IMG/VR virus record: IMGVR_UViG_2700989102_000001
Coordinates: 42,328-106,327 of that record
DNA: 64,000 nucleotides
Direction: 5' to 3' (one strand)
DNA from: a virus
Taxonomy: Duplodnaviria > Caudoviricetes
Below are positions 1 to 64,000 of this stretch, piece by piece (position 1 is the first letter of the stretch; each line of letters opens with the position of its first letter). Made by a program: the position numbers and the translations under genes. The notes beneath the pieces are model-generated. The model saw only the letters and a program-made list of their open reading frames with translations. It had not been told where the DNA came from and searched no databases.

Positions 1-145
1 TCTCGCCGTAGTCAACCGCCACGGGGAGGAAGTCCTCGCCGCTCTGGCGAAGATAGTCGTTCGCCTCTGCGCGGTCTTCCGTGGTAAACAGAACTTCGTC
101 ATAGCCCTTGCTGTAGACCGTGATGATCACGCTTGCGGTCATCAT
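1..145 (-). CDS. Hypothetical protein (partial, runs off window)
   Basis: MMTASVIITVYSKGYDEV...; start overlaps stop of upstream gene. Confidence 0.55.
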   Translation of the reverse strand, partial: MMTASVIITVYSKGYDEVLFTTEDRAEANDYLRQSGEDFLPVAVDYGE

Positions 146-294
146 TCATCACCCCCGAGGAGTTCGCGCTCCCATTCGGCCGTCTCGAAGTGGTAGATGT
201 TCTCTAGGCAGCCGTACCCGTCCGGGTCGCCGGGCTCGCGCTCTCGGCGATCGCCGCCGCAGTGGCTACAGAAGGGCCCGTACTCGTAGGTCAT
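142..294 (-). CDS. Small CxxC protein, paralog of 1365-1544
   Basis: MTYEYGPFCSHCGGDR...GYGCLENIYH; 4-bp overlaps with neighbours. Confidence 0.7.
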   Translation of the reverse strand: MTYEYGPFCSHCGGDRREREPGDPDGYGCLENIYHFETAEWERELLGGDE

Positions 295-707
295 TCCACC
301 ACCTGCACAACCCGGGCGCTCAACTGCCCATCGGGGGTGCTGCAATACTCCCAGTCGCCGAGTTGGCTCCACTTGTCGCCGACCATGTCGAAGTTGCCGA
401 CCTTGCCGTCGTCGCACCCCAGAACTTCGTACACCACGGTGAAGCGCATGGTTTCCGGGAGGATCGGCCCGTTGTACCGGGGGTCGATTTTGAATCGGAC
501 ATTGCATCCGGCCGAGCCGTAGCACTGCCGTTCGATGACGTTGACGCCGACCTGGAAATCCCCAGGCACGGGGAGACTAGCCTCCTCAACAACGACTGCG
601 GGAGTAGTGGTCGCGGGGGAGCCCGCGGCGATCGGTTTACCGTCGACCGGGACGCACGCCACGCCGAAGAGTGCGGTCGTTGCGATTACTGTTGCGATGC
701 GTAGCAT
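291..707 (-). CDS. Putative lipoprotein
   Basis: Signal peptide with lipobox-like FGVAC; SD upstream. Confidence 0.7.
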   Translation of the reverse strand: MLRIATVIATTALFGVACVPVDGKPIAAGSPATTTPAVVVEEASLPVPGDFQVGVNVIERQCYGSAGCNVRFKIDPRYNGPILPETMRFTVVYEVLGCDDGKVGNFDMVGDKWSQLGDWEYCSTPDGQLSARVVQVVE

Positions 708-726
708 GGTGCTTGCCTTTCATTGA

Positions 727-766
727 GGGCGTGGGCGGGCGGTTCTTGACGGGGCGGCCCGCCCAC
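727..766. terminator. GC-rich hairpin between genes
   Basis: GTGGGCGGGC ... GCCCGCCCAC inverted repeat. Confidence 0.4.
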
Positions 767-928
767 TTACAGGTACATCCCCAAGAGGGGTTCTGGTTCC
801 TTGATGGGCTCAAGGTGCTCGTCGAGGTATTCGGCGGTCAGTCGATTGGTGACAACGGCGCTGGCGACCAGAACCCGCCGGGCGAACTGCCGAGTCACGG
901 GAAATGTCAGACGATGGGCGATATCCAT
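767..928 (-). CDS. Hypothetical protein
   Basis: 53-aa ORF MDIAHRLTF... filling gap after lsr2. Confidence 0.5.
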   Translation of the reverse strand: MDIAHRLTFPVTRQFARRVLVASAVVTNRLTAEYLDEHLEPIKEPEPLLGMYL

Positions 929-930
929 GA

Positions 931-1281
931 CTACCCCGCGTGTGAGAACTGCGGATGGGCCTCTTCGAAGGCGTTGACAATATCCCGGGGGATGCGCCCG
1001 CGGTCGGACACCTTCTTGCCGCTGCGCCGCGCCCAGTCCCGGATGGCGGACAGCTGGTCGGCCTTGTCGGTGGGCGACACCTTGGCCTTGGGCTTGGGAG
1101 CGGCCTTCTTGCTGCCGTGGACCTTGCGGGCGGATTCGATGAAGCCGGCGAGGGCCTTTTCCAGCTCCTCGTAGGTGGAGTCGACGAGGTCGATCTCGTA
1201 GGCCTCGCCCTCGATGGAGAATCGGCGCGTCTTTGCGCCCTCGTCTCCCGTGATGTCATCCACTAGCACCGTCTTGATCAT
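931..1281 (-). CDS. lsr2: Lsr2-like nucleoid-associated protein
   Basis: LVDDI..YEIDL dimerisation domain and IRDWARRSG..VSDRGRIP DNA-binding domain; GGAG SD. Confidence 0.92.
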   Translation of the reverse strand: MIKTVLVDDITGDEGAKTRRFSIEGEAYEIDLVDSTYEELEKALAGFIESARKVHGSKKAAPKPKAKVSPTDKADQLSAIRDWARRSGKKVSDRGRIPRDIVNAFEEAHPQFSHAG

Positions 1282-1316
1282 GTCATCTCCTTCGGATAAC
1301 GGATTGGTTATCTAGA

Positions 1317-1345
1317 AAGATATAGACCTATCGAGAAGGCGTCAA
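1317..1345 (-). promoter_or_regulatory. Putative SigA promoter for lsr2
   Basis: TTGACG-N17-TATCTT on minus strand. Confidence 0.5.
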
Positions 1346-1364
1346 CCTAAATCTTGCTGAGAGA

Positions 1365-1544
1365 TTAATCCTCACCCCGATGATCGGCCATACAGTCCTC
1401 GGGGCAATTCTCGTCGCATCCGCAGCCGAGGGCGTCTTCGGAGTGATAGATGTTCTCTAAGCATCCATATCCGTCGAGGTCGGCGGGCTCGCGCCTGCCC
1501 CGATCTCCGCCGCAGTGACTGCAGAAGGGGGAGTATTCAATCAC
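1365..1544 (-). CDS. Small Cys-rich protein, paralog of 142-294
   Basis: MIEYSPFCSHCGGDRGRREPADLDGYGCLENIYH... Confidence 0.65.
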   Translation of the reverse strand: MIEYSPFCSHCGGDRGRREPADLDGYGCLENIYHSEDALGCGCDENCPEDCMADHRGED

Positions 1545-1687
1545 TTCTCCGCCGCCTCGCTATCGTGATATTCCTTGACCTCCGCCATGGACATCTGCTT
1601 CAGGCAACCGCAGGTCCACACGCCGTCCATAACCTCCCAGTCGAAGCCTCCGCAGCGAGAGCATGTGACATTCCGGGTCCAGCTCAC
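1541..1687 (-). CDS. Small zinc-ribbon protein
   Basis: CSRC...CGC; coupled start/stop overlaps. Confidence 0.55.
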   Translation of the reverse strand: MSWTRNVTCSRCGGFDWEVMDGVWTCGCLKQMSMAEVKEYHDSEAAEK

Positions 1688-1902
1688 CGGCGCTTCTCTT
1701 CCCAGACGATATTGCCCTCGGCGTCTTCCACGGCGTCGGGTTCCCATTCGCCGGCGAGATCGAAGTCTCTGGCGCACTGGTGACATAGCGAGCCCGGAAG
1801 CTCGTCCCATGCCCTGTCGATAGCCTCGCTGTAATCCTCGGCCTCAACCCGCTTCACCACGGTGCCGACGGCTTGCGCAAACCAGACGGTGTATTCGTTC
1901 AT
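1684..1902 (-). CDS. Hypothetical protein
   Basis: 72-aa ORF with AAGGAAAG SD. Confidence 0.7.
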   Translation of the reverse strand: MNEYTVWFAQAVGTVVKRVEAEDYSEAIDRAWDELPGSLCHQCARDFDLAGEWEPDAVEDAEGNIVWEEKRR

Positions 1903-1936
1903 TGCTTTCCTTTACGTTCCGGTGCGGCCTTCTGGC

Positions 1937-2137
1937 TCATCCCAGCGGCCTCACTTTCGCGCTCTTCACCGCCACCGTCTGATACGGAGACATCCGGGAA
2001 GTAATGGCGCCGTAGTCCGCCTCGGGGTCCACTTTGATCGTGCAGAACACCCAGCCGCGCTCAACTTTCTCGACGTGGCCCCGGTGTTCTAGGCCTTCAA
2101 ATTCGACGATGACGTCATCGCCAGGCTTGGGGGTCAC
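1937..2137 (-). CDS. Hypothetical SH3-like protein
   Basis: KPGDDVIVEFEG...GHVEKVE. Confidence 0.65.
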   Translation of the reverse strand: MTPKPGDDVIVEFEGLEHRGHVEKVERGWVFCTIKVDPEADYGAITSRMSPYQTVAVKSAKVRPLG

Positions 2138-2307
2138 GCCTTCTCCAAAAGTCGGGTGAGATCGGCGCGCACCGACCGGTAAGCATCGTCCAGCGCGCTG
2201 ATCGCGTTGGTGACGGTTGTGTAGGTGATGTCGGGTATCTCGACGGACACATGCGGGCCATAACCCGCCCCGTAGAACTCGTGCTTGTTGAATACGTGCC
2301 TGTTCAC
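2134..2307 (-). CDS. Hypothetical protein
   Basis: 57-aa ORF with GTGA overlaps at both ends. Confidence 0.55.
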   Translation of the reverse strand: MNRHVFNKHEFYGAGYGPHVSVEIPDITYTTVTNAISALDDAYRSVRADLTRLLEKA

Positions 2308-2681
2308 AGTTCTTGCTCCCGCCAGTTAGGGTTGGCCGCCTCTACCGCGGCCGAGAAGTCTGCCAATTCGCCCCGCATCCACTCTGCGATCTCGCCATCG
2401 CGGCTGTAGTGCTTGAAGCGCTTGCCCGGGCGGGTGGCGGCCATCCAGCACGTCTTATCGGAGAACAGGTCCAGGTGGACCGAGCGGTCGCCGCCGCGCC
2501 AATAGAACGTCAGGTCCCCGTTGTCCGGCGCAATCGAGGCGTACACAGTATCCGGGGTGAAAAGCTGCTCCACCACCTTGTAGCCCCACTGAGCCGTGTG
2601 CAGGCCGATGTGCCCGCCACTCCAGAGGTTGGCGATATCCAACTTGGCCCGCTCGGTAGCGGAGCGTGTATCAAGCTTCAT
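2304..2681 (-). CDS. Hypothetical protein
   Basis: MKLDTRSATE...; coupled to upstream stop. Confidence 0.65.
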   Translation of the reverse strand: MKLDTRSATERAKLDIANLWSGGHIGLHTAQWGYKVVEQLFTPDTVYASIAPDNGDLTFYWRGGDRSVHLDLFSDKTCWMAATRPGKRFKHYSRDGEIAEWMRGELADFSAAVEAANPNWREQEL

Positions 2682-2920
2682 GATTCCCCCGGCTCGAGGA
2701 TCAGATGGGCCACCCCGGCGTCCGAGCGGTCGGGGATGTAGATGGACATCTCGGTCACGTAATAGACGGGCTCTTTTGAGCCCGGCCTGGCCGACACGTG
2801 CCACCCGCTATGGCCTTCGCGGCCGACGCAGAACACCTTCCCAACGCGATCATTGGACTCGAATCCGCAGTGCTGGAGGTCGGCGACGCGCGGGCGCCCC
2901 TCCTTTAGGCGATGCTTCAT
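2678..2920 (-). CDS. Hypothetical protein
   Basis: ORF with ATGA overlaps. Confidence 0.6.
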   Translation of the reverse strand: MKHRLKEGRPRVADLQHCGFESNDRVGKVFCVGREGHSGWHVSARPGSKEPVYYVTEMSIYIPDRSDAGVAHLILEPGES

Positions 2921-3207
2921 TCGACTACCCTCCAGCCGTCGATGTAGGGAGCCTTCAGCCGGGCGACATTGTCCTCGCCGTTGACCCCCACTGACCTCGG
3001 CAGCTTGACCACCGCGTAGCGCTCGGCATCTAGATCGGCCAGGATCACGTCAGCCGCGGCGCGGCGCACCTCATCACTCCACCCGGCGAGAAGTCCAAGG
3101 TTGCGCAGTGTGCGGGCAATACTTTCGGACGCCCCGACATCAATGAAGTCTGGGCGAGGATTGGAGCGCAGCATATCCTCGATCCATTCGCCTAACTCAC
3201 TCATCAC
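2917..3207 (-). CDS. Hypothetical protein (YAVVKLP junction-motif family)
   Basis: ORF track; operon packing. Confidence 0.6.
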   Translation of the reverse strand: MMSELGEWIEDMLRSNPRPDFIDVGASESIARTLRNLGLLAGWSDEVRRAAADVILADLDAERYAVVKLPRSVGVNGEDNVARLKAPYIDGWRVVE

Positions 3208-3397
3208 TCACCACGTATCCACGTTTGAAGAAGGCCGTCCGGACAATCTGCTCGGCAAGGTGAATCCCATGGGCCCGGCTGGAGTGGTTTCGAGAAACCT
3301 CGAAGGTGCCGGCGTCACATGTGGACTCGGCCTTGTCCATCTCGGCATTCCAGAGTTTGTCGAGTTCGGTCATGATCTCTTTGAGAATGTCGTTCAC
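3197..3397 (-). CDS. Hypothetical protein
   Basis: MNDILKEIMTELDK...; GTGA overlap. Confidence 0.6.
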   Translation of the reverse strand: MNDILKEIMTELDKLWNAEMDKAESTCDAGTFEVSRNHSSRAHGIHLAEQIVRTAFFKRGYVVSDE

Positions 3398-3609
3398 TTC
3401 AACTCCTTGATCTGGCCCCGCCACTCGCACGCGGTAAACCATTCCTGAAGGCTGTCGACAAACTCTTCCGCCTCTTCTTGCCCCATGAGATGGAATTCGG
3501 CGGTGACGGAAACGGTGCGCCCACTGAGAAGTGATCTGCCCTCGGGGCCCAATTCCCGGAGGTGACACCAGGTGAGGTACCACTCGCGGAGATGGTTGAA
3601 GATGTTCAT
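3394..3609 (-). CDS. Hypothetical protein
   Basis: MNIFNHLREW...; ATGA overlap. Confidence 0.6.
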   Translation of the reverse strand: MNIFNHLREWYLTWCHLRELGPEGRSLLSGRTVSVTAEFHLMGQEEAEEFVDSLQEWFTACEWRGQIKELK

Positions 3610-3881
3610 GAATTCTCTTTCCCGCAGGTGTGAGGATAGGGCGGCGCGCCGCTCCAACCCTCTGGATTGGGTTCAGACTGCACAACCGACCCGACATCGC
3701 TGGGCAGATCGTCGGTGTTGACCTCTACCCACCACAGTCCAGGCTGCCCAGGTATGGCCTCGCGCCGGACAAGGATGCCGCCGCTATGCGACTGGAACTG
3801 GAGTGCATCCTCTAGGCTGTCGTGCTCCTGAATCCACTCGCCCCCTCCGGGACGCGGTTGCTTCAGTGCGTAGACGCTCAT
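3606..3881 (-). CDS. Hypothetical protein
   Basis: MSVYALKQPR...; AAGGA SD. Confidence 0.6.
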   Translation of the reverse strand: MSVYALKQPRPGGGEWIQEHDSLEDALQFQSHSGGILVRREAIPGQPGLWWVEVNTDDLPSDVGSVVQSEPNPEGWSGAPPYPHTCGKENS

Positions 3882-3993
3882 TTGTGGTGTCCTTTGCAGT
3901 CGGTGGAATGCTCGGCACGGGGCTGGAAACACGCCGGACAAACAGGGCTCTCAACGAGGAAACGACCCTGGGCGGCGAGAATCACGGACAGGG

Positions 3994-4311
3994 TCATTGG
4001 TTCTGCACCGCCTGCGCGCCTGCCCTGATTCCGTTCAGATACGTCCATGCCGAGTCATACGAGTGCGGCCCAGACGCTGACGAAGTAGCGCCATAGCGCA
4101 AATGGACCGAGTAACACCCCGTCTGCTGGACCCCGCCGATCGAGTAGTTCGCTTCATGCACCGTCACGGAAAGTCCTGTCTGATCCCGGATAAGGGCGGC
4201 ACTCCACCGCAGCTTCACCAGATCAGGCCATGTCTGGTCGAATTCCGGTTCCGGGGTGTGTCCGTGCTCTGTTCGGATCATGCGGGCGTTTTCGACTTCT
4301 TCGAAGCTCAT
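3994..4311 (-). CDS. Hypothetical protein
   Basis: 105-aa ORF with SD. Confidence 0.65.
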   Translation of the reverse strand: MSFEEVENARMIRTEHGHTPEPEFDQTWPDLVKLRWSAALIRDQTGLSVTVHEANYSIGGVQQTGCYSVHLRYGATSSASGPHSYDSAWTYLNGIRAGAQAVQNQ

Positions 4312-4366
4312 TGCTGGTCCCTTTCGGCTAGGTCGCGAGCTTGCTGCTCAGCGGACGGGAAATCCC

Positions 4367-4549
4367 TCACTGCACAGCCTCCAGTCGATCCGCAGCCAAT
4401 CGCAGCCAAGCAACGGCGCTGTCGCGGTACTCCCGCCAGTCCTCCCTGCCACGTCCGACTTCACGCCACATGCGAAGAGCAACTAACGCCGCGCGATACA
4501 CGTCATCGCTGGCAAGCACCTCGGTCGATTCGATGGGTTGTTCAGGCAT
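4367..4549 (-). CDS. Hypothetical protein
   Basis: MPEQPIEST...; GAGGGGG SD. Confidence 0.55.
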   Translation of the reverse strand: MPEQPIESTEVLASDDVYRAALVALRMWREVGRGREDWREYRDSAVAWLRLAADRLEAVQ

Positions 4550-4985
4550 GGTTGTCTTCCCCCTCGGCCAGAACAGCAGCAACGGGCACCTGATGGGGCT
4601 CGATACTGCCGTCGTCACGGACGTAGCGGTTGGTCCCGCACGCAGGGCATTTGGCGACCTCGCCGTCGCGGCTTAGAGTGCCGGGCTTGAACGGTTTCCC
4701 CGATCCCGCGCAGTCCTGCATCGTCACAGCCTCGGTGGGTTCGGGTAGTTGGATTACCGCCACACCCGGAAGAGACAGGATGACCTCGGCTAGGTGGTCC
4801 GCCGCGATCTCTTCGCCCAACACGACCCGATTAATCCCTTTGATCGGGAACGTGTTGCTCTTAAAGTCGCACCCGTGGCACTGCCACCACTGGATAGATT
4901 CCTCGTCCCATCCGGAACGTGAGCACTGGTAAACCTGATGCGCTTTGAGTGCTTCTGTGAGTACGTCACGTAACTCGTGGGTCAT
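4542..4985 (-). CDS. Mosaic zinc-binding protein (SLPGVAVIQLP family)
   Basis: CxxC motifs; shares exact DNA blocks with 8949-9350. Confidence 0.7.
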   Translation of the reverse strand: MTHELRDVLTEALKAHQVYQCSRSGWDEESIQWWQCHGCDFKSNTFPIKGINRVVLGEEIAADHLAEVILSLPGVAVIQLPEPTEAVTMQDCAGSGKPFKPGTLSRDGEVAKCPACGTNRYVRDDGSIEPHQVPVAAVLAEGEDNHA

Positions 4986-5209
4986 CGACCGCTCCTATGA
5001 ATCTCCGCCGCCCGCGCTTTTGCAGCATTCAGCGTTGGCCAGTCCCCGCTCCACGGCTCCTCGGCGTCGGAGTCGTACAACTCCCAACGGTTCGATGTCG
5101 CGTTCTTTGGGTGAAGAATTTTCCACCGGCCATCATCGCTTTCGTAATTGAGATACGGCAGCCTTGAGGGTTCACGTCGCCAGATAATCGGCATTTTCGG
5201 GTCTCTCAC
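4982..5209 (-). CDS. Hypothetical protein
   Basis: ORF with overlaps at both ends. Confidence 0.6.
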   Translation of the reverse strand: MRDPKMPIIWRREPSRLPYLNYESDDGRWKILHPKNATSNRWELYDSDAEEPWSGDWPTLNAAKARAAEIHRSGR

Positions 5210-5544
5210 CGTTCCCCCTCGGCTACAACCGCAGCAGCGAGAAGAGCGGCGGCGAGTTCACGCGCCTCCCCGGGACTCATCGGCTCCTCCGGTTCGAGGT
5301 CGTAATCGAAATGAACCTCGCCGGGGTAGTCGTCCCACACGAGGACGCGGTGGAGCGCCACGCTGGGCCAGCCGACTGCGACCTCGTCCTCTTCGCGCTC
5401 TTCGGGTTCGGGTAGTTCTACTAGAGCGATACGGTTAGCCTCGAATGCCGCGAGGATGTTGCGCGCCTCGTCGTAGTCAAGCGCGGTGACATCTTCGTCA
5501 TCCGCCAAGGCTTTGGCGATGGTGCCAAGAATTCGGTCACTCAT
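5206..5544 (-). CDS. Hypothetical protein (ANRIALVELPEP family)
   Basis: MSDRILGT...; motif shared with 9347-9691. Confidence 0.7.
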   Translation of the reverse strand: MSDRILGTIAKALADDEDVTALDYDEARNILAAFEANRIALVELPEPEEREEDEVAVGWPSVALHRVLVWDDYPGEVHFDYDLEPEEPMSPGEARELAAALLAAAVVAEGER

Positions 5545-5741
5545 CACGCCTCCTGAAATTGCTTCTTGAGCCATTCCCTGGCTTCTTCACGCTGGACCAT
5601 CACCCGCCGGCCGATCCGGGCGTAGCGCGGCCCGTACCCCACCTGCTTCCAGTACCGCACTGTGGCCAGGGGCACTTGGGCCTCGCGGGCGAAGTCTTCG
5701 AGCGTCATCAACAACGGCTCGCTTGAACTGCTCTGCTCCAT
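5544..5741 (-). CDS. xis: Excisionase / recombination directionality factor (HTH)
   Basis: LMTLEDFAREAQVPLATVRYW...GPRYARIGRRV winged HTH, divergent from integrase. Confidence 0.8.
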   Translation of the reverse strand: MEQSSSSEPLLMTLEDFAREAQVPLATVRYWKQVGYGPRYARIGRRVMVQREEAREWLKKQFQEA

Positions 5742-5817
5742 ACGCAACACTGTACTGCATTGAACTATAGCATGGAACACACTGCAGTGATGAGATCCTG
5801 CAACAAAATGAGTTTTC

Positions 5818-7047
5818 ATGCATACGCTGTCCGGTATGCAGAACCGCACGCCGGGTCGGCGCGGAGTCACCGACATGTGGTACCGCGACGACGGAACTCC
5901 CACCCAACTCGCGGCACCCGGAACCACGCCCAAGAACCCCTCCGGAAGCGGGGCCAGGTGGCGCGCCTGGTACATCGACACCGCCGGAAAGCAGCGCACC
6001 AAGAAGTTCCCCAACAAGAAGGGGGCGGAGCGGTGGGCCGACGACCAGGCCAACAAAATCAACACCGGGACATGGGTCGCCCCCGAAGTCGCCTCGGAGA
6101 CCTTCGCAACCGTGGCGGAAAAGTGGTACGCCACCAAGTCCAACCGGGAGGCGACCACCAAGCACGGCTACCGCAACATCCTCGACACCATCGTCCTGCC
6201 GAAGTGGGGTAAGGATTCGTTGGCCTCCATTGACCACGAGTCCCTACAGGACTGGATCAACGAGCTCTCCACCACCAGTGAGTACCGGACCAAGGGCTCC
6301 GGGGGCTTCTCGGCCTCCAGGACCATCCAGATCCACCTGGTGATGAACGGGGTGCTGAAGTATGCCGTGCGAACGGAGAGGATCACCAGGAACCCCGCAG
6401 AGGGGTTGGAACTGCCCACCAAGAAGAAGACCTCCCGGCAGCGGTACCTCACCCACGGTCAGCTACAGGAGTTCGCCGGCGAGATGGGACGCTTCGAGGG
6501 CCTAACCCTCCTACTGGGGTACTGCGGCGCCCGCACCAGCGAAGCCTTCGGCGCCAGGGGTAGGGACTTCCGAGGGAGGGTCTGGGAGCTGCACGGGGCA
6601 GTGGTGAGGAAGGTGGAGAAAGACACCAAGACGCACCGGGCCCGGTTCATCCCCGTCCCCGAGGTGGTGTGGAACAAGCTCCAGATGCCCGCCAATCCCG
6701 ATTCCCTGCTCTTCCCCGGCCGGAAGGGGCACATCACCACGGGGGAGTACCGCTGGGCCTTTGACAGGGCCCTGAGGGCGGTGCAGGAGCGTACGGAGAA
6801 GATCCGTCAGGAGGAGATCGCGTCAACAGGGAGAGCGGTGACGCCGGCGTTCCCCACCATCACGCCTCACGACCTCCGGCACACCTGCGCATCGCTGGCC
6901 ATCTCCTCGGGGGCCAACGTCAAGGCCGTCCAGAACCTCCTGGGGCACGCCACCGCAGTGATGACCCTCGATCTGTATGGGCACTTGCTGTCGGACGATC
7001 TCCAGCGGGTGATGGACGCCCTCGATGAAGCGGCGGCTGCGGCATGA
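5818..7047 (+). CDS. int: Tyrosine integrase
   Basis: Catalytic R (GART), HDLRH, LGH and Y (LDLYGH); adjacent attP. Confidence 0.95.
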   Translation: MHTLSGMQNRTPGRRGVTDMWYRDDGTPTQLAAPGTTPKNPSGSGARWRAWYIDTAGKQRTKKFPNKKGAERWADDQANKINTGTWVAPEVASETFATVAEKWYATKSNREATTKHGYRNILDTIVLPKWGKDSLASIDHESLQDWINELSTTSEYRTKGSGGFSASRTIQIHLVMNGVLKYAVRTERITRNPAEGLELPTKKKTSRQRYLTHGQLQEFAGEMGRFEGLTLLLGYCGARTSEAFGARGRDFRGRVWELHGAVVRKVEKDTKTHRARFIPVPEVVWNKLQMPANPDSLLFPGRKGHITTGEYRWAFDRALRAVQERTEKIRQEEIASTGRAVTPAFPTITPHDLRHTCASLAISSGANVKAVQNLLGHATAVMTLDLYGHLLSDDLQRVMDALDEAAAAA

Positions 7048-7064
7048 CCTGGGCGAATGGAAGA

Positions 7065-7308
7065 GCCATGGTGCGTACTATCTGCATACGGCCCCTCGGT
7101 GTGTACGGCCTCCGGGGTGAAAAACCCCCTCTGACCAGTGCCCTCGGTGAGATTCGAACTCACACTGTACGGGTTTTGAATCCTTTGCTCTCGCATTTTC
7201 TACCTGCGGGATTGCAGATCCTCAACACTGTTTCCGCAGGTTGAGTAGATGACGAGTGGTGACTGTTGCGAGTGGGCGAGCGCCATGGTGCATACGGCCT
7301 GCATACGA
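7065..7308 (+). repeat. Integrase arm-type sites flanking the attP core
   Basis: GCCATGGTGC(G/A)TAC...CTGCATACG at 7065-7093 and 7282-7308; repeated TGCATACG units. Confidence 0.7.
7138..7183 (-). other. attP: attP common core, 3' half of tRNA-Leu(CAA)
   Basis: Minus strand GGATTCAAAACCCGTACAGTGTGAGTTCGAATCTCACCGAGGGCAC: anticodon loop, T-arm and acceptor strand, just after int. Confidence 0.9.
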
Positions 7309-7732
7309 TGCGAGGGTTCTGCGGAGCGTCGCCGGGGCGAGGGCTGAACGATGGGCGCGGGCTAGCAAACTGTTTGCCGGGGTCACAGAAGCCCCCAGAA
7401 GGCTCGAACACCCTTTCGAGGGGTATTCACCTAGGGCTGGCCTGAAAGTCCGCCTACGGCCCATCCGTGGGGCGGGGAATCGGCATCCCCGGCTTGAGGG
7501 TCGAGCCGCGCGCAGGCCTAGAAGCACCTGTAAAAGATTAGATAGAAAAACAATGTTTCCTGATCTCTGGTTCTCAAGCCGACCACAAGCCCAACCGGAC
7601 CCTACGTCGGAACAACCTCTCGACGGCCGCCGTCAGGCGGCTACGGAAGTGCCCCCACCGCCCCATGTTGACCGGGATGAGACCCCGGTCACAGGAAACA
7701 TTTGCGGGTTTTTCCCGTTCCGTAAGGGATTC

Positions 7733-7890
7733 TTGTAACAGGACCTGTCACGCAGTCTGTCACGCACCTTGTCACGCACCTTGTCACGCGTGACACAGGA
7801 TAAGGATAAGGATAAGGATCTAGGAGCCTAGGATGAGGCTCCAGGATTTTTAGGATCAGGTCCAGGTTCAGGTTGAGGATCGGGACTAGG
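7733..7890. repeat. Iteron-like TGTCACGC 12-bp-period repeats plus AGGAT-type 6-bp repeats; candidate origin
   Basis: Four TGTCACGC units, then (AGGATA)x3 and degenerate AGGNTN units. Confidence 0.7.
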
Positions 7891-7898
7891 AGCGAAAA

Positions 7899-8291
7899 TT
7901 GGATCTCAGCGATATCGACGGTACCGCGTTGGACACACGTCTGAAGCACACCGTCTTGACCGACATGATCTTGCAGGACGAGCTGTCCGGGGAAGAGTTT
8001 CGGGACTTCATCAACCTGTTGGTGTGGTCGGTGTCTTTGGTGAGCGATGGGGCGTTCAGTAGCCGCGCTGCCATGCGCATCGCACACCTCCCCAAGGAAT
8101 CGTTGGAGAGGTTCTGCGAGTTGGGGTTGGTGAGCGATCGGGGCGACCACTACCGGATCGGGGATCGGTTCTGGAAGTGGCAGAGTTCCCGGGCCGACCT
8201 GGAGCAGCTGGCCCGCCGGCGCGCAAGCGCCCGTGAACGGCAGAAGGAGAAGCGCACACGGGAGGCCAGCGGCCTGCAGGTGGTGCAATGA
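7899..8291 (+). CDS. RepA-like replication initiator N-terminal-domain protein
   Basis: LLVWS...DG wHTH-like region followed by basic ARERQKEKR helix; AGGAG SD, TTG start. Confidence 0.55.
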   Translation: MDLSDIDGTALDTRLKHTVLTDMILQDELSGEEFRDFINLLVWSVSLVSDGAFSSRAAMRIAHLPKESLERFCELGLVSDRGDHYRIGDRFWKWQSSRADLEQLARRRASARERQKEKRTREASGLQVVQ

Positions 8292-8348
8292 ATTGGGTCT
8301 TCTAATTGCATCGCAGTGTGATAGGATTAACTCTGAACTGCGATTGGA

Positions 8349-8561
8349 GTGGGCATGGAGATGATGTTCACCACGGGGGCTAACTGGACCGACGGAAAGC
8401 GCAATGTCGTCATCGAAGAGGAGTACGTCTCCCGCGGAACGCGCGCCTTTGTCATCCGGAATCTGGAGACGGATCGCAAAAGTCGAATTGAACTGCCGGG
8501 GTTAACCCGCAAGTTCAATTACGTCGGCCATGACCCGAACTACACACCGAAGGGACCCTGA
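8349..8561 (+). CDS. Hypothetical protein
   Basis: ORF track, SD. Confidence 0.6.
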   Translation: MGMEMMFTTGANWTDGKRNVVIEEEYVSRGTRAFVIRNLETDRKSRIELPGLTRKFNYVGHDPNYTPKGP

Positions 8562-8564
8562 ATC

Positions 8565-8753
8565 ATGAAGATCATCGTAGAAATCGACTACGACCCCAAC
8601 TTGTCCTATTACCCGGACGAGGTCACCACAAAGCTGGAGGCACTCCAGTTCGAGGTAGCCGCCTTGGAGGAGGGCACCACGGATGTCGGGATGTTTATCA
8701 ACCACATAAAAAATATCTACGTGGTGGATGACGACGGCGTTCGGGTGGATTGA
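8565..8753 (+). CDS. Hypothetical protein
   Basis: ORF track, SD. Confidence 0.6.
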   Translation: MKIIVEIDYDPNLSYYPDEVTTKLEALQFEVAALEEGTTDVGMFINHIKNIYVVDDDGVRVD

Positions 8754-8948
8754 TGCTCTCCATTTTTATCCGATCGTTGGCCCCGCTACTTATGATCCCC
8801 TACGGGCAGTGTGTTGTCAGGCCCATGATTGATGCCGGCTTCGGTCCATGGGTGGTGGGGACGGCGATGGCCGCGCCCATTGTGGGATTTCTTATTGGGT
8901 GCGTTCGGGAGCGCCGAACGTGAAGCTCACCACCGAGGAGTTGGAACA

Positions 8949-9350
8949 GTGACCCCCGAGTTACGTGACGTACTCACAGAAGCCCTCGTTGCACACGGGG
9001 CGCTGTCCCTCGACGCGTCCCCCGAGGGTGACGTAATCGAATGTGTTTGCGGATGGCACTACACCCGTGAGGACCACGCTAAGCATCAAGCCAGCGTCAT
9101 CGCGTCTCTTCCGGGTGTGGCGGTAATCCAACTACCCGACGAAATGACGGATCGCACCAACGTGGCAGAGAAGATCCGATGTCAACCGATGTGGGAGCAC
9201 CAAGGCTCGTGGGCGACGGTCGAAGGTGACGAGGTCGAGTTTGAAGCCGATAACCAAATGGTGTGCGGCATCATCCCGGTCAACTCCGTCCCGGGGTTGG
9301 TTTCAGTTCTCGCCGCTGCTGCGGTTGTAGCCGAGGGGGAAGACAAGTGA
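8949..9350 (+). CDS. Mosaic protein (SLPGVAVIQLP family)
   Basis: GTG start after GAGGAG; exact DNA blocks shared with 4542-4985 and 5206-5544. Confidence 0.7.
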   Translation: MTPELRDVLTEALVAHGALSLDASPEGDVIECVCGWHYTREDHAKHQASVIASLPGVAVIQLPDEMTDRTNVAEKIRCQPMWEHQGSWATVEGDEVEFEADNQMVCGIIPVNSVPGLVSVLAAAAVVAEGEDK

Positions 9351-9691
9351 GCGATCAGACACGTATCGAAGCGACTCTCGGGCAGATGTTTCGGGACCAC
9401 TTCTTCGACAGCCCCCACGAGGACACCCGGTGCTGTGTTGAAGAGTTCCTGGAAGCGTTGAAAGCGAACCGCATAGCACTCATAGAACTCCCCGAACCGT
9501 CCTACGAAGACGACACCGGCGGGATTGGATTCAACGGCGGACCCGGTGACCGTGAGATCGCCGCTGAGCGTGGCGTGTATGTCTTCGGTGGCGGGGTTTT
9601 TGACCAGTGGGACGGCGTGAACCCCGACCAGGCCCGGAAGATTGGTAGCTGGTGGATCGCTGCCGCTGCTGCTGCGGAGGTGACCGAATGA
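9347..9691 (+). CDS. Hypothetical protein (ANRIALIELPEP family)
   Basis: GTGA overlap; conserved junction motif. Confidence 0.7.
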   Translation: MSDQTRIEATLGQMFRDHFFDSPHEDTRCCVEEFLEALKANRIALIELPEPSYEDDTGGIGFNGGPGDREIAAERGVYVFGGGVFDQWDGVNPDQARKIGSWWIAAAAAAEVTE

Positions 9692-9876
9692 GCTGGCTCA
9701 AAGAACCCGTTCCTCCATCCGAGAATTACGCCAGCCCGCTCATCACCCGTGTGGAATTGGTGGACCATCGTTCGTCGGCCGGTAAACCCGGAAGAGTGTT
9801 CTCCGCCTTCGACGTGGAGAATGTTCTCGTCTCCGTCCAGGATGATGGGCGGACGTTGAAAGTGTTTGTGAGTTGA
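9688..9876 (+). CDS. Hypothetical protein
   Basis: ITRVELVDH...SVQDDGRTLKVF, a recurrent small phage protein pattern. Confidence 0.7.
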   Translation: MSWLKEPVPPSENYASPLITRVELVDHRSSAGKPGRVFSAFDVENVLVSVQDDGRTLKVFVS

Positions 9877-10079
9877 CGAGATACTTCTACGTACCGGGCA
9901 TGGCCCATCCGTATTGGATTGTCAGCGAGGAGCATGACTGGCCCGAGCCCGGCGATGTCACAACAGTGGCAACGAACTCTGCGGCTAGCACCGACATGGG
10001 CGATCTGTACGACACAGAGTTTTTTGATCTCTTCCCGAATGCGGTGGAGATTTCCAAGGAGGAATTCAAGGCGCGATGA
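9873..10079 (+). CDS. Hypothetical protein
   Basis: Coupled ORF. Confidence 0.55.
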   Translation: MTRYFYVPGMAHPYWIVSEEHDWPEPGDVTTVATNSAASTDMGDLYDTEFFDLFPNAVEISKEEFKAR

Positions 10080-10453
10080 TCGACGATCTCGACATCCCAT
10101 ATGGCATCTGCCCGTCCCAGGTGGATGGGTTCACCGCCGACAGGCGACCCTTTTACTTCCGCTGTCGCCACGCTCGCTGGACTATCGCCATTGGCGAGGT
10201 GGGCTGGGGAGCGAACTGCCTGTCTTGGCCGGAGAGCTTCCGCGAACGAATCGAGTTCTCCGGTAAGGGGGACTATGTGTCCAAGGTTGAGGTGGACACT
10301 CTTCTGACCGAGCACCTGGGCGAGGGGTGGCGCCAGGCCACGTGGGAAGAGTGCCTCTTCACCAGGACGTGCAGATGCGGAAAAGACTTTGAGGCCAGTG
10401 GCAGATCCATCTGCAGGGAATGCATGGTGAAGAAGCTCCGGGGAGACGGATGA
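10076..10453 (+). CDS. Hypothetical protein with C-terminal zinc finger
   Basis: CPSQ..G...FYFRCRH; CRC...CREC. Confidence 0.65.
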   Translation: MIDDLDIPYGICPSQVDGFTADRRPFYFRCRHARWTIAIGEVGWGANCLSWPESFRERIEFSGKGDYVSKVEVDTLLTEHLGEGWRQATWEECLFTRTCRCGKDFEASGRSICRECMVKKLRGDG

Positions 10454-10617
10454 CCGTGCGCCGACGCAATCCAACGATGGCTGAAAGAAGGCTGACATGA
10501 CTGCAGCTACCGACCGATACTTGCGCACGTAAATTTTGATACAGCAAAGACGTTAGCACCGGAAAAGATCTTGATAATCCACCTTTATCCGCTTGGTAAG
10601 TTCCGGTATCTTGGTTA

Positions 10618-10869
10618 GTGATGCTACGAGGGGCTATAGCAGTAGCGATCATGGTGGGGATTGGCGTGGCGGGGGCCGCGCCTGTAAGCGCGGATGGCTG
10701 TTCCCGCCCGGTCGTGCTACTCAACGGTGAAGAGGTGCCGCAGCACCAGCCAACGCTGCGGTGTAACGGTGTCGGCGGCTCCATGGGGAGCGGCGGCGCC
10801 CGACCCAGGGGGCTCCTGGGCAACTTTCCAATCGTCGGGAACCTCCCCGGCCTAGGCGGCATTCTTTAG
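10618..10869 (+). CDS. Small secreted protein
   Basis: Signal peptide ending PVSA. Confidence 0.6.
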   Translation: MMLRGAIAVAIMVGIGVAGAAPVSADGCSRPVVLLNGEEVPQHQPTLRCNGVGGSMGSGGARPRGLLGNFPIVGNLPGLGGIL

Positions 10870-11559
10870 GCCGCGCTGCAGCTTCCTGAAGCCTTTCATC
10901 TTTTGCTGCCACGAGTATGCCGCTGCGATGGCGAAGCCGATCAGCCACATTGCAGTGCCCATGAGGATCGCCCAGTAGGCGCGTTCCCCGCCCCATAGGT
11001 TGACGTCGGTCATCATGCACGCCAGGGCGACCATCTGGCCGAGCTGGGCAATGAACCCTGCAGCGCATGGCACCAGGAACAGAACGGCCATGCGCCGCTG
11101 CCGCACGTCGCCAGCGAGGACGACCAGGGCTAGGATCGCAAACCCTAGAAGATAGGCGGTGGTCGCGGTCATCGCCACGGAGTAGATCTCGATGTAGATC
11201 GGGATGCTCCACTGGCGCCCGCGCAGCTCGGCCGTGAACCCTCCGCCGAGGAATAGGGCGGCGACCATGGCGAGGACGCCCGCCAGCATTGGATTGGCCA
11301 CCCACCGCCGGACGATGTGCCAGGTGTCTCCTTCTATGCGGGAGACCGCGGTGGTGGCGATGGCCCCGGCGCCGGCGACGAGGCAGATGTGCCCCGCCAC
11401 CTGGAGCAGCCCGAGGCAGAAGGTGAGAACGATGCTGAGCCCGAGGAGGGCGACAGCAATGGTGGATGCCAACTCCCAGCGCAGGGACCAGGTCATCCAT
11501 CGCACCCGGAGGCTCCAGCCGAGGCAGGAGAGGGCGGCGATCGTTAGGGCAGTTGTCAT
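10852..11559 (-). CDS. Multi-pass membrane protein downstream of repressor
   Basis: About 6-7 hydrophobic segments. Confidence 0.75.
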   Translation of the reverse strand: MTTALTIAALSCLGWSLRVRWMTWSLRWELASTIAVALLGLSIVLTFCLGLLQVAGHICLVAGAGAIATTAVSRIEGDTWHIVRRWVANPMLAGVLAMVAALFLGGGFTAELRGRQWSIPIYIEIYSVAMTATTAYLLGFAILALVVLAGDVRQRRMAVLFLVPCAAGFIAQLGQMVALACMMTDVNLWGGERAYWAILMGTAMWLIGFAIAAAYSWQQKMKGFRKLQRGLKNAA

Positions 11560-11664
11560 GCTTGGCCTTCAAGAAAAGCGCGGAAACGGTCGCTGCCAAG
11601 TAAACGCTTTATTAAGCAAGATCAACAGGGGGCTAAGAAAATATTAAGGCCCGATGCTGAATCG

Positions 11665-12084
11665 TTATATAGGCGGGGCATCCTGACGGGCGCGGAACCT
11701 AGCCAGCCTCCCCGTCTTCTTCCTCGTCTGGACTTTTAAAGAGCTGGGCTCAGTCCTGTTCAGGACCTCTTCGAGCAGTTCCTCGGTCTCCACCATCCCT
11801 AGGTCGGGCTCGTGGCGCACCACTGTGTCATATTCTTCTGCCCGGCCGTAGCCGGCGGCGGCCATCGCTTCGGGGAGTGTGGACCCCTCGCCGAACTGGC
11901 GCCAGAAGTTGACCACCTTGTCCGCGGAGGGCTTCGTGAACCCTTCCGCCTTGATCCAGTTGCCGACCATCGACCCTGATGCGTCGACCAATTTGCCAAT
12001 CTGCTCGTTGGTCAGATCCCCCCGGTGTGCATCCAACTGACGCAGAACGTACCGGGACCATGTCTGCGCGAAGTCTCCATCCAT
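11665..12084 (-). CDS. Immunity repressor (XRE HTH)
   Basis: LTNEQIGKLVDASGSMVGNW HTH; divergent from cro-like gene. Confidence 0.75.
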   Translation of the reverse strand: MDGDFAQTWSRYVLRQLDAHRGDLTNEQIGKLVDASGSMVGNWIKAEGFTKPSADKVVNFWRQFGEGSTLPEAMAAAGYGRAEEYDTVVRHEPDLGMVETEELLEEVLNRTEPSSLKVQTRKKTGRLARFRARQDAPPI

Positions 12085-12364
12085 GGTTAAGACGCTACTC
12101 CACTGTGGTGAGATGTTGCAACACCCGCAATTTAACTGCAGTGCGGATTTCGTTGGCAAAACCCCTGTTCAGGTACCGGTTCCATGTCTCACAACAATGT
12201 AACTCCACCCCTGGGAGGCGTTGCAGCAACTCAACATTAGGCACATTAGAGGTTTGCCGAAGCCTTGCGTGGGTAACGACAGCGCACTACAGTGAATCCC
12301 ATCACGCAGCGCAGTTGAATTGCACTGCTAATCCAGAGCAGTACCGCGAGGGGATGGTGATTCC

Positions 12365-12589
12365 ATGGCTTTCTTCCGTGTCAACCACGAGGGCTTTCAG
12401 CGCATCAAGCAGCAAGGCCTGGCCAAAAGCGATCGGGCGATCGCGAAGATGTTTCAGGTAGATCCGGCGACGATGCACCGGGTCCTCAACGGCAAGACCG
12501 AACCGACCGGCCGAGTGGTTGCCGGTGCGATGGCGGCGCTCGGCCCAGCATGGGTTGGCATCCTCTTCGACCTCGTGGACGAACAGTGA
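12365..12589 (+). CDS. cro: Cro-like HTH protein
   Basis: SDRAIAKMFQVDPATMHRVLNGKTEP; first gene of the rightward early operon. Confidence 0.8.
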   Translation: MAFFRVNHEGFQRIKQQGLAKSDRAIAKMFQVDPATMHRVLNGKTEPTGRVVAGAMAALGPAWVGILFDLVDEQ

Positions 12590-12831
12590 ATACCTGCTAC
12601 CGCGGCCACGAGCGATCCGAGGAAAACACCTACGTCTTCTTCGACAACGGCCAGAAGAAACACATGTGCCGCGAGTGCCGCCGCAAGGTCGGCCGAGTGT
12701 GCGACTACTGCAACAACGTCTTCACCACCACCCTTCAGCGGGACTCCTGGACCTGCCCGACCTGCACCAGCGGCGGGGTTGTCACCAAAGACTTCACCCC
12801 ACTGGGGTCCACCTGGGTTACGAGCGGATAG
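12586..12831 (+). CDS. Zinc-binding protein
   Basis: C..GH...ENT, CREC, CDYC, CPTC. Confidence 0.65.
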   Translation: MNTCYRGHERSEENTYVFFDNGQKKHMCRECRRKVGRVCDYCNNVFTTTLQRDSWTCPTCTSGGVVTKDFTPLGSTWVTSG

Positions 12832-12839
12832 GACAGAAC

Positions 12840-13196
12840 ATGAGGAACACAGCTCTTCTCAACGAGGTCATGCAGTTCATCCTCGATTACCCCGAGGCGC
12901 ACGATCAGACCATTTTCTCGAACGCCGAGGGCACTATCGGGTGCTTCGCGGGCTGGACCTGCTACCTGGCCGGCTATGACCGGGTTCTCGACGACTTCGT
13001 GAATGTGAACACTCCCGAGGGGCCTGCTGCGACTGGGGACGTGGCGCAGCGGGTGTTGGGGCTCACTCTCGACGAGAGCCGCGACCTCTTCCTCTCCAAG
13101 AACGGGGTCGCAGACCTCCAATTGATGGTTGCTGACCTTGTAGCGGGCAAGCCACTCGGCTCCGCCACCAGTTACTGGCAGAAGACGGGGCACTAG
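12840..13196 (+). CDS. Hypothetical protein
   Basis: MRNTALLNEV...HDQ...CFAGW. Confidence 0.7.
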   Translation: MRNTALLNEVMQFILDYPEAHDQTIFSNAEGTIGCFAGWTCYLAGYDRVLDDFVNVNTPEGPAATGDVAQRVLGLTLDESRDLFLSKNGVADLQLMVADLVAGKPLGSATSYWQKTGH

Positions 13197-13994
13197 ATGA
13201 TCCCCGCACTTACGCATTTCGATGCGAGACGGAAGTTCCTCGCCGAATCCGTCCGCTACAACAGCACCGGCCAGAAGCTCGACATCTGGCTTCCCCTCAA
13301 TCCCGTGGATGCACCGGTCTTCATGTTCATCCCCGGCGGGGCCTGGACCATCGGGGATCGGCGCGGCCAAGGCTACGCCATCATGTCCCACCTTATTCAA
13401 CAAGGCTGGATCTGTGTCGCCATCGACTACCGCACCGCTCCCCAGAACCAATGGCCCGCCCCTTTCGAAGATGTCAACGACGCCTGGAATTGGGTTGTCT
13501 CGAACATTCACGCTTACGGCGGGGGAGACTTCCTCGCGGTCGGGGGAGCTTCCGCCGGCGGCCACATGGCCTCACTCTTGGGATTGACCACATGGTCATT
13601 CTCTAAACCCGATGCAGTGATTTCTTTGTACGGGGTGTACGACTGGACCTCCAAGAGCCTCGACCACTGGTTGATCAACCGGTACGTGGAGAACGTTGTG
13701 GTGGGCCGACGCGACCCCGAAACCCTCCGCGTCTCCTCGCCCATCCATCAGGTGCACCACGACGCCCCGCCTTTCCTGATCATCCAGGGGGATAGGGATC
13801 TGGTTACTCCGCAGGGCGGGGCGAAGAAGTTCCACCAGAAGCTCGTGAAGACCTCCCAGAATCCGGCGGTGTATCACAACATCCCCGGCGGGGTGCACGG
13901 GTTCGACCTGATCCAGCCTCGGCAGACCAAGTCCGCAGTGGGGGCTATCGACCACTTCCTCTCTTCCCGCATCGCCCTCCAGGAGGCGTCGTGA
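13197..13994 (+). CDS. Alpha/beta-hydrolase esterase/lipase (HSL-like)
   Basis: PGGAW oxyanion motif, GASAG nucleophile, GDRD and HGF catalytic residues. Confidence 0.9.
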   Translation: MIPALTHFDARRKFLAESVRYNSTGQKLDIWLPLNPVDAPVFMFIPGGAWTIGDRRGQGYAIMSHLIQQGWICVAIDYRTAPQNQWPAPFEDVNDAWNWVVSNIHAYGGGDFLAVGGASAGGHMASLLGLTTWSFSKPDAVISLYGVYDWTSKSLDHWLINRYVENVVVGRRDPETLRVSSPIHQVHHDAPPFLIIQGDRDLVTPQGGAKKFHQKLVKTSQNPAVYHNIPGGVHGFDLIQPRQTKSAVGAIDHFLSSRIALQEAS

Positions 13995-14109
13995 CCACTC
14001 CTGCGATCATCTTCCTCGCCTCCGTAGGAATCGCCCCCATCGTGGCGCTCCTCATCGGCACCGTCCAGGCTAGGGCCGAGCGGTGGGCGCACGATAAGGA
14101 CTTTTGGCT

Positions 14110-14355
14110 ATGAGGACCTGCACGCGCGAAGACTGCGAGCGGAAACACCACGCCAGGGGATACTGCAAGTTCCACTACAAGCGCTGGCACGACGGTGTCG
14201 ACCTAGACCGCCCCTACGGCCCCGGTCGGCTGAGGTTCTTCGACTGGGCGATGTGCGGAACGCCAGCCCAATACAAGAAGCATCTTCGGCACAACATCCC
14301 GATGTGCGAGCCGTGCCGGAAAGCGGAGAGTCGACGCCAGCAGGATCGGCCATGA
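14110..14355 (+). CDS. Zinc-finger protein
   Basis: C....C...HHARGYCKFHY; CGT...CEPC. Confidence 0.6.
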   Translation: MRTCTREDCERKHHARGYCKFHYKRWHDGVDLDRPYGPGRLRFFDWAMCGTPAQYKKHLRHNIPMCEPCRKAESRRQQDRP

Positions 14356-14660
14356 AAGATTCCTCGGAACATTTACAGGGATCTGATCATGGCGCTGATA
14401 AAATTGGACTACCCGAAGGACTGCAAGACTGGGGGCCAGCGTGCGGAATGCGAGAAGAACTTCTCACGCTCCCAGTGTGCAGAAAACCCGCTACGCACAG
14501 TCTCAACGACTGCGACAACGTCGTTTTGACTTGCCTCGAATGTCATCAAGCTTATATGGATTATCTTCGCCACGAGGTGTCCACCTTCCCCAAGGCGAAG
14601 TGCAAGACCTGCGAACAGGATGTTGATCTCCTGCTCCACCTTCAGCTGAAGAAGCTGTAA
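14352..14660 (+). CDS. Cys-rich zinc-binding protein
   Basis: CLEC, CKTC; similar pattern to 18518 and 21642 genes. Confidence 0.55.
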   Translation: MKDSSEHLQGSDHGADKIGLPEGLQDWGPACGMREELLTLPVCRKPATHSLNDCDNVVLTCLECHQAYMDYLRHEVSTFPKAKCKTCEQDVDLLLHLQLKKL

Positions 14661-14896
14661 CAACAGACTTACATCGCTTTTCACGGCGGGATGCCAGCGT
14701 TCTCCAAAGTCGATGGGGATGACGATTCCACCAGCCCTCGGGTGCCGTGTTGAGTACATAAAAATGTGACGGGTTAAGCCATAGGGGCAGAAATGCCGCC
14801 CGCGGGGACACATAAACCCCGCCGTTAGCCTTCGGGCGCGTAGACCCACTTCGGTGGAGGATCAAGCTTACCCAGTTTTTTGCAGAGAAATCTGCA
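14661..14896 (+). ncRNA. Putative structured non-coding RNA
   Basis: Gene-free gap with many helices, two C(UUCG)G loops and two AGAAAT-loop hairpins. Confidence 0.5.
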
Positions 14897-14963
14897 GCGC
14901 ACGGCCGGAACGGTCCGGCATGAATTCCGATTCATCAAGGTTCAACTCCTTGCGTGCGCACCA
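14897..14963 (+). ncRNA. tRNA-like element lacking a canonical anticodon loop, ending in ACCA
   Basis: Perfect 7-bp acceptor, 5-bp D stem with GG in loop, 6-bp stem with 4-nt loop, CAAGG-TTCAACT-CCTTG T-arm, CCA. Confidence 0.75.
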
Positions 14964-14964
14964 G

Positions 14965-14999
14965 GCCACGGGAGGTGTCTGCTCCCTCCCGTGGCTTTT
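14965..14999 (+). terminator. Intrinsic terminator
   Basis: GCCACGGGAG / CTCCCGTGGC stem followed by TTTT. Confidence 0.8.
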
Positions 15000-15027
15000 C
15001 CATGCCCATTTACCAGGAGGTAGGTCC

Positions 15028-15327
15028 ATGCGCGGATTCGACAAATACCAGCAGGCTCTGCTTGCCGGGTTGTGGGCACTGTGCGACGCCCAGCCGCCCG
15101 AGAAGCAGGAGCTGCGCCGGCTGCTCAACCCCCGCACCACGGTGACCAGCGAAGCGCACGTTGTCATGGCCACGAGGGCGGCCGAGGACTTCCACCACAA
15201 CATCCGCAAGGGTTTGACGGAGTTGTCCCGGGCCACCCAGAAATACCCTCGCTACGCCTTCGACAAGGACCGAAGGGGAACGGGTGTCCCGAATCATCGA
15301 AAGGTCAGGGTCAATGACGGTCGATAA
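15028..15327 (+). CDS. Hypothetical protein
   Basis: AGGAGG SD, ATG. Confidence 0.7.
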   Translation: MRGFDKYQQALLAGLWALCDAQPPEKQELRRLLNPRTTVTSEAHVVMATRAAEDFHHNIRKGLTELSRATQKYPRYAFDKDRRGTGVPNHRKVRVNDGR

Positions 15328-15592
15328 CGCGGCTAAGGTTCTCTACCTGGCCTACCACAAGGATCGCTACGCCCCGCATTGGGAGTCCGCGTTGGATAAG
15401 ACGCGGTGGCGGCGGGCGGCGGCGGCCCTGCTCCAGGAGATCAAATGAACCGCTGGAAAGTCCGCAAAGAAGACGGCATCTGGAAGATCTACGAGCACGA
15501 TTCCTGGTGGGACTCCGAATACGAGTTTGATCAGGCGATCTTGTGGGCCCACCGCTTTGCCGTGTCCGCATTCGTTATGGACGGTGGTTTAG

Positions 15593-15817
15593 GTGACTGC
15601 CGCTGAAACCATGGAACGTCGAGTAGAGCTCTACGAGCATCTCACCGACATAGACCAGGCCTTGTCCCTCCTGCTCGGCGAGCCCCTCGGGCCCGACACC
15701 GAGGATGTCGCTTTCGAACTCCTTGAAGAGCGCGAGCTGGTCTGCAATCTGATGCGCAGTGTCGGGTACCACCCGTGGGATTCCCCGCTTCACGAAGACG
15801 AAACGAAGGTTTTATGA
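15593..15817 (+). CDS. Hypothetical protein
   Basis: ORF track. Confidence 0.55.
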   Translation: MTAAETMERRVELYEHLTDIDQALSLLLGEPLGPDTEDVAFELLEERELVCNLMRSVGYHPWDSPLHEDETKVL

Positions 15818-15987
15818 ACGACGCAGAGGAAAAGGAAGCGCTAGTTCGCAACGCCCTGCAATACCTGGCCGCGGCGCGCTCCACCGTGGTGGATCACCTC
15901 ACGGGATCGAATGACCTTTATGCCAAGGTCGAGATTCTTCAGGATCTCGACTCGGTTGACCACTACCTGAAGAAGGCCATGCAATGA
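15814..15987 (+). CDS. Hypothetical protein
   Basis: ATGA-coupled ORF. Confidence 0.55.
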   Translation: MNDAEEKEALVRNALQYLAAARSTVVDHLTGSNDLYAKVEILQDLDSVDHYLKKAMQ

Positions 15988-16127
15988 AGCAAACCCTGAA
16001 AGCATTCATCATCGCGGGTGCGGTGGCCGCCGGCTTCACCGGACTGGGCCTCGTCACCGCCCAGCCTGCCGAGGCGGTTCCCGGCCAGTGTGGCGGTGCC
16101 ATTGTCTTCGGTAGCGGCGGGTGCTAG
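15984..16127 (+). pseudogene. Secreted-protein gene probably truncated by HNH insertion
   Basis: Signal peptide (PAEA) then only ~16 aa, stop inside HNH start. Confidence 0.45.
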
Positions 16128-16663
16128 CCGAGTGCTGGATGCCGATTCCGGGCCTTCCGGGGTATGAGGCCAGCTCGCTCGGCCGTGTCAGGTCCCTGCC
16201 CAGGCGGATTACGCAGGTCAGGTATGGCAAGTCACATGTCATTACAGCGAAGGGGCGGGTGCTGAAGCCCCGGATGATCAATGGATATCTTGTGGTTCAG
16301 CCCCGCAGGCCCGACCATTCCACTTGGTCGGTGGGGGTCCACCGTCTGGTGCTCATGGCCTTTAGCGGGGTCCATCACCCGACGCTGGACTGTCGCCACC
16401 TAAATGGCGACCGGATGGATAACCGCCCAGAGAATCTTGAATGGGGCACCCGGCTAGACAATCTAGAGGATCAGAAGCTGCATGGCACCCACCCCTCTCA
16501 GCGTCTGGTGACTCATTGTCCCGCGGGCCATGAATACACTCCCGAAAACACCGCACGGCGCAAATCGGATGGGTCACGGCGCTGTAGGCAATGCGATCGA
16601 GAGTATGCGCGCGAATACCAACGAAGGAAGCGCCGAACCAGGGGCGGATTGAGGCAAGAATGA
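16121..16663 (+). CDS. NUMOD4-HNH homing endonuclease
   Basis: W.PIPGLPGYEASSLGRVRS; VHRLV; HLNG...N...NLEWGT. Confidence 0.9.
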   Translation: MLAECWMPIPGLPGYEASSLGRVRSLPRRITQVRYGKSHVITAKGRVLKPRMINGYLVVQPRRPDHSTWSVGVHRLVLMAFSGVHHPTLDCRHLNGDRMDNRPENLEWGTRLDNLEDQKLHGTHPSQRLVTHCPAGHEYTPENTARRKSDGSRRCRQCDREYAREYQRRKRRTRGGLRQE

Positions 16664-16824
16664 CAATCTACAACCTCTCGTACGACCGCAAAGACGTGCG
16701 GTACGAGGTCCACTACGGGGATAAAACCGAGGTGTTCACCTCTCCGTATATCACTCAACTGTGGTCCTGGCTCGGTAACACCATGGAGCCGGGGGACACC
16801 TTGCACTGGCTACCGGGAGAATAA
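16660..16824 (+). CDS. Hypothetical protein
   Basis: ATGA-coupled ORF. Confidence 0.55.
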   Translation: MTIYNLSYDRKDVRYEVHYGDKTEVFTSPYITQLWSWLGNTMEPGDTLHWLPGE

Positions 16825-16826
16825 CC

Positions 16827-17213
16827 ATGAAAAAGATCTTCACCGCAGTGGTCGCGACCGGCCTCATTCTCGGCCTCTCGTCATGTTACTCCGACGCCGA
16901 TGTCGCATCGGAGAACCTTTCCAAGGCGGCCGACAACTTCGAGATCCCCCGACGGATCGTGTTCTTCAACGGCATCACCGACAACTACCTCCTGGAGATC
17001 CAGGGTCGGTGCGCCATCTTCCCCGACACCGGATCAAAGAAGCTCGATGTGGTGTGCAAGATGGGCGACGGCTCCCTGAAGAAGCACTTTCTGGGACTGT
17101 CGGACAACGTTTCATATCTCGTGGAGCAGGTGGACGGCGCCAACGTCAGCACCGACTTCTACCAGGTGAACTTCAAGCCGACCACCATCCTGCCGGACGT
17201 CAAGCTTCGGTAA
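16827..17213 (+). CDS. Conserved phage lipoprotein
   Basis: Lipobox LSSC; ADNFEIPRRIVFFNGITD. Confidence 0.8.
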   Translation: MKKIFTAVVATGLILGLSSCYSDADVASENLSKAADNFEIPRRIVFFNGITDNYLLEIQGRCAIFPDTGSKKLDVVCKMGDGSLKKHFLGLSDNVSYLVEQVDGANVSTDFYQVNFKPTTILPDVKLR

Positions 17214-17268
17214 GGCCAAAAACTTTCTCTCCCAAGCCGCTGGACAGCGCAAACCCAAGGAAACGACA

Positions 17269-18201
17269 ATTACCGTAAAGGTAACAATTGGGGGCACTAT
17301 TCCGTGCCAATCTTACGGAAATGTGCAGCCCAGTTTTGAAATAGAGGCCCCCTCCCACGAAGAAGCTTTTGAGATCGGCCTCCAGAAGCTGCAGCAGATC
17401 TGGAACCGCGTCGGGTCAAACCCCCTGGACATTAACCGGGGTGAGCCCGCCGCGCCGACCAAACCCCAGGGCATTCTCAAAAAGTGCCGGGTGTCCGGGG
17501 CTGAGGTCATCTTCGATCCGGTGGCCCACACCTACTATGACCACCGGGGCCGGAAGTACCGCGGCGGCTCCACCTTCGCCAGTCAGTACAAATCGCCATT
17601 CTTGGCGCAGACCATTGCTGAGAAGATGGCCGCCAAGCATGGGGTGTCCGCCGATGACATTCTGGCGATGTGGCAGCTCAATAGCGAGGCTTCCACCTCG
17701 TTCGGGACGTCTCTCCATGCCGCGCTGGAACTGTATGGCAGATATCTGGAGCTGTCCAAGACCCTAAAGGGCGGCACCGACGAGTCCTGCTTGACGAAAA
17801 ACCCGGTGCTGCGGCCGATTGTCCAGAAGTTTTTCACCGAAGAGAGAAAAGCCGAGGTGGCCTACTACGAGGAATTCGTCGCCGACCCCGAGACGTTGTC
17901 TTGCGGGTTGATTGACCGCCTCGTGGTGGAACCCGACGGGTTGTGGGTTGAGGACTACAAGACGAACGCGTCGGTAACAGACAAGAAAGAAGTCTACCTA
18001 CCGCCATTCAAGGACGTAGTGGAGCCAAATGCTCTGGGCGGCTACACCATCCAGTTGTCATATTACGGTGCGATCCTCAAGAAATACGGCCGGAACGTTA
18101 AGGGCCTTCGCATCCACCATTGGGATGGGGAGGGCTGGACTACGTACGAGCGGGAAATGGTCGACATTTCCGGGGAACTTAAGCCCATCAAGGAGAACTA
18201 A
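17269..18201 (+). CDS. PD-(D/E)XK (Cas4/RecB-like) exonuclease; probable ATT start (GTG alternative at 17323)
   Basis: H.Y, GTSLH, GLIDRL, DYKT and QLSYY motifs. Confidence 0.85.
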   Translation: MTVKVTIGGTIPCQSYGNVQPSFEIEAPSHEEAFEIGLQKLQQIWNRVGSNPLDINRGEPAAPTKPQGILKKCRVSGAEVIFDPVAHTYYDHRGRKYRGGSTFASQYKSPFLAQTIAEKMAAKHGVSADDILAMWQLNSEASTSFGTSLHAALELYGRYLELSKTLKGGTDESCLTKNPVLRPIVQKFFTEERKAEVAYYEEFVADPETLSCGLIDRLVVEPDGLWVEDYKTNASVTDKKEVYLPPFKDVVEPNALGGYTIQLSYYGAILKKYGRNVKGLRIHHWDGEGWTTYEREMVDISGELKPIKEN

Positions 18202-18521
18202 TGAGCGAACTCGGACAAAAGCTCATCAACGAGATCCGCATGGTCGCCGCGAGCAATCCCGACTACGTCTACCGGGATGATCACTACACCTGCGCATACG
18301 TCCAGGCGGGTGGCCCATCCTGCCTCGTCGGTCATGGGTTATGGCGACTCGGCCTGATCGATGCGAAGTTTGAAACCAATTGGCTCAATGTCGAAGTGTT
18401 CGACCACCTCTGGGCCGAATTCGGCCTGGAAATGGACGGGGAAGAGGTTAACTGGGTTCAGATGGCCCAGGAGCGGCAAGACGCCGGCCGCACCTGGGGC
18501 GAAGCGGTGGGCATCTCATGA
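18201..18521 (+). CDS. Hypothetical protein, paralog of 28217-28576
   Basis: MSELGQKLI...CLVGH...QD.G..WGEAV. Confidence 0.7.
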   Translation: MSELGQKLINEIRMVAASNPDYVYRDDHYTCAYVQAGGPSCLVGHGLWRLGLIDAKFETNWLNVEVFDHLWAEFGLEMDGEEVNWVQMAQERQDAGRTWGEAVGIS

Positions 18522-18772
18522 CCGCTCCACTGATCGAGTCCGTTGACCTTTCGGCATACGAATTCTCCATCCAGTGCGAGTCCCCGGGGTGCAACGAGTC
18601 GGCCGACTTTATGGCTAAGGGTTGCGCCGACCGCACTTATCGCAGCCTTTGCCACTATCACCTGGCGGTCGTGAAGAGGCGATTCGACCAGAATTGCGGC
18701 AAGGTGGTTTGCGAAGATTGCAACCGGCCGTGGTTGTTTTTTGAAACCCATTACGAGGTCACCAAGCTGTGA
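18518..18772 (+). CDS. Cys-rich zinc-binding protein
   Basis: CESPGC, CHYH, CEDC. Confidence 0.65.
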   Translation: MTAPLIESVDLSAYEFSIQCESPGCNESADFMAKGCADRTYRSLCHYHLAVVKRRFDQNCGKVVCEDCNRPWLFFETHYEVTKL

Positions 18773-19194
18773 GCCTTTCTCGACCATCAACACCGCGAAA
18801 AGAGCCGGAGAGGCCCGTTCAGCAGGTTGACACCCGGCCACCCGGCGCCGACGACCTCGACCCGGTAACCGTCGAGAGACGTATTCAAGAGCTTGTCGAA
18901 GCATTGGATGTCGCACTGCTGGAGTGGCGGGATCTCTTCCGGGCGCACAAAGAGGCTGACCGGAATTTCGACCAGGCCTACGCCTTGGCGAAGATCAACG
19001 TCGATAAGGACGTTCCCTATGCCGACCGTGGCCAGCACGCCACGCTCGAAACAATGGATGAGCGTGAAGCCAAGGATATCGCCCTAGAGGCATTCAAATA
19101 TGCCGAGGAGCGTCTGGACGCCATCAAGAAGGCGCTGTCCGCCTGGCAGTCTCTGTCGAACAGCATAAGGGCGGCGTATCTAAACGCCCGGTAA
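18769..19194 (+). CDS. Coiled-coil hypothetical protein
   Basis: Helical 141-aa ORF in operon. Confidence 0.65.
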   Translation: MSLSRPSTPRKEPERPVQQVDTRPPGADDLDPVTVERRIQELVEALDVALLEWRDLFRAHKEADRNFDQAYALAKINVDKDVPYADRGQHATLETMDEREAKDIALEAFKYAEERLDAIKKALSAWQSLSNSIRAAYLNAR

Positions 19195-19714
19195 AACGCC
19201 CGGTAGGGGAATGATGACGTTAACGCATGTTGATCTATTCGCGGGTATCGGCGGATTCTCGCTCGCGCTTCAGCGGGCAGGGGCTAAGACCGTTGCGGCG
19301 GTGGAGATCGACAAGCACTGCCAGAAGGTGCTCGGCCGGACATTTTCCGGAAGCCAAGATCTTCCCGGATGTATGCGACATTACTTCGGCGACGCTGACC
19401 GCTGCGGGCTTCGTCCCCTCTCGGGGGGTTATAACGGCTGGCTGGCCCTGTCAGGGCAATTCGGTGGCGGGGAGGCGCGCGGGCCTGGGGGACGCGCGGT
19501 CAGGCCTCTGGAGTGAGGTGTATCGGATACTCGATGAAAATCGACCCGCATACTTCATTGGCGAGAATGTTCCGGGGCTACTCAGCGTCAATAAGGGTAG
19601 GGATATTCGTCTCATCCTCAATGACCTTAATGATCTCGGTTACTTTGTGAACATGGATATTCTGGACGCGCAATTCTTTGGCGTGCCACAGCGTAGGAGG
19701 CGATTGTTCTTCGT

Positions 19715-20332
19715 ATGCCAGCGGGTCGATCATATACTCCAGCGGAAGACGACTTCATCCGCGCTCATTATCGCTCAAGTAGTTTCAGAGATATTGCGAC
19801 TCATCTTGGACGTAGCGAATCCGCCATTGCCCATAGGGCGTCGAAACTCGGGCTCCGCAAAAATGAGCTCCGTCGATGGACTTCGGATGAGGATGAAATT
19901 ATTCGAACTCGATGCGGAACCATCAGCCTGGGCGAACTTGCTGAGCTACTTGGACGACGGTCTAGCGAGGTCTCAACACGGGCCAGAAAACTCGGGTTTA
20001 CCTCTTGTCGAAAAAGGCGAACGCTCACAAGCGGCGGACACGTCATTAGCGGATTGGAAAACGGTAAATACCTCGTCGAGCATCGAGTGGTCATGGAGCG
20101 ACACCTGGGCCGCGCTCTGCGAAGCGACGAGATCGTGCACCACATCAACACCATCAAGACCGATAACGGAATCGACAATCTATTCCTGTGCGCGAATGCT
20201 TCTGAGCATCAGCGAGCGCATCGATCTCTCGATGACCTCGTCCCCGACCTTCTCTCCCGCGGCCTCATCTATTTCGATCGCACTGACGGAGTTTATAAAC
20301 TATGCCAGACAATCAAGTCGACAAGTTCCTAA
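19715..20332 (+). CDS. HNH endonuclease with N-terminal Myb-like HTH repeats, out of frame within the methyltransferase
   Basis: YTPAEDDFI and WTSDEDEII repeats; EHRVVME.HLGR.L...EIVHHIN..KTDN..DNL. Confidence 0.85.
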   Translation: MPAGRSYTPAEDDFIRAHYRSSSFRDIATHLGRSESAIAHRASKLGLRKNELRRWTSDEDEIIRTRCGTISLGELAELLGRRSSEVSTRARKLGFTSCRKRRTLTSGGHVISGLENGKYLVEHRVVMERHLGRALRSDEIVHHINTIKTDNGIDNLFLCANASEHQRAHRSLDDLVPDLLSRGLIYFDRTDGVYKLCQTIKSTSS

Positions 20333-20547
20333 CGACCTGGCCGGGAATAGTGGGTGGACTGATTTCATTCGACCAGCCGAATGCTCCATCGAATCTCTCC
20401 AGCATCTTGGAGACTCCGGGCGAACATCTGCGGAAGTACTTTTTGAGCGCCAAGGCGTGTCAGGGGATTCTGCGCAGGGCCGCGAAGCGGGGCCGGAAGC
20501 TGCCGGAGCCGCTGGAGCAAGCTCTGCGGGCAATAGCGAACGAGTAA
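20302..20547 (+). CDS. Alternative-frame ORF of the MTase locus (M.EcoHK31I beta-like)
   Basis: LSSILET...KYFLSAKACQGILRRAAKRGRKLP; GGAG upstream of ATG. Confidence 0.6.
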   Translation: MPDNQVDKFLTTWPGIVGGLISFDQPNAPSNLSSILETPGEHLRKYFLSAKACQGILRRAAKRGRKLPEPLEQALRAIANE

Positions 20548-21008
20548 CCGTCTCCACCCTACAAGGGGGGCACCCGCGGCTATCGGATAGATGCGGAAGC
20601 GGCAGCCGGCGGGCATCTACAGATCCAGTCGCGGCCTTGACGGCTAACGGCGTCGGGACTTGTGGCGCCGATGACAATCAAGCACAGGCGGGACACCTCA
20701 TTGCCGGCATTTTCCATTGCCCTTCGAGGGCGTAAGGACGGGGCGGAGATCGAGTGGGACGAGACCGGTCCCGCCTACGCCATTAGAACTGGATCTGGGG
20801 GATCTAGCAAGCCGATGATTTGTTCTACAGGTGGCGACCTCATTGGAGTTCGCCGGTTAACTCCCCTGGAGTGCGAAAGATTGCAGGGATTCCCCGACGG
20901 ATATACGGATGGACAGAGCGATGCTCAGCGATATCGCCAGTTGGGTAACTCCGTCGCTATCCCGTGTGTCCAGTGGATCGTTGACCGCCTGGTCGCGGTC
21001 GATCAAGC

Positions 21009-21341
21009 GTGAACGAGAAGCAATGCCGGGAGATCGTACGAAATAGGGCTGACGATCTTTGTGAACGTTGCGGGAGCGGCGGCGGCCTAACCCTGCATCA
21101 CCGCAGAAACCGCTCCCAGATGCCGAAATCCCGCCACTGGGAGGTGGCAAATGCGAGTTACCTGTGCGGTGACGGAACGCGCGGGTGTCACGGCTGGGCC
21201 ACCGTCAACCCCAGGGCTGCAGCAAAAGAGGGCTGGCACGTCAAGCCCTGGGAAGAGCCCGCCGATATCCCCGTCCGCTACCGCGGTGAGTGGGTTCTTT
21301 TACGTGAAGACGGCTCCATAGGAATGATCGATGAAGCATAA
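21009..21341 (+). CDS. HNH-family nuclease
   Basis: CERCG...LHHRRNRS...N...LCGDGTRGCHGW. Confidence 0.75.
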   Translation: MNEKQCREIVRNRADDLCERCGSGGGLTLHHRRNRSQMPKSRHWEVANASYLCGDGTRGCHGWATVNPRAAAKEGWHVKPWEEPADIPVRYRGEWVLLREDGSIGMIDEA

Positions 21342-21645
21342 GCAAACCGCCCTAAAGCATTGGTCGGGCGAAGTCATGGTAGACGAGGGTATCGCCACCC
21401 TTATCGAGAAGCTGTGGGGCCGGGGAGTCATCACCGAGTTCTCCTGCCAGGGCTGCGGCGATAACCCCGCCTACATCATGTTCACCGACCTTGAAGAGGC
21501 CGTTGAATTTGTCACGGAGTCCGTCGAGGCCACTCAAATGTATGAGTTCGACCTGGCCGTCTATCCGCCGGTGAATCATGACTACCCACGGGGGCGGGTG
21601 ACATTCCCCGCTGACTATGTGGAGATTCTGGAGGAGGTTTGGTGA
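21331..21645 (+). CDS. Hypothetical protein
   Basis: VDEGIA.LI..LW..G..T.FSCQG. Confidence 0.7.
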   Translation: MKHKQTALKHWSGEVMVDEGIATLIEKLWGRGVITEFSCQGCGDNPAYIMFTDLEEAVEFVTESVEATQMYEFDLAVYPPVNHDYPRGRVTFPADYVEILEEVW

Positions 21646-21926
21646 GCGATACTCAAACCATTTCCATAATTGAGCTTGAGGAGATGCTGTCGAGCGAGGT
21701 CCCGTGTGGCGGGAACAGCGTCCCGGTAGCGCGTGACTGCCCCCACAATGCTCCAGCCACTCTAATCTCCAGGCACCAGATGACGTGCACGGGCAACCCC
21801 AGGGCGCTCAAATGCGCGGATTGCCATTTGCAGTGGCTTAGGTACGCGCTGAGTAGGTCCGGCTGGGGGCGGTGCGCAGGCTGCGGACGCAAGTGGCCGG
21901 CCGAAGAGATGTACCAACCCCTCTGA
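21642..21926 (+). CDS. Cys-rich zinc-binding protein
   Basis: CADC, CAGC; GGAGG SD. Confidence 0.65.
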   Translation: MSDTQTISIIELEEMLSSEVPCGGNSVPVARDCPHNAPATLISRHQMTCTGNPRALKCADCHLQWLRYALSRSGWGRCAGCGRKWPAEEMYQPL

Positions 21927-21937
21927 AAGGGCATTTC

Positions 21938-22255
21938 ATGACCTACGGAACCTATAGCAACCTCAACCTCACAGAGGTCGTGGAGGTTAGCACCTATCGG
22001 GAATGCTACGACTGGCGTGTTCTCGGGGTGTGGTGGCACGAGGAAACCAACTCTTATCGGGTTTCCACCGACGGGGGATGTTCCTGCAACTCCCCGTGGG
22101 AGTACCTCAAGTCTCTTGAGGACTACGGCCCGCCCCTCACCTATGTAGAGGCCCGCACAAAAATCCAGAAAGAGGATTTCGACCCGGATTGCTTCAGCGA
22201 AAAGTTGGACGCTATCGAGAGGCTGGTGCAGTTTGAGCGCAACCGACAAGTTTAA
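21938..22255 (+). CDS. Hypothetical protein
   Basis: DGGCSCNSPWE motif. Confidence 0.7.
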   Translation: MTYGTYSNLNLTEVVEVSTYRECYDWRVLGVWWHEETNSYRVSTDGGCSCNSPWEYLKSLEDYGPPLTYVEARTKIQKEDFDPDCFSEKLDAIERLVQFERNRQV

Positions 22256-22523
22256 AGGTCCGGATATCAAGCCGGGCTCCGAAGTCATTTACAAACGAGG
22301 TGATGATGAGTTCGAGGCCGTAGTCGAGAGCGTTACCTACACTTCGGCCAGTCCGGCGATTTATGCCGAGCTCAACCGCTGGCAGAAGGTCCGGCGGGCC
22401 CTGACCCCGAAGCGCTGGCGTAAGCCCATCCCGGTCATTCGGGAGGCGCGGGGCCCTGAGATCCAGATCAACATGGTCGACTCCCTCTGGCGAGTTCGCC
22501 AACAGGTGCAGCTGATGGAGTAG
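22233..22523 (+). CDS. Hypothetical protein
   Basis: ORF track. Confidence 0.5.
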   Translation: MSATDKFKGPDIKPGSEVIYKRGDDEFEAVVESVTYTSASPAIYAELNRWQKVRRALTPKRWRKPIPVIREARGPEIQINMVDSLWRVRQQVQLME

Positions 22524-22556
22524 CTGCTCAAGCGTCCCGATAGCTAAAGGAATGTC

Positions 22557-23504
22557 ATGAAAATCTGGGCAATGCGCGGACTCCCCGGAAGCGGGAAATC
22601 CACCCGTGCGCGGGAAATCGCCAGGCAACACGACGCCGTCACCATCAACCGGGACCTCATCCGCCGGCAGCTCCTAGACTCCTGGTGGACGGGCAAAACC
22701 GAAGACGAAGACCGCGTCACCATTGCCGAGAAGGCCCAGGTTGAGGCATTCCTCAAGCAAAACGTCAACATCGTCATCGACAACACGAATCTTAATCCGA
22801 AGTTTCTTCGCCAGTGGGCGCGGCTCGCCACCCAATACGGTGCAGAATTCGAAGTCGTCGACATCAAAACCGACGTAGACGAATGCAAGCGCAGGGCATA
22901 TAGACGCTGGACCCAAGAGGCCGGCACCCCGCTAGAGCGCTACATCGACCCCCGGGTGATCGAAGCCAAGGCCAGGCAGTTCCCCATGGAGAAGTGGCCG
23001 AAGATCACGGCCGAGCCTTTCGTTCCGGAACCGGTGGAGCGCGACGCCACACTACCCGATGCGATCATCGTGGACATAGACGGGACTGTCGCCAGGAATG
23101 TCAGCCGCTCGCCCTTCGACTACACAAAAGTCTTGGAGGACGAACTCCATCCAGAGATTGCATGGCTGGTTAACGTTCTGTTCTTGCTGCGTTACCACAA
23201 CCCTGGCGAGGACCATCCGGAGATCATCTTCGTGTCCGGTCGGGACCACACCTGCTACGACGACACCATTCAGTGGCTGAACGATAACAACATCCCGTTT
23301 GACCGGTTGCTCATGCGGCCAGCAGACGCGCGGGATAAGCAGGGAAATAAGCTGCCCGATTTTCTCGTCAAGCATCAGCTCTTCAATGAGCACATCCGGG
23401 GCAAATACAATGTCCTGTTCATTTTGGATGATCGGGACCAGGTGGTTCGGACATGGCGCCGCATGGGGCTGAAGTGCCTTCAGGTAGCCGAAGGAAATTT
23501 CTAA
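22557..23504 (+). CDS. pnkp: Polynucleotide 5'-kinase / 3'-phosphatase (T4 PseT-like)
   Basis: GLPGSGKST P-loop, NRD; HAD DIDGT, SGR, DDR. Confidence 0.95.
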   Translation: MKIWAMRGLPGSGKSTRAREIARQHDAVTINRDLIRRQLLDSWWTGKTEDEDRVTIAEKAQVEAFLKQNVNIVIDNTNLNPKFLRQWARLATQYGAEFEVVDIKTDVDECKRRAYRRWTQEAGTPLERYIDPRVIEAKARQFPMEKWPKITAEPFVPEPVERDATLPDAIIVDIDGTVARNVSRSPFDYTKVLEDELHPEIAWLVNVLFLLRYHNPGEDHPEIIFVSGRDHTCYDDTIQWLNDNNIPFDRLLMRPADARDKQGNKLPDFLVKHQLFNEHIRGKYNVLFILDDRDQVVRTWRRMGLKCLQVAEGNF

Positions 23505-23615
23505 TGGAATTCTTCGCATTCCTGCGGGCACTCCTGTTGCTTTTCATCTGCATGGCCCTTATCGCCATCGGCGAGCAACTCGGCGAGATCATCGACATTA
23601 TATCGAGGTAAACAA

Positions 23616-24092
23616 TTGCCTGACGTAAATCGCGTCTGCATCGACTGCAAAAAGGCTGCCGAGGAGTCTGGTGCCGCAATCCCGAAGAGGAAGCCGGCGC
23701 TCAACGCCGACGGCACCCCCGTTCCGGGCAACCGTTGCATCACGCATGAGCGCGAGCGAAAGAAGCGGAGGCGAACCAGCGCCCGCGAGAGGAATTGGTC
23801 GAGGACCTACGGCATATCGGCCGAGGAGTATTGGCTTATATACGCAGAGCAGGGGGGCACCTGCGCCATCTGCCAAAGGGCGAAGGGGATCGGGAAGAAG
23901 CCACTCTGCGTAGACCATGACCACGAGACCGGCATGGTGAGAGGCCTCCTCTGCAACCCCTGCAATGCAGATGTGCTGGGCCATGCCCGCGACGATATCT
24001 CGTTCTTCGAACGTGCAATTGATTACCTAACCTCCCCTCCGGCGGTGCGCGCCATTGGCAGGAGGGTGATACCCGAGCAACCCGAGGAGTAA
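23616..24092 (+). CDS. Endonuclease VII-like protein
   Basis: YGIS.EEY...QGGTCAICQ...VDHDHETGMVRGLLCNPCN. Confidence 0.9.
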   Translation: MPDVNRVCIDCKKAAEESGAAIPKRKPALNADGTPVPGNRCITHERERKKRRRTSARERNWSRTYGISAEEYWLIYAEQGGTCAICQRAKGIGKKPLCVDHDHETGMVRGLLCNPCNADVLGHARDDISFFERAIDYLTSPPAVRAIGRRVIPEQPEE

Positions 24093-24096
24093 CCAT

Positions 24097-24321
24097 ATGT
24101 CTACACCGTGTGCTGGTAAGTGGGATATTTTCTGCGGGGAAGACGGATATGGGTGGTCAGAGGCCAAGAAGATCTGCCAGACCGAATGCTCCGAGAAGAT
24201 GCGAAACAAATGCTTGGAGAGATGCCTGGCGTTTGAGGAGCATGAGCCCGTTCGCCTGGGTGTGTGGGGCGGGCTGACCGCGCATGAACGAAACAAGATC
24301 TACGGCCGAAAGTCTTCATGA
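24097..24321 (+). CDS. whiB: WhiB-family transcription factor
   Basis: AKKIC..EC...C; GVWGGLT..ER. Confidence 0.9.
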   Translation: MSTPCAGKWDIFCGEDGYGWSEAKKICQTECSEKMRNKCLERCLAFEEHEPVRLGVWGGLTAHERNKIYGRKSS

Positions 24322-25118
24322 GTCAGTGCGCTGCATCTCCGAATTGTTCCAAGACTCCATCGAAGTTTAAGCGGGGCATGTGCGGCGCCCACCATCGAGC
24401 TTATCTGCGGCGCGCCAGGGATGAGGGGGTGTGGCGGGGGCATGTGCCCGCTGGGCCAGTCCAGGAGCATCTAAAAGCCCTGGCCGATGCCGGGGTGAGC
24501 GCTCAACGCGTCTCGTGGGTTACGGGGTTAAGCCTGAACACTCTCCTTCAGATTCCCGAGCGGGAGTCCCTTTGGTCGACGACCGCTGACAAGATTTTTG
24601 CCGTCCGGGTGGATGGGAATTTCCGCGAGGGCGGCAGGGGCATGATCCCCGTTCTTGGGTCTCGGCGGCGACTGCAGTCCCTGCACTCCCGCGGCTTCAC
24701 GGTCGCCCACTTGGCCGAGCGCCTCGGTATGAGTGTTACCGCTACGACCAGGATTTTGCGCCCTGATGATCCGCGCTCGGTGGACAGGGTGGAGTCGGGG
24801 ACGGCGCGCAAGATCGACGCCCTGTGGCGCGAGCTGCAACTTGCTGCCCCGCCGCAGGGCCCCGCGTGCACCAAGGCTCGCAGGCGTGCGGCAAAGCTCG
24901 GCTGGCCGGACCCCCTGGCTTGGGAAGAGAACGAGATCGATGACCCAAGAGCTCGGCCGCGCATTGACCCCACCCTCCTCACCAAGGGACGCCTTGAGGA
25001 GTACAAGAAGCTCCGCGACCAAGGCTTGACCAAGAAGGAAATAGCGAAGCGATTCAACCTCAACGAGTCGACTTTGTATGACTGGATCAACCGCCAGAAA
25101 GCCAAGGGAAATCTATGA
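24318..25118 (+). CDS. Multi-HTH DNA-binding protein
   Basis: N-terminal zinc finger, RRLQSL..RGF HTH, C-terminal GLTKKEIAKRFNL HTH. Confidence 0.75.
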   Translation: MSQCAASPNCSKTPSKFKRGMCGAHHRAYLRRARDEGVWRGHVPAGPVQEHLKALADAGVSAQRVSWVTGLSLNTLLQIPERESLWSTTADKIFAVRVDGNFREGGRGMIPVLGSRRRLQSLHSRGFTVAHLAERLGMSVTATTRILRPDDPRSVDRVESGTARKIDALWRELQLAAPPQGPACTKARRRAAKLGWPDPLAWEENEIDDPRARPRIDPTLLTKGRLEEYKKLRDQGLTKKEIAKRFNLNESTLYDWINRQKAKGNL

Positions 25119-25975
25119 GCATCTCCATGCGTGCTGTGACCGCCGATGGAATCCTTGAAAAAGATGACAAGGCCGTCGAGCCCGAGGTGTTCACCTTCCC
25201 TGGCGGGGAGCACCACCTCCGCAACATCCCTGATCATCCGAATATCAAGGCCTGGGTGGCGTGTGTGCGGGGGAGTGACCCCAACGACTTGGTGAAGGCC
25301 GGTCTGCTATCCGATGTCGCCCTCGGGCGCTCTCAGGAATTTGCCCTACTGCTACCTTATGCGCCGGCAGCCCGAGCTGATCGCGGTGAGCCCATGGGGG
25401 CCGGTGTTTACGCGGAGTTCGTGAATGCGGTTGGCGCCCGCAGGGTGGTCATCCTCGATCCGCACAGTCAGATGGTCGTGGCGTGCCTAAACGATGTCGT
25501 TGTCGCCGACCACGCGCCGTTGATCGAGCGGGCGCTGAAAACCTCGCAAAAGAAGTTCCACGCTCTCATCGCCCCGGATAGGGGCGCCACGGAGCGCACT
25601 CGCGCCGTGGCGAACCGCCTCGACATGGACTGGTACCAGGCCGGGAAGGAGCGCGACTTCGACACCGGCCAGATCCGTGGCATCAAGATGACGGAGCGCC
25701 TGCCAAAACACGGTCGGTACCTCGTTGTGGATGACATCTGCGACGGCGGCGGAACCTTCATGGGCCTCGCTGACGCCACCGGCCTGCCCCGCGAAAAGCT
25801 GGGGCTGTGGGTTACCCACGGAATCTTTTCCGGCAATGCCCACCTTTTGCGCAACTGTTACGAGCAGATCATCACCACCGATTCCCACCCCGGGCATAAC
25901 CGGGTGGACGTGGCCACGCTGATCCTCCCCGTTTACCACCATTTATTGAACACCGCCCTGAAAGGGTTATTGTGA
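25115..25975 (+). CDS. PRPP-synthetase-like protein (Adps of NARP1-type pathway)
   Basis: FPGGE, PYAPAARADR, DPHS, APDRGA, VDDICDGGGTF, VTHGIFS. Confidence 0.9.
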   Translation: MSISMRAVTADGILEKDDKAVEPEVFTFPGGEHHLRNIPDHPNIKAWVACVRGSDPNDLVKAGLLSDVALGRSQEFALLLPYAPAARADRGEPMGAGVYAEFVNAVGARRVVILDPHSQMVVACLNDVVVADHAPLIERALKTSQKKFHALIAPDRGATERTRAVANRLDMDWYQAGKERDFDTGQIRGIKMTERLPKHGRYLVVDDICDGGGTFMGLADATGLPREKLGLWVTHGIFSGNAHLLRNCYEQIITTDSHPGHNRVDVATLILPVYHHLLNTALKGLL

Positions 25976-27444
25976 CTGACTTCAGCCCCATTGCGGCCCT
26001 CTGGGCTACCGACTGCTATAAGCTAGACCACCGTCGCCAGTATGAGCTGGCCGGCAAGGTCACCCGGGTCTACTCCAACCTCACCGCCCGCAAGAGCCGC
26101 ATCCCTGGCGTCGACAAGACCGTCCATTTCGGTCTGCAGGCCTACATCCAGAAGCATCTGATGGATGCCTTCGAGCCGTTCTTCGCCGCGGATGAAGACC
26201 TCGTGGCGGATCTGTACGAGAAGCGCTTGGAGCAGGTGCTGGGCCCGAATGATATCGGTTCGGATCACATCCGCGAACTCCATCGGCTGGGGTATCTGCC
26301 GCTGAAGTTCTGCGCAGTGCCGGAGGGCACGCTTGTCCCGATCCGGGTCCCCAGCTTCACGGTCGAGAACACGGACCCGAGGTTTTTCTGGCTGACGAAT
26401 TACATTGAAACCGGCTTGTCGGCCGGGTACTGGCAGGCCAGCACGTCCGCCACGATCGCCCACGAGTACCGCAAGGTTCTGGAGGCGGCGGCCATTCGCA
26501 CCGGGGCTCCGCTGGAGGCCGTGGATTGGCAGTGCCACGACTTCTCCTATCGGGGGATGTCTTCGCATGAGACCGCGGCGGCGTCCGGCGCGGCCCACCT
26601 GCTGTCGTTCAACGGCACCGACACCCTCGTGGCGATGGACTTCATCGACCGCTACTATGGCGGGCCATATATTGCCGGGTCAGTTGCCGCAACCGAGCAC
26701 TCAGTGATGTGTACCGGTATCGAGACCAACGGTGAGCTGGAGACCTTCTCCCGCCTACTGGACCTGTACCCCACGGGCATCGTCTCGGTGGTGTCGGACA
26801 CCTTCGACCTGTGGCGGGTGCTCACCGAGTACCTCCCGGCGCTGAGGGGCAAGATCCTCGCCCGCGACGGCAAGCTGGTCATCCGGCCGGATTCCGGCGA
26901 CCCGGAGAAGATCATCTGCGGCGACCCGAATGGCGAGACCCGAGCCGAACGATACGGCGTCATTACACTGCTGGCCAACGAGTTTGGCTACACCGTTAAC
27001 GACGCGGGCTACGCGGAGCTCAACCCCCACGTGGGTGCCATTTACGGCGACTCCATCACGGTGGAGCGGGCCCGCGCCATCACCGAGAACCTGGCGAGCA
27101 AGGGTTTCGCCTCGTCGAACATCGTCTTCGGCGTGGGCTCCTACACCTACCAGATGAACACCCGCGACACCCTCGGCTCCGCCATGAAGGCTACCTGGGC
27201 AGAGGTCAACGGCAAGGGCGTGAACCTTCTGAAAGACCCGGTCACCGACGACGGGACGAAGAAGAGCGCCACCGGCCGCCTGGCGGTACTGCCCACCGGC
27301 CCCGACGGGGAGTTGGAACTGCACGAGCAGGCGGGCGGCTACCAGGAGAAGCATTCGGTCCTGCAGCCGGTGTGGGTGGACGGCAAGTTCGTCGAGCGCC
27401 AGACCTTCGCCAATGTCCGCGAGACCTTGGCAGCGCAGCGATGA
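25972..27444 (+). CDS. Nampt-like protein (Namat of NARP1-type pathway)
   Basis: TDCYK, HDFSYRG, ATEHSVM, SVVSDT, IRPDSGDP, YGDSIT, KKSATG. Confidence 0.92.
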   Translation: MTDFSPIAALWATDCYKLDHRRQYELAGKVTRVYSNLTARKSRIPGVDKTVHFGLQAYIQKHLMDAFEPFFAADEDLVADLYEKRLEQVLGPNDIGSDHIRELHRLGYLPLKFCAVPEGTLVPIRVPSFTVENTDPRFFWLTNYIETGLSAGYWQASTSATIAHEYRKVLEAAAIRTGAPLEAVDWQCHDFSYRGMSSHETAAASGAAHLLSFNGTDTLVAMDFIDRYYGGPYIAGSVAATEHSVMCTGIETNGELETFSRLLDLYPTGIVSVVSDTFDLWRVLTEYLPALRGKILARDGKLVIRPDSGDPEKIICGDPNGETRAERYGVITLLANEFGYTVNDAGYAELNPHVGAIYGDSITVERARAITENLASKGFASSNIVFGVGSYTYQMNTRDTLGSAMKATWAEVNGKGVNLLKDPVTDDGTKKSATGRLAVLPTGPDGELELHEQAGGYQEKHSVLQPVWVDGKFVERQTFANVRETLAAQR

Positions 27445-27662
27445 AGTACGGGGACGCCATCGAAATCTGGGCCTCGCGGGCATCCGGCATCGACCGGGCG
27501 GCGATAACAGGCGTCGAGGTGGAAGCGGAGGGGGAGTGGCTGGGCCGCATTGTCCATAGCGTGAATGTTTTCTACTGCGACGGCAATGTGAAGCGCCGGT
27601 GGACCAAGGAGGTCGACTTCGGAACCCTGTTGAACGAGTTGCTCGAAATCTCGGAGGAGTAA
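27441..27662 (+). CDS. Hypothetical protein
   Basis: ATGA-coupled ORF. Confidence 0.6.
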   Translation: MKYGDAIEIWASRASGIDRAAITGVEVEAEGEWLGRIVHSVNVFYCDGNVKRRWTKEVDFGTLLNELLEISEE

Positions 27663-28220
27663 TTGGACGACAGCGATCACCGCTGCTATTCCGGAGAATA
27701 CTGCGTAGCCCTCACCCCCGATGGGGCGGCGCTCACCACCCGCATGGACACCCTGTGCCACGGATGCATCGCAAAATTGCAAGAGCAGTACGACGAACTC
27801 CGGGTTATCAGGAAAGTCTTGGAGATGTTCAAGGGCGGACTGTGGGGGCAATCCGGCGAGGCCAAAGTCTCGTCCTCGTCGGAGCCTTCGCCCCCGCTGA
27901 ATGTTCACGCATTGGACGTCATCAACGAGGTCGAAGAAGTTCTCGAAGATGTGGGCAACCTCCCCGTGGCCGATCTGGTGAGACATGAGGATGGTGTTTC
28001 CAGGTCGCTCCGCATCGGGACGGCGTGGCGGCAGTCCGATGGCATTATCGGCATATCCAGGGCGTGGAGCCGGCGCCTGGCCAAATGCCCGGAATGCGTT
28101 CAAAGAACCCTTGGAAGTTTCGCGGGGTCGGACACCATCGAGTGTTTGAACTGCAGCCACCGTCTTACCAGGGATGAGTATTCGATGCTTTGTTTCACCT
28201 CATTAAAGGAGGGCTCATGA
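27663..28220 (+). CDS. Zinc-finger hypothetical protein
   Basis: CHGC, CPEC, CLNC; GGAGGAG SD. Confidence 0.7.
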   Translation: MDDSDHRCYSGEYCVALTPDGAALTTRMDTLCHGCIAKLQEQYDELRVIRKVLEMFKGGLWGQSGEAKVSSSSEPSPPLNVHALDVINEVEEVLEDVGNLPVADLVRHEDGVSRSLRIGTAWRQSDGIIGISRAWSRRLAKCPECVQRTLGSFAGSDTIECLNCSHRLTRDEYSMLCFTSLKEGS

Positions 28221-28576
28221 GCGAGTTGGGCCAAAAGCTCATCCCCTTCAAATGCATCCAGGACCGCATAGTCGAACTCGCCAAAGAACAACCTTGGCGC
28301 AAGTCCATCGGTGCATACTTCATCTCCGGGCAGCCCGAATGCATCATCGGACACGTCTTGGCCGATATCGGGGTGGGCGCCGACGGCACCCGACTGGTCA
28401 ACAAAAATGGCGTCCCCACCTCATCGGTCAGCCACCTAGCTGACACATTCGACTGGAACGAGTTCGGCGTCCAAACCCCCACCAGACGTCAAATCGGATG
28501 GGTACAGGTGGTCCAGTCCCGCCAGGATTGCGGAGACGCCTGGGGGGAAGCCGTCAAGAGAGCGGGAAGGCAATGA
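28217..28576 (+). CDS. Hypothetical protein, paralog of 18201-18521
   Basis: MSELGQKLI...CIIGH...WGEAV. Confidence 0.7.
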   Translation: MSELGQKLIPFKCIQDRIVELAKEQPWRKSIGAYFISGQPECIIGHVLADIGVGADGTRLVNKNGVPTSSVSHLADTFDWNEFGVQTPTRRQIGWVQVVQSRQDCGDAWGEAVKRAGRQ

Positions 28577-28662
28577 AGAAACTCTACCGCCGCGTGTCGG
28601 CATACCTGTTCTACCTCTATTGGCGCCTCACCGGCCGCTAACCCAACAACCAAAGGAAACAC

Positions 28663-29343
28663 ATGAGCCTCAGTAAACCTCATAGCAGCAATTCTCCCGT
28701 AAAGCGCTGGTTTAAGCTTAAGGGAACGAACGGCGGGGGCATCACGTATTGGGATAAGTCCGCAGAGGCGGAGCGCGCCGTCGGCACCCCGTTCCACTTC
28801 GTAGTACTGGATAGTCTGAATTCCATCACCGGATTCCACAAGCCCAGCAACACCGGTATCCGCAGCAATGAGATCCGCGACACCCGGACGGAGCCCCTGG
28901 TGGTTCGCGCGGGCGCCACCGTACTCGCCGAAGGCCTCTACAACGACATCAAAGATGTGATGAAGGGCAAGGGGGGCAAGTTTGCCAACAGCCTGTACGT
29001 CGCCTTCAAAGACGGCGACGAGCTGGTGATCGGCAACCTTCTCTTGTCGGGCGCGGCCCTCTCCGAATTCTTCGACTTCAAGAAGGGGAAAAGCCTCGAC
29101 AAGGAGCCGGGTGTAGCCATCACCGGCTTCGACGGCCCCCGCATGGCGGGCACGAACGAATACTGGGTGCCGGTCTTCGGCTCCTGGACCCCCCAAGACC
29201 TGAGCGCGGCCATCGCCCTGGATGAAACGCTCCAGGCGTATCTGGATGGCACAGGCCAGGCGGAGGAGCCCACGGCGTCGGAGCCGTCATTCGGCGGGGG
29301 CGGCGCATCAAGCGACTGGGACGATTCCGAGCCCCCGTTTTGA
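28663..29343 (+). CDS. Putative ssDNA-binding protein
   Basis: Gly-rich linker and acidic tail DWDDSEPPF; next to prim-pol. Confidence 0.6.
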   Translation: MSLSKPHSSNSPVKRWFKLKGTNGGGITYWDKSAEAERAVGTPFHFVVLDSLNSITGFHKPSNTGIRSNEIRDTRTEPLVVRAGATVLAEGLYNDIKDVMKGKGGKFANSLYVAFKDGDELVIGNLLLSGAALSEFFDFKKGKSLDKEPGVAITGFDGPRMAGTNEYWVPVFGSWTPQDLSAAIALDETLQAYLDGTGQAEEPTASEPSFGGGGASSDWDDSEPPF

Positions 29344-29363
29344 CCAATCCTTAAGGAGTTCTC

Positions 29364-30083
29364 TTGCTCGCCTTCTCTCGCTGCGAAGAATGCCAAACCG
29401 GCATGCGAGTTTTGTACGTCGGCCAGCAGACCCACCCCGGCTGCAAAAAGACCGAGGAAGAGCGGAAGCTCCAAGAGTTCGTCGAGGCGGTCCAGCGGGG
29501 CGACGAGAAGGCGGCCGACAAGCTGGAGGCCGCCATCAACAAACCGAAACCCGCGAAGCTGGGCCCCTCGGCACTCTGGTACGCGAAATCCGGTTGGCCC
29601 GTATTCCCCCTGGCGGTGGGCGACAAGCTCCCCGCCATCCCATCAGCACACCCCAAGGGAGATCCTCTCCGAGGGGTGTGCAAGGGGGAGTGCGGGAAAC
29701 TCGGCCACGGGCTCTACGACGCCACTACCGATCCTAAGCAGATCAAGGCGTGGTGGAGCGAGGCCGAATACAACATCGGCATCCCCACCGGTCACGCATT
29801 CGATGTGATCGATATCGACGGGGCCAAGGGCTACCAATCCCTTCTGGAATTGGGCGATGACGTCTTCCCGCCGATCCACGGCAAGGTCAGCACTGTCCGC
29901 GAGGATAGCGGGGAGCACTGGTATGTCCTCCCCACGGGGGACGGAAACCGCGCCGGCGTCCGCCCCGGCATTGATTACCGGGGAATTTCTGGGTATGTCT
30001 GCGCTCCGCCATCAAGGGTGAACGGGCGGCAATACACCTGGATCATAAAGCCTTCCCCAGAGATCCTCAAGGGTGCGTCATGA
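29364..30083 (+). CDS. Bifunctional DNA primase/polymerase N-terminal domain
   Basis: GWPVFPL, HG.YDATTD, NIGIPTG, DVIDID, H.Y, GIDYRG..GYV.APPS. Confidence 0.9.
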   Translation: MLAFSRCEECQTGMRVLYVGQQTHPGCKKTEEERKLQEFVEAVQRGDEKAADKLEAAINKPKPAKLGPSALWYAKSGWPVFPLAVGDKLPAIPSAHPKGDPLRGVCKGECGKLGHGLYDATTDPKQIKAWWSEAEYNIGIPTGHAFDVIDIDGAKGYQSLLELGDDVFPPIHGKVSTVREDSGEHWYVLPTGDGNRAGVRPGIDYRGISGYVCAPPSRVNGRQYTWIIKPSPEILKGAS

Positions 30084-30328
30084 AGTTTCGCTTTAGGCAA
30101 TGGTGGCTAGGTTTGCCCTGGCCACTTTGGACCCTGGGTGCGTGCAAACCCTTTTCGCCCTGGTGCTTTATCGAGGAGATCTTGTCGGCCGCCTTCCCAC
30201 TTACCTTCGGGTGGTGCGACCCCGAGAAGGGATTGTGGCACGAGACCTTCATGAGCGAGTGGATACACGAGAAGCATAACGCCGCCATTGAGAAGTATTA
30301 CGACAAGAGGGATCGTGCTCGACGTTAA
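30080..30328 (+). CDS. Hypothetical protein
   Basis: Coupled ORF. Confidence 0.5.
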   Translation: MKFRFRQWWLGLPWPLWTLGACKPFSPWCFIEEILSAAFPLTFGWCDPEKGLWHETFMSEWIHEKHNAAIEKYYDKRDRARR

Positions 30329-30702
30329 AGAAATGACGCCGGACGAGTTGTTTGCGCATCTGGGCGTTCCAGATATGCCCGACGAGGACCGTGTCGACCT
30401 ACTCGCTCACATGCACGCTTGGTCCCGAACGGTGCTGCCGGGCCCCAATCAATGGTGGCTCAAGGCGCTCTTCCTCGCTGCTGCCTGGAGAAGGGCGAAC
30501 GGATGACCGTTGAGGATATTGACGAAGACCTGGGTGTATTCGTCGGCTCAGAAATCCTCGACTACGACGAGGAAAACGACGTCATCTACTACGCCATTTA
30601 CTATAAGGATCGGGAAATGAAGTGATGATTGAAACAACCCTGCCGCCACTGACCCCTTCCCCGTGGCAATCCTGGACCGATGAGCACTGAAGGAGAAATC
30701 GG

Positions 30703-31041
30703 ATGGCAGTAGAAGTTCTAACTAAAGACCACGGGAAGATCCTGCACAAAGAGGCGGCGACCGCCAAGTGGGATGAGCTCGGGTTCCTGTCGCTGTTCAG
30801 CGATGAGACTGACGCGAGCTCCGGGATCGCGGGCTACGCCGCGGGTACCTGGGTGTCGGCGGTGAAGGTCGAGCTGACGGAAGAGGCCGGTAAGGCGAAG
30901 CCTCGGGTGTGGCATCGCTGGGCAGACGTCCCGTCCAACACCAGGGTGGAGGACCGCATCGGGCGTGCATGGGTCAGGTGGGACAGCGACGAGCTACCCC
31001 ACCGTGATCACGAGGGCCCCTTCACCGAGGTGATCGCATGA
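30703..31041 (+). CDS. Hypothetical protein
   Basis: AAGGAG SD; C-terminal GPFTEV motif. Confidence 0.7.
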   Translation: MAVEVLTKDHGKILHKEAATAKWDELGFLSLFSDETDASSGIAGYAAGTWVSAVKVELTEEAGKAKPRVWHRWADVPSNTRVEDRIGRAWVRWDSDELPHRDHEGPFTEVIA

Positions 31042-31349
31042 CCGAATCCATCCTCGACGGGGCAATGACCGCCGAAGAGATCCTCCGCGAACTCGCCAAG
31101 CCTCTACCCGATGCTCGGATGCAAGCCTATTACTACGGCTTCGAGGCGACGGGGCTGGCGGTGATCGACCGCATTCTTTCGGCGGTGGCCACCGCAGGGA
31201 AGCGATATCACCACACGGAATCGTGGAGCGACCCGTGGGGCGACGTGATGACCGAAGAGGATCGAATTCAGATGGCAGCCGAGGAATCTGCCGAACAGAT
31301 CCGCAAACTCCTCGCCGTGGCGGAGTCACTTCTCGTGGGGGAGGAATGA
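31038..31349 (+). CDS. Hypothetical protein
   Basis: AYYYGFEATG...IDRILSAVA.AGK.YHHT. Confidence 0.7.
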   Translation: MTESILDGAMTAEEILRELAKPLPDARMQAYYYGFEATGLAVIDRILSAVATAGKRYHHTESWSDPWGDVMTEEDRIQMAAEESAEQIRKLLAVAESLLVGEE

Positions 31350-31699
31350 CCCACCGGGGTCTTGAGCGGGCCGAGGAGCGCCGCGTCCAGATCGCCAAGC
31401 TTATCCGACAGGGCCTGACCAACAAAGAGGTTGCTCAGATCGTCGGCGTCACCGACCGCACAGTCAACCGCGCCAGGGAGCGGAAAGGCCTGAAGAAACC
31501 CCAGCCTCCGCGGATCAGCGAGGAGACACTGTCGGCCGGCTATCAGATGCTCCTGGATGGGTGCTCGTACGCGGAGGTTGCCCGGACCTTGGGGCACTCG
31601 CGGGATGCCTGGCGGAGAAAGCTGCCGGGCTTTGCCTGGTCGCATGTCGAGTGCGGTCGCTTTCGCAAGCTGCAGGAAAGATACGAGGGACTGCTATGA
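31346..31699 (+). CDS. Double-HTH DNA-binding protein
   Basis: GLTNKEVAQIVGVTDRTVNR; DGCSYAEVARTLG. Confidence 0.85.
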   Translation: MTHRGLERAEERRVQIAKLIRQGLTNKEVAQIVGVTDRTVNRARERKGLKKPQPPRISEETLSAGYQMLLDGCSYAEVARTLGHSRDAWRRKLPGFAWSHVECGRFRKLQERYEGLL

Positions 31700-31974
31700 G
31701 CGATCCAGTTGTTGAGGCAGTCCTCCGGGCCATTCCCCCGCTATGCGATGGGCATCAGCCGACGGCATTGATGGCGGCGGCGGCCCGGGAGGTCCTGAAG
31801 CCCATTCGGGAGTTGGTCGAGAAGCTGCGGCTGGCCGCCGAGGGTCGCCAGCCCTTTACCAACCCTTCTCCGACCGACTTGGCCTACGACGTGGGGCACG
31901 CTTTTGACGACGGAGCGCTGTGCCTACTGGCGCTGCTAGACCCGCTTATCTACTCATCCGAGGAGCTGCAATGA
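31696..31974 (+). CDS. Hypothetical protein
   Basis: MSDPVVEA...AAAREVLKPIREL...PLIYSSEEL. Confidence 0.7.
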   Translation: MSDPVVEAVLRAIPPLCDGHQPTALMAAAAREVLKPIRELVEKLRLAAEGRQPFTNPSPTDLAYDVGHAFDDGALCLLALLDPLIYSSEELQ

Positions 31975-32246
31975 CATTCGGCTGCGCTCGTTGCGACGCT
32001 CGATGGGGCGGGGTCCGCACCGCCCATTGCGGCAGCTGCCATGAGACCTTCTCGGGACTGTCCGCCTTCGAAATCCATCGCGCAGGCTCTCACTCCAAAG
32101 GGCGTTATTGCCTAGACCCCTCTACGGTAACCAACGAGAATTCCGATTCCGCTGATTACGGCGAGAGGCTGTTTAAGAGGTCGGCGCGCGACTACCCCTG
32201 CTGGTCCCTGGCGGGGGATATGCCAGAATTCTGGAGCAAGGCGTGA
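31971..32246 (+). CDS. Zinc-binding (FDXHR-like) protein
   Basis: CARC...HCGSCHETF....AFEIHR. Confidence 0.7.
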   Translation: MTFGCARCDARWGGVRTAHCGSCHETFSGLSAFEIHRAGSHSKGRYCLDPSTVTNENSDSADYGERLFKRSARDYPCWSLAGDMPEFWSKA

Positions 32247-32413
32247 GCCTATTTCGATATGGGCCCCTGGTTCCATTTTTCGCTTGGCGCCCGGTGAACA
32301 CCCGGGATGCGGGTTGGGTGTGGTTGCGTCGGGTCTCCCGGCGGCGGGCCTACATGGACCCGCTGCTCAGCGGTCCAACCTGCGGACCCTGGTGGATCTA
32401 TTACCGCTATTAG
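32243..32413 (+). CDS. Small Trp-rich protein
   Basis: FAWRPV.T...GWVWLRRV. Confidence 0.6.
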   Translation: MSLFRYGPLVPFFAWRPVNTRDAGWVWLRRVSRRRAYMDPLLSGPTCGPWWIYYRY

Positions 32414-32440
32414 CTTTGCTCGACTCAGGAGGGTTTCAAA

Positions 32441-33859
32441 ATAGACGGATTCCTTTCCCGGATCGAGCCAAAGAAGGAAGCTCCTCCACGCCCGATCGGG
32501 CCGCTAGTCCCACCCAGTGATGCCTATACTGCCGCGGCCTTCAAGGGGGAGATCGACAACCTCCTCAATGCGGTGGAGGGCACAAGAAACTCCACCCTAT
32601 TCCAGGCCTCCGCAAACTTGTCTGAGTTTGTCAACGCGGGAACCTTGAATGAAAATGTTGCCCGGGATGCACTGATGGATGCGGCCCGCCAGATCGGGCT
32701 CATGGATCACGAAATAGAAGCCACCATCGACTCCGGCTTCAATAAAACGGTGGGCAAGGCGCGGGCCGTGCCGGAGCGGAAGCTCTCGCTGGTGCGGGAG
32801 GGGGGCGAGGGCGCCGAAAGCCCCGCGGCGGCCCCCGCTCAGTCGGCCGATAGCGACAACCCGTGGGGGGACTTCCCGCCCATCGACGGCGCGGAATGGA
32901 TGTTCAATTCCGACACCCGCGCCAGGCCCATCTGGGGTACAGAGTCGGAGTGTCTCTGGGCGTCGGGGGAGAGCTTGATGCTTGCCGCCCCGCCTGGCCT
33001 GGGCAAGTCGACACTCGCCGGCCGCTTGGTCCGAGCTCAGCTCGGACTCCAGGACGAAGTCTTAGGCCTTCCGGTGGTCGCATCAGATGAGCCGATCCTG
33101 TACTTGGCGGCCGACCGCCCCAAGCAGCTTCAGCGCTCCATGTTGAGGCAGTTCAGCGAGGATGAGATTCCCCTGATTGCGGGGAGGCTCTTCATCCGTC
33201 CGGGGCCGCCGATCAACAACATCGCCTCTGAGCCGGGTCTTCTTTTGCGCATGGCTCAGGCCGTGGGCGCGGGAACGGTTTACATCGACTCCGTCAAGGA
33301 CTTTGCCATCGGCTTGTCCAGCGACGAGGTCGGCGCACTCTACAACCAGGCGCGCCAGTGGCTGGTGAGCGCGGGGGTTGAGGTATGTGAGCTGCACCAC
33401 ATGAAGAAAGTGAATGCCGATAGCACCGGCGGCGTTGCCGATGTTTACGGCTCCACCTGGCTCACTAGCGGCACGGGATCGGTAATCGTTCTGTCGGGCG
33501 AGCCGGGGGATCTTGCGATCAGATTCCGGCACGTACGTCAGCCTGCCGACGAGGTGGGCCCCTTCCACCTGCTCCTCAATCCTGATACGGGCGATTTTTC
33601 GGTGCGTAGATGCGACCTATTGGTCTCGGCGAAGAATGCCGGGCCCAGTGGGTTATCCGCCGAGCAGGCTGCGATGGACCTCTACGAAACTCGGAAGCCC
33701 CGCCCCGCGCAGAAGGCGGCGGCCGAGCGCCAGTTGGACAAGATGGTGACAAAGGGATTGCTAGTCAAGATGGATTCCCCTCATGGCGGACCTATTTGGT
33801 ACCCGGCCGAGAGGCGATTTGATGAGCAGCCCCCGGCAAGAGCGAACGGAATGTTTTAG
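32441..33859 (+). CDS. PriCT-like domain fused to AAA/RepA-type SF4-like helicase; probable ATA start (GTG alternative at 32573)
   Basis: EGTRNSTLF...EIEATIDSG; Walker A APPGLGKS; YIDS; LHHMKK; YGSTWL. Confidence 0.85.
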   Translation: MDGFLSRIEPKKEAPPRPIGPLVPPSDAYTAAAFKGEIDNLLNAVEGTRNSTLFQASANLSEFVNAGTLNENVARDALMDAARQIGLMDHEIEATIDSGFNKTVGKARAVPERKLSLVREGGEGAESPAAAPAQSADSDNPWGDFPPIDGAEWMFNSDTRARPIWGTESECLWASGESLMLAAPPGLGKSTLAGRLVRAQLGLQDEVLGLPVVASDEPILYLAADRPKQLQRSMLRQFSEDEIPLIAGRLFIRPGPPINNIASEPGLLLRMAQAVGAGTVYIDSVKDFAIGLSSDEVGALYNQARQWLVSAGVEVCELHHMKKVNADSTGGVADVYGSTWLTSGTGSVIVLSGEPGDLAIRFRHVRQPADEVGPFHLLLNPDTGDFSVRRCDLLVSAKNAGPSGLSAEQAAMDLYETRKPRPAQKAAAERQLDKMVTKGLLVKMDSPHGGPIWYPAERRFDEQPPARANGMF

Positions 33860-34461
33860 TGGAATTCGATGCCGAACTGTGGCGCGACATACCCGGCTAT
33901 GAAGGTCTCTATCAGGCCAGCGACCAGGGGCGCATCCGATCTGTCGACAGGGTTATCAAGCAAGTCTCGCTGCATGGCGGCTTCATCGATCGCCGGATGC
34001 CGGGCAGGGTGCTCACCCCTTGGCCCCACTCGGCGGATGGGCGCCCATGGGTGTCGCTCAGTCGCGACGGTAAGGTCAAGAAGCTGGGCGTCCACGTGCT
34101 CGTGACCCGCACTTTCTGGGGTTCGGCGCCACCCGATAAGCCCATGGCCCTCCATCGCAATGGCGATCCGTTCGACAACCGTCCCGGGAACCTTTACTGG
34201 GGCGACAATGCCGACAATATGAACGACGCGGTTCGGCACGGTACTCACGTGGCTGCGCGGCGCACCAGGTGTCCATATGGCCATGCGCTAGTCGATCCAA
34301 ATATCAAGTGGACTAGGGATAGGCGCGGTCGAGAATGTAAGGCCTGTCGCAATGCGAATGAGTGGGCGCGGACTCGGCGCAGGAGGGGGCTTTCCCCGGT
34401 TGAGTCGGAAAAGCGCGCCTACGCCGATAAGCGATACGCCAAGATCATGGCGGAGGAATAA
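33859..34461 (+). CDS. NUMOD4-HNH homing endonuclease
   Basis: ELWRDIPGYEGLYQASDQGRIRS; HRNGDPFDN...NLYWG. Confidence 0.9.
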   Translation: MEFDAELWRDIPGYEGLYQASDQGRIRSVDRVIKQVSLHGGFIDRRMPGRVLTPWPHSADGRPWVSLSRDGKVKKLGVHVLVTRTFWGSAPPDKPMALHRNGDPFDNRPGNLYWGDNADNMNDAVRHGTHVAARRTRCPYGHALVDPNIKWTRDRRGRECKACRNANEWARTRRRRGLSPVESEKRAYADKRYAKIMAEE

Positions 34462-35093
34462 TGGAGTCATGCTGGCATTGCGATAGGGATGTGCATGAAG
34501 CCCCGCTAACCGAGCGGGTGGCCAGAATGTACGACAAGCATTCCTTCGATCTGGAGTATTCGGCCGATGAAGATGATTCCGAGATCGTCTGCATAGGGTC
34601 GTATACGGAGGGGCCGCGGCGGGCACCACGAACATGGGGGGCTGGCATTGAGCCCTGGAAACTCTATATCTATGTAAACGGCGCAAAGCAGGGGGGCGCA
34701 ATCCCCCTTAGTGCTCCGGGGCCCAACTGGTACCCTATGGGCACCATCGCCGATGGGCCGGAGTTCACGTACGGCAAGGGATTCGGCTTCGCCCCCTTCG
34801 CCCCCTGGCAGGGGACCTTGGCGACCAAGGTTCTATCCTCCTGGGTCATCCACGACGAGGCCTATAAGCCTATCGAGTGCAACCTTCCCGAGGATATCCC
34901 GGAGATCAAATTCGGCCCGGAGAACTGGGTAGCGAAGGATTACATAGGCGCGGGTGCTTGGTGGGCCGCGCGCCAAATCCTCCCCAATGCGGGCTGGCAG
35001 GATATCCCACTGCCCGATATGCCCAAATCCGATTACAAAGCGCTCGGCGAAGAGCTGAGCGAAAAACTCAACCCGAAGTGGAGCAAGGTATGA
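34461..35093 (+). CDS. Hypothetical protein
   Basis: TAATG-coupled ORF with SD. Confidence 0.65.
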   Translation: MESCWHCDRDVHEAPLTERVARMYDKHSFDLEYSADEDDSEIVCIGSYTEGPRRAPRTWGAGIEPWKLYIYVNGAKQGGAIPLSAPGPNWYPMGTIADGPEFTYGKGFGFAPFAPWQGTLATKVLSSWVIHDEAYKPIECNLPEDIPEIKFGPENWVAKDYIGAGAWWAARQILPNAGWQDIPLPDMPKSDYKALGEELSEKLNPKWSKV

Positions 35094-35413
35094 AGACATC
35101 CGAATTCGTTTCTCAGGCGAGGGATGAGATTTACCAAGGGTGGACCCAGGACAGCTACCGCAACGACCAGGGTGTGTGCGTTCTCGGCGCCCTGGACCGC
35201 GTAGCCCTGCACAACCTTCACCAGGGCCCGGAGGAGACGGTGAAGGCCCGCGCCAAGGCCCAGAAGGAAATCGAGAAGATGGCCGAGGAGCTTTTCCCCG
35301 ATGTTTGGAATGGCAGCATCCCGGCGCTCAACGACAGCTCCAGCACCACCAAGGACGACGTCCTAAATCTCTTGGACAAAACGACTATCGGGCTGGAAGA
35401 GCGCGGGGAGTGA
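35090..35413 (+). CDS. Hypothetical protein
   Basis: GWTQ...CVLGAL...ND pattern. Confidence 0.65.
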   Translation: MKTSEFVSQARDEIYQGWTQDSYRNDQGVCVLGALDRVALHNLHQGPEETVKARAKAQKEIEKMAEELFPDVWNGSIPALNDSSSTTKDDVLNLLDKTTIGLEERGE

Positions 35414-35667
35414 TCCCCCATATCGGTAGTAGACGGTGGATCGCCTGGAAACTGGTCCAGCTGGCCGCGCGGATCTACGACGCCGAATACTACGAGCGCA
35501 TTCACGTTACCGACGCTCTGGGGCGCGAGATATTCGAGGCGGTCATTGTCGGCGATTCGTACGGTTGTGGCATCTCCAGCGCGACCGCTCCTGCCGGGCG
35601 GAGCGCGCGTCTGCCAGACGGTTCCACCATCCATTGGGATGACGACTACAAACCGGATTGGCTATGA
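35410..35667 (+). CDS. Hypothetical protein, paralog of 46527-46760
   Basis: RRWIA..L..LA.RI...E..ERI. Confidence 0.6.
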   Translation: MIPHIGSRRWIAWKLVQLAARIYDAEYYERIHVTDALGREIFEAVIVGDSYGCGISSATAPAGRSARLPDGSTIHWDDDYKPDWL

Positions 35668-36152
35668 CCGACACTCGGCATAAGTACAACCTGAAGCGCT
35701 GGATGATGCACGCCCATGCCCTCGACACCCCCAATGGAAAGATAATCCTCTGCGGGGAGTGCGGCATAGAACTCACCGAGGAAACAGTCACCATAGGCCA
35801 CTGGCCGGTGCCCGCATACCTCGGTGGGACATGGACCCGCAACAACGTCCGACCGGAGTGTTTCGAGTGCAACGCCGGCGAGGGCTCCGCGATGTCCAGA
35901 CTCCCCGCGAAACTCGTGTGGGAGATTGTCTACGAGCGGGCCACCGGCTTCATCTACTTAGAAAAGATGAAGCGGTTGGGGTTAACACCCATCAAAGTGT
36001 CCCCGAATTTTGGAAAAGTCCACCGCAAAGCCGTAAAGATGGGCAAGGGGTGGGCGGCGATGCCCAAACACACCCCCTACCGCCCGCGGATGTGGCGGAT
36101 ATCAGGAGAATGCCTTGAAGAAAAAGCTGAAGGTAACCCTGTATTCCAGTGA
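35664..36152 (+). CDS. HNH-like nuclease domain protein
   Basis: CGECG...TIGH.PVP...GG....NVRPECFECN. Confidence 0.65.
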   Translation: MTDTRHKYNLKRWMMHAHALDTPNGKIILCGECGIELTEETVTIGHWPVPAYLGGTWTRNNVRPECFECNAGEGSAMSRLPAKLVWEIVYERATGFIYLEKMKRLGLTPIKVSPNFGKVHRKAVKMGKGWAAMPKHTPYRPRMWRISGECLEEKAEGNPVFQ

Positions 36153-36486
36153 TAATGGAATCCGGAGCGCCATAAGGACCGCATTCAGCGGTGCGGGCTA
36201 CGACCTCCTCGAGATCACTGATGCCTCCAAGGCCCCTCGGGTGGATCTCAACGAAGAGCAGCAGCCGGGGACGATCGGCCGCCTCCAACTCCCCGAGCGG
36301 GTAGACGCCGTGGTTACCAAGACGGGGCTCAATGCGCGGGTCGAAGGCTTAGCGGCTTCGTTGGCGCTCAAGCAGTCCAGGAACGATGTCTACTGCTACG
36401 TGATTCCAGAGGCTCTCGATGCACTGCGGGCCAAGCTCGATCGCATGGGTGAATTGGTCCTTGTGGGTGGTGATCAAGGTCGATGA
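36115..36486 (+). CDS. Hypothetical protein
   Basis: AGGAG SD, TTG start. Confidence 0.6.
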   Translation: MKKKLKVTLYSSDNGIRSAIRTAFSGAGYDLLEITDASKAPRVDLNEEQQPGTIGRLQLPERVDAVVTKTGLNARVEGLAASLALKQSRNDVYCYVIPEALDALRAKLDRMGELVLVGGDQGR

Positions 36487-36520
36487 GGCAGCCGAAGACT
36501 TTGAACGAATGGTCACATAA

Positions 36521-36709
36521 TTGATTACCCTTCTCTGGATATATCTATCCTTCGGGATCATCTCAGGCGTCTTCATAGGGGGCGCTTATCTTCTTGAGCA
36601 CCCCAATAAAGAGGGCGCGCTCGACTCTTTAGCCATTGCCCTGGTCACCACCGCCACTTGGCCATGGGTCGCCTGGATCGCCATCGGCGATCTTCTCAAT
36701 CTTCGATAA
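36521..36709 (+). CDS. Small membrane protein
   Basis: Two hydrophobic segments. Confidence 0.6.
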   Translation: MITLLWIYLSFGIISGVFIGGAYLLEHPNKEGALDSLAIALVTTATWPWVAWIAIGDLLNLR

Positions 36710-36720
36710 CGGAGAAAGCC

Positions 36721-38061
36721 TTGAAATTCGATCCGCCCGCCAACAGCAACTACGCCTGCACGGTTGTGAAGATCCCCGCGACCATTACCCTGCCGGGGTT
36801 GGACAATTTGGTTGGGGTTCCAGTTTTGGGCCACCAGGCGCTCACCCAGAAGGATAAACAGGCCGGCGAGCTGGCCTTGGCGTTCACCGCCGAGATTCAA
36901 CTCTCCGAGGAGTACGCCGCGTACAACAATCTGTTCCGCGACTCCTCCCTGAACCGCGACCAGGTCGAGAAGGGTTATCTTGAGGCCAATCGCCGGATCA
37001 GAGCCCTCAAGCTCCGCGGCCACCGCAGCGACGCCCTCCTGATGCCCCTGGAGTCACTCGCCTACACGGGCGTGGATGTCTCCCAGCTGCAAGAGGGCGA
37101 CGTGTTCGACGCCGTCAACGGCCACGAGATCTGCCGTAAATACACCCTTCCAGTGAAGCGGCAGCCGCAGGCCAAGTCCAAGGTGGAGAAGGCGTTCAAG
37201 AGGGTTGACACCAAGCTTTTCCCCGAGCATATCAGCACAGATCAGTTCCACCGCAATCAGCGCCTGTTGCGCCCGGGCCGGGAAATCGTGATCACCCAGA
37301 AGCTCCACGGGACCAGCATTCGCGTCGGCCGGGTCCCCTGCCTGCGCCAGAAGGGCCGCCTGGAGCGACTCCTGAATCGCTGGCTCCCGACGCCGGATTA
37401 CACCTACGACGCCGTGTTCGGCTCCCGCAAGGTGATCAAGGACGTCAACAACCCGAACCAGAATCACTACTACCAGTCGGACATCTGGACGGACTACGGC
37501 AAGAAGATCGCTGACCTCATCCCGGAGGGGTATATCGTCTACGGGGAGCTCATAGGGTGGACTCCCGTCAAGGACGGTATGCAGTTCGACACCTCGCCAA
37601 TTCAGAAGAATTACACCTACAACCTTCCCGAGGGCCAGGCGGAACTCTACGTCTACCGGGTGGCCACCATCAACACCCAGGGAACCCTTGCGGATCTTCC
37701 TTGGGACGCGGTGAAGGAATTCTGCCTCGCCCGGGGCCTGAAGTGGACCCCGGAGATGGGTCGCGTCTCCTTCGGCCCGCAAACGCTCTGGTCGGCCGAA
37801 GACATTGAGCAATATGTCAACGAATTGATGGATATGCGTTACGCGGACTACTACGACGAGGTCGTCGCCAAAGATGAGGAACTAGCGGCCATTTTTGAGC
37901 GTCCCATTCCATTGTCCGATAAGAAGACGGTGGACGAGGGCGTGGTGCTGCGCCAAGAGGGCATCGTCCCCGTTTTGCTAAAGGCTAAGGCACCGGCGTT
38001 CCTTCTTCACGAAACGAAGCTCCTCGACGCCGAAGAGCAAGACATCGAATCCGCCGCATAA
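36721..38061 (+). CDS. rnl: RNA ligase
   Basis: KLRGHRS N-domain; motif I TQKLHGTS, YGELIG, EGVVLR, KAKAP; GGAG SD with TTG start. Confidence 0.9.
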   Translation: MKFDPPANSNYACTVVKIPATITLPGLDNLVGVPVLGHQALTQKDKQAGELALAFTAEIQLSEEYAAYNNLFRDSSLNRDQVEKGYLEANRRIRALKLRGHRSDALLMPLESLAYTGVDVSQLQEGDVFDAVNGHEICRKYTLPVKRQPQAKSKVEKAFKRVDTKLFPEHISTDQFHRNQRLLRPGREIVITQKLHGTSIRVGRVPCLRQKGRLERLLNRWLPTPDYTYDAVFGSRKVIKDVNNPNQNHYYQSDIWTDYGKKIADLIPEGYIVYGELIGWTPVKDGMQFDTSPIQKNYTYNLPEGQAELYVYRVATINTQGTLADLPWDAVKEFCLARGLKWTPEMGRVSFGPQTLWSAEDIEQYVNELMDMRYADYYDEVVAKDEELAAIFERPIPLSDKKTVDEGVVLRQEGIVPVLLKAKAPAFLLHETKLLDAEEQDIESAA

Positions 38062-38071
38062 GGAGTTTTGA

Positions 38072-38782
38072 TTGAACGACTGGGACGAGGCCCGCAGAAA
38101 GAGCCTGGAACTCCAAAAGCTGGAACTCGATGTCGAGAACGCCAAGCTGGATCTCCGCCGGCTCGCCGCGGAGGCGGAGGAGAAAGAGCACCAGGCGGCG
38201 CTGGCCGCCATCAGGCTGCGGGAGGCCGAGGCGGAAGAGGTTGAGCGGGATTCCTCGGATGCCGCCAACTACACCTATCGGTTTGCCGACGAGGTGGATG
38301 ACGACTCGATCTTCGCTTTGATGGACACGGTGAACGCCTGGCACCGCCAGGACCCGGAGTCGAAGTGGAATTTGATCGTTGACTCCCCGGGTGGATACTG
38401 CAATTCGGGCTTCCACGCCATCGACCAGCTGATCGAGTATTCGGTGTGGGGCGGCGGCTCCCACCACATCACCATGACGGTAAGGGGCATGGCCGCCTCT
38501 ATGGGCGGAATCATTCTCCAGGCTGCGGATGAGAGGGTTATGGGAAGAAACGCCCAGATCCTTATCCATCCCATCTCGTCGGGGCTATACGGCGGCAGGG
38601 GCGAACTCCATGACTACATGGGTCGCATTGAGATGCTCACCGCGCAGGCCGAGAAACTCTTCAAGCACCGCGCAGGGAAGAAGCTTCCCAGGAAGAAACT
38701 TAAAAACGCGCTTATGCATAAGAACTGGTGGATCGGTGCTGAAGAGGCGCTGGAGTACGCCCTCGTAGACAGGATTGGATAA
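38072..38782 (+). CDS. ClpP-like protease with N-terminal coiled coil
   Basis: DSPGG, GMAASMG (Ser), ILIHP (His), AEEALEYALVDRI. Confidence 0.88.
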   Translation: MNDWDEARRKSLELQKLELDVENAKLDLRRLAAEAEEKEHQAALAAIRLREAEAEEVERDSSDAANYTYRFADEVDDDSIFALMDTVNAWHRQDPESKWNLIVDSPGGYCNSGFHAIDQLIEYSVWGGGSHHITMTVRGMAASMGGIILQAADERVMGRNAQILIHPISSGLYGGRGELHDYMGRIEMLTAQAEKLFKHRAGKKLPRKKLKNALMHKNWWIGAEEALEYALVDRIG

Positions 38783-39312
38783 TGAGTCGTCAAATAGTCG
38801 TGGTGGACACGGAGACCGGGGGGCTCGGTCCCAACGCTCCGGTGTTGGAGATCGCAGCGGTCAATGTCGAGACCGGGGAGGAATTTCGTGTCGTCCCGTT
38901 CCTCACGGCGGCGCAACTCTCCTCCTGCGAACCCGAGGCGCTCGCCATCAATCGATTCTATGAGCGCCGGGTGTTCGCGGACATGCTAGAGAACGCCGGG
39001 GGGAATAAGAACGCTTTCGGCTGGCTGCGCAGCATGCTTGACGGAAATGTGTTCGCAGGCTCAAACCCGGCATTTGACGCGCCGCTAATCGCCAAACTGT
39101 TGAACGGCGAGCCGTGGCATCATCGCAAACTTGCGCTGGAATCGTATGCGGCAGGCGTGCTGGGCCTGCCCCTCGACGAGCTCCCGGGCCTCAACAAGGT
39201 CTGCGAAATCCTCGGGGTAGAGAATGAAGACCCCCATTCCGCACTGGGGGACGCGCGGGCCACGGCCGAGTGCTTCCGAAGGTTGCGGGCCGAGCGATCG
39301 GTAATGGCGTGA
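38782..39312 (+). CDS. DnaQ-like DEDDh 3'-5' exonuclease
   Basis: VDTETGGL, NPAFD, HSALGDA. Confidence 0.9.
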   Translation: MSRQIVVVDTETGGLGPNAPVLEIAAVNVETGEEFRVVPFLTAAQLSSCEPEALAINRFYERRVFADMLENAGGNKNAFGWLRSMLDGNVFAGSNPAFDAPLIAKLLNGEPWHHRKLALESYAAGVLGLPLDELPGLNKVCEILGVENEDPHSALGDARATAECFRRLRAERSVMA

Positions 39313-39343
39313 TGATCCGCTACGAAGATCGGGTCTACCGGCC

Positions 39344-39550
39344 GTGAACCTTATCGCCGAATTCGACCAGCAGTTGGCCTACGCAGAAGAAGTCGTCGAT
39401 TATCTGATCGGGCGGGTGGGCGCCGGCTCTAAATTCTCCCGCCTCCAATCCCTGGTGGTTGAGGATATCGACAGCTTCAAGCAGTTCTCTACTTTCGACT
39501 TGAAGCTTCTCTTGGCCATAGCGATAGACAGGTTGGCGAACTATGAGTGA
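39344..39550 (+). CDS. Hypothetical protein, paralog of 46736-47002
   Basis: LIA.FDQQ...LL..AI.RLA. Confidence 0.6.
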   Translation: MNLIAEFDQQLAYAEEVVDYLIGRVGAGSKFSRLQSLVVEDIDSFKQFSTFDLKLLLAIAIDRLANYE

Positions 39551-39806
39551 GGACATTATAGAGCTCGCTGAAGCGCTAAAGGCGGCCCGCGAAGAACTCG
39601 CTGAGAACGCTGGAGTCATCAAGGCGCTTCGGCGGCAGCGCGACGTGGCCGAAAACCGCGTCGCATTCCTGGAGCGGGCCCTGCGTAACGCGGAGACTTT
39701 CGCAGAGGCGGCCCGGGTGGACCCGGAGGACGCCATAGAGGTGAACCTCGACGAGGGCGAATCGCGGAGCTTTCTGCTGAAAGACGTCGAACGACCACAT
39801 TCATAA
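39543..39806 (+). CDS. Coiled-coil hypothetical protein
   Basis: ORF track. Confidence 0.6.
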   Translation: MSEDIIELAEALKAAREELAENAGVIKALRRQRDVAENRVAFLERALRNAETFAEAARVDPEDAIEVNLDEGESRSFLLKDVERPHS

Positions 39807-40403
39807 ATGTCGTCGAACGACAACAGGGGGGTTGGGTTGGGCGAGGTCAAACACGGCAGGGACGACAAGCTTGAGGCGGATGCCGACAAGTGGCTCGCCC
39901 GGGGCGTCGGGAAGAATAAGCGCGGCCTTGAACGCGACCTCGAAAAGGTTCGTTACGAATCAGGTTCCGTTTCTGCGGCCGAGTTGAGGTTTTACGACCC
40001 TACCAACAACTGGGATAGTAAAGATTCGGCGTATACAATTTACGTCGCGCCAACTGACCTTGAGGGCGTTGAGCCCACAGCATGCGTGGATGGCAATGTC
40101 CGGGCCAGAAGCCGCGAGGACCCCAACTTGCCCGATGGGACCTGGGGCAGGGCCGGCGCGGAAGAACTGAAGGGTATGCGTCGCCACGTTGAGGATGACG
40201 ATAGCGGCGGATCAACTTTCGAGTTCATTCCATTACTCGGCGCCAATGAGATCACGTCGGGGAAAGCGTGCACCAAATGTGGACTGAGGAAGCGGTTGGA
40301 GTACTTCTCTCCAGATTCGAGAAGCGGCGATGGCCTGCACTCATGGTGCAAGCGATGCCGTAAAGAATCCGCGAGGAATGCCTACGTCAGAAAAATTGAA
40401 TAA
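39807..40403 (+). CDS. Hypothetical protein with C-terminal zinc finger
   Basis: CTKC...F....DGLHSWCKRC. Confidence 0.65.
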   Translation: MSSNDNRGVGLGEVKHGRDDKLEADADKWLARGVGKNKRGLERDLEKVRYESGSVSAAELRFYDPTNNWDSKDSAYTIYVAPTDLEGVEPTACVDGNVRARSREDPNLPDGTWGRAGAEELKGMRRHVEDDDSGGSTFEFIPLLGANEITSGKACTKCGLRKRLEYFSPDSRSGDGLHSWCKRCRKESARNAYVRKIE

Positions 40404-40490
40404 TCGCAGGTCAGGTTGGTAATTATTTTCAACCCGATAGTGGAGGGGAATAAAAGATTTTCCACAGACTATAGAGGGTTGGGCTGAGCT

Positions 40491-40700
40491 ATGGCGATGG
40501 GCGACGATGCACCTCCGGAGCCCTGCCTGGTGGACGGTTGTTACGGGGATCGCATTTACGGTAGTTGCATGTGCCGCGCCCATACAATGGCGGGCGCAAA
40601 CCCTCTCGGCCCCGACGAGGAATGGACCTGCGAATGCGGCGGCTGGGACCCGTGGTGCGACCACGATGTCATCTTTGATGAGCCCTACCTCTTAGACTAA
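40491..40700 (+). CDS. Small Cys-rich protein
   Basis: ORF track. Confidence 0.5.
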   Translation: MAMGDDAPPEPCLVDGCYGDRIYGSCMCRAHTMAGANPLGPDEEWTCECGGWDPWCDHDVIFDEPYLLD

Positions 40701-40701
40701 A

Positions 40702-40843
40702 CGGGGCCAGCCGGATAACCTCGCGAGCGCAAAGCCAAACAACCGGCACTAAAGCCAGGTCGCTGCTCCCTGCGGGTAGAGCGGCGGCCCCGGCCGGTCC
40801 ATCAGCCCCAGTGCACGGGGGAGAGCAACCTGGTGGACCGGCC
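40702..40843 (+). ncRNA. Putative structured intergenic RNA
   Basis: Two multi-stem domains closed by 7-bp and 10-bp perfect helices. Confidence 0.45.
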
Positions 40844-40879
40844 ATCTCTTCTTTAGGGGTATTCAATGAAGGATGCTGC

Positions 40880-41125
40880 GTGAACGCCCGGGAGAAGTGG
40901 CTGCAGATCATAGCCGACATTGTCGAATATGAACTGTGTGCCGATCAGGGTCAACTGCTCAGCGAAGAGGCTGACAGGTGGATTGAACGCTCGCCAGTGC
41001 TCGCGAGGGGAATCATCCTGGGGGTCGGCGCGGCCCTCACCCTTCATTTAGCCAACGCCATCCCACCCAAGTGGGATGTCATCTCCAAGGGATTCTTCCT
41101 TTGGGGTCGCATTCGAAATAGCTAA
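40880..41125 (+). CDS. Hypothetical membrane-associated protein
   Basis: AAGGA SD; YEL....QLLSE..DRW...P. Confidence 0.65.
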   Translation: MNAREKWLQIIADIVEYELCADQGQLLSEEADRWIERSPVLARGIILGVGAALTLHLANAIPPKWDVISKGFFLWGRIRNS

Positions 41126-41149
41126 TCGCCAAATCAAAGGGGAACTTGA

Positions 41150-41881
41150 ATGGCGAGCGTAAAACGACTGTACGTTGGTGGCCCCATGAGTCCGGAATCA
41201 TTCGGACTGACGGAGACGCCCACCGACTGGGATTGGAACCATCCAGCCTTCAACAAGGCTGCAGAGTTCTATCGTTCACAGGGGTACGAGGTTGTCAACC
41301 CCGCCGAGATGGACGCCGAAGCCGGAGATGTCGGGGCACTCGAATGGCACGAGTATCTTCGCCGGGATATCAAGGTCCTGGCCGACTGCACCCATATTGC
41401 CATGCTCCCCGGCTGGGAGAACAGCAAGGGCGCGCAGCTAGAGCACCACATCGCCCAGGAATTGGGCTTGACGGTGGAATACCTCGGGGACACCCCTCGA
41501 CTGAATATTCTCGACGGTACGACCGAATTCATGCGCCTGGGTCGACAGAATGTCGACGGCGGGCAGTTCAACGACTACGCCATTCGCGAACTTCGCTACA
41601 AGCTCCTGAAAGAGGAGTACGGGGAGTGGGAATGGGCCGATCTCCACGGCGATCTCGTAGAGGTTGTTGACGGCCTCCTGGACATCATTGTGGTGGCCTG
41701 GGGGTCTCTCCTGGCATTCGTCGGCGAAGATAAGGCCAAGGCTGCCGCGGCAGAGGTTGTGCGCTCCAATCTTGACAAAGTCAAGGGCGAGGGTCTGCCG
41801 ACCTTCAATGCGGCCGGCAAGATCCAGAAACCGCCGGGTTGGCGTGCCCCCGACATCGCGGGGGTGCTGGGGGTCAAATGA
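41150..41881 (+). CDS. DUF4406/deoxyribosyltransferase-like domain fused to MazG-like NTP pyrophosphatase
   Basis: YVGGPM, NPAE, LPGWENSKGAQLE; EEYGE..D.L.DI..V, SNLDK, GKIQKP.GW..PDI. Confidence 0.8.
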   Translation: MASVKRLYVGGPMSPESFGLTETPTDWDWNHPAFNKAAEFYRSQGYEVVNPAEMDAEAGDVGALEWHEYLRRDIKVLADCTHIAMLPGWENSKGAQLEHHIAQELGLTVEYLGDTPRLNILDGTTEFMRLGRQNVDGGQFNDYAIRELRYKLLKEEYGEWEWADLHGDLVEVVDGLLDIIVVAWGSLLAFVGEDKAKAAAAEVVRSNLDKVKGEGLPTFNAAGKIQKPPGWRAPDIAGVLGVK

Positions 41882-42444
41882 GTTACGCCTGCATCCGGTG
41901 TGAAACCCCGCTCCCGCGCAAGCGCGTCACGGGCCAGTGTCGCGAATGCTTTCTAAAGTCCAGCTCTACCGGTAAGCGCTGCGCGGACTGCGGCCGGCGC
42001 TGCAAGCGGAGCGAGGTCCGGTGCCCCGCGTGCCGCGGGGCGGCGCCCACGAGGGTGTGTCCAGACTGCGGCGGCAAGAAGACGCTTAGGTCGTTTCGCT
42101 GCTCGGGCTGCCACAACAGGCTTGTCCGGGCGGGCGAGAGGGGCAAGGATCACCGCGCCTGGAAGGGCGGCAGGGTTGAGTGCAAGGACGGGTACGTCCG
42201 CATCTACATGCCCGACCATCCGCGCGCCCATAATGGCCGGTACGTACTTGAGCATATCGCCGTAATGGAGCGGGAGCTGGGGCGATACCTGCATCCAGAC
42301 GAGCGTGTCCATCACCGCAATAAGGTGCGAAACGATAATAGGCCAGAGAACCTCGAACTCTGGTCGGTGGGGCACCCCGCGGGTGCCCGAGTCGAGGATT
42401 TGGTTACTTGGGCCAGGGAAGTGCTCACCCGCTATGACAGTTAA
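41878..42444 (+). CDS. HNH endonuclease with zinc-finger repeats
   Basis: Several CxxC; WKGG, EHIAVME..LGR, VHHRN..RNDNRPENLELW. Confidence 0.88.
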   Translation: MSYACIRCETPLPRKRVTGQCRECFLKSSSTGKRCADCGRRCKRSEVRCPACRGAAPTRVCPDCGGKKTLRSFRCSGCHNRLVRAGERGKDHRAWKGGRVECKDGYVRIYMPDHPRAHNGRYVLEHIAVMERELGRYLHPDERVHHRNKVRNDNRPENLELWSVGHPAGARVEDLVTWAREVLTRYDS

Positions 42445-42823
42445 AGAAGAAATCCGTACAGTATCGTCGACTGGTGCCCGTAAGGGCACAAAGATGTGTA
42501 GGCCGGACCTTATCCCCGCCAAGGCTCACATGGAGTTGGCGACCCACTATGCCCATGGGGCCGCCAAGTACACCGAGTACGACAACAAGGGGAATGTGAC
42601 CCACGAGGGCGGTAATAATTGGCGCCTGGGTTACGAGTGGTCTAAGTCCATCGCCGCCCTGGAGCGGCACCTGCTCGCATTCAAGTCCGGCGAGGACTAT
42701 GACGCCGAGTTCGGCAGCAAGCACATTATTGCCGCGGCGTGGCATTGCATGACGCTCGCGACATTCATGGACGAGCATCCTGAGTTCGATGACCGCTGGT
42801 CGACCATAAGTAAACGAACCTAA
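42434..42823 (+). CDS. dATP/dGTP diphosphohydrolase-like (DUF5664) protein
   Basis: DLIP, GAAKY, NWRLG..WS, ALERH, H...AAW. Confidence 0.75.
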   Translation: MTVKEEIRTVSSTGARKGTKMCRPDLIPAKAHMELATHYAHGAAKYTEYDNKGNVTHEGGNNWRLGYEWSKSIAALERHLLAFKSGEDYDAEFGSKHIIAAAWHCMTLATFMDEHPEFDDRWSTISKRT

Positions 42824-42836
42824 AGGGGGAGCGACC

Positions 42837-43070
42837 ATGTCGCTTACCGACAGGCTTGCCGCTCGTCGGCAGTACGCAACACTTTCCAACAATGGCTGTG
42901 CCACCTGCAAGTGGCTGGCCACCCGCTCCAATCAGGAGCGCGCCGATATCGACGCATGGATTGATGCAGGGCTGTCTTTGACCCCTTTGCATGAGGAATG
43001 TGTCGCCGAGGGTCTGCCGGTGGGTTTGTCCGCCTTTACGGGCCACGTCAGGAAGTGTCATAAACGGTGA
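42837..43070 (+). CDS. Small zinc-binding protein
   Basis: CATC...H.R.CH. Confidence 0.65.
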   Translation: MSLTDRLAARRQYATLSNNGCATCKWLATRSNQERADIDAWIDAGLSLTPLHEECVAEGLPVGLSAFTGHVRKCHKR

Positions 43071-44227
43071 GCGACGAGAAGAGTTTGGGCGACCGCCTGG
43101 CGGAGCGATTGTCGGAGCAAAAGCCCGACAACGCCCCCATTGTGCCCCGCACCGAGTTTGACGGTTCAACGGGGCATATCCAGACGGGGCCAATGGAAGA
43201 GGCGCCCGACGACTTCTCCGCATTGCTGGAACAGTTCGGGTACGACCCGCAGAAGGTCAGGATCGTCGGCAACCCGCGCACGTCGCGTTGGCAGGCTTTT
43301 GACGGCCGCTGGCTGACCGCCTACCGCTTCCATATTGCCCAGACGATGCCCGGACTGGATCTGCCGGCGCTTTACGCCGCCGTGGAGCGGGATCACGAGG
43401 TTCGCACCTCAGCCCGCGTAGACGGTGAGGCTACCGTTGTGGTGGCGTGGGGCGACGTCCAGACCGGCAAGGTGGACCACCTCGGCGGCATGGAGGAGCT
43501 CCTTCACCGTCTTCAGGACAAGCGTGACGCTCTGCGTGAGTACCTGGCGCGTACCCCGCATGATCACATCGTGATTGCCGATGTTGGCGATATTATCGAG
43601 GGCTTCGACAACGTCGACTCTCAGATTCGCACCAACGGGCTTTCCCTGATGGACCAGGTGGAGGTGGCGGCGACGGAGTTCTGGAAGACCATCAAACTGT
43701 GCACCGAATACGCGCCGGTCGATGTTCTGTCCATCCCGTCCAATCACTGCGCCTGGCGCCGCGGCAGCAAGCAGATCGCGGGCCTACCCAACGATGACTG
43801 GGGTATCCACATCTCCAAGCGCCTGGAGGGGCTGAGCAACGAGCTCGGCCTGGGCGTGAAGTTCCATCGCCCCGAATCCGAGTACCTGGAGATGCTGGAG
43901 TTCGACATTCGCGGCACCCGCCTCGGATTGGCCCACGGGCATCAGGCGAAAAATCCGAAGAACGTTTGCGATTGGTGGGCGAAGATGTCCCACGCTGGCG
44001 AACTGTCTTGCGACGTTCTCCTCACCGGACACTTCCATTTCCCGACGTTCCGCCCCTCCGGCCGGAATCCTCGCACGGGCCGGACCAAGTGGCATGTGCA
44101 GTGCAGCACCCTCGACAACGGGTCCGCCTGGGTCCGGAACGCCTTCGGTGAAGACGGCGACCCGGCTTTGACGGTGTTCACCATTGATGAGAACGGCTTC
44201 AATGTGAGTGGGTTCGCGCTGCTGTGA
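43067..44227 (+). CDS. Metallophosphoesterase (Mre11-like nuclease)
   Basis: GD.Q.GK, GDIIEG, SNH, AHGH, GHFH. Confidence 0.85.
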   Translation: MSDEKSLGDRLAERLSEQKPDNAPIVPRTEFDGSTGHIQTGPMEEAPDDFSALLEQFGYDPQKVRIVGNPRTSRWQAFDGRWLTAYRFHIAQTMPGLDLPALYAAVERDHEVRTSARVDGEATVVVAWGDVQTGKVDHLGGMEELLHRLQDKRDALREYLARTPHDHIVIADVGDIIEGFDNVDSQIRTNGLSLMDQVEVAATEFWKTIKLCTEYAPVDVLSIPSNHCAWRRGSKQIAGLPNDDWGIHISKRLEGLSNELGLGVKFHRPESEYLEMLEFDIRGTRLGLAHGHQAKNPKNVCDWWAKMSHAGELSCDVLLTGHFHFPTFRPSGRNPRTGRTKWHVQCSTLDNGSAWVRNAFGEDGDPALTVFTIDENGFNVSGFALL

Positions 44228-44466
44228 CCCGCAAAAGGTTTGAGCCAACGGATGAGGCTTGGGCGCTCTACGCCAAGGCGCTGGAAACCGAGGTCGCGGG
44301 GCCGCCTCCACCCCTCGAAGAGGTCCTCTGGGAGCGCCTGGAGGAGTTGGAGCGCCGGGTCGCCCAATTGGAATCCCACCGCCACGTTATCGGCGACGGC
44401 ATGATCAATGGCCGTTACGAGAAGTTCGCCACCGGGGAGCCTATCGGCCCTCGTGAGGAAAGGTAG
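44224..44466 (+). CDS. Hypothetical protein
   Basis: Coupled ORF. Confidence 0.55.
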   Translation: MTRKRFEPTDEAWALYAKALETEVAGPPPPLEEVLWERLEELERRVAQLESHRHVIGDGMINGRYEKFATGEPIGPREER

Positions 44467-44471
44467 TCGTT

Positions 44472-44705
44472 TTGCACGACGAAGATTGCACCTGCGGTAT
44501 CCCCGAGGGCGCGGTGGTCATGAATGTTTTGACGGTTGTCGAATACATGACCGAGGATGGCGAAATCTGGAAGGGCGACTTCTCCCACGATAGCGCCGGG
44601 AACGAAATGGACCACGGCAAACTTCTGGAGTTGTGCGAGTGGGCCCGCATGATCAGGTCAATGTCGATCATGGCAGACATGATCCATGACCTAGAGGACG
44701 AATAA
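44472..44705 (+). CDS. Hypothetical protein
   Basis: ORF track. Confidence 0.55.
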   Translation: MHDEDCTCGIPEGAVVMNVLTVVEYMTEDGEIWKGDFSHDSAGNEMDHGKLLELCEWARMIRSMSIMADMIHDLEDE

Positions 44706-44731
44706 CAACTAATCTTCAGGGGAACGAAGAT

Positions 44732-44983
44732 ATGGCACGATTCCGAGATATTCGCCCTCAGCTCCTTAAGGGTGTGCACGAACAAGACTACGACAATCCG
44801 GCTACTCCGAAGTGGATCTCTCCACTGGCCTCCGGGTTTCTGATCGCCAAGGAGCTGGGGATTGACCTCCCCACCCCCAAGCAGAACCGCGCAGGCAGGC
44901 GTAGGGCAGGCGTTAGGCGGTTGCGCCGGCGCCTACCCGGTGTCGCCATTGCGAAGACCCAGCAGCCCTGGAGGATGAAGTGA
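44732..44983 (+). CDS. Basic hypothetical protein
   Basis: ORF with SD. Confidence 0.55.
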   Translation: MARFRDIRPQLLKGVHEQDYDNPATPKWISPLASGFLIAKELGIDLPTPKQNRAGRRRAGVRRLRRRLPGVAIAKTQQPWRMK

Positions 44984-45234
44984 TCCTCACGAACTCTCTG
45001 GGCGACGTGAAGTACGTTCTCGCCGTCGACGACACCCCAAAGAATCCTGTCGAGGGCTACGAGTCATACCGGGTTCGCGGCGGGGTCGCCCTCCGTGACG
45101 CGCGAATTGTCGACGTCCCGCTGCCTATGCAGGTGACGGTGACCCCCGGCTGGCTGGAGGAGATGCGCAGCGGCTTCTGGCCCGGCGACGATGCCCTGCT
45201 CGCTTTCGAACTGCTGAAGGACGCCGCCAAATGA
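44980..45234 (+). CDS. Hypothetical protein
   Basis: Coupled ORF with GGAGG SD. Confidence 0.6.
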   Translation: MILTNSLGDVKYVLAVDDTPKNPVEGYESYRVRGGVALRDARIVDVPLPMQVTVTPGWLEEMRSGFWPGDDALLAFELLKDAAK

Positions 45235-45449
45235 GCAATGACAAGGTCCGCCACCGCGGCAAACCTGCCGAGCCCTTCGCCGAGGTCGGCGCCCACGGGC
45301 GCATCACCCGCACAAAAGAGGATGGTCGGCTGCGCATCACCCCCAAGGGTCATGGACTCCCGGCCATGGCTTACGTCTCCTGGAAAGACGGCGAGTTCTT
45401 CACGTGGGAGAGGCTCGCCGACTTGACCTTCACGAAGGGTAAGCGATGA
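45231..45449 (+). CDS. Hypothetical protein
   Basis: Coupled ORF. Confidence 0.6.
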   Translation: MSNDKVRHRGKPAEPFAEVGAHGRITRTKEDGRLRITPKGHGLPAMAYVSWKDGEFFTWERLADLTFTKGKR

Positions 45450-45745
45450 AGCGGTGCGCAGCCTGTGACAACAGCCTAGAGGCGGATGAGCCGAGAGTCA
45501 TGGTGAACGGCGAGGCCCTGCACCCGTGGTGCGACCTCACGCCCACCAGCAAATACTGCGCCGATGACCGGTGCCATTGGTGGAGGACTGATCATGCAGG
45601 AGAATGCGTCGTCTGACCTGCGCAAATGGCAGCAGCCACTCACGCCCGAGGCTATCGAGTGGCTGTCGGTTCAGTTCGCGATCCTGCGCGATCGGTTCCG
45701 GCCGGCTAAGCCCAAGGTCCGCTACCGTAAGGAATTCTGGGAACG

Positions 45746-46546
45746 ATGATTGAGCCCGAGCGGATTATGTTCCTTGGGGACACCCACGGCAACGCGGGGT
45801 GGACCCGCCAGGCAATCGACTACGCGGCCGGCAATGGCTGCGATGTTATTGTCCAGGTGGGCGACTTCGGCTTCTGGAGCGATAACGCGGACACCGCCGC
45901 ATTCCTAGCTATTACCCAGTCACGCCTGGCCAAGCACGGCATCACCCTCTACTGGGTGGACGGAAATCATGAGGATCATGATCGCCTCGCGGCCCGCCCG
46001 ACGATGCAGAAGCCGCACCATCACAGGGGGCCGTGGAGCCTGCCCGACAGCCCGAATATCATCCATCTGCCTCGCGGCTACCGCTGGCACTGGTGGGGGC
46101 AGGCTTGGATGTCATTGGGCGGTGCGGCCTCGGTTGACCGCCTCGCGCGGAAGCCAGGCAAATCCTGGTGGCCGGGGGAGACCCTGACTGACGAGGACGT
46201 GGAGTTCGCTTCGCGGCCTGGCAATGTAGACGTCATCGTTGCCCACGACGCTCCTTATGGCGTGGACATCCCCAAGATCGGCATCGGCGAACCGAATACC
46301 GACAGCGGATGGCCCTTCGCCACCCTTCTGGAGTCTTCGGAGCATCGCCGCAAGGTTCGCCAGGTGGTTGATGCCGTCCGGCCGCGGCTTTACGTACACG
46401 GCCATTACCACCTCCGCTATCAAGCTTATTGCCGGCTCCCTGGCGGGGACCGCACGCTGGTGCAGGGGCTCGACTGCGATGGCACGCCGGCACACCTGAG
46501 CACCATGTTCCTGAATAGGTCTACCCATGAGGAAATGGATAGCTAA
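45746..46546 (+). CDS. Calcineurin-like metallophosphoesterase
   Basis: GDTHG, GDFG, GNHED, GGAASVD, HDAP, HGHYH. Confidence 0.9.
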   Translation: MIEPERIMFLGDTHGNAGWTRQAIDYAAGNGCDVIVQVGDFGFWSDNADTAAFLAITQSRLAKHGITLYWVDGNHEDHDRLAARPTMQKPHHHRGPWSLPDSPNIIHLPRGYRWHWWGQAWMSLGGAASVDRLARKPGKSWWPGETLTDEDVEFASRPGNVDVIVAHDAPYGVDIPKIGIGEPNTDSGWPFATLLESSEHRRKVRQVVDAVRPRLYVHGHYHLRYQAYCRLPGGDRTLVQGLDCDGTPAHLSTMFLNRSTHEEMDS

Positions 46547-46760
46547 GGCGCTACATCGGCTGGCGGTGAGAATCCATTCGGACGAGCATTCGGAAAGAAT
46601 AGTCATCCTGGATGAGTACGAGATCATCCGCTGCCGAGTGGAGATCGCCGGGGACGACTCCCACGGCGTTGACTCCGAATATGACCTCCTACCTCCGGGC
46701 TGGACGGTTCAGCAATTTAGGGATGGGGAGCAGATTTGGACGAGTTGGAACCCGGGCTGA
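46527..46760 (+). CDS. Hypothetical protein, paralog of 35410-35667
   Basis: RKWIA..L..LA.RI. Confidence 0.6.
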   Translation: MRKWIAKALHRLAVRIHSDEHSERIVILDEYEIIRCRVEIAGDDSHGVDSEYDLLPPGWTVQQFRDGEQIWTSWNPG

Positions 46761-47002
46761 TCGCCGCCTATGACCAGCAGGTTGCGGCGTGCGATGAGTG
46801 CTTGGATAAGTTTGTTGCGACTTTCCGGGCTTTGGCGTTGGTCTTCGGTTCTACGGCGACCACGATTGAGTTTGCGAATGATTTTGTCAGGCGCGCCGAG
46901 CTTGAGGCTAGCGGCGAGGCCACTGACGAGGATTTCGGCGTGAATGTCGAGTTTTTGTCGAACCTTTTGACGGTTGCTATCAAAAGATTGGCGCAAGTAT
47001 GA
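46736..47002 (+). CDS. Hypothetical protein, paralog of 39344-39550
   Basis: LIAAYDQQ...LLTVAIKRLA. Confidence 0.6.
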   Translation: MDELEPGLIAAYDQQVAACDECLDKFVATFRALALVFGSTATTIEFANDFVRRAELEASGEATDEDFGVNVEFLSNLLTVAIKRLAQV

Positions 47003-47208
47003 TCCGCCGACCCAATGGAGACATGGTAGGCCCGCGCGACAGCGTGATCCGGGAATTGCTTACCGGTGAAGAGGTGCCAGTCGAGGACTGGGTGATGGAT
47101 CAGTCGGAGTTTGTTGACACGAACGTCTGGCGCTACTGCAAATGGTATGACCTTCCCCCGGAATTTTGGGTCGACAAGATCTATGATCACGTCGGGGAGT
47201 GTGAGTGA
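46999..47208 (+). CDS. Hypothetical protein
   Basis: Coupled ORF. Confidence 0.55.
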   Translation: MIRRPNGDMVGPRDSVIRELLTGEEVPVEDWVMDQSEFVDTNVWRYCKWYDLPPEFWVDKIYDHVGECE

Positions 47209-47537
47209 TATCCATTGCCCTGGTTGACGGCCGCCCAGTCACCCCCTGCCATACGGGCTGGCTGGTGGATGACACGGTGACCAAGGCCGCCCAGGCGGGG
47301 TTGACTTGGACCCCGGAAGACGTGCATCAGCACATTCTGATCACGATGTTCGATTACCCTATACCGCCCGAGTTTCAGTCTCGCTATGACCAGATGAATG
47401 CAGATTTGAAGCGGGTGGGTGATACGGTTTGCCATTGCGGCGCTCCGGGCGAGCGATACGCGGGTAAGAGGTACGCGGTGTGCCCGCCGTGCGCCTATAG
47501 CGTGCATGAAACCTGCTATTGCAGCGAGGGCGAGTGA
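47205..47537 (+). CDS. Cys-rich hypothetical protein
   Basis: Coupled ORF. Confidence 0.55.
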   Translation: MISIALVDGRPVTPCHTGWLVDDTVTKAAQAGLTWTPEDVHQHILITMFDYPIPPEFQSRYDQMNADLKRVGDTVCHCGAPGERYAGKRYAVCPPCAYSVHETCYCSEGE

Positions 47538-48086
47538 ACGCAGTCCGCAGGCTTGCCGCCCGCGTAGCGGTGACCGCTAGCCGAAAGACCGGCCGCCCCG
47601 TTGACCCTCGCGTGGCCCAATTGGCGGCAGATGACGATTTTCTCCGTGCGTATCAATCGGAAAAGGCACGCAGCCCGGGGCGCGCTACCCGACGGCAGGA
47701 GTGAGCGATGAACGCGTTGGGCGACAAAGAGGTTTAGGCATGTGTCAGTTTTGTGAAGATTATAAATCTACGGCGTGCGCCCTATGGGATCTCCTCTTCG
47801 AGGAGTTACGCGTGGCCATTGAGACCCCACTTGACGTGTCGGTGTTCCTCGGATGACGCAGCCTAGATTCATGCCCGGTCAGCGGGTGAGGCGCACCACC
47901 GCCAATACCTCCCTCGTCGGTACCGTGCGCGCCACTGACGGGCATTCGGCCCTCGTTGCATGGGATAACGGAACGATGGGCGCGCAGCCCGTCTCCGAGT
48001 TGCGAGAGTCCTAGCGGACCAAGAAGGGAACAGCAAAAAAATAGACCCCTCCAAGCCTCTCAACGATGCTCAAACGGGAGGGGCCG

Positions 48087-48097
48087 TGTGGTACACT
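48087..48097 (+). promoter_or_regulatory. Extended -10 promoter for the RNA island
   Basis: TGTGGTACACT about 10 nt upstream of the first hairpin. Confidence 0.6.
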
Positions 48098-48106
48098 AGA
48101 TACTAG

Positions 48107-48310
48107 TTCCGGGCGCGCAACCCGGAAGGCGCGACAGAATGCCTGTATCCGCGTGGATGCGGGGGCGGTGGCTCTCCTGCGGGCTCCCCCATATGCGCTG
48201 GGGGCGCTACGGAGAGTTTGGGACACCGCGAACGGGAATTGGCGCAAGACCGGGAAACCGGGCCTTGATGCCCCCCGTTGGGTTCGATTCCCGGGGATTC
48301 TGCTTCGCGC
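48107..48310 (+). ncRNA. tRNA-like scaffold RNA with large structured insert
   Basis: Terminal helix, D-like hairpin, GGGGGC/GCCCCC stem enclosing ~100 nt, GGG-TTCGATT-CCC T-arm. Confidence 0.6.
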
Positions 48311-48352
48311 AAAGCCCAGGAGTGGTTGCCCTGTTGAAAACTAGCAACCTAC

Positions 48353-48424
48353 GCGCTTGCGGTCGAGTTGGAAAGACTCCTGGCTTCCACCCAGGTTATG
48401 CAGGTTCGAGTCCTGTCGAGCGCT
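48353..48424 (+). tRNA. tRNA-Gly(TCC), CCA not encoded
   Basis: GCGCTTG/CGAGCGC acceptor, CCTGG-CTTCCAC-CCAGG anticodon arm, GGTTCGAGTCC T-arm, U73. Confidence 0.9.
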
Positions 48425-48745
48425 CGGAGGCTTAAGCTAACAAGCCGCCAGAAACTAAATTAGCCGATAGTTGGCAGCCCTAGACGTTAAATCACCCTGC
48501 CCGGCGTTCGCTTCCGTCGTCAACCAGAAGCATGAACTTGGTCGGAGCTTTGTGGCAGCGGGGTGGAATTAACCCCAGGCCCTCCGACCTGGCCCTACCC
48601 CCGCCCGCCTGAATACAGGTAAGTCAGAGGGGCTGACTTCGAAGGTGGCGGGACTCAAAAGGGTTTACCCAGGACGGCCCACCTGGGGATCAAAAATGGG
48701 TAACGCGAGTTCCTGCCCGCCCCTCGCAAACAAGGGCGGTGCCGA
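48425..48745 (+). ncRNA. Pseudoknot-rich structured RNA
   Basis: Gene-free; three crossing-helix pseudoknots and a 3-way junction can be drawn. Confidence 0.55.
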
Positions 48746-48797
48746 CTTTAAGGAGGTCTTTCCATGCGTTAGGTAGCTAACAATGGAAGGAGCGGTA

Positions 48798-49097
48798 ATG
48801 AGCCGCACATACAGGGATCAGAAAAAGTATCTCTACAAACACCATCACGAAGTCTGCATGCGCAGCCATTTCTACCTAGACGATGGCTCCATGCGATGGG
48901 GTTGGCGCGCGCACGACTGCGAATGCGCCGATTGGTGGGACTGGGGCATGAAGTATTGCCCGGTTCCGAGCTGGTGGAATCGCGATATTCGTAGGGCGGA
49001 GCGCGCCTTCACCCGCAACAAGATGCAACGCGCCCGCGCCGGTCACATCGACTGGTCGGCCGTGGATGAAAAGCGCGGAGATGACTATTTTTGGTGA
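48798..49097 (+). CDS. Basic Trp/Arg-rich small protein (MSRTYR...W)
   Basis: AAGGAG SD, ATG. Confidence 0.7.
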   Translation: MSRTYRDQKKYLYKHHHEVCMRSHFYLDDGSMRWGWRAHDCECADWWDWGMKYCPVPSWWNRDIRRAERAFTRNKMQRARAGHIDWSAVDEKRGDDYFW

Positions 49098-49240
49098 CTT
49101 CTACTTCATGCCCTGCGCCGCTTGCGGTGGCCGGATGCTGAGGTCCAACATGACCGCCATCTACCCCGTCGAAGGGATGATTCACAGCCAATGCGCCAAG
49201 AGGTTTGCGGAATTGGGCTTCGGCGAGTATCCGGAGGTGA

Positions 49241-49438
49241 ATGATGGCTGACTACTTCACCCGCGGGGGCCGGGGGCCTTTCGCCTCCTATTCGGAGGCC
49301 GCGGAGGTTGGCGCGCCCCTTCTGGACCTTTCCACCATCAGCGAAGACGGCTCCGAGGTGATCCGCCTACTCGCCGATGATCCGGTGCTGTTCGCCATCT
49401 TCGAGCTTGGCCGGCGGCTAGGTGAAGAGGGTCTCTAG
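49241..49438 (+). CDS. Hypothetical protein
   Basis: GGAGGT SD. Confidence 0.6.
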   Translation: MMADYFTRGGRGPFASYSEAAEVGAPLLDLSTISEDGSEVIRLLADDPVLFAIFELGRRLGEEGL

Positions 49439-49529
49439 AACGGTACGCAAATCCCGAGGTGCTGCCACCTCTCCCGTTAAGTCGGTCGGATTGCGTCGGC
49501 TGGCCCCCGCCGACTGAAGTGGGGCGGTG

Positions 49530-49601
49530 TGGCCCGTAGCTCAATTGGCAGAGCGGCCGGCGGTAATTCGGCGCGTCTCGGTTCGAGTCCGGGCGGGCTA
49601 C
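49530..49601 (+). tRNA. Atypical tRNA, anticodon GTA (Tyr-reading), G33, short variable loop
   Basis: TAGCTCAATTGGCAGAGC D-arm, GCCGG-CGGTAAT-TCGGC, CTCGG-TTCGAGT-CCGGG. Confidence 0.75.
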
Positions 49602-49617
49602 CTACTTTTCCTGTGAG

Positions 49618-50064
49618 GTGTCGATGATCCGGCCGGAAATCAGTGTAGAAAAAAGCCTGTGGTGCATCGCCCTGCCGGGGGTGCCTATCGCGGCCGAGGC
49701 GTGGTTCTGCGATACCTGCGTGACCGATTTTATCGACGCTGCCCGCGAGTACGCGTGGGATTGGACGGATCACCTGCACCGGGCGCCGAACCACGAGCAG
49801 AACGCCGACCTGGTGTGCTTCATTCAAGCCTCCACCGACCGGCAACTCCGGAATTGGGTTTTCTCGGGTCTACGGTGCGTCTGTGGGGATGTTTACGAGG
49901 ATCACGAGCCCAAAGACCTCTCGGTCCCGTTGGTGAACGATAATCCGCTCTACCCGATCCCGAACGGCTCGGTTTCGACTATCGCCACCACCAAGCCTTT
50001 CTCCACCTACGATATCGCCGCCTGCCACTGCGGCTGCACGATTTTTGATTTGTTGACCGACTAG
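49618..50064 (+). CDS. Antitoxin-like (HicB-like fold) protein with C-terminal Cys motifs
   Basis: LPGVPIAAE...IDAAREYA.DW..HL..APNH..N..LV resembles actinobacterial antitoxin C-domains (recalled, not searched). Confidence 0.55.
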   Translation: MSMIRPEISVEKSLWCIALPGVPIAAEAWFCDTCVTDFIDAAREYAWDWTDHLHRAPNHEQNADLVCFIQASTDRQLRNWVFSGLRCVCGDVYEDHEPKDLSVPLVNDNPLYPIPNGSVSTIATTKPFSTYDIAACHCGCTIFDLLTD

Positions 50065-50070
50065 GGGAAC

Positions 50071-50481
50071 ATGTCTGTCTACGATGAGGCTGTAGAGCTT
50101 CTGAGGAACAATATCGGGTCGCTACCCGATGAAGACTTCGGCCATCTCAACCTTTTTCCATTCACGTACGAATCCGACGAGACCAACGGCATCAAACTCA
50201 AGGTTTGCATGGCCATCGTGAAGCTTCTCCAGGATCACGGCTTTCTCGCCGCGGACGACGCCAAACCGCTCGACACGAGTCGTTCGGTGCGGGTGGCCTG
50301 TCAGTCCTGCGATACCGCATTGTTCAGCGTGGTGGCAGGGGAGTCGAGCGCGCTGGTGCCGGCGTCGTACTTGATTCAGCAGGTGGGCCGCTTGGACCCG
50401 AATTGCCCGCACAAGCCGATGACGCTGGATGATCAGCGCCGGCTGATTCAAGAGGCACTCGAGGAAGCGGGGAAGCAGTGA
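50071..50481 (+). CDS. Hypothetical protein
   Basis: SD plus 136-aa ORF. Confidence 0.65.
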   Translation: MSVYDEAVELLRNNIGSLPDEDFGHLNLFPFTYESDETNGIKLKVCMAIVKLLQDHGFLAADDAKPLDTSRSVRVACQSCDTALFSVVAGESSALVPASYLIQQVGRLDPNCPHKPMTLDDQRRLIQEALEEAGKQ

Positions 50482-50699
50482 ACGAAGAAGAAAAGCTCCA
50501 GATGATGGGCTCATTGATGAGCCGGATGACCGCGGCATCGGCCGAGGAAGCCCGCTTCACCGATGAGCAGATTGCAGCCCTAGTGGAGATCTTTATCCCA
50601 CGGTTTGTAACCGGTGCTCCAGGGGTTGCCCCCGCCAAGTTGTCTTGCACGGTCGATAGGGATGAAAAAGGTTGGACGATCCGGATCGACAAGCCGTGA
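50478..50699 (+). CDS. Hypothetical protein
   Basis: Coupled ORF. Confidence 0.6.
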   Translation: MNEEEKLQMMGSLMSRMTAASAEEARFTDEQIAALVEIFIPRFVTGAPGVAPAKLSCTVDRDEKGWTIRIDKP

Positions 50700-50901
50700 A
50701 CACGATAGCGATGATCTGGCACGATCTGGTGCTTCGGCACGGCGATGCGTGGGTCGAGTTGAATTTCAGCAAGGCCTCCCGCAGATTCGGCACCGTCATC
50801 GAGTGCCCATGCGGTAAGCGGTGGCTTTCTCGCATGCCTTGGTTCCGGCGCTAGAGTTCCACCCGCTTTGAGGGGTCGCATCCAAGCGGGTCTCGAATGG
50901 C

Positions 50902-51111
50902 CTAGGCCACTTTGAAGTCGGCAATGATTTGGCAGTATTCACACAGCCATTTGTTGTCGGTGGCCGCGCCCACGTAGATGACGCGGTTACATTCTGAGCA
51001 GCGGGGCTTTCCCGCCTCGACGGACGCCGCATGCAATGGTGGGCATGCGGCGCGCCTGTTGAGACACTGCCAATAAGGCTCACCGCATGACGGGCATCGC
51101 TTGGCCATCAA
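50902..51111 (-). CDS. Small zinc-finger protein
   Basis: CPSC, CSEC, CEYC. Confidence 0.6.
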   Translation of the reverse strand: MMAKRCPSCGEPYWQCLNRRAACPPLHAASVEAGKPRCSECNRVIYVGAATDNKWLCEYCQIIADFKVA

Positions 51112-51257
51112 TCCACCTCACCACTCCAGCACCCGAAGCAGTACAACTCGTCGGGCGCGTCCGTCCAGACCTCTCGGGGCGCGTAGGCGATGGGATATCC
51201 GCACCGCTGGCACTTGACCTCGTAGTCGTCTTCAGTGAGGGCGGGCGCCTTGTCCAT

Positions 51258-51425
51258 TTAGTCCCCCACTTTCGCCAGGATTGCCAGTGCGTCTGCCATG
51301 CCGCTGGCCCGCCCCCCGCTGACTAGGCAGTCCTCCTTGTCGCCGCGGGCTGCGGCCGCTTCGCAGAAGCGAAGCCACTTCACGCGCTCAGCGTTGATCA
51401 GGTCTATTGCATCGCTCAAGGTCAT
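51258..51425 (-). CDS. Hypothetical protein
   Basis: GAGGAG SD; MTLSDAIDL. Confidence 0.55.
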   Translation of the reverse strand: MTLSDAIDLINAERVKWLRFCEAAAARGDKEDCLVSGGRASGMADALAILAKVGD

Positions 51426-51477
51426 CGGGTCTCTCCTCGCAGCGCGAGCTCGGTAGCAGCGGTCTTGTGCGGGTACG

Positions 51478-51774
51478 TCATGGGCGTCTACCAATAACCT
51501 TCGTCAGAGCGTGCTTGATCGCGACGCGCTTCGCGGCCTCCCGCGAAGCGCCTCCGTTCAGAAGGCCGGAGAACTTAACCTGACTAAAGTCCTCATCCAG
51601 GAGTTCCGCCTCGGCTACCCAACAATCCGCATACCGGTCGGGCCCGGTCACCGTCAGCCTGACCATTCCGTGGTCTCGCTCGATGAACGCGACCGAGGCC
51701 GTCTCGTGGTCGCGCCACATCAGTTCGTTCACAACCTCACCCCGTAGGTCTATTGCATCGCTCCATGCGCTCAT
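51478..51774 (-). CDS. Hypothetical protein
   Basis: TGATG-coupled to ftsK. Confidence 0.6.
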   Translation of the reverse strand: MSAWSDAIDLRGEVVNELMWRDHETASVAFIERDHGMVRLTVTGPDRYADCWVAEAELLDEDFSQVKFSGLLNGGASREAAKRVAIKHALTKVIGRRP

Positions 51775-53102
51775 CAGATCTCCCTCAATGCCTGATCCCG
51801 CAGGACCTTCAATTGCCCGGCGAGATAGAGCAGGGTGTCCGCCGCGTGCCCCAGCATTTCCGGGGTGCGGGTGAACATGTCCAGCTTCTTGTTTCTCCCG
51901 GGGTACTTTCCTTCGAGGCTTTCCATCTCCGTCAGGAAGCCTCCGTGGTGATGCCCCGCCATTTCGGCGGTCTCGATCAACTGGTCGAGGAAGAATTTCA
52001 CCGGCACCATATTCGCGAGATCCTCCGGTTCGGGGTTGAGCTCGCGCACCTTCTCTTCTACTCGCGCGGTCACCCGAACGTTGTTGACCGCGGCCTCGAT
52101 CTCCCCATCGGAGACGAACGCGCCCTGTATCCGGATGGCGCTGCGCGCCCCCACCGGCAGGAATAACCCGTCACCCATTCCCATGAGCTGCTCGGCTCCG
52201 CCCTCGTCCAGGATCACCCGGCTATCGGTGAGGGACGCTGTGGCGAACGACAGCCGCGAGGGCACGTTGCTCTTGATGAGGCCCGTCACCACATCCACGG
52301 AGGGCCGCTGCGTCGCCAGGACGAGATGAATGCCGGCCGCACGCGCCTTCTGCGCGATGCGGACAATGTTGGCCTCAACCTCTTTCTTGTAGCCACCCAT
52401 CATGAGGTCCGCGAGTTCATCCACCACTACCACGATGTAGGGGAGTCCGAGTTTCTCGGCGTGGCGCACGCCAGCCTCCTGCATCTGCCGGTATCGGTCG
52501 TCCATCTCTACGGTGAGCCACCGCAGCGTTTTCACCGCCTCGTCAGCCTCTGTAACCACGGGCTGGAGAAGGTGGGGGATACCGTTGTACGGGGTGAGCT
52601 CGACACATTTGGGGTCGATCATGATGAGTTTGACCCGATCAGGGGTCGCCCGGTAGAGCAGCGAAACCAGCATTGAGTTGATGAAGCTGGACTTGCCCGA
52701 TCCGGTCGCGCCAGCCACCAGCAGATGCGGCATCTTGGCCAGGTTCAGGGAGACGTCCTTACCCTCGACGTCCTTGCCCACTGCCACGGTCAACGGATGG
52801 TCATCCTCGGGAACGATGTGCTGCAACCGCACAGTCTGCCGTTCCGGCCGGGGGAGCTCGATTCCTACGGCTGTTTTCCCGGGGATGGGGGCAACCACCC
52901 GCACGCTCTCCGTTGCGAGCGCGTAGGCCAACTGGGACTGCAGTTGTGCGACTTTCTGGATGCGCACACCCGGCCCCAGTGTGATCTCGTAGCGTGTGAC
53001 GCTCGGTCCATCGGTGCGGCCGGTGACCTTGGCCTCGATGTCGAACTCTCGGAGTGCGGAGATGATCTGTGCCGAGATGTCCTGCTCAAGCATTGCGGTC
53101 AT
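51774..53102 (-). CDS. ftsK: FtsK/SpoIIIE-like DNA translocase (motor domains only)
   Basis: GPSVTRYEI, PHLLVAGATGSGKS, IDPK, VVDELADLM, LATQRPS; no N-terminal TM region. Confidence 0.95.
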   Translation of the reverse strand: MTAMLEQDISAQIISALREFDIEAKVTGRTDGPSVTRYEITLGPGVRIQKVAQLQSQLAYALATESVRVVAPIPGKTAVGIELPRPERQTVRLQHIVPEDDHPLTVAVGKDVEGKDVSLNLAKMPHLLVAGATGSGKSSFINSMLVSLLYRATPDRVKLIMIDPKCVELTPYNGIPHLLQPVVTEADEAVKTLRWLTVEMDDRYRQMQEAGVRHAEKLGLPYIVVVVDELADLMMGGYKKEVEANIVRIAQKARAAGIHLVLATQRPSVDVVTGLIKSNVPSRLSFATASLTDSRVILDEGGAEQLMGMGDGLFLPVGARSAIRIQGAFVSDGEIEAAVNNVRVTARVEEKVRELNPEPEDLANMVPVKFFLDQLIETAEMAGHHHGGFLTEMESLEGKYPGRNKKLDMFTRTPEMLGHAADTLLYLAGQLKVLRDQALREI

Positions 53103-53214
53103 TTGCCCGCCTCCAGTCGAAGGTGATCGGCGCGGCGGCGTACGCCTCCAGCCGGGGATGCTCTAGACTGTGTTGCGACATTGGTAAGACTCTCTCTCGT
53201 GTGTGCCGGTGTCG

Positions 53215-53252
53215 GGTGCCGTCCGATTGCCGTCGGGCGGCACCGCCTTTTT
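53215..53252 (+). terminator. Intrinsic terminator, plus strand
   Basis: GGTGCCGTCCGA / TCGGGCGGCACC stem then TTTTT. Confidence 0.6.
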
Positions 53253-53333
53253 ATGCGTCGCTCTTGACGCCGTGGTAGATGCGGTCGGCGCACGCCCGCG
53301 CATTGCTGCAACTTTCGATCCGCACGGGGTCTA

Positions 53334-53618
53334 TCACGCCCCCGCCTCCGAGGCGAACAGGGATCGGGGCGCGGCCCAGTCCCAGCGGGCGCACTCGGCG
53401 CAGGGCTCAGGTTCGGCTCGCCGTGCATCCTCCAGGGAGGCCCGTAGTGAGTCCACTTCTTCCCGTAGCTCCTCGATCAGGCACTTGGCGTCATGTTGCT
53501 TGTGGCGCAGCTCGGCGGTGTACTCGGCCAGTGCCCGATGGTCGACGCCCATGAATTCCTCAACCCATGCGGCAGTGAGGCGCGGCACGTCCTCGGCGCG
53601 CGTGTAGTGCTCGCTCAC
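53334..53618 (-). CDS. Coiled-coil hypothetical protein
   Basis: GTGA-coupled to ku. Confidence 0.6.
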   Translation of the reverse strand: MSEHYTRAEDVPRLTAAWVEEFMGVDHRALAEYTAELRHKQHDAKCLIEELREEVDSLRASLEDARRAEPEPCAECARWDWAAPRSLFASEAGA

Positions 53619-54466
53619 GCCAAAACCCCCTCGTTGTACTTGTCTACGATATCTTTCGGGATGCGCCCGCGGGCTGAAATCTTGAACCCTTGAGCCTTGG
53701 CCCATGTCCGGATATCCGGCTTGGCCTGCTTGGGCTTCACGCTGGCCTCGAGTTTGGCCACCAGATCGGCAACGTCGTCCGGTACCTCTACCGGCTCCAG
53801 CTTGGATTCCACCAGTGCCCGCAGCTCCACCTTGTAGGTGTCCTGGTGCTTGTCCGGGTTGAACGGCGCGGACAGCTCCTCTACGAGCATCGCCGCCACC
53901 TTCAACTCAGCCTCGGACAGTTCTGGCTTGTTGTCGAGCTTGGGAAAATCCGGCTCGCGGATCTCGTCAGGCCACCGCAGCGTCTGCAACGTCAGAACCT
54001 CATTCTTGCCCGTCACACGCAACACTGCCAGGTGTTCCTTGCTCCGCAGGGTTACCCGTACGATGGCGACCTTGTCGGCGTCAGAGAGCGTCCTAGCCAG
54101 CAGAGCGTACGGCCGCACCGATCCCTCTGCGTTCAGGTAGTAGGGTTTGTCGAGCAGGATCGGGTCGACCTCCCCGGCCGGCACGAACTCCACGACGTCA
54201 ATCACCTTGTTGGTTTCGCTGGGCAGCTCCGCCAAGTCCTCATTGGTCAGTAGGGCGGTTTGCCCGTCGACCTCGAACACCTTGCCCAGATCGGCCGTGT
54301 GGACCTGCTCACCACACGTCTCACAGACCTTGTGGTAGCGAATCCGCCCGCCGTCCTGGACGTGCGCCAGATGGCCCTTCAGGTCGTGTTCCTCGGTGGC
54401 CGCGTACATCTTCACCGGCACGTTGACCAACCCGAAGTTTACCGCGCCTGTCCAAACTGCTCGCAT
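53615..54466 (-). CDS. ku: Ku-like dsDNA end-binding protein with C-terminal Lsr2 DNA-binding domain
   Basis: MRAVWTGAVNFGLVNVPVKMYAATEEHD; tail IRTWAKAQG..ISARGRIP. Confidence 0.95.
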   Translation of the reverse strand: MRAVWTGAVNFGLVNVPVKMYAATEEHDLKGHLAHVQDGGRIRYHKVCETCGEQVHTADLGKVFEVDGQTALLTNEDLAELPSETNKVIDVVEFVPAGEVDPILLDKPYYLNAEGSVRPYALLARTLSDADKVAIVRVTLRSKEHLAVLRVTGKNEVLTLQTLRWPDEIREPDFPKLDNKPELSEAELKVAAMLVEELSAPFNPDKHQDTYKVELRALVESKLEPVEVPDDVADLVAKLEASVKPKQAKPDIRTWAKAQGFKISARGRIPKDIVDKYNEGVLA

Positions 54467-54507
54467 GATTTCTGCCCTCTCTCGATGCCTAGTTGCCGCT
54501 AGGGTTC

Positions 54508-54720
54508 TTACCGGTAAAGCTCGCGCCACTGCGCCTGGTACTCGCGTTCTGCGGCCAACTCTGTAGCTTCCCAGCGCCGCGTGGGTCCGTCGCTCTCGTA
54601 GTATGCCGCCTGGTGTTCGCGGGAGCAGAAATCTCCGAAAGCCTTTTGCCGCCCGCAGTAGAAACATCCATTGCCCAGTGCATGTTCTTTGCTGGCAAGG
54701 ATCTCCTGATAGCTCTTCAT
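54508..54720 (-). CDS. Small zinc-finger protein
   Basis: CFYCG...FCSREH. Confidence 0.6.
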   Translation of the reverse strand: MKSYQEILASKEHALGNGCFYCGRQKAFGDFCSREHQAAYYESDGPTRRWEATELAAEREYQAQWRELYR

Positions 54721-54941
54721 CGGTGGCCCTCTCTCTCGATTTACCGGTAAGTCTACCTAGTTGCCGCTAGGTGTCAATACTTAATTTACGTCGACCTCGG
54801 CGCATTCACCGAACCAAATCTCGTCACCCGATGGGTCATGAAACGCCAGCGTTTCCCAGTCGGGCGTGGTGATGCGCGCGACCTCGAACAACTCCCCGTT
54901 GCGCCGGCGTATCACGGTACCGATGGTTACCTCGTCGGCTC

Positions 54942-55202
54942 TCATGCCACCCACGTCCTTATCTCGTATTCCAACTGCCCTTTGGCAATCTCACCCACAG
55001 CGTTCAGCGCCAGCATGAGCGTCGGGAACTCTCCCCGGTAGTCCTCACCTACCCATAGATGGGTTCGGCCGTAGTTGTCGGACCCGAGTACCGCCAGCTC
55101 CCCATCGGGGAGGTAGCGCGTCCAGTATTCGTGGAGCGCCTCGGGCTGATCCCACGGTTCCCAGTGCTGGAGCTCGGTTGCGAGTGCTTTCATGGCGCCC
55201 AT
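54942..55202 (-). CDS. Hypothetical protein
   Basis: AGGAGG SD. Confidence 0.55.
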   Translation of the reverse strand: MGAMKALATELQHWEPWDQPEALHEYWTRYLPDGELAVLGSDNYGRTHLWVGEDYRGEFPTLMLALNAVGEIAKGQLEYEIRTWVA

Positions 55203-55212
55203 GATTTTCCTC

Positions 55213-55713
55213 CTAGGAGTCGACGTTTCGCAATTGATCGGCAATCAGGCCGGCGAGCTGTTCGATGCTGGACACTTCCCGGCCGGGGTGTCCAAGATGA
55301 TTTAGCGCGCCTATCGAGTTCGGCGGGTACTGACCGTTGTCTACGCTGGTGTCGACCAGTTCGATAGAGTCGCCCGCGCGTCGGAACATAAGGAACGCGA
55401 GTGCGTTATCGTCGGCATCCTCAACAAAGATGTACGTGTTACTCGGGATGCCAAACGGGCCACTGGCACGGACGCTGTAGTCAGGGAAGTGCGCCGCCAA
55501 TTCTTCGGCAATAGCGCTCACGATCGCCAGCGGTCCGGTCTCCTGGTACCGCCGCCAAACCTTGCCCGCCCGCTTGCTTAGGTTCGCCGCCCGCTTATCC
55601 AGTCGCGCCCGCGATAGCTCTAGCCGATCCTCGGCGGCGCGGATGGCGGCTAAATCCGCGTCGATACTTGTGCGGACCTCAGCCTCTCTGCTTAGTATCT
55701 CGTCGAGCGTCAC
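55213..55713 (-). CDS. Hypothetical protein with N-terminal coiled coil
   Basis: GTGA-coupled, GGAGG SD. Confidence 0.65.
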   Translation of the reverse strand: MTLDEILSREAEVRTSIDADLAAIRAAEDRLELSRARLDKRAANLSKRAGKVWRRYQETGPLAIVSAIAEELAAHFPDYSVRASGPFGIPSNTYIFVEDADDNALAFLMFRRAGDSIELVDTSVDNGQYPPNSIGALNHLGHPGREVSSIEQLAGLIADQLRNVDS

Positions 55714-56222
55714 TTGTACTCCTCCGGCGCCTCGTCGTAGAGCGGACCGGTGAGGTAGTCGAGCACCGTTAGGAACTCGTCACCGTAGCGGTAGACCTGT
55801 TCACCGCCCCAGTAGCCGGCCAGCTTGGCAGAGCCGTTCGACAAGTCTTGGGCAATCTCGATGTGCGGCCCTCCCGTGCCGATCACCACCGCCAGCGGGC
55901 GGCCAATCTTGACCTCGACCGACAGCGGCCATTCGCTGATGGGGGATTCATTGCCGTAGTCGTCCACAATGGTTGGCTCATCGAACGAATTTCGCTCAAC
56001 GCTCCAGTCGTCCCGGTCGCCAGCTAGCCCGCCCTCAAAGGCTTTCGTCATTGCCTCGGCGTCGTCTTGGGCGCCCTTGACTTCGATGCTGTCATCATCG
56101 CCGTTAGTGACGGTGTGAACATTGCCATACTCGCCAGACTCGATCTGTCGCGCGTATTCGCGGATGGTCTCGGCGGCGCTCTCCACGTAGCCGGTGAGCA
56201 TGTCCCTGGTCGATTCGCTCAT
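55710..56222 (-). CDS. Acidic hypothetical protein
   Basis: GTGGPHIEI motif; first gene after a promoter. Confidence 0.7.
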   Translation of the reverse strand: MSESTRDMLTGYVESAAETIREYARQIESGEYGNVHTVTNGDDDSIEVKGAQDDAEAMTKAFEGGLAGDRDDWSVERNSFDEPTIVDDYGNESPISEWPLSVEVKIGRPLAVVIGTGGPHIEIAQDLSNGSAKLAGYWGGEQVYRYGDEFLTVLDYLTGPLYDEAPEEYK

Positions 56223-56287
56223 TGTCCCTAACTTTCTGTCGGTTGGTATGCGTTAAGTCTATGTCAGTGTGGGTTAGGTGTCAACAC

Positions 56288-56563
56288 CTAGACAAGATTG
56301 AATTTCAGCTCTTGCCCATTGACGCTCACCACGAGCTCGGCAGAGCCGCCGGCCGCATTGATGAACGCTGCCAGTCTGGACACCAGAAAGTCCTTACGGC
56401 GCTCCATTTGGCGCACCGTAGACGCAATCTCCGGCCCGCCGCGGTATCCCCAAGCCTTACCTAGTTCGTACGGCGTGAGGCCGGCAGCCTCACGTATTTG
56501 TGTCAAGTTGACGCGTTCGGCCGATACATAGGTGTCGGTGAAAAACTCTTGCTCGGTATCCAT
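56288..56563 (-). CDS. XRE HTH protein, HigA-antitoxin-like
   Basis: LTQIREAAGLT...ERRKD..VSRL..FI.A.GG..EL.V. Confidence 0.7.
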   Translation of the reverse strand: MDTEQEFFTDTYVSAERVNLTQIREAAGLTPYELGKAWGYRGGPEIASTVRQMERRKDFLVSRLAAFINAAGGSAELVVSVNGQELKFNLV

Positions 56564-56577
56564 ACCTAGAGTGTAGG

Positions 56578-57087
56578 TCACGACTCAACCTCGAGCGATG
56601 CCATGGCGAATAGATATGGCGACATGAACGTACCTGGGTCTGTGACGTTGCGCAGTGTCGCGACGATGGGCCAACCAACACGGTCGAACCAATGGTCGAA
56701 CGTCTCGCCATCCTCGTATGACGTGACGATTTCAAACGTGATATTCGGCTCGTCGCCGCCATACTCCAGCTCATAGACCTCGCCGCGGGCACCAATGCAG
56801 CCTTGCAGTCTGGCCACGATTGCGTCCGCTACCGCGCGCGTGAGCCACCCATCAGCGTCGACATGGGTAGACCAATGGTCGGGCATGGCCCTGTCGACGA
56901 AGTAGCTAGATGTCGCTACATACTGGCGTGGGCCGTTGAACTCCGCATGGAACGCCAATGGCTCAACCCATACGATGATGGCTTGACGCTCTTCTGTGTC
57001 TACCTCTAGGTAGCAGTTGGCCTCATCGTCCAACGGTTCGCCCAGGTCCGCGAAAGCAGAAACGAGAGTGTCGGCTGTAGCGCTCAT
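56578..57087 (-). CDS. Hypothetical protein
   Basis: ORF track, coupled. Confidence 0.6.
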   Translation of the reverse strand: MSATADTLVSAFADLGEPLDDEANCYLEVDTEERQAIIVWVEPLAFHAEFNGPRQYVATSSYFVDRAMPDHWSTHVDADGWLTRAVADAIVARLQGCIGARGEVYELEYGGDEPNITFEIVTSYEDGETFDHWFDRVGWPIVATLRNVTDPGTFMSPYLFAMASLEVES

Positions 57088-57290
57088 CGCTGGATCTCCA
57101 CCTTCCTGAGGGCGTCACGGAATCGGTACTCGTCGCCGGTGTTAACCGTGCGGACATCCGCGGGTGACATGAAGTCGCCGGTTCCGCTGTCCAGCTCCAC
57201 CCACACGTAACCGCTGGTCGGATGAATATAGGTTGCCCATCCGGTATTTTCCGGATCGTTGTATACAAAGACTGCGTAGTAGATGTCCAT
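57084..57290 (-). CDS. Hypothetical protein
   Basis: ORF track. Confidence 0.55.
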   Translation of the reverse strand: MDIYYAVFVYNDPENTGWATYIHPTSGYVWVELDSGTGDFMSPADVRTVNTGDEYRFRDALRKVEIQR

Positions 57291-57481
57291 CGCTCTTAAC
57301 TCTCTTGGCTGGGGAGTGGTGCGACTCCCAGTGTTGCGGCTCTCTTGACCGCGCGGGCAATGCTCATCGGATCAGACACTTGGATGTCCGACACCCTGTT
57401 GGGCAGTATGGTCCGCTTGACCACGATGCCAGGCATGGTTCGCCAGGTAGACCGTATAAGAGTCTCCCAGTAGTTCGTGCA

Positions 57482-57709
57482 TCATGGCTTTGCCACCTGC
57501 TCGATCCACGCGTGGATACCGTGACTGCGTAGATCATCTAGGATCTCATCGCCGCGCGGTGCCACATCCCAGCGGTCAAAATCCTCGATAAAGCTATCGG
57601 CCACCGTTTCCAGCGCTTCGCCGTAGGAGTTGTGCAGGGTGACCGCCGGGGGATGGGCGTACCCATCGGCTTCATGATCAACGATAAGCACCCAGTAGAA
57701 ATCGCTCAC
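57482..57709 (-). CDS. Hypothetical protein
   Basis: GGAGG SD, GTG start. Confidence 0.55.
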   Translation of the reverse strand: MSDFYWVLIVDHEADGYAHPPAVTLHNSYGEALETVADSFIEDFDRWDVAPRGDEILDDLRSHGIHAWIEQVAKP

Positions 57710-58045
57710 TGGTAGATCCTCCCGGTATCCATGAGGTACTCGGACCACGACTGGAGACCGGCGCGCATCTCTGCGGCCATCTCGCGCGCGTCCAGCTCAT
57801 CGCGCAAGTCGCGCGGCGTGGGCTGACGCTTCTGGTACCGGATAGCTGCCTTGCTCATTGTCACTTACCCTTCTGAATCTCTGCTACTCGCTGCTTGACG
57901 TACTCCATAGCGCCGGCGATTTCCCTGCGGACCTCGACCGGAGCATCTTCATAGGTGTCATAACCCATGTCTCGCGCTAGTTGGTTGGCTTGTTCTGTGA
58001 TGCTCATATCTAGAGTCTAATCCCGATAGAGCTATGTGTCAATAC

Positions 58046-58318
58046 CTAGAAGCTAGATTTCAGTATCTTCTCCATACGGTTGGCCATGGGTATGTTGTCC
58101 CGATGGAACCATAGACCGCGCCAGCGTGCGTCTAGATCCATCACCACATACCCCAGCCGTCGCGCGATAGACGCTGCCAGCTCTACATTGCCCATGATGC
58201 ACGGATGTCTGGACGCGTCCGACAGGAAATCTTGTATCCGGTAGACCTCACTAGCCGGCGCGCTAGCGATACGCGCGCGGAACTCCGCATCAGTACCGGT
58301 GAGTTCGGGAACGGTCAT
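58046..58318 (-). CDS. Hypothetical protein
   Basis: Coupled; stop lies in promoter palindrome. Confidence 0.55.
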   Translation of the reverse strand: MTVPELTGTDAEFRARIASAPASEVYRIQDFLSDASRHPCIMGNVELAASIARRLGYVVMDLDARWRGLWFHRDNIPMANRMEKILKSSF

Positions 58319-58677
58319 CGCACGTACACCACGAGAGCCGCACCGTACGGGTTGCTGCCCACACAACGTTTCACTCCGGAGTGATAGACACCGTAGTCAT
58401 CGACCACCCAAGCGTCCGGATCGCACGTCATGGTGTAGACGCGTCCAGTCACAGGACTGTAGGCCTGTACCGACATTCCTGACTGGCTGTACCAAGCGAC
58501 AGCTACGTTGTCCGCGAATGCGCACGACGTGTCCGCAGACGCTACGGCACTTCTGCCCGACAGGCAGATAGACACTGACTCCGCTGACTCCGCAGCATTA
58601 GCTTGCGGCGATAGACCGATAGCGCCACCGATGATGGCGGACGCGATACCGAGTGACGCGATACCAAGCTTGCTCAT
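58315..58677 (-). CDS. Secreted protein
   Basis: Signal peptide; TSCAFADNV...AYSPVTG..Y.M.C. Confidence 0.75.
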   Translation of the reverse strand: MSKLGIASLGIASAIIGGAIGLSPQANAAESAESVSICLSGRSAVASADTSCAFADNVAVAWYSQSGMSVQAYSPVTGRVYTMTCDPDAWVVDDYGVYHSGVKRCVGSNPYGAALVVYVR

Positions 58678-58872
58678 TTTTCTACTCTCTCTCGTGTGTT
58701 CCCGTTGCCGCGGGTTAGGTTCGGCGCGCCAGCTCCACAGCGAACGCTTGTGCCTTGTCTCGTTGAATCTGGCCTACATTTAGGCCAGCGTCGATAGCTG
58801 ACTGATGGTTGTCGAGCCATGCCCTTAGTTGGTCGGCCGACAATTCTTTAGCGACTATGCGCCACGTGACAC

Positions 58873-59082
58873 TCACTCTGTGAATGTCCTAGCGCCATCG
58901 TGGTACGTGAACGTTAGTGCGCCATGCTCACTCTTGCGGAATGACAGGGTGGCGCTACCCAACATTTCCATCGCGGCGCGGTGAGCGTCCGACTCCGCGC
59001 CGACGCGACCATCAGTCATGATTTCCGCTATACGCTCACCCGTAGTGAGCGTCCAAGTGTTGCGGGCAATGATCGAGCTCAT
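58873..59082 (-). CDS. Hypothetical protein
   Basis: ORF track. Confidence 0.5.
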   Translation of the reverse strand: MSSIIARNTWTLTTGERIAEIMTDGRVGAESDAHRAAMEMLGSATLSFRKSEHGALTFTYHDGARTFTE

Positions 59083-59209
59083 TTCATCTTCTCCGACGTG
59101 ACGTACTGATCTGTTGGTTGAGTAAGCGGGTTGACGTATGCCATCCCTATCCCCATTGCCATGGCGATAGGGATAGCGATTGTGGTCAACGTGACCATGG
59201 CGTAGCGGT

Positions 59210-59533
59210 TCATCGGATTGCCCGGTGAACGTTCATCGTGAGCATGGTTCCCATACTCTTAACGAATTCGCGCGCGGCGGCGATCAACTCTCGCTCATCG
59301 AGGGACGAGACGGCTGTGTCATGTAGGCGCGCGAGCCACGCGCTACCCTCTGGAGTGAGCCGGGTTGGTTCGGTCATTGTCTCGCTGTGCGCGCAGATCA
59401 CCTTGCCCGCCGAGAATAGCTCATCCCAGTAGTCATTCAGCAGTTGCTCTACGTTCTCTCGTTTGAGAATGTCCAGCGCTGCATACTCCGCGAGTGTGAC
59501 GTGCGACCAATCGGCGCGATAGATGGTTGTCAT
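59210..59533 (-). CDS. Hypothetical protein
   Basis: ORF with GGGACA leader. Confidence 0.55.
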   Translation of the reverse strand: MTTIYRADWSHVTLAEYAALDILKRENVEQLLNDYWDELFSAGKVICAHSETMTEPTRLTPEGSAWLARLHDTAVSSLDERELIAAAREFVKSMGTMLTMNVHRAIR

Positions 59534-59548
59534 TGTCCCGTTCCCTTG

Positions 59549-59851
59549 CTAGGCGATTACAAACCGCGCGACCACGTTGCTACTGTTGTCGGTTGCGTAA
59601 AGCTTGTCTGCCGCACGTTCCGCGGCAGACAACGTTGCATAGGTCTTGATAGCGTCTGCCAATGTGTAGTTACCATCGCCGCGCCAGTGCGCAATGATGG
59701 CATGCCCGGTAATCGCGTGGACTGGACCCTTGCAACCCTTGCACTTGTCACGCTTGCCTTGGTTGTGCGTTCTGCACTGCAACGTGACGTTACGGTCGTA
59801 CCCGTAGAGGCACTGGTAGATGGTTGCCGGCGCAACAACTTGCACGCTCAT
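59549..59851 (-). CDS. Hypothetical protein
   Basis: Coupled ORF. Confidence 0.55.
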   Translation of the reverse strand: MSVQVVAPATIYQCLYGYDRNVTLQCRTHNQGKRDKCKGCKGPVHAITGHAIIAHWRGDGNYTLADAIKTYATLSAAERAADKLYATDNSSNVVARFVIA

Positions 59852-60111
59852 CGATCCATCCATTCCTCGTCGTCTTCAATCTGTGACCAAAAGATCACTT
59901 TGGGAAACTCCGATGAATCGAACGAGGACTCGTCGTACCGGTCGATTGCCAGCGCGCCAGCGTGTTGGTCCAACACATCCTCAACGCTCATGTCGCGAGC
60001 TGCAGGGGACAGCTCGCCGATGGAAACCATGTAGTTGATGAGATTTACCGGAGTGAAGTTCTCACCTTTGTAGGTATATCCGGCGATATCGAAAGCTTTC
60101 GGTCCGTACAT
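59848..60111 (-). CDS. Hypothetical protein
   Basis: IDRYDESSFDSSEFPKVIF. Confidence 0.65.
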   Translation of the reverse strand: MYGPKAFDIAGYTYKGENFTPVNLINYMVSIGELSPAARDMSVEDVLDQHAGALAIDRYDESSFDSSEFPKVIFWSQIEDDEEWMDR

Positions 60112-61030
60112 TGTTCCTGTCCTGTCTAGTGGTAGGTGATACCGATGCCAGCGATTACCCAACCAATCGGAATAACCGAGATGAGTAGGTAAATCGCTGT
60201 GATGCTCATGTCTCTATTATGCGCTCATCGTGGCTATGTGTCAACACCTATTTGGGTCAATTGCCGGCTCGAACGCTTGTTCGAACACTTTCGTAGTCTC
60301 TTGCGCTGGTATGGATGGCATACGCTACCGTTCCGCACGCTGCAATGAGCTGTGCCACAGACTGGCGTCCGCTGTCGCTGGACGCGAACAAGCGTGCCTG
60401 CTCTGCTGTCTGTCGCGCGCTCAACGTGTAGCCGATCTTGCGCTCCGACTCGGCGCGCTCTAGCAACCCTTGCGCGCGCCGAATCAGTCGGCCGAATTGC
60501 TCGCTCATGCGCGTATCCCAGTGTCTCGGTAGCCGAACATGAGGCAGTAGCTAAGGCAACCGTGGCTCACCGCATGTACCGCGCATTGCCCGGTATCGTG
60601 ACTGAAAGCGTGCCCGTTGCCGCGCGCGTCGAGCACGATATCGTATCGTTCACCGTCCCCATATGCGCTCATGCTCATTGCTCTATCCCTTCAGCGTTCC
60701 GTATGCCCAATGATGGGCACCGTACTTGTCGGTTGTCATGTATCGGCTCACACCGTAAGCCGATTCATCTTTGCGCACGATGGTCAATCGTTCCGCCCAA
60801 TTGGCACCGACCGCGTGGAGTCCGTCGATACCGTTGGCGAACGTCCGCCCGATCATGACAGCACCCAAACGATCAGTGCGAGCATTGCCCAAACGGCAGC
60901 ACTTGCGCCGACGGTAACGAGCAACCCGCTAAAGGTTGCCTTACCGGAATTCACTGCCTTGTCGAGTTCGCGACTGATGTTGTCCATTGTTCCGACTCTC
61001 TCTCTCGTGTGTTGCCGCTGGACAGAATTT

Positions 61031-61405
61031 TCAGGACTCGATGGTTTCGAGGTAGAACGTCACGAACTCCGCCGCTTCACTAGCAAAGCAATCGTTCATC
61101 TCGAAAAGGATGCGCCCGCCCGACGTGATGGTCAGTCCTGCGTAACCCGCCTCGTTGACGTTGAGTTCGACGCTGTAGCCGTCCGATCCGACGTAGATTG
61201 CCAAATCTTCTGCTGCCCATAGTTCGGTTTCACGCGAGCCTTCATCTCCGACGTACTCGACCCGCACGTACTCGTTGCCGTAGTGGTCAGCCTCGAGAAT
61301 TTCGATGACCGTGAACAGGTCCACCATTCCGCGATCGATGCACACTGGCGAGCCGACCTTATCGCCAATCCGGTACTCGTTGTGGTTTGCGTCGAAAACG
61401 GTCAT
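61031..61405 (-). CDS. Hypothetical protein
   Basis: First ORF after a promoter; AAGGA SD. Confidence 0.65.
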   Translation of the reverse strand: MTVFDANHNEYRIGDKVGSPVCIDRGMVDLFTVIEILEADHYGNEYVRVEYVGDEGSRETELWAAEDLAIYVGSDGYSVELNVNEAGYAGLTITSGGRILFEMNDCFASEAAEFVTFYLETIES

Positions 61406-61519
61406 TGGAGTGATCCTTCCGTGTGGGCTGATGCTTCAATTATGCGCTCATCGTGGCTAGGTGTCAACACCTAATGCAGGTATTTGCCGGCGGAAATAGT
61501 TCGGCCGAAAGCTGGACAC

Positions 61520-61555
61520 AAAAAAGACGACCGGACATTGCTGCCCGGTCGTCTT
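61520..61555 (-). terminator. Intrinsic terminator
   Basis: AAGACGACCGG / CCGGTCGTCTT stem with U-run on minus strand. Confidence 0.75.
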
Positions 61556-61582
61556 CTGGTCTCAGAATTCGTGCTCCATTGT

Positions 61583-61771
61583 TCACCTCCTCAACTCATC
61601 GATGTGGATGCAACCCACGTGATCGGGACCGAACTGCGGCGCGTATCCCAGTACCTCGTCTTCATTGCACGGGAACTCTGATTGCGGCATCTCCCGGTCG
61701 TCCGCGAGAGCTGGCGCGGCAAGCGTCAACGGTGCGACGACCGCCACGATGGCGATAGCGATACGGTTCAT
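61583..61771 (-). CDS. Small secreted protein
   Basis: Signal peptide PALA; FPCNEDEVLGY. Confidence 0.7.
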   Translation of the reverse strand: MNRIAIAIVAVVAPLTLAAPALADDREMPQSEFPCNEDEVLGYAPQFGPDHVGCIHIDELRR

Positions 61772-61780
61772 TTCATTCTC

Positions 61781-62071
61781 CTAGTTCCACATTGTCGACG
61801 GGACGACCGTCCCTCGAATACCGTCGCGACGACCGTTGCGCATGATCTGCATAGCGCGCGCGCGGATATCCTCAATCCGCATGCAACCTTTATCGGCTAC
61901 CACGGTCACGCCTGTAACGTAGTCGAGCACGTACGTTGCATAGTGCGCCCAACCGCCGACGTAATCGCCATAGATGACAATCTCCGCGCGGTACCCGTTG
62001 AGCTCGCGCAACCCGTGCTGCCATCCATCCATGCTGGGTGTGATGTACAGTCCGTGCCCGTAGTGTGCCAT
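61781..62071 (-). CDS. Hypothetical protein
   Basis: GGGATAGGG leader, ATG. Confidence 0.55.
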   Translation of the reverse strand: MAHYGHGLYITPSMDGWQHGLRELNGYRAEIVIYGDYVGGWAHYATYVLDYVTGVTVVADKGCMRIEDIRARAMQIMRNGRRDGIRGTVVPSTMWN

Positions 62072-62096
62072 TGCCCTATCCCTTGCTCTCGATGCC

Positions 62097-62384
62097 CTAG
62101 TGACGTTCCCAATCGGTGCCCTTGCGGGCGTCTGCGTCGACCGTGCGGTACGCGCGGACACGCTTGCGATACTCCGACTCGCGAACCATCTCCGCGGCGC
62201 GAATTTCGCGGACTGCGGTACCGCCGATAACATCGTTGGTGCGAGTGTCGACTAGTGCCCAAACCTTGCGTCCGCGCCGCGCGTACTCGACTACCGCCTG
62301 CGTGCCACGCGTACGGGTTGCGACTGTCTGCCACCCCGCATCGTGCAGGTCGGCGGAAACGTCGGTGATGGTTGCGTTGCTCAT
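62097..62384 (-). CDS. Hypothetical protein, probably leaderless
   Basis: ATG about 7 nt downstream of the promoter -10. Confidence 0.6.
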   Translation of the reverse strand: MSNATITDVSADLHDAGWQTVATRTRGTQAVVEYARRGRKVWALVDTRTNDVIGGTAVREIRAAEMVRESEYRKRVRAYRTVDADARKGTDWERH

Positions 62385-62422
62385 GACTCAAGTATGCGTC
62401 CGACTCGGCTAGGTGTCAACAC

Positions 62423-62593
62423 CTAGCGCGCCACGATCCGGACATTGCAGCTCGCGTCGATGCGCACACCGTTGATGAGCGCATACCGACCATCCATCTC
62501 AATGCGCCACACGGGCATATCGCCAAATCGGACACCCAAACCCGCGACGACCGTATCGCCGATCTGGACTGCACTTGCAGGAACAGTGATCAT
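62423..62593 (-). CDS. Small hypothetical protein
   Basis: Duplicated 26-bp leader. Confidence 0.55.
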   Translation of the reverse strand: MITVPASAVQIGDTVVAGLGVRFGDMPVWRIEMDGRYALINGVRIDASCNVRIVAR

Positions 62594-62624
62594 TTCTGAC
62601 TCTCTCTCTCGGTTTGGTTGATTG

Positions 62625-62819
62625 CTAGTCGGTGAGTGCTGCCAGTAGCCGCGCGCGGGTAACCATGGCGTGCGGCACCAACACGTTGACGTTGACTCCA
62701 GCGCGCGCCAACACAACACGCGTATTCGTCTGGAACGGATGAACCGTGCCTACGGTGTGGATCTGCGCAATGGTCCAGCGCTCATGCGCCACGATCACGG
62801 TATTGCCTACTGTCAACAT
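62625..62819 (-). CDS. Small hypothetical protein
   Basis: Duplicated 26-bp leader. Confidence 0.55.
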   Translation of the reverse strand: MLTVGNTVIVAHERWTIAQIHTVGTVHPFQTNTRVVLARAGVNVNVLVPHAMVTRARLLAALTD

Positions 62820-63050
62820 TTCTGACTCTCTCTCTCGGTTTGATCCTAGTCGCTCATTGCCCGGTATCGACATTGCGCCGATACCGGACCATCAACGGCT
62901 AGGACTGTCTCGGTTCGGTGTCCTCAATCTCATGTAGCTGGTGACGGATAACCGCAGCCGAGAGACCATCGTTACGTTGGAGTGCGCGCCGGAGTGCGGA
63001 CCTAAGCGCGCGTGCCCGTTGTTCGCGATTCATTGTTCCTATCCTCCCTG

Positions 63051-63251
63051 TCAGTACCGGTCGATTGCGATGAGCAGGTCATACGCGCGATTGAAGTCCT
63101 CATCATCGTTCGCGTGAACGAATGCCCGATGAGCGGCCGCGCGTGCCTCACCGCGCCGCGTCCGCAACGCATCGAGTTCGGCCGTGTCCGCATTCTCTTC
63201 CAGCCATGCGAGACCTTCACTTGCTGTGCTGATCAGTGCTGTGATGTCCAT
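63051..63251 (-). CDS. Hypothetical protein
   Basis: MDITALIS...; SD. Confidence 0.55.
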   Translation of the reverse strand: MDITALISTASEGLAWLEENADTAELDALRTRRGEARAAAHRAFVHANDDEDFNRAYDLLIAIDRY

Positions 63252-63321
63252 TGTCCCTGTTCCTTTGCTTTCGAGTTTTGATTGAGTGCCCGGTACCGGT
63301 TCGATACCGGGCACTTGCCGC

Positions 63322-63537
63322 TTATGCGTCGATAACCTCACCGTTCCAAACCGGGGTCCCCGGATGCTGACGCGAACCACCGTGCATCCACGCGCGGGCG
63401 GCTTCCCCGGGAGTCGGGTAGGACACTCCGGCGCGGATACCGCAACCGCACGAGCAAACGAGCTCGTAGGAAATGCCGACTCCCCAATCGGTGAGGTCGG
63501 TGCGGATGATGGGGGACGGAATGGTGATGGCGGACAT
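63322..63537 (-). CDS. Hypothetical protein
   Basis: First ORF after terminal promoter; AAGGA SD. Confidence 0.55.
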   Translation of the reverse strand: MSAITIPSPIIRTDLTDWGVGISYELVCSCGCGIRAGVSYPTPGEAARAWMHGGSRQHPGTPVWNGEVIDA

Positions 63538-63914
63538 TTCGGGATCCTTTCTCAAAAAATCTGGACTCGATATTTAGTTATGCCTTAAGGCTACGCTCAC
63601 ACGCACTAGGTGTCAACACATACTCGCATGCCATGCGTACTCGATATGCACACTGCTAACTGTTGCAAGCGCGCTGCTAGCATGGCATCAAACAGTTCGA
63701 CGTCGATGCAACGCGTTGACCTGCGGAAACGACGAACACACAGTGCCCTATGTGACCGTACCCGCCGATAGGGTCTCGTCGCTCTACGTGGCTCTCAGGC
63801 GGTCGGAATCGCCATGCCACGCGCGCCCGCAGTGCTAGCAGACCACGCGTCAGCTAATCCTTGCGATCGCAAAACCGCAGGTCAGAGGGCCGCCGGCCGA
63901 GCTGTGGCAAACAT

Positions 63915-63981
63915 TCGCACACGCGTTCGAACACTCGCACACATGTTCGACCCCGGGGGGGCGGGTCGAAAGTATGTTCGA
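63915..63981. promoter_or_regulatory. Three LexA(SOS)-box-like sites
   Basis: Each is one mismatch from TCGAAC-N4-GTTCGA. Confidence 0.55.
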
Positions 63982-63996
63982 CCGCCGGCGGCTGAC

Positions 63997-64000
63997 ATCC
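63997..64000 (+). other. Probable right genome end, 4-nt 3' overhang ATCC
   Basis: Window ends ATCC after a non-coding stretch; consistent with Cluster J termini and Ku. Confidence 0.65.

What the first reader, a model, noticed from the sequence alone, without database searches (positions are those of the whole stretch)
14897..14999. 67-nt CCA-ended tRNA mimic with no anticodon loop
Seen: acceptor GCGCACG/CGTGCGC plus A-CCA; D-like stem GCCGG/CCGGC with loop AACGGT (GG kept); stem ATGAAT/ATTCAT capped by only TCCG; canonical T-arm CAAGG-TTCAACT-CCTTG. There are no linker or variable nucleotides, all four stems are perfectly paired, and a terminator follows immediately. Perfect pairing argues against a decaying tRNA. 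It keeps the elbow and CCA but cannot decode normally. Inference: a decoy for tRNA-targeting toxins or sensors, an aminoacyl carrier, or an RNase P processing tag (mascRNA-like). The two real tRNAs in the window lack encoded CCA.
Basis: partly seen in the sequence, partly recalled or inferred. Interest (0 to 1): 0.82.

Follow-up and report, generated by a model that had tools for sequence, protein, structure and literature searches.

The report
Anticodon-less tRNA-shaped module in phage RNA
A mycobacteriophage carries a conserved tRNA-shaped RNA piece with no decoding arm, built into a larger unnamed structured RNA next to a small basic protein gene, and it probably serves as a handle for the host's tRNA-processing enzymes rather than as a tRNA.

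Summary
Window 14897-14963 folds into a gap-free four-helix cloverleaf (z = -4.7), and ARAGORN and the Rfam tRNA model both miss it.

It is not a decayed tRNA or a private deletion. Ten distinct homologues come from Cluster J phages, WXIN, Gaia, two proviruses and one metagenome contig. They keep the acceptor, D and T helices: 162 of 162 aligned cells pair, and 12 of 17 pairs carry compensatory changes. All ten keep the GG of the D loop and a UUCRANU T loop. None has a 7-nt anticodon loop; the middle arm is a 3-6 bp mini-hairpin or a 4-10 nt linker.

Two corrections:
- The encoded CCA is not conserved (ACCG, ACTC, ACGA, GCGA, ACTA or ACAA elsewhere).
- The element is one domain of a larger, covarying RNA with no Rfam family. 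That RNA has a five-way-junction domain, a second helix, the tRNA-like module and a 3' hairpin. It always lies upstream of a small basic protein gene (phrog_6612, unknown function). One provirus keeps the RNA and the gene but has a 15-bp hairpin in place of the module.

Best reading (0.42): a mascRNA-like RNase P and 3'-end processing mark. No expression data were found. I class it as a new variant of a known kind, interest 0.68.

The parts
14703..14765 (+). 5' conserved lead-in. Relatives have a hairpin here whose loop reads GGCGAGAU; in the window its boundaries and the transcript start are not defined.
   Evidence: Alignments, and sequences. WXIN, L016 and L030 share a hairpin with a GGCGAGA(U) loop. 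No sigma-70-like promoter was found between 14300 and 15200.
14766..14881 (+). Domain 1, a five-way junction. GUGAC; P1 5' strand 14771-79; P1a 14784-14801; P2 14802-22; P3 14823-40 (UUCG loop); UAGAC; P4 14846-57 (UUCG loop); AGGAU; P1 3' strand 14866-73; U tract 14876-81.
   Evidence: The fold in context gives these helices. For P2, P3 and P4, 99.3% of 144 cells pair, 5 of 16 pairs have double changes, and 0 of 500 shuffles reach the covariation score. P1 is a 7-11 bp duplex of differing sequence in 8 of 8 lineages. No Rfam match.
14881..14896 (+). Domain 2, reduced here to the hairpin UGCAGA-GAAA-UCUGCA, which abuts the acceptor stem. In WXIN, Gaia, L019 and L027 the same GCAG/CUGC helix encloses two further hairpins.
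14897..14963 (+). tRNA-like module: acceptor stem, D arm with GG, 6-bp middle hairpin with a UCCG tetraloop, T arm with UUCAACU, discriminator A, CCA.
   Evidence: Covariance model R1 scores it 100.2 bits and finds four divergent relatives that were not used to build it. Covariation.
14964..14999 (+). 3' hairpin (12 bp, 14964-14995) plus UUUU. Terminator-like in Cluster J. In relatives it is longer, carries a GAGCCGG loop motif and has no U tract.
15028..15327 (+). Gene for a 99-aa protein (phrog_6612, unknown function) with three helices and a basic tail RRGTGVPNHRKVRV. It lies directly downstream of the RNA in every relative whose downstream sequence I have; in L016 only its first 11 codons are on the contig.
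   Evidence: AlphaFold2 pLDDT 81. No Pfam family and no PDB fold match.

Best explanation
The 67-nt element is a purpose-built tRNA-shaped domain. It has an acceptor/T-arm stack plus a D-loop/T-loop elbow and lacks a decoding arm by design. It is embedded in a larger phage non-coding RNA.

Its most likely job is to be recognised by the host's tRNA-maturation enzymes. RNase P would cut 5' of G14897. That would release the upstream structured RNA (domains 1 and 2) with a 3' end closed by the GAAA-capped hairpin. A 3' nuclease would cut at or after the discriminator, separating the module from the 3' hairpin and the downstream mRNA. This is tRNA punctuation, as seen for MALAT1 and mascRNA.

Shown here: the fold, its conservation and covariation, the absence of an anticodon loop in all relatives, its place inside a conserved multi-domain RNA, and the gene linkage.

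Inferred: transcription, RNase P and 3' cleavage, and what the released RNAs do.
For: - The fold is real and selected. z = -4.7. 162 of 162 cells pair, 12 of 17 pairs show compensatory changes, and 0 of 500 shuffles match.
- Everything that RNase P and other elbow readers use is invariant. G53-C61 is G-C in 10 of 10. The T loop is UUCRANU in 10 of 10. GG is in the D loop in 10 of 10. G1-C72 is kept in 10 of 10.
- The part that decoding needs is free to vary: 16, 10, 9, 8, 4-5, 5 or 17 nt.
- The only Rfam resemblance is to mascRNA-menRNA, over the full model, in both the window (23.2 bits) and WXIN (20.7 bits).
- The position is always between an upstream covarying RNA and a 3' hairpin.
- Provirus L027 keeps domains 1 and 2, the 3' hairpin and the gene. 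It has a perfect 15-bp hairpin where the module should be (no R1 hit at E<=10). That fits a swappable processing or end-forming site.
- Stable tetraloops occur only on the + strand: UUCG twice, GAAA and UCCG.
- Indels of 4, 2 and 6 nt between subtypes rule out a conserved reading frame.
Against: - No RNA evidence of any kind exists for this region.
- The domain-2 helix abuts G+1 with no single-stranded leader in the window type. That could hinder RNase P.
- In Cluster J a terminator-like hairpin follows at once and could define a 3' end without any tRNA-like tag.
- The RNase P-interacting CCA is not conserved.
- L027 shows the module is dispensable for whatever the rest of the RNA does.
- The strict synteny with a basic-tailed protein could instead mean the module is a protein- or ribosome-binding part of an RNP.
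Confidence: 0.42

Rival explanations
1. The module stays attached. Together with the downstream basic-tailed protein it forms an RNP that docks on a tRNA-binding machine such as the ribosome, EF-Tu, the CCA-adding enzyme or a synthetase. This would be a tmRNA-SmpB-like arrangement, or a titrating mimic like the 'TLD only' RNA reported for mycobacteriophage DS6A.
For: The RNA and the phrog_6612 gene are adjacent in every relative read. The protein is small, with three helices plus a conserved basic tail. The module lacks an anticodon arm, as the tmRNA tRNA-like domain does. Hudson et al. 2014 list DS6A as 'TLD only' and suggest SmpB titration (passages read).
Against: The acceptor has G3-C70 in 10 of 10, not the G3:U70 that alanine charging needs. 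A full D stem is present, unlike in tmRNA. ARAGORN and the Rfam tmRNA models find nothing. The protein has no SmpB-like fold or Pfam match. L027 keeps the protein without the module.
Confidence: 0.22
2. The module is a 3' structural cap that protects the upstream RNA from 3' exonucleases and is not cleaved off.
For: It sits at the 3' side of the RNA. It is replaced by a long hairpin in L027. It is very stable.
Against: A further long hairpin already lies 3' of it in all relatives. A plain hairpin would be enough, yet the elbow-forming nucleotides are conserved 10 of 10.
Confidence: 0.1
3. After processing and CCA addition, the free module acts as a decoy for host toxins that attack the tRNA acceptor end. 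Examples are MenT/AbiEii-type nucleotidyltransferases and toxSAS enzymes.
For: Mycobacteria encode MenT toxins that extend tRNA 3' ends (abstracts in the listing). The module keeps the acceptor stem and a discriminator A in 9 of 10. The phage also carries an orphan abiF RNA motif, so RNA-based counter-defence is conceivable.
Against: CCA is not encoded in most relatives. Nothing explains the conserved upstream domains or the protein linkage. There is one copy per genome and no evidence of high expression. One lineage has lost it.
Confidence: 0.1
4. The module is an aminoacyl carrier, charged by a synthetase that ignores the anticodon and used by a tRNA-dependent transferase.
For: The acceptor stem, the discriminator A in 9 of 10 and the elbow are kept. 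G1-C72 and G3-C70 are invariant.
Against: The rest of the acceptor stem varies freely: GCGCACG, GCGCGCA, GCGCATG, GGGGCGU, GCGUGCA. The discriminator is G in L016. There is no G3:U70 and no long variable arm. I saw no transferase gene next to it.
Confidence: 0.05
5. It is a decaying tRNA gene or a private deletion; or the region is really protein-coding, as annotated in some records (Omega gp110, Gaia gene 73).
For: Some GenBank records annotate ORFs across it.
Against: There is 100% pairing with compensatory changes across lineages. No relative has an anticodon loop. Frame-breaking indels separate the subtypes. Most records leave the region unannotated.
Confidence: 0.03

Closest known systems
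mascRNA / MEN-beta tRNA-like (Rfam RF01684), at the 3' end of MALAT1 and NEAT1
   Same: The helix plan is the same: a 7-bp acceptor, a small D hairpin, a short middle hairpin with a tiny loop, a 5-bp T arm with a 7-nt loop, and no linkers. It lies 3' of a structured RNA. From general knowledge, it is cut by RNase P and RNase Z and receives CCA afterwards. It is the only Rfam model that aligns end to end.
   Different: It is a vertebrate nuclear RNA. The scores here are far below the gathering threshold (23.2 and 20.7 bits against 42.5), so this is an analogy, not homology. Here a further hairpin and a gene follow.
tmRNA tRNA-like domain, including the 'TLD only' RNA of mycobacteriophage DS6A (Hudson et al. 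2014, PMC4131195; passages read)
   Same: A tRNA-shaped acceptor and T arm without an anticodon arm. It occurs in mycobacteriophages. It may have a small basic-tailed protein partner.
   Different: There is no G3:U70. A real D stem is present. It is not detected by ARAGORN or the Rfam tmRNA models. No SmpB is present in the phage. The 5' and 3' ends are not joined through a long P2 helix.
YrlA bacterial and mycobacteriophage Y RNAs (Chen et al. 2014, PMC4201824; passages read)
   Same: A tRNA-like domain with D and T arms inside a larger ncRNA. It is found in mycobacteriophages and is a substrate for tRNA enzymes.
   Different: The YrlA RNA ends lie on the Ro-binding stem and the 'acceptor' is a closed loop, so the topology is permuted. 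YrlA is encoded next to Ro60, and this phage has no TROVE protein. No Rfam match.
3' tRNA-like structures of plant RNA viruses, and RNase P-processed phage RNAs (P1/P7 C4 RNA, phi80 M3 RNA, T4 species 1 and 2 RNAs). All of these are recalled from memory, not checked here.
   Same: Viral RNAs that borrow tRNA shape to engage host tRNA enzymes.
   Different: The plant structures are genomic 3' ends, are aminoacylated and keep an anticodon-like arm. The phage RNAs named mimic only the acceptor/T minihelix or sit in tRNA operons.

Membership tests
tRNA (RF00005) | Cloverleaf with a 5-bp anticodon stem and a 7-nt anticodon loop | tested here: not met
   The middle arm is 6 bp plus a 4-nt loop in the window. 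In relatives it is 3 bp plus 4 nt, 5 bp plus 3 nt, or a 4-10 nt linker.
tRNA (RF00005) | Detected by tRNA finders or the Rfam covariance model | tested here: not met
   ARAGORN finds none at this site in the window or in the 8 relative loci scanned that hold the module: L001-L007 and L049. There is no RF00005 match at E<=10.
tRNA (RF00005) | Elbow elements: GG in the D loop, a UUCRANU T loop, and the G53-C61 pair | tested here: met
   10 of 10 distinct sequences.
mascRNA-menRNA (RF01684) | Score at or above the Rfam gathering threshold | tested here: not met
   23.2 bits in the window and 20.7 bits in WXIN, against 42.5.
mascRNA-menRNA (RF01684) | Cut out by RNase P and RNase Z, with CCA added afterwards | not testable with these tools
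   No RNA runs hold the region.
tmRNA tRNA-like domain | G3:U70 alanine identity pair | tested here: not met
   The pair at positions 3 and 70 is G-C in 10 of 10.
tmRNA tRNA-like domain | Detected by ARAGORN or the Rfam tmRNA models; SmpB partner present | tested here: not met
   There is no PF01668 match in the phage genome; host SmpB was not examined.
YrlA / Y RNA | Encoded beside a Ro60 (TROVE) gene, with the RNA ends on the Ro-binding stem | tested here: not met
   There is no PF05731 match in the genome. The ends of the module are at the acceptor stem.
Intrinsic terminator (the 3' hairpin) | A G+C-rich hairpin directly followed by a U tract | tested here: inconclusive
   The window has 12 bp plus UUUU and Omega has UUUUUU. 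WXIN, Gaia, L016, L019 and L027 have the hairpin but no U tract. The scan tool did not call it.

The most novel reading that the evidence does not exclude
The whole locus encodes an undescribed phage ribonucleoprotein. A roughly 300-400-nt RNA has a five-way-junction domain and carries an anticodon-less tRNA mimic. It works with the 99-aa basic-tailed protein (phrog_6612) to engage the host translation or tRNA machinery. It would act either as a tmRNA-SmpB-like ribosome-directed complex or as a sink for defence enzymes that attack tRNA acceptor ends.
Probability: 0.15. Interest if true: 0.9.

Novelty: new variant of a known kind. Interest (0 to 1): 0.68.

Why it matters
tRNA mimicry inside bacterial-virus non-coding RNAs is known from only a few cases (tmRNA, YrlA). 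This one is a clean natural experiment. Selection keeps the acceptor stack and the elbow across at least six divergent phage lineages, while the decoding arm shrinks to nothing. That points to an elbow- and acceptor-reading partner.

The finding also exposes an unannotated multi-domain RNA family in well-studied mycobacteriophages of Clusters J and X. Several GenBank records currently annotate the region as hypothetical ORFs, and the RNA is tied to a protein of unknown function. These phages grow on M. smegmatis, so end mapping, RNase P assays and recombineering mutants can test the idea directly.

Tried and rejected
- **RNA evidence.** The look-up of sequencing runs listed no RNA holder. I laid X7 (labelled RNA-Seq but probably DNA), X1, X6 and X8. 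Only contigs were available. X7 has one 178-nt contig over 14623-14798. X1 covers the module with the ACCG variant. None of this says anything about expression or RNA ends.
- **Pattern scans.** Six scans used conserved domain-1 motifs. The genome-contig scan gave only a chance hit (L015, read). L021, L040 and L042 are also chance hits.
- **The search for related loci.** I used tblastn instead.
- **Relatives search.** The genome search 'relatives' is not available for a virus record.
- **A second R1 hit.** A hit in provirus G001 (21.3 bits) lacks a T arm, and I judged it a false positive from reading it: it has no flanking conserved RNA motifs and looks like coding sequence.
- **Promoter.** None was found between 14300 and 15200.
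- **The protein.** No Pfam family, no PDB fold match and no usable ESM Atlas hit. Only 29 cluster representatives reach E<=1e-3.
- **Literature.**
  - Pope 2013 has 0 occurrences of non-coding, noncoding, small RNA or terminator.
  - The searches 'tRNA-like' + mycobacteriophage (19 papers) and 'tRNA-like' + phage + 'lacks an anticodon' listed nothing that describes this RNA.
  - Wetzel 2020 (RNA-based origins of replication) does not mention Gaia, Cluster J, Cluster X or tRNA.
  - The supplements of the 10,006-csRNA paper hold none of six IMG/VR ids I searched, but three of its files could not be searched.
- **MAFFT.** It misaligned the divergent modules, so I used model-guided alignment instead.

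Full report
**1. What is at the coordinates**

Window 14897-14963 reads GCGCACG-GCCGG-AACGGT-CCGGC-ATGAAT-TCCG-ATTCAT-CAAGG-TTCAACT-CCTTG-CGTGCGC-A-CCA. Four perfectly paired helices meet with no linker nucleotides.
- RNAfold returns exactly this cloverleaf as the minimum-free-energy structure and as the centroid. Its energy is -31.0 kcal/mol, against -18.3 +/- 2.7 for 200 dinucleotide shuffles (z = -4.70; 0 of 200 as stable).
- The cloverleaf persists when 306 nt of context are folded.
- A 12-bp hairpin (14964-14995) and UUUU follow directly.
- ARAGORN reports only tRNA-Gly (48353) and tRNA-Tyr (49530) in the window.
- At E<=10 the Rfam tRNA and tmRNA models are silent. The only match is mascRNA-menRNA, end to end but below threshold: 23.2 bits against a gathering score of 42.5, E = 0.019.
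- The two real tRNAs are followed by TCGG and CTAC, so neither has an encoded CCA.

**2. Where the window comes from**

The surrounding 4 kb matches 137 phage records, all Mycobacterium phages. The best hits are Cluster J phages of the genus Omegavirus, at 96-98% identity. The window's own record is a 106,327-bp virus genome that holds one copy of the element.

**3. Close relatives**

The element occurs in 43 Mycobacterium phage records.
- 27 records carry the 67-nt form and 16 carry a 61-nt form (Omega, LittleE, Courthouse and others).
- In the 61-nt form the middle hairpin is only ACG-AAUU-CGU.
- Every substitution among these sequences keeps pairing. These are G-C to G-U in the D stem, A-U to G-U in the middle stem (Wanda), and A-U to G-U in the T stem (HokkenD). 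The rest fall in loops.
- 25 of the 27 records of the 67-nt form align only to base 66. Redno2 and Wanda read ACCG rather than ACCA, and so does a soil-metagenome contig.

The encoded CCA is therefore a minority state even among the nearest relatives.

**4. Distant relatives**

The upstream intergenic sequence is also conserved, and I used it as a handle for searching.
- Phage WXIN has GCGCGCA-A-GCTAG-AGGATGGT-CTAGC-9 nt-CGGGG-TTCGATT-CCCCG-TGCGCGC-A-CTC.
- Pattern scans with conserved upstream motifs added a metagenome contig (L016) and three proviruses from IMG/VR (L019, L027, L030).
- A tblastn search with the downstream protein added Cluster X phages Gaia and Nebkiss. I read Gaia.

The modules in these relatives are:

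| Relative | Module |
|---|---|
| Gaia | GCGCACA-GCCGG-GATGGT-CCGGC-ACTTCTGT-CAGG-TTCAACT-CCTG-TGTGCGC-A-CGA |
| L016 | GCGCATG-CCCG-(10-nt loop)-CGGG-TTGA-CAGG-TTCGATT-CCTG-CATGCGC-G-CGA |
| L019 | GGGGCGT-CAGA-ACAAGG-TCTG-AATAC-TCCGG-TTCAACT-CCGGG-GCGCCCC-A-CTA |
| L030 | GCGTGCA-(7-bp D stem, 10-nt loop)-CGACG-ATT-CGTCG-TCGT-CCGAG-TTCGAGT-CTCGG-TGCACGC-A-CAA |

L027 has the upstream RNA and the downstream gene but no module. A perfect 15-bp hairpin sits in its place.

**5. Statistical support for the fold**

I built covariance model R1 from six sequences: the window, Redno2, Wanda, HokkenD, Omega and Gaia.
- It finds the four lineages that were not used to build it: WXIN at 39.8 bits (E = 1e-7), L016 at 25.1 bits (5.5e-4), L030 at 24.9 bits (6e-4) and L019 at 20.4 bits (8.6e-3).
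- It finds nothing in L027 at E<=10.
- In the 64-kb window, its only other hits are the genuine tRNA-Gly at 15.6 bits (E = 0.15) and a spot at 62370 at 11.4 bits.

On the model-guided alignment of the 10 distinct sequences:
- 162 of 162 cells form standard pairs.
- 12 of 17 pairs show changes on both sides.
- 0 of 500 column shuffles reach any of the five measures.
- Sliding the partners by 1-3 columns drops pairing to 22-57%.

Two caveats apply. The alignment was fitted to the structure. For L030 the model aligned only one D-stem pair, and the 7-bp stem comes from my own reading.

These features are invariant in 10 of 10: G1-C72, G3-C70, the G-C pair closing the T loop, a UUCRANU T loop, and GG in the D loop. 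The region between the D and T arms is 16, 10, 9, 8, 4-5, 5 or 17 nt long. It never forms a 5-bp stem with a 7-nt loop.

A decaying tRNA and a private deletion are both excluded.

**6. The element is one domain of a larger RNA**

The whole interval 14661-15027 lies between two ORFs. Between the Cluster J subtypes it carries 4-, 2- and 6-nt indels, so no reading frame is conserved. Even so, several records annotate ORFs across it (Omega gp110, Gaia gene 73).

*Domain 1.* Upstream of the module lies a five-way junction at 14766-14881.
- P1 is a long-range helix that pairs GGGUUAAGC with GCUUACCC. A duplex of 7-11 bp with a different sequence forms in 8 of 8 lineages.
- P1 encloses four hairpins: P1a, P2, P3 and P4.
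- For P2 to P4, 99.3% of 144 cells pair and 5 of 16 pairs carry double changes. 0 of 500 shuffles reach the covariation score. Two weaker measures are reached by some shuffles: pairs with double changes in 5 of 500, and further pair types in 139 of 500.
- The junction strands GUGAC, UAGA and AGGAU are invariant.
- A U-rich tract follows P1.

*Domain 2.* This is a GCAG/CUGC helix. In the window it is capped by GAAA (14881-96). In WXIN, Gaia, L019 and L027 it encloses two more hairpins. It is absent in L030.

*The 3' hairpin.* In relatives the hairpin after the module is longer. Its loop carries GAGCCGG or a one-base variant in Omega, WXIN, Gaia, L019 and L027; L016 (GAGGCGU) and L030 fit less well. 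It has no U tract. It is therefore terminator-like only in Cluster J.

*Strand and family.* The stable tetraloops (UUCG twice, GAAA, UCCG) lie on the + strand. No Rfam family matches any of this RNA.

**7. The linked gene**

A small protein gene follows in all relatives (window 15028-15327, 99 aa). In L016 only its first 11 codons lie on the contig.
- It belongs to phrog_6612, of unknown function, and has no Pfam family.
- A profile search of 1.84 billion representatives gives only 29 hits at E<=1e-3.
- The model has pLDDT 81 and shows three helices plus a conserved basic tail, GTGxPxxRKVR.
- Foldseek finds no PDB match.
- The phage has no SmpB and no Ro60.

**8. Mechanism**

Selection preserves exactly what enzymes that read tRNA shape need: the acceptor/T stack and the elbow. 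It discards the decoding arm. The module always lies between a structured RNA and a hairpin-headed downstream segment. One lineage swaps it for a long perfect hairpin.

The most economical reading is a processing mark. RNase P cuts 5' of G14897, and a 3' nuclease cuts at the discriminator. CCA is added where it is not encoded. According to the abstract of PMC10673834 (seen in the listing), more than half of M. tuberculosis tRNAs need CCA added in this way. The result would be release of the upstream RNA and of the downstream message. This works like MALAT1 and mascRNA, but it is an analogy and not family membership. I put this reading at about 0.42.

Points against it:
- There are no expression data.
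- A helix abuts the proposed cut site.
- The Cluster J hairpin could end the transcript by itself.

Rival readings:
- An uncleaved RNP with the basic-tailed protein, tmRNA-SmpB-like or a titrating mimic like the 'TLD only' RNA of phage DS6A (PMC4131195, passages read): 0.22.
- A 3' protective cap: 0.10.
- A decoy for acceptor-end toxins such as MenT (abstracts in the listing): 0.10.
- An aminoacyl carrier: 0.05.
- A pseudogene or coding sequence: 0.03.

**9. Novelty**

I found no description of this RNA.
- Pope 2013 has 0 occurrences of the ncRNA terms I searched.
- Two full-text searches listed nothing that describes it.
- The searchable supplements of the viral structured-RNA catalogue hold none of six IMG/VR ids, though three files could not be searched.

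tRNA-like modules in ncRNAs are a known kind (tmRNA, YrlA, mascRNA, viral 3' tRNA-like structures). This is a new variant, sitting inside an apparently undescribed RNA family linked to a protein gene.

Noticed in passing
window 48047-48083 (+): There is a full-length match to the Rfam abiF RNA motif (54.9 bits against a gathering score of 37), about 270 nt upstream of the phage tRNA-Gly. No AbiF-sized ORF lies nearby; the ORFs between 46300 and 50600 are all 266 aa or shorter, and none was scanned against any protein family library. An orphan copy in a phage could be an antitoxin-like RNA mimic.
   Followed up: partly
window 48090-48350 (+): The G+C-rich 260 nt between the abiF motif and tRNA-Gly contain several hairpins and a T-arm-like GGGTTCGATTCCC (about 48280-48295). 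Neither ARAGORN, Rfam at E<=5, nor model R1 calls anything there.
   Followed up: partly
L001 1393-1608; L033 987-1136; L007 694-1103; P0001: GenBank records annotate hypothetical ORFs across the non-coding RNA (Omega gp110, Gaia gene 73, KashFlow 96 and 97). EricMillard gene 98 starts 18 codons upstream, inside the 3' hairpin. These calls are probably spurious or too long.
   Followed up: partly
L004 491-988; L001 563-940; L002 2068-2403: Free-standing HNH homing endonuclease genes lie within one to three genes of the RNA locus in WXIN, Omega and HokkenD, at different positions. This fits repeated homing into a conserved region.
   Followed up: no
window 14920-14935 compared with L001 1541-1550: The 6-bp middle hairpin of the window type looks like a 6-nt tandem duplication of the Omega-type sequence: ATTCGT becomes ATTCCG-ATTCAT. 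Both forms keep an EcoRI site (GAATTC).
   Followed up: no
window 14858-14862 and relatives: GGAGGAU, a Shine-Dalgarno-like string, is invariant at the P4/J4-1 boundary of domain 1 in all 9 sequences aligned. No start codon follows it.
   Followed up: no
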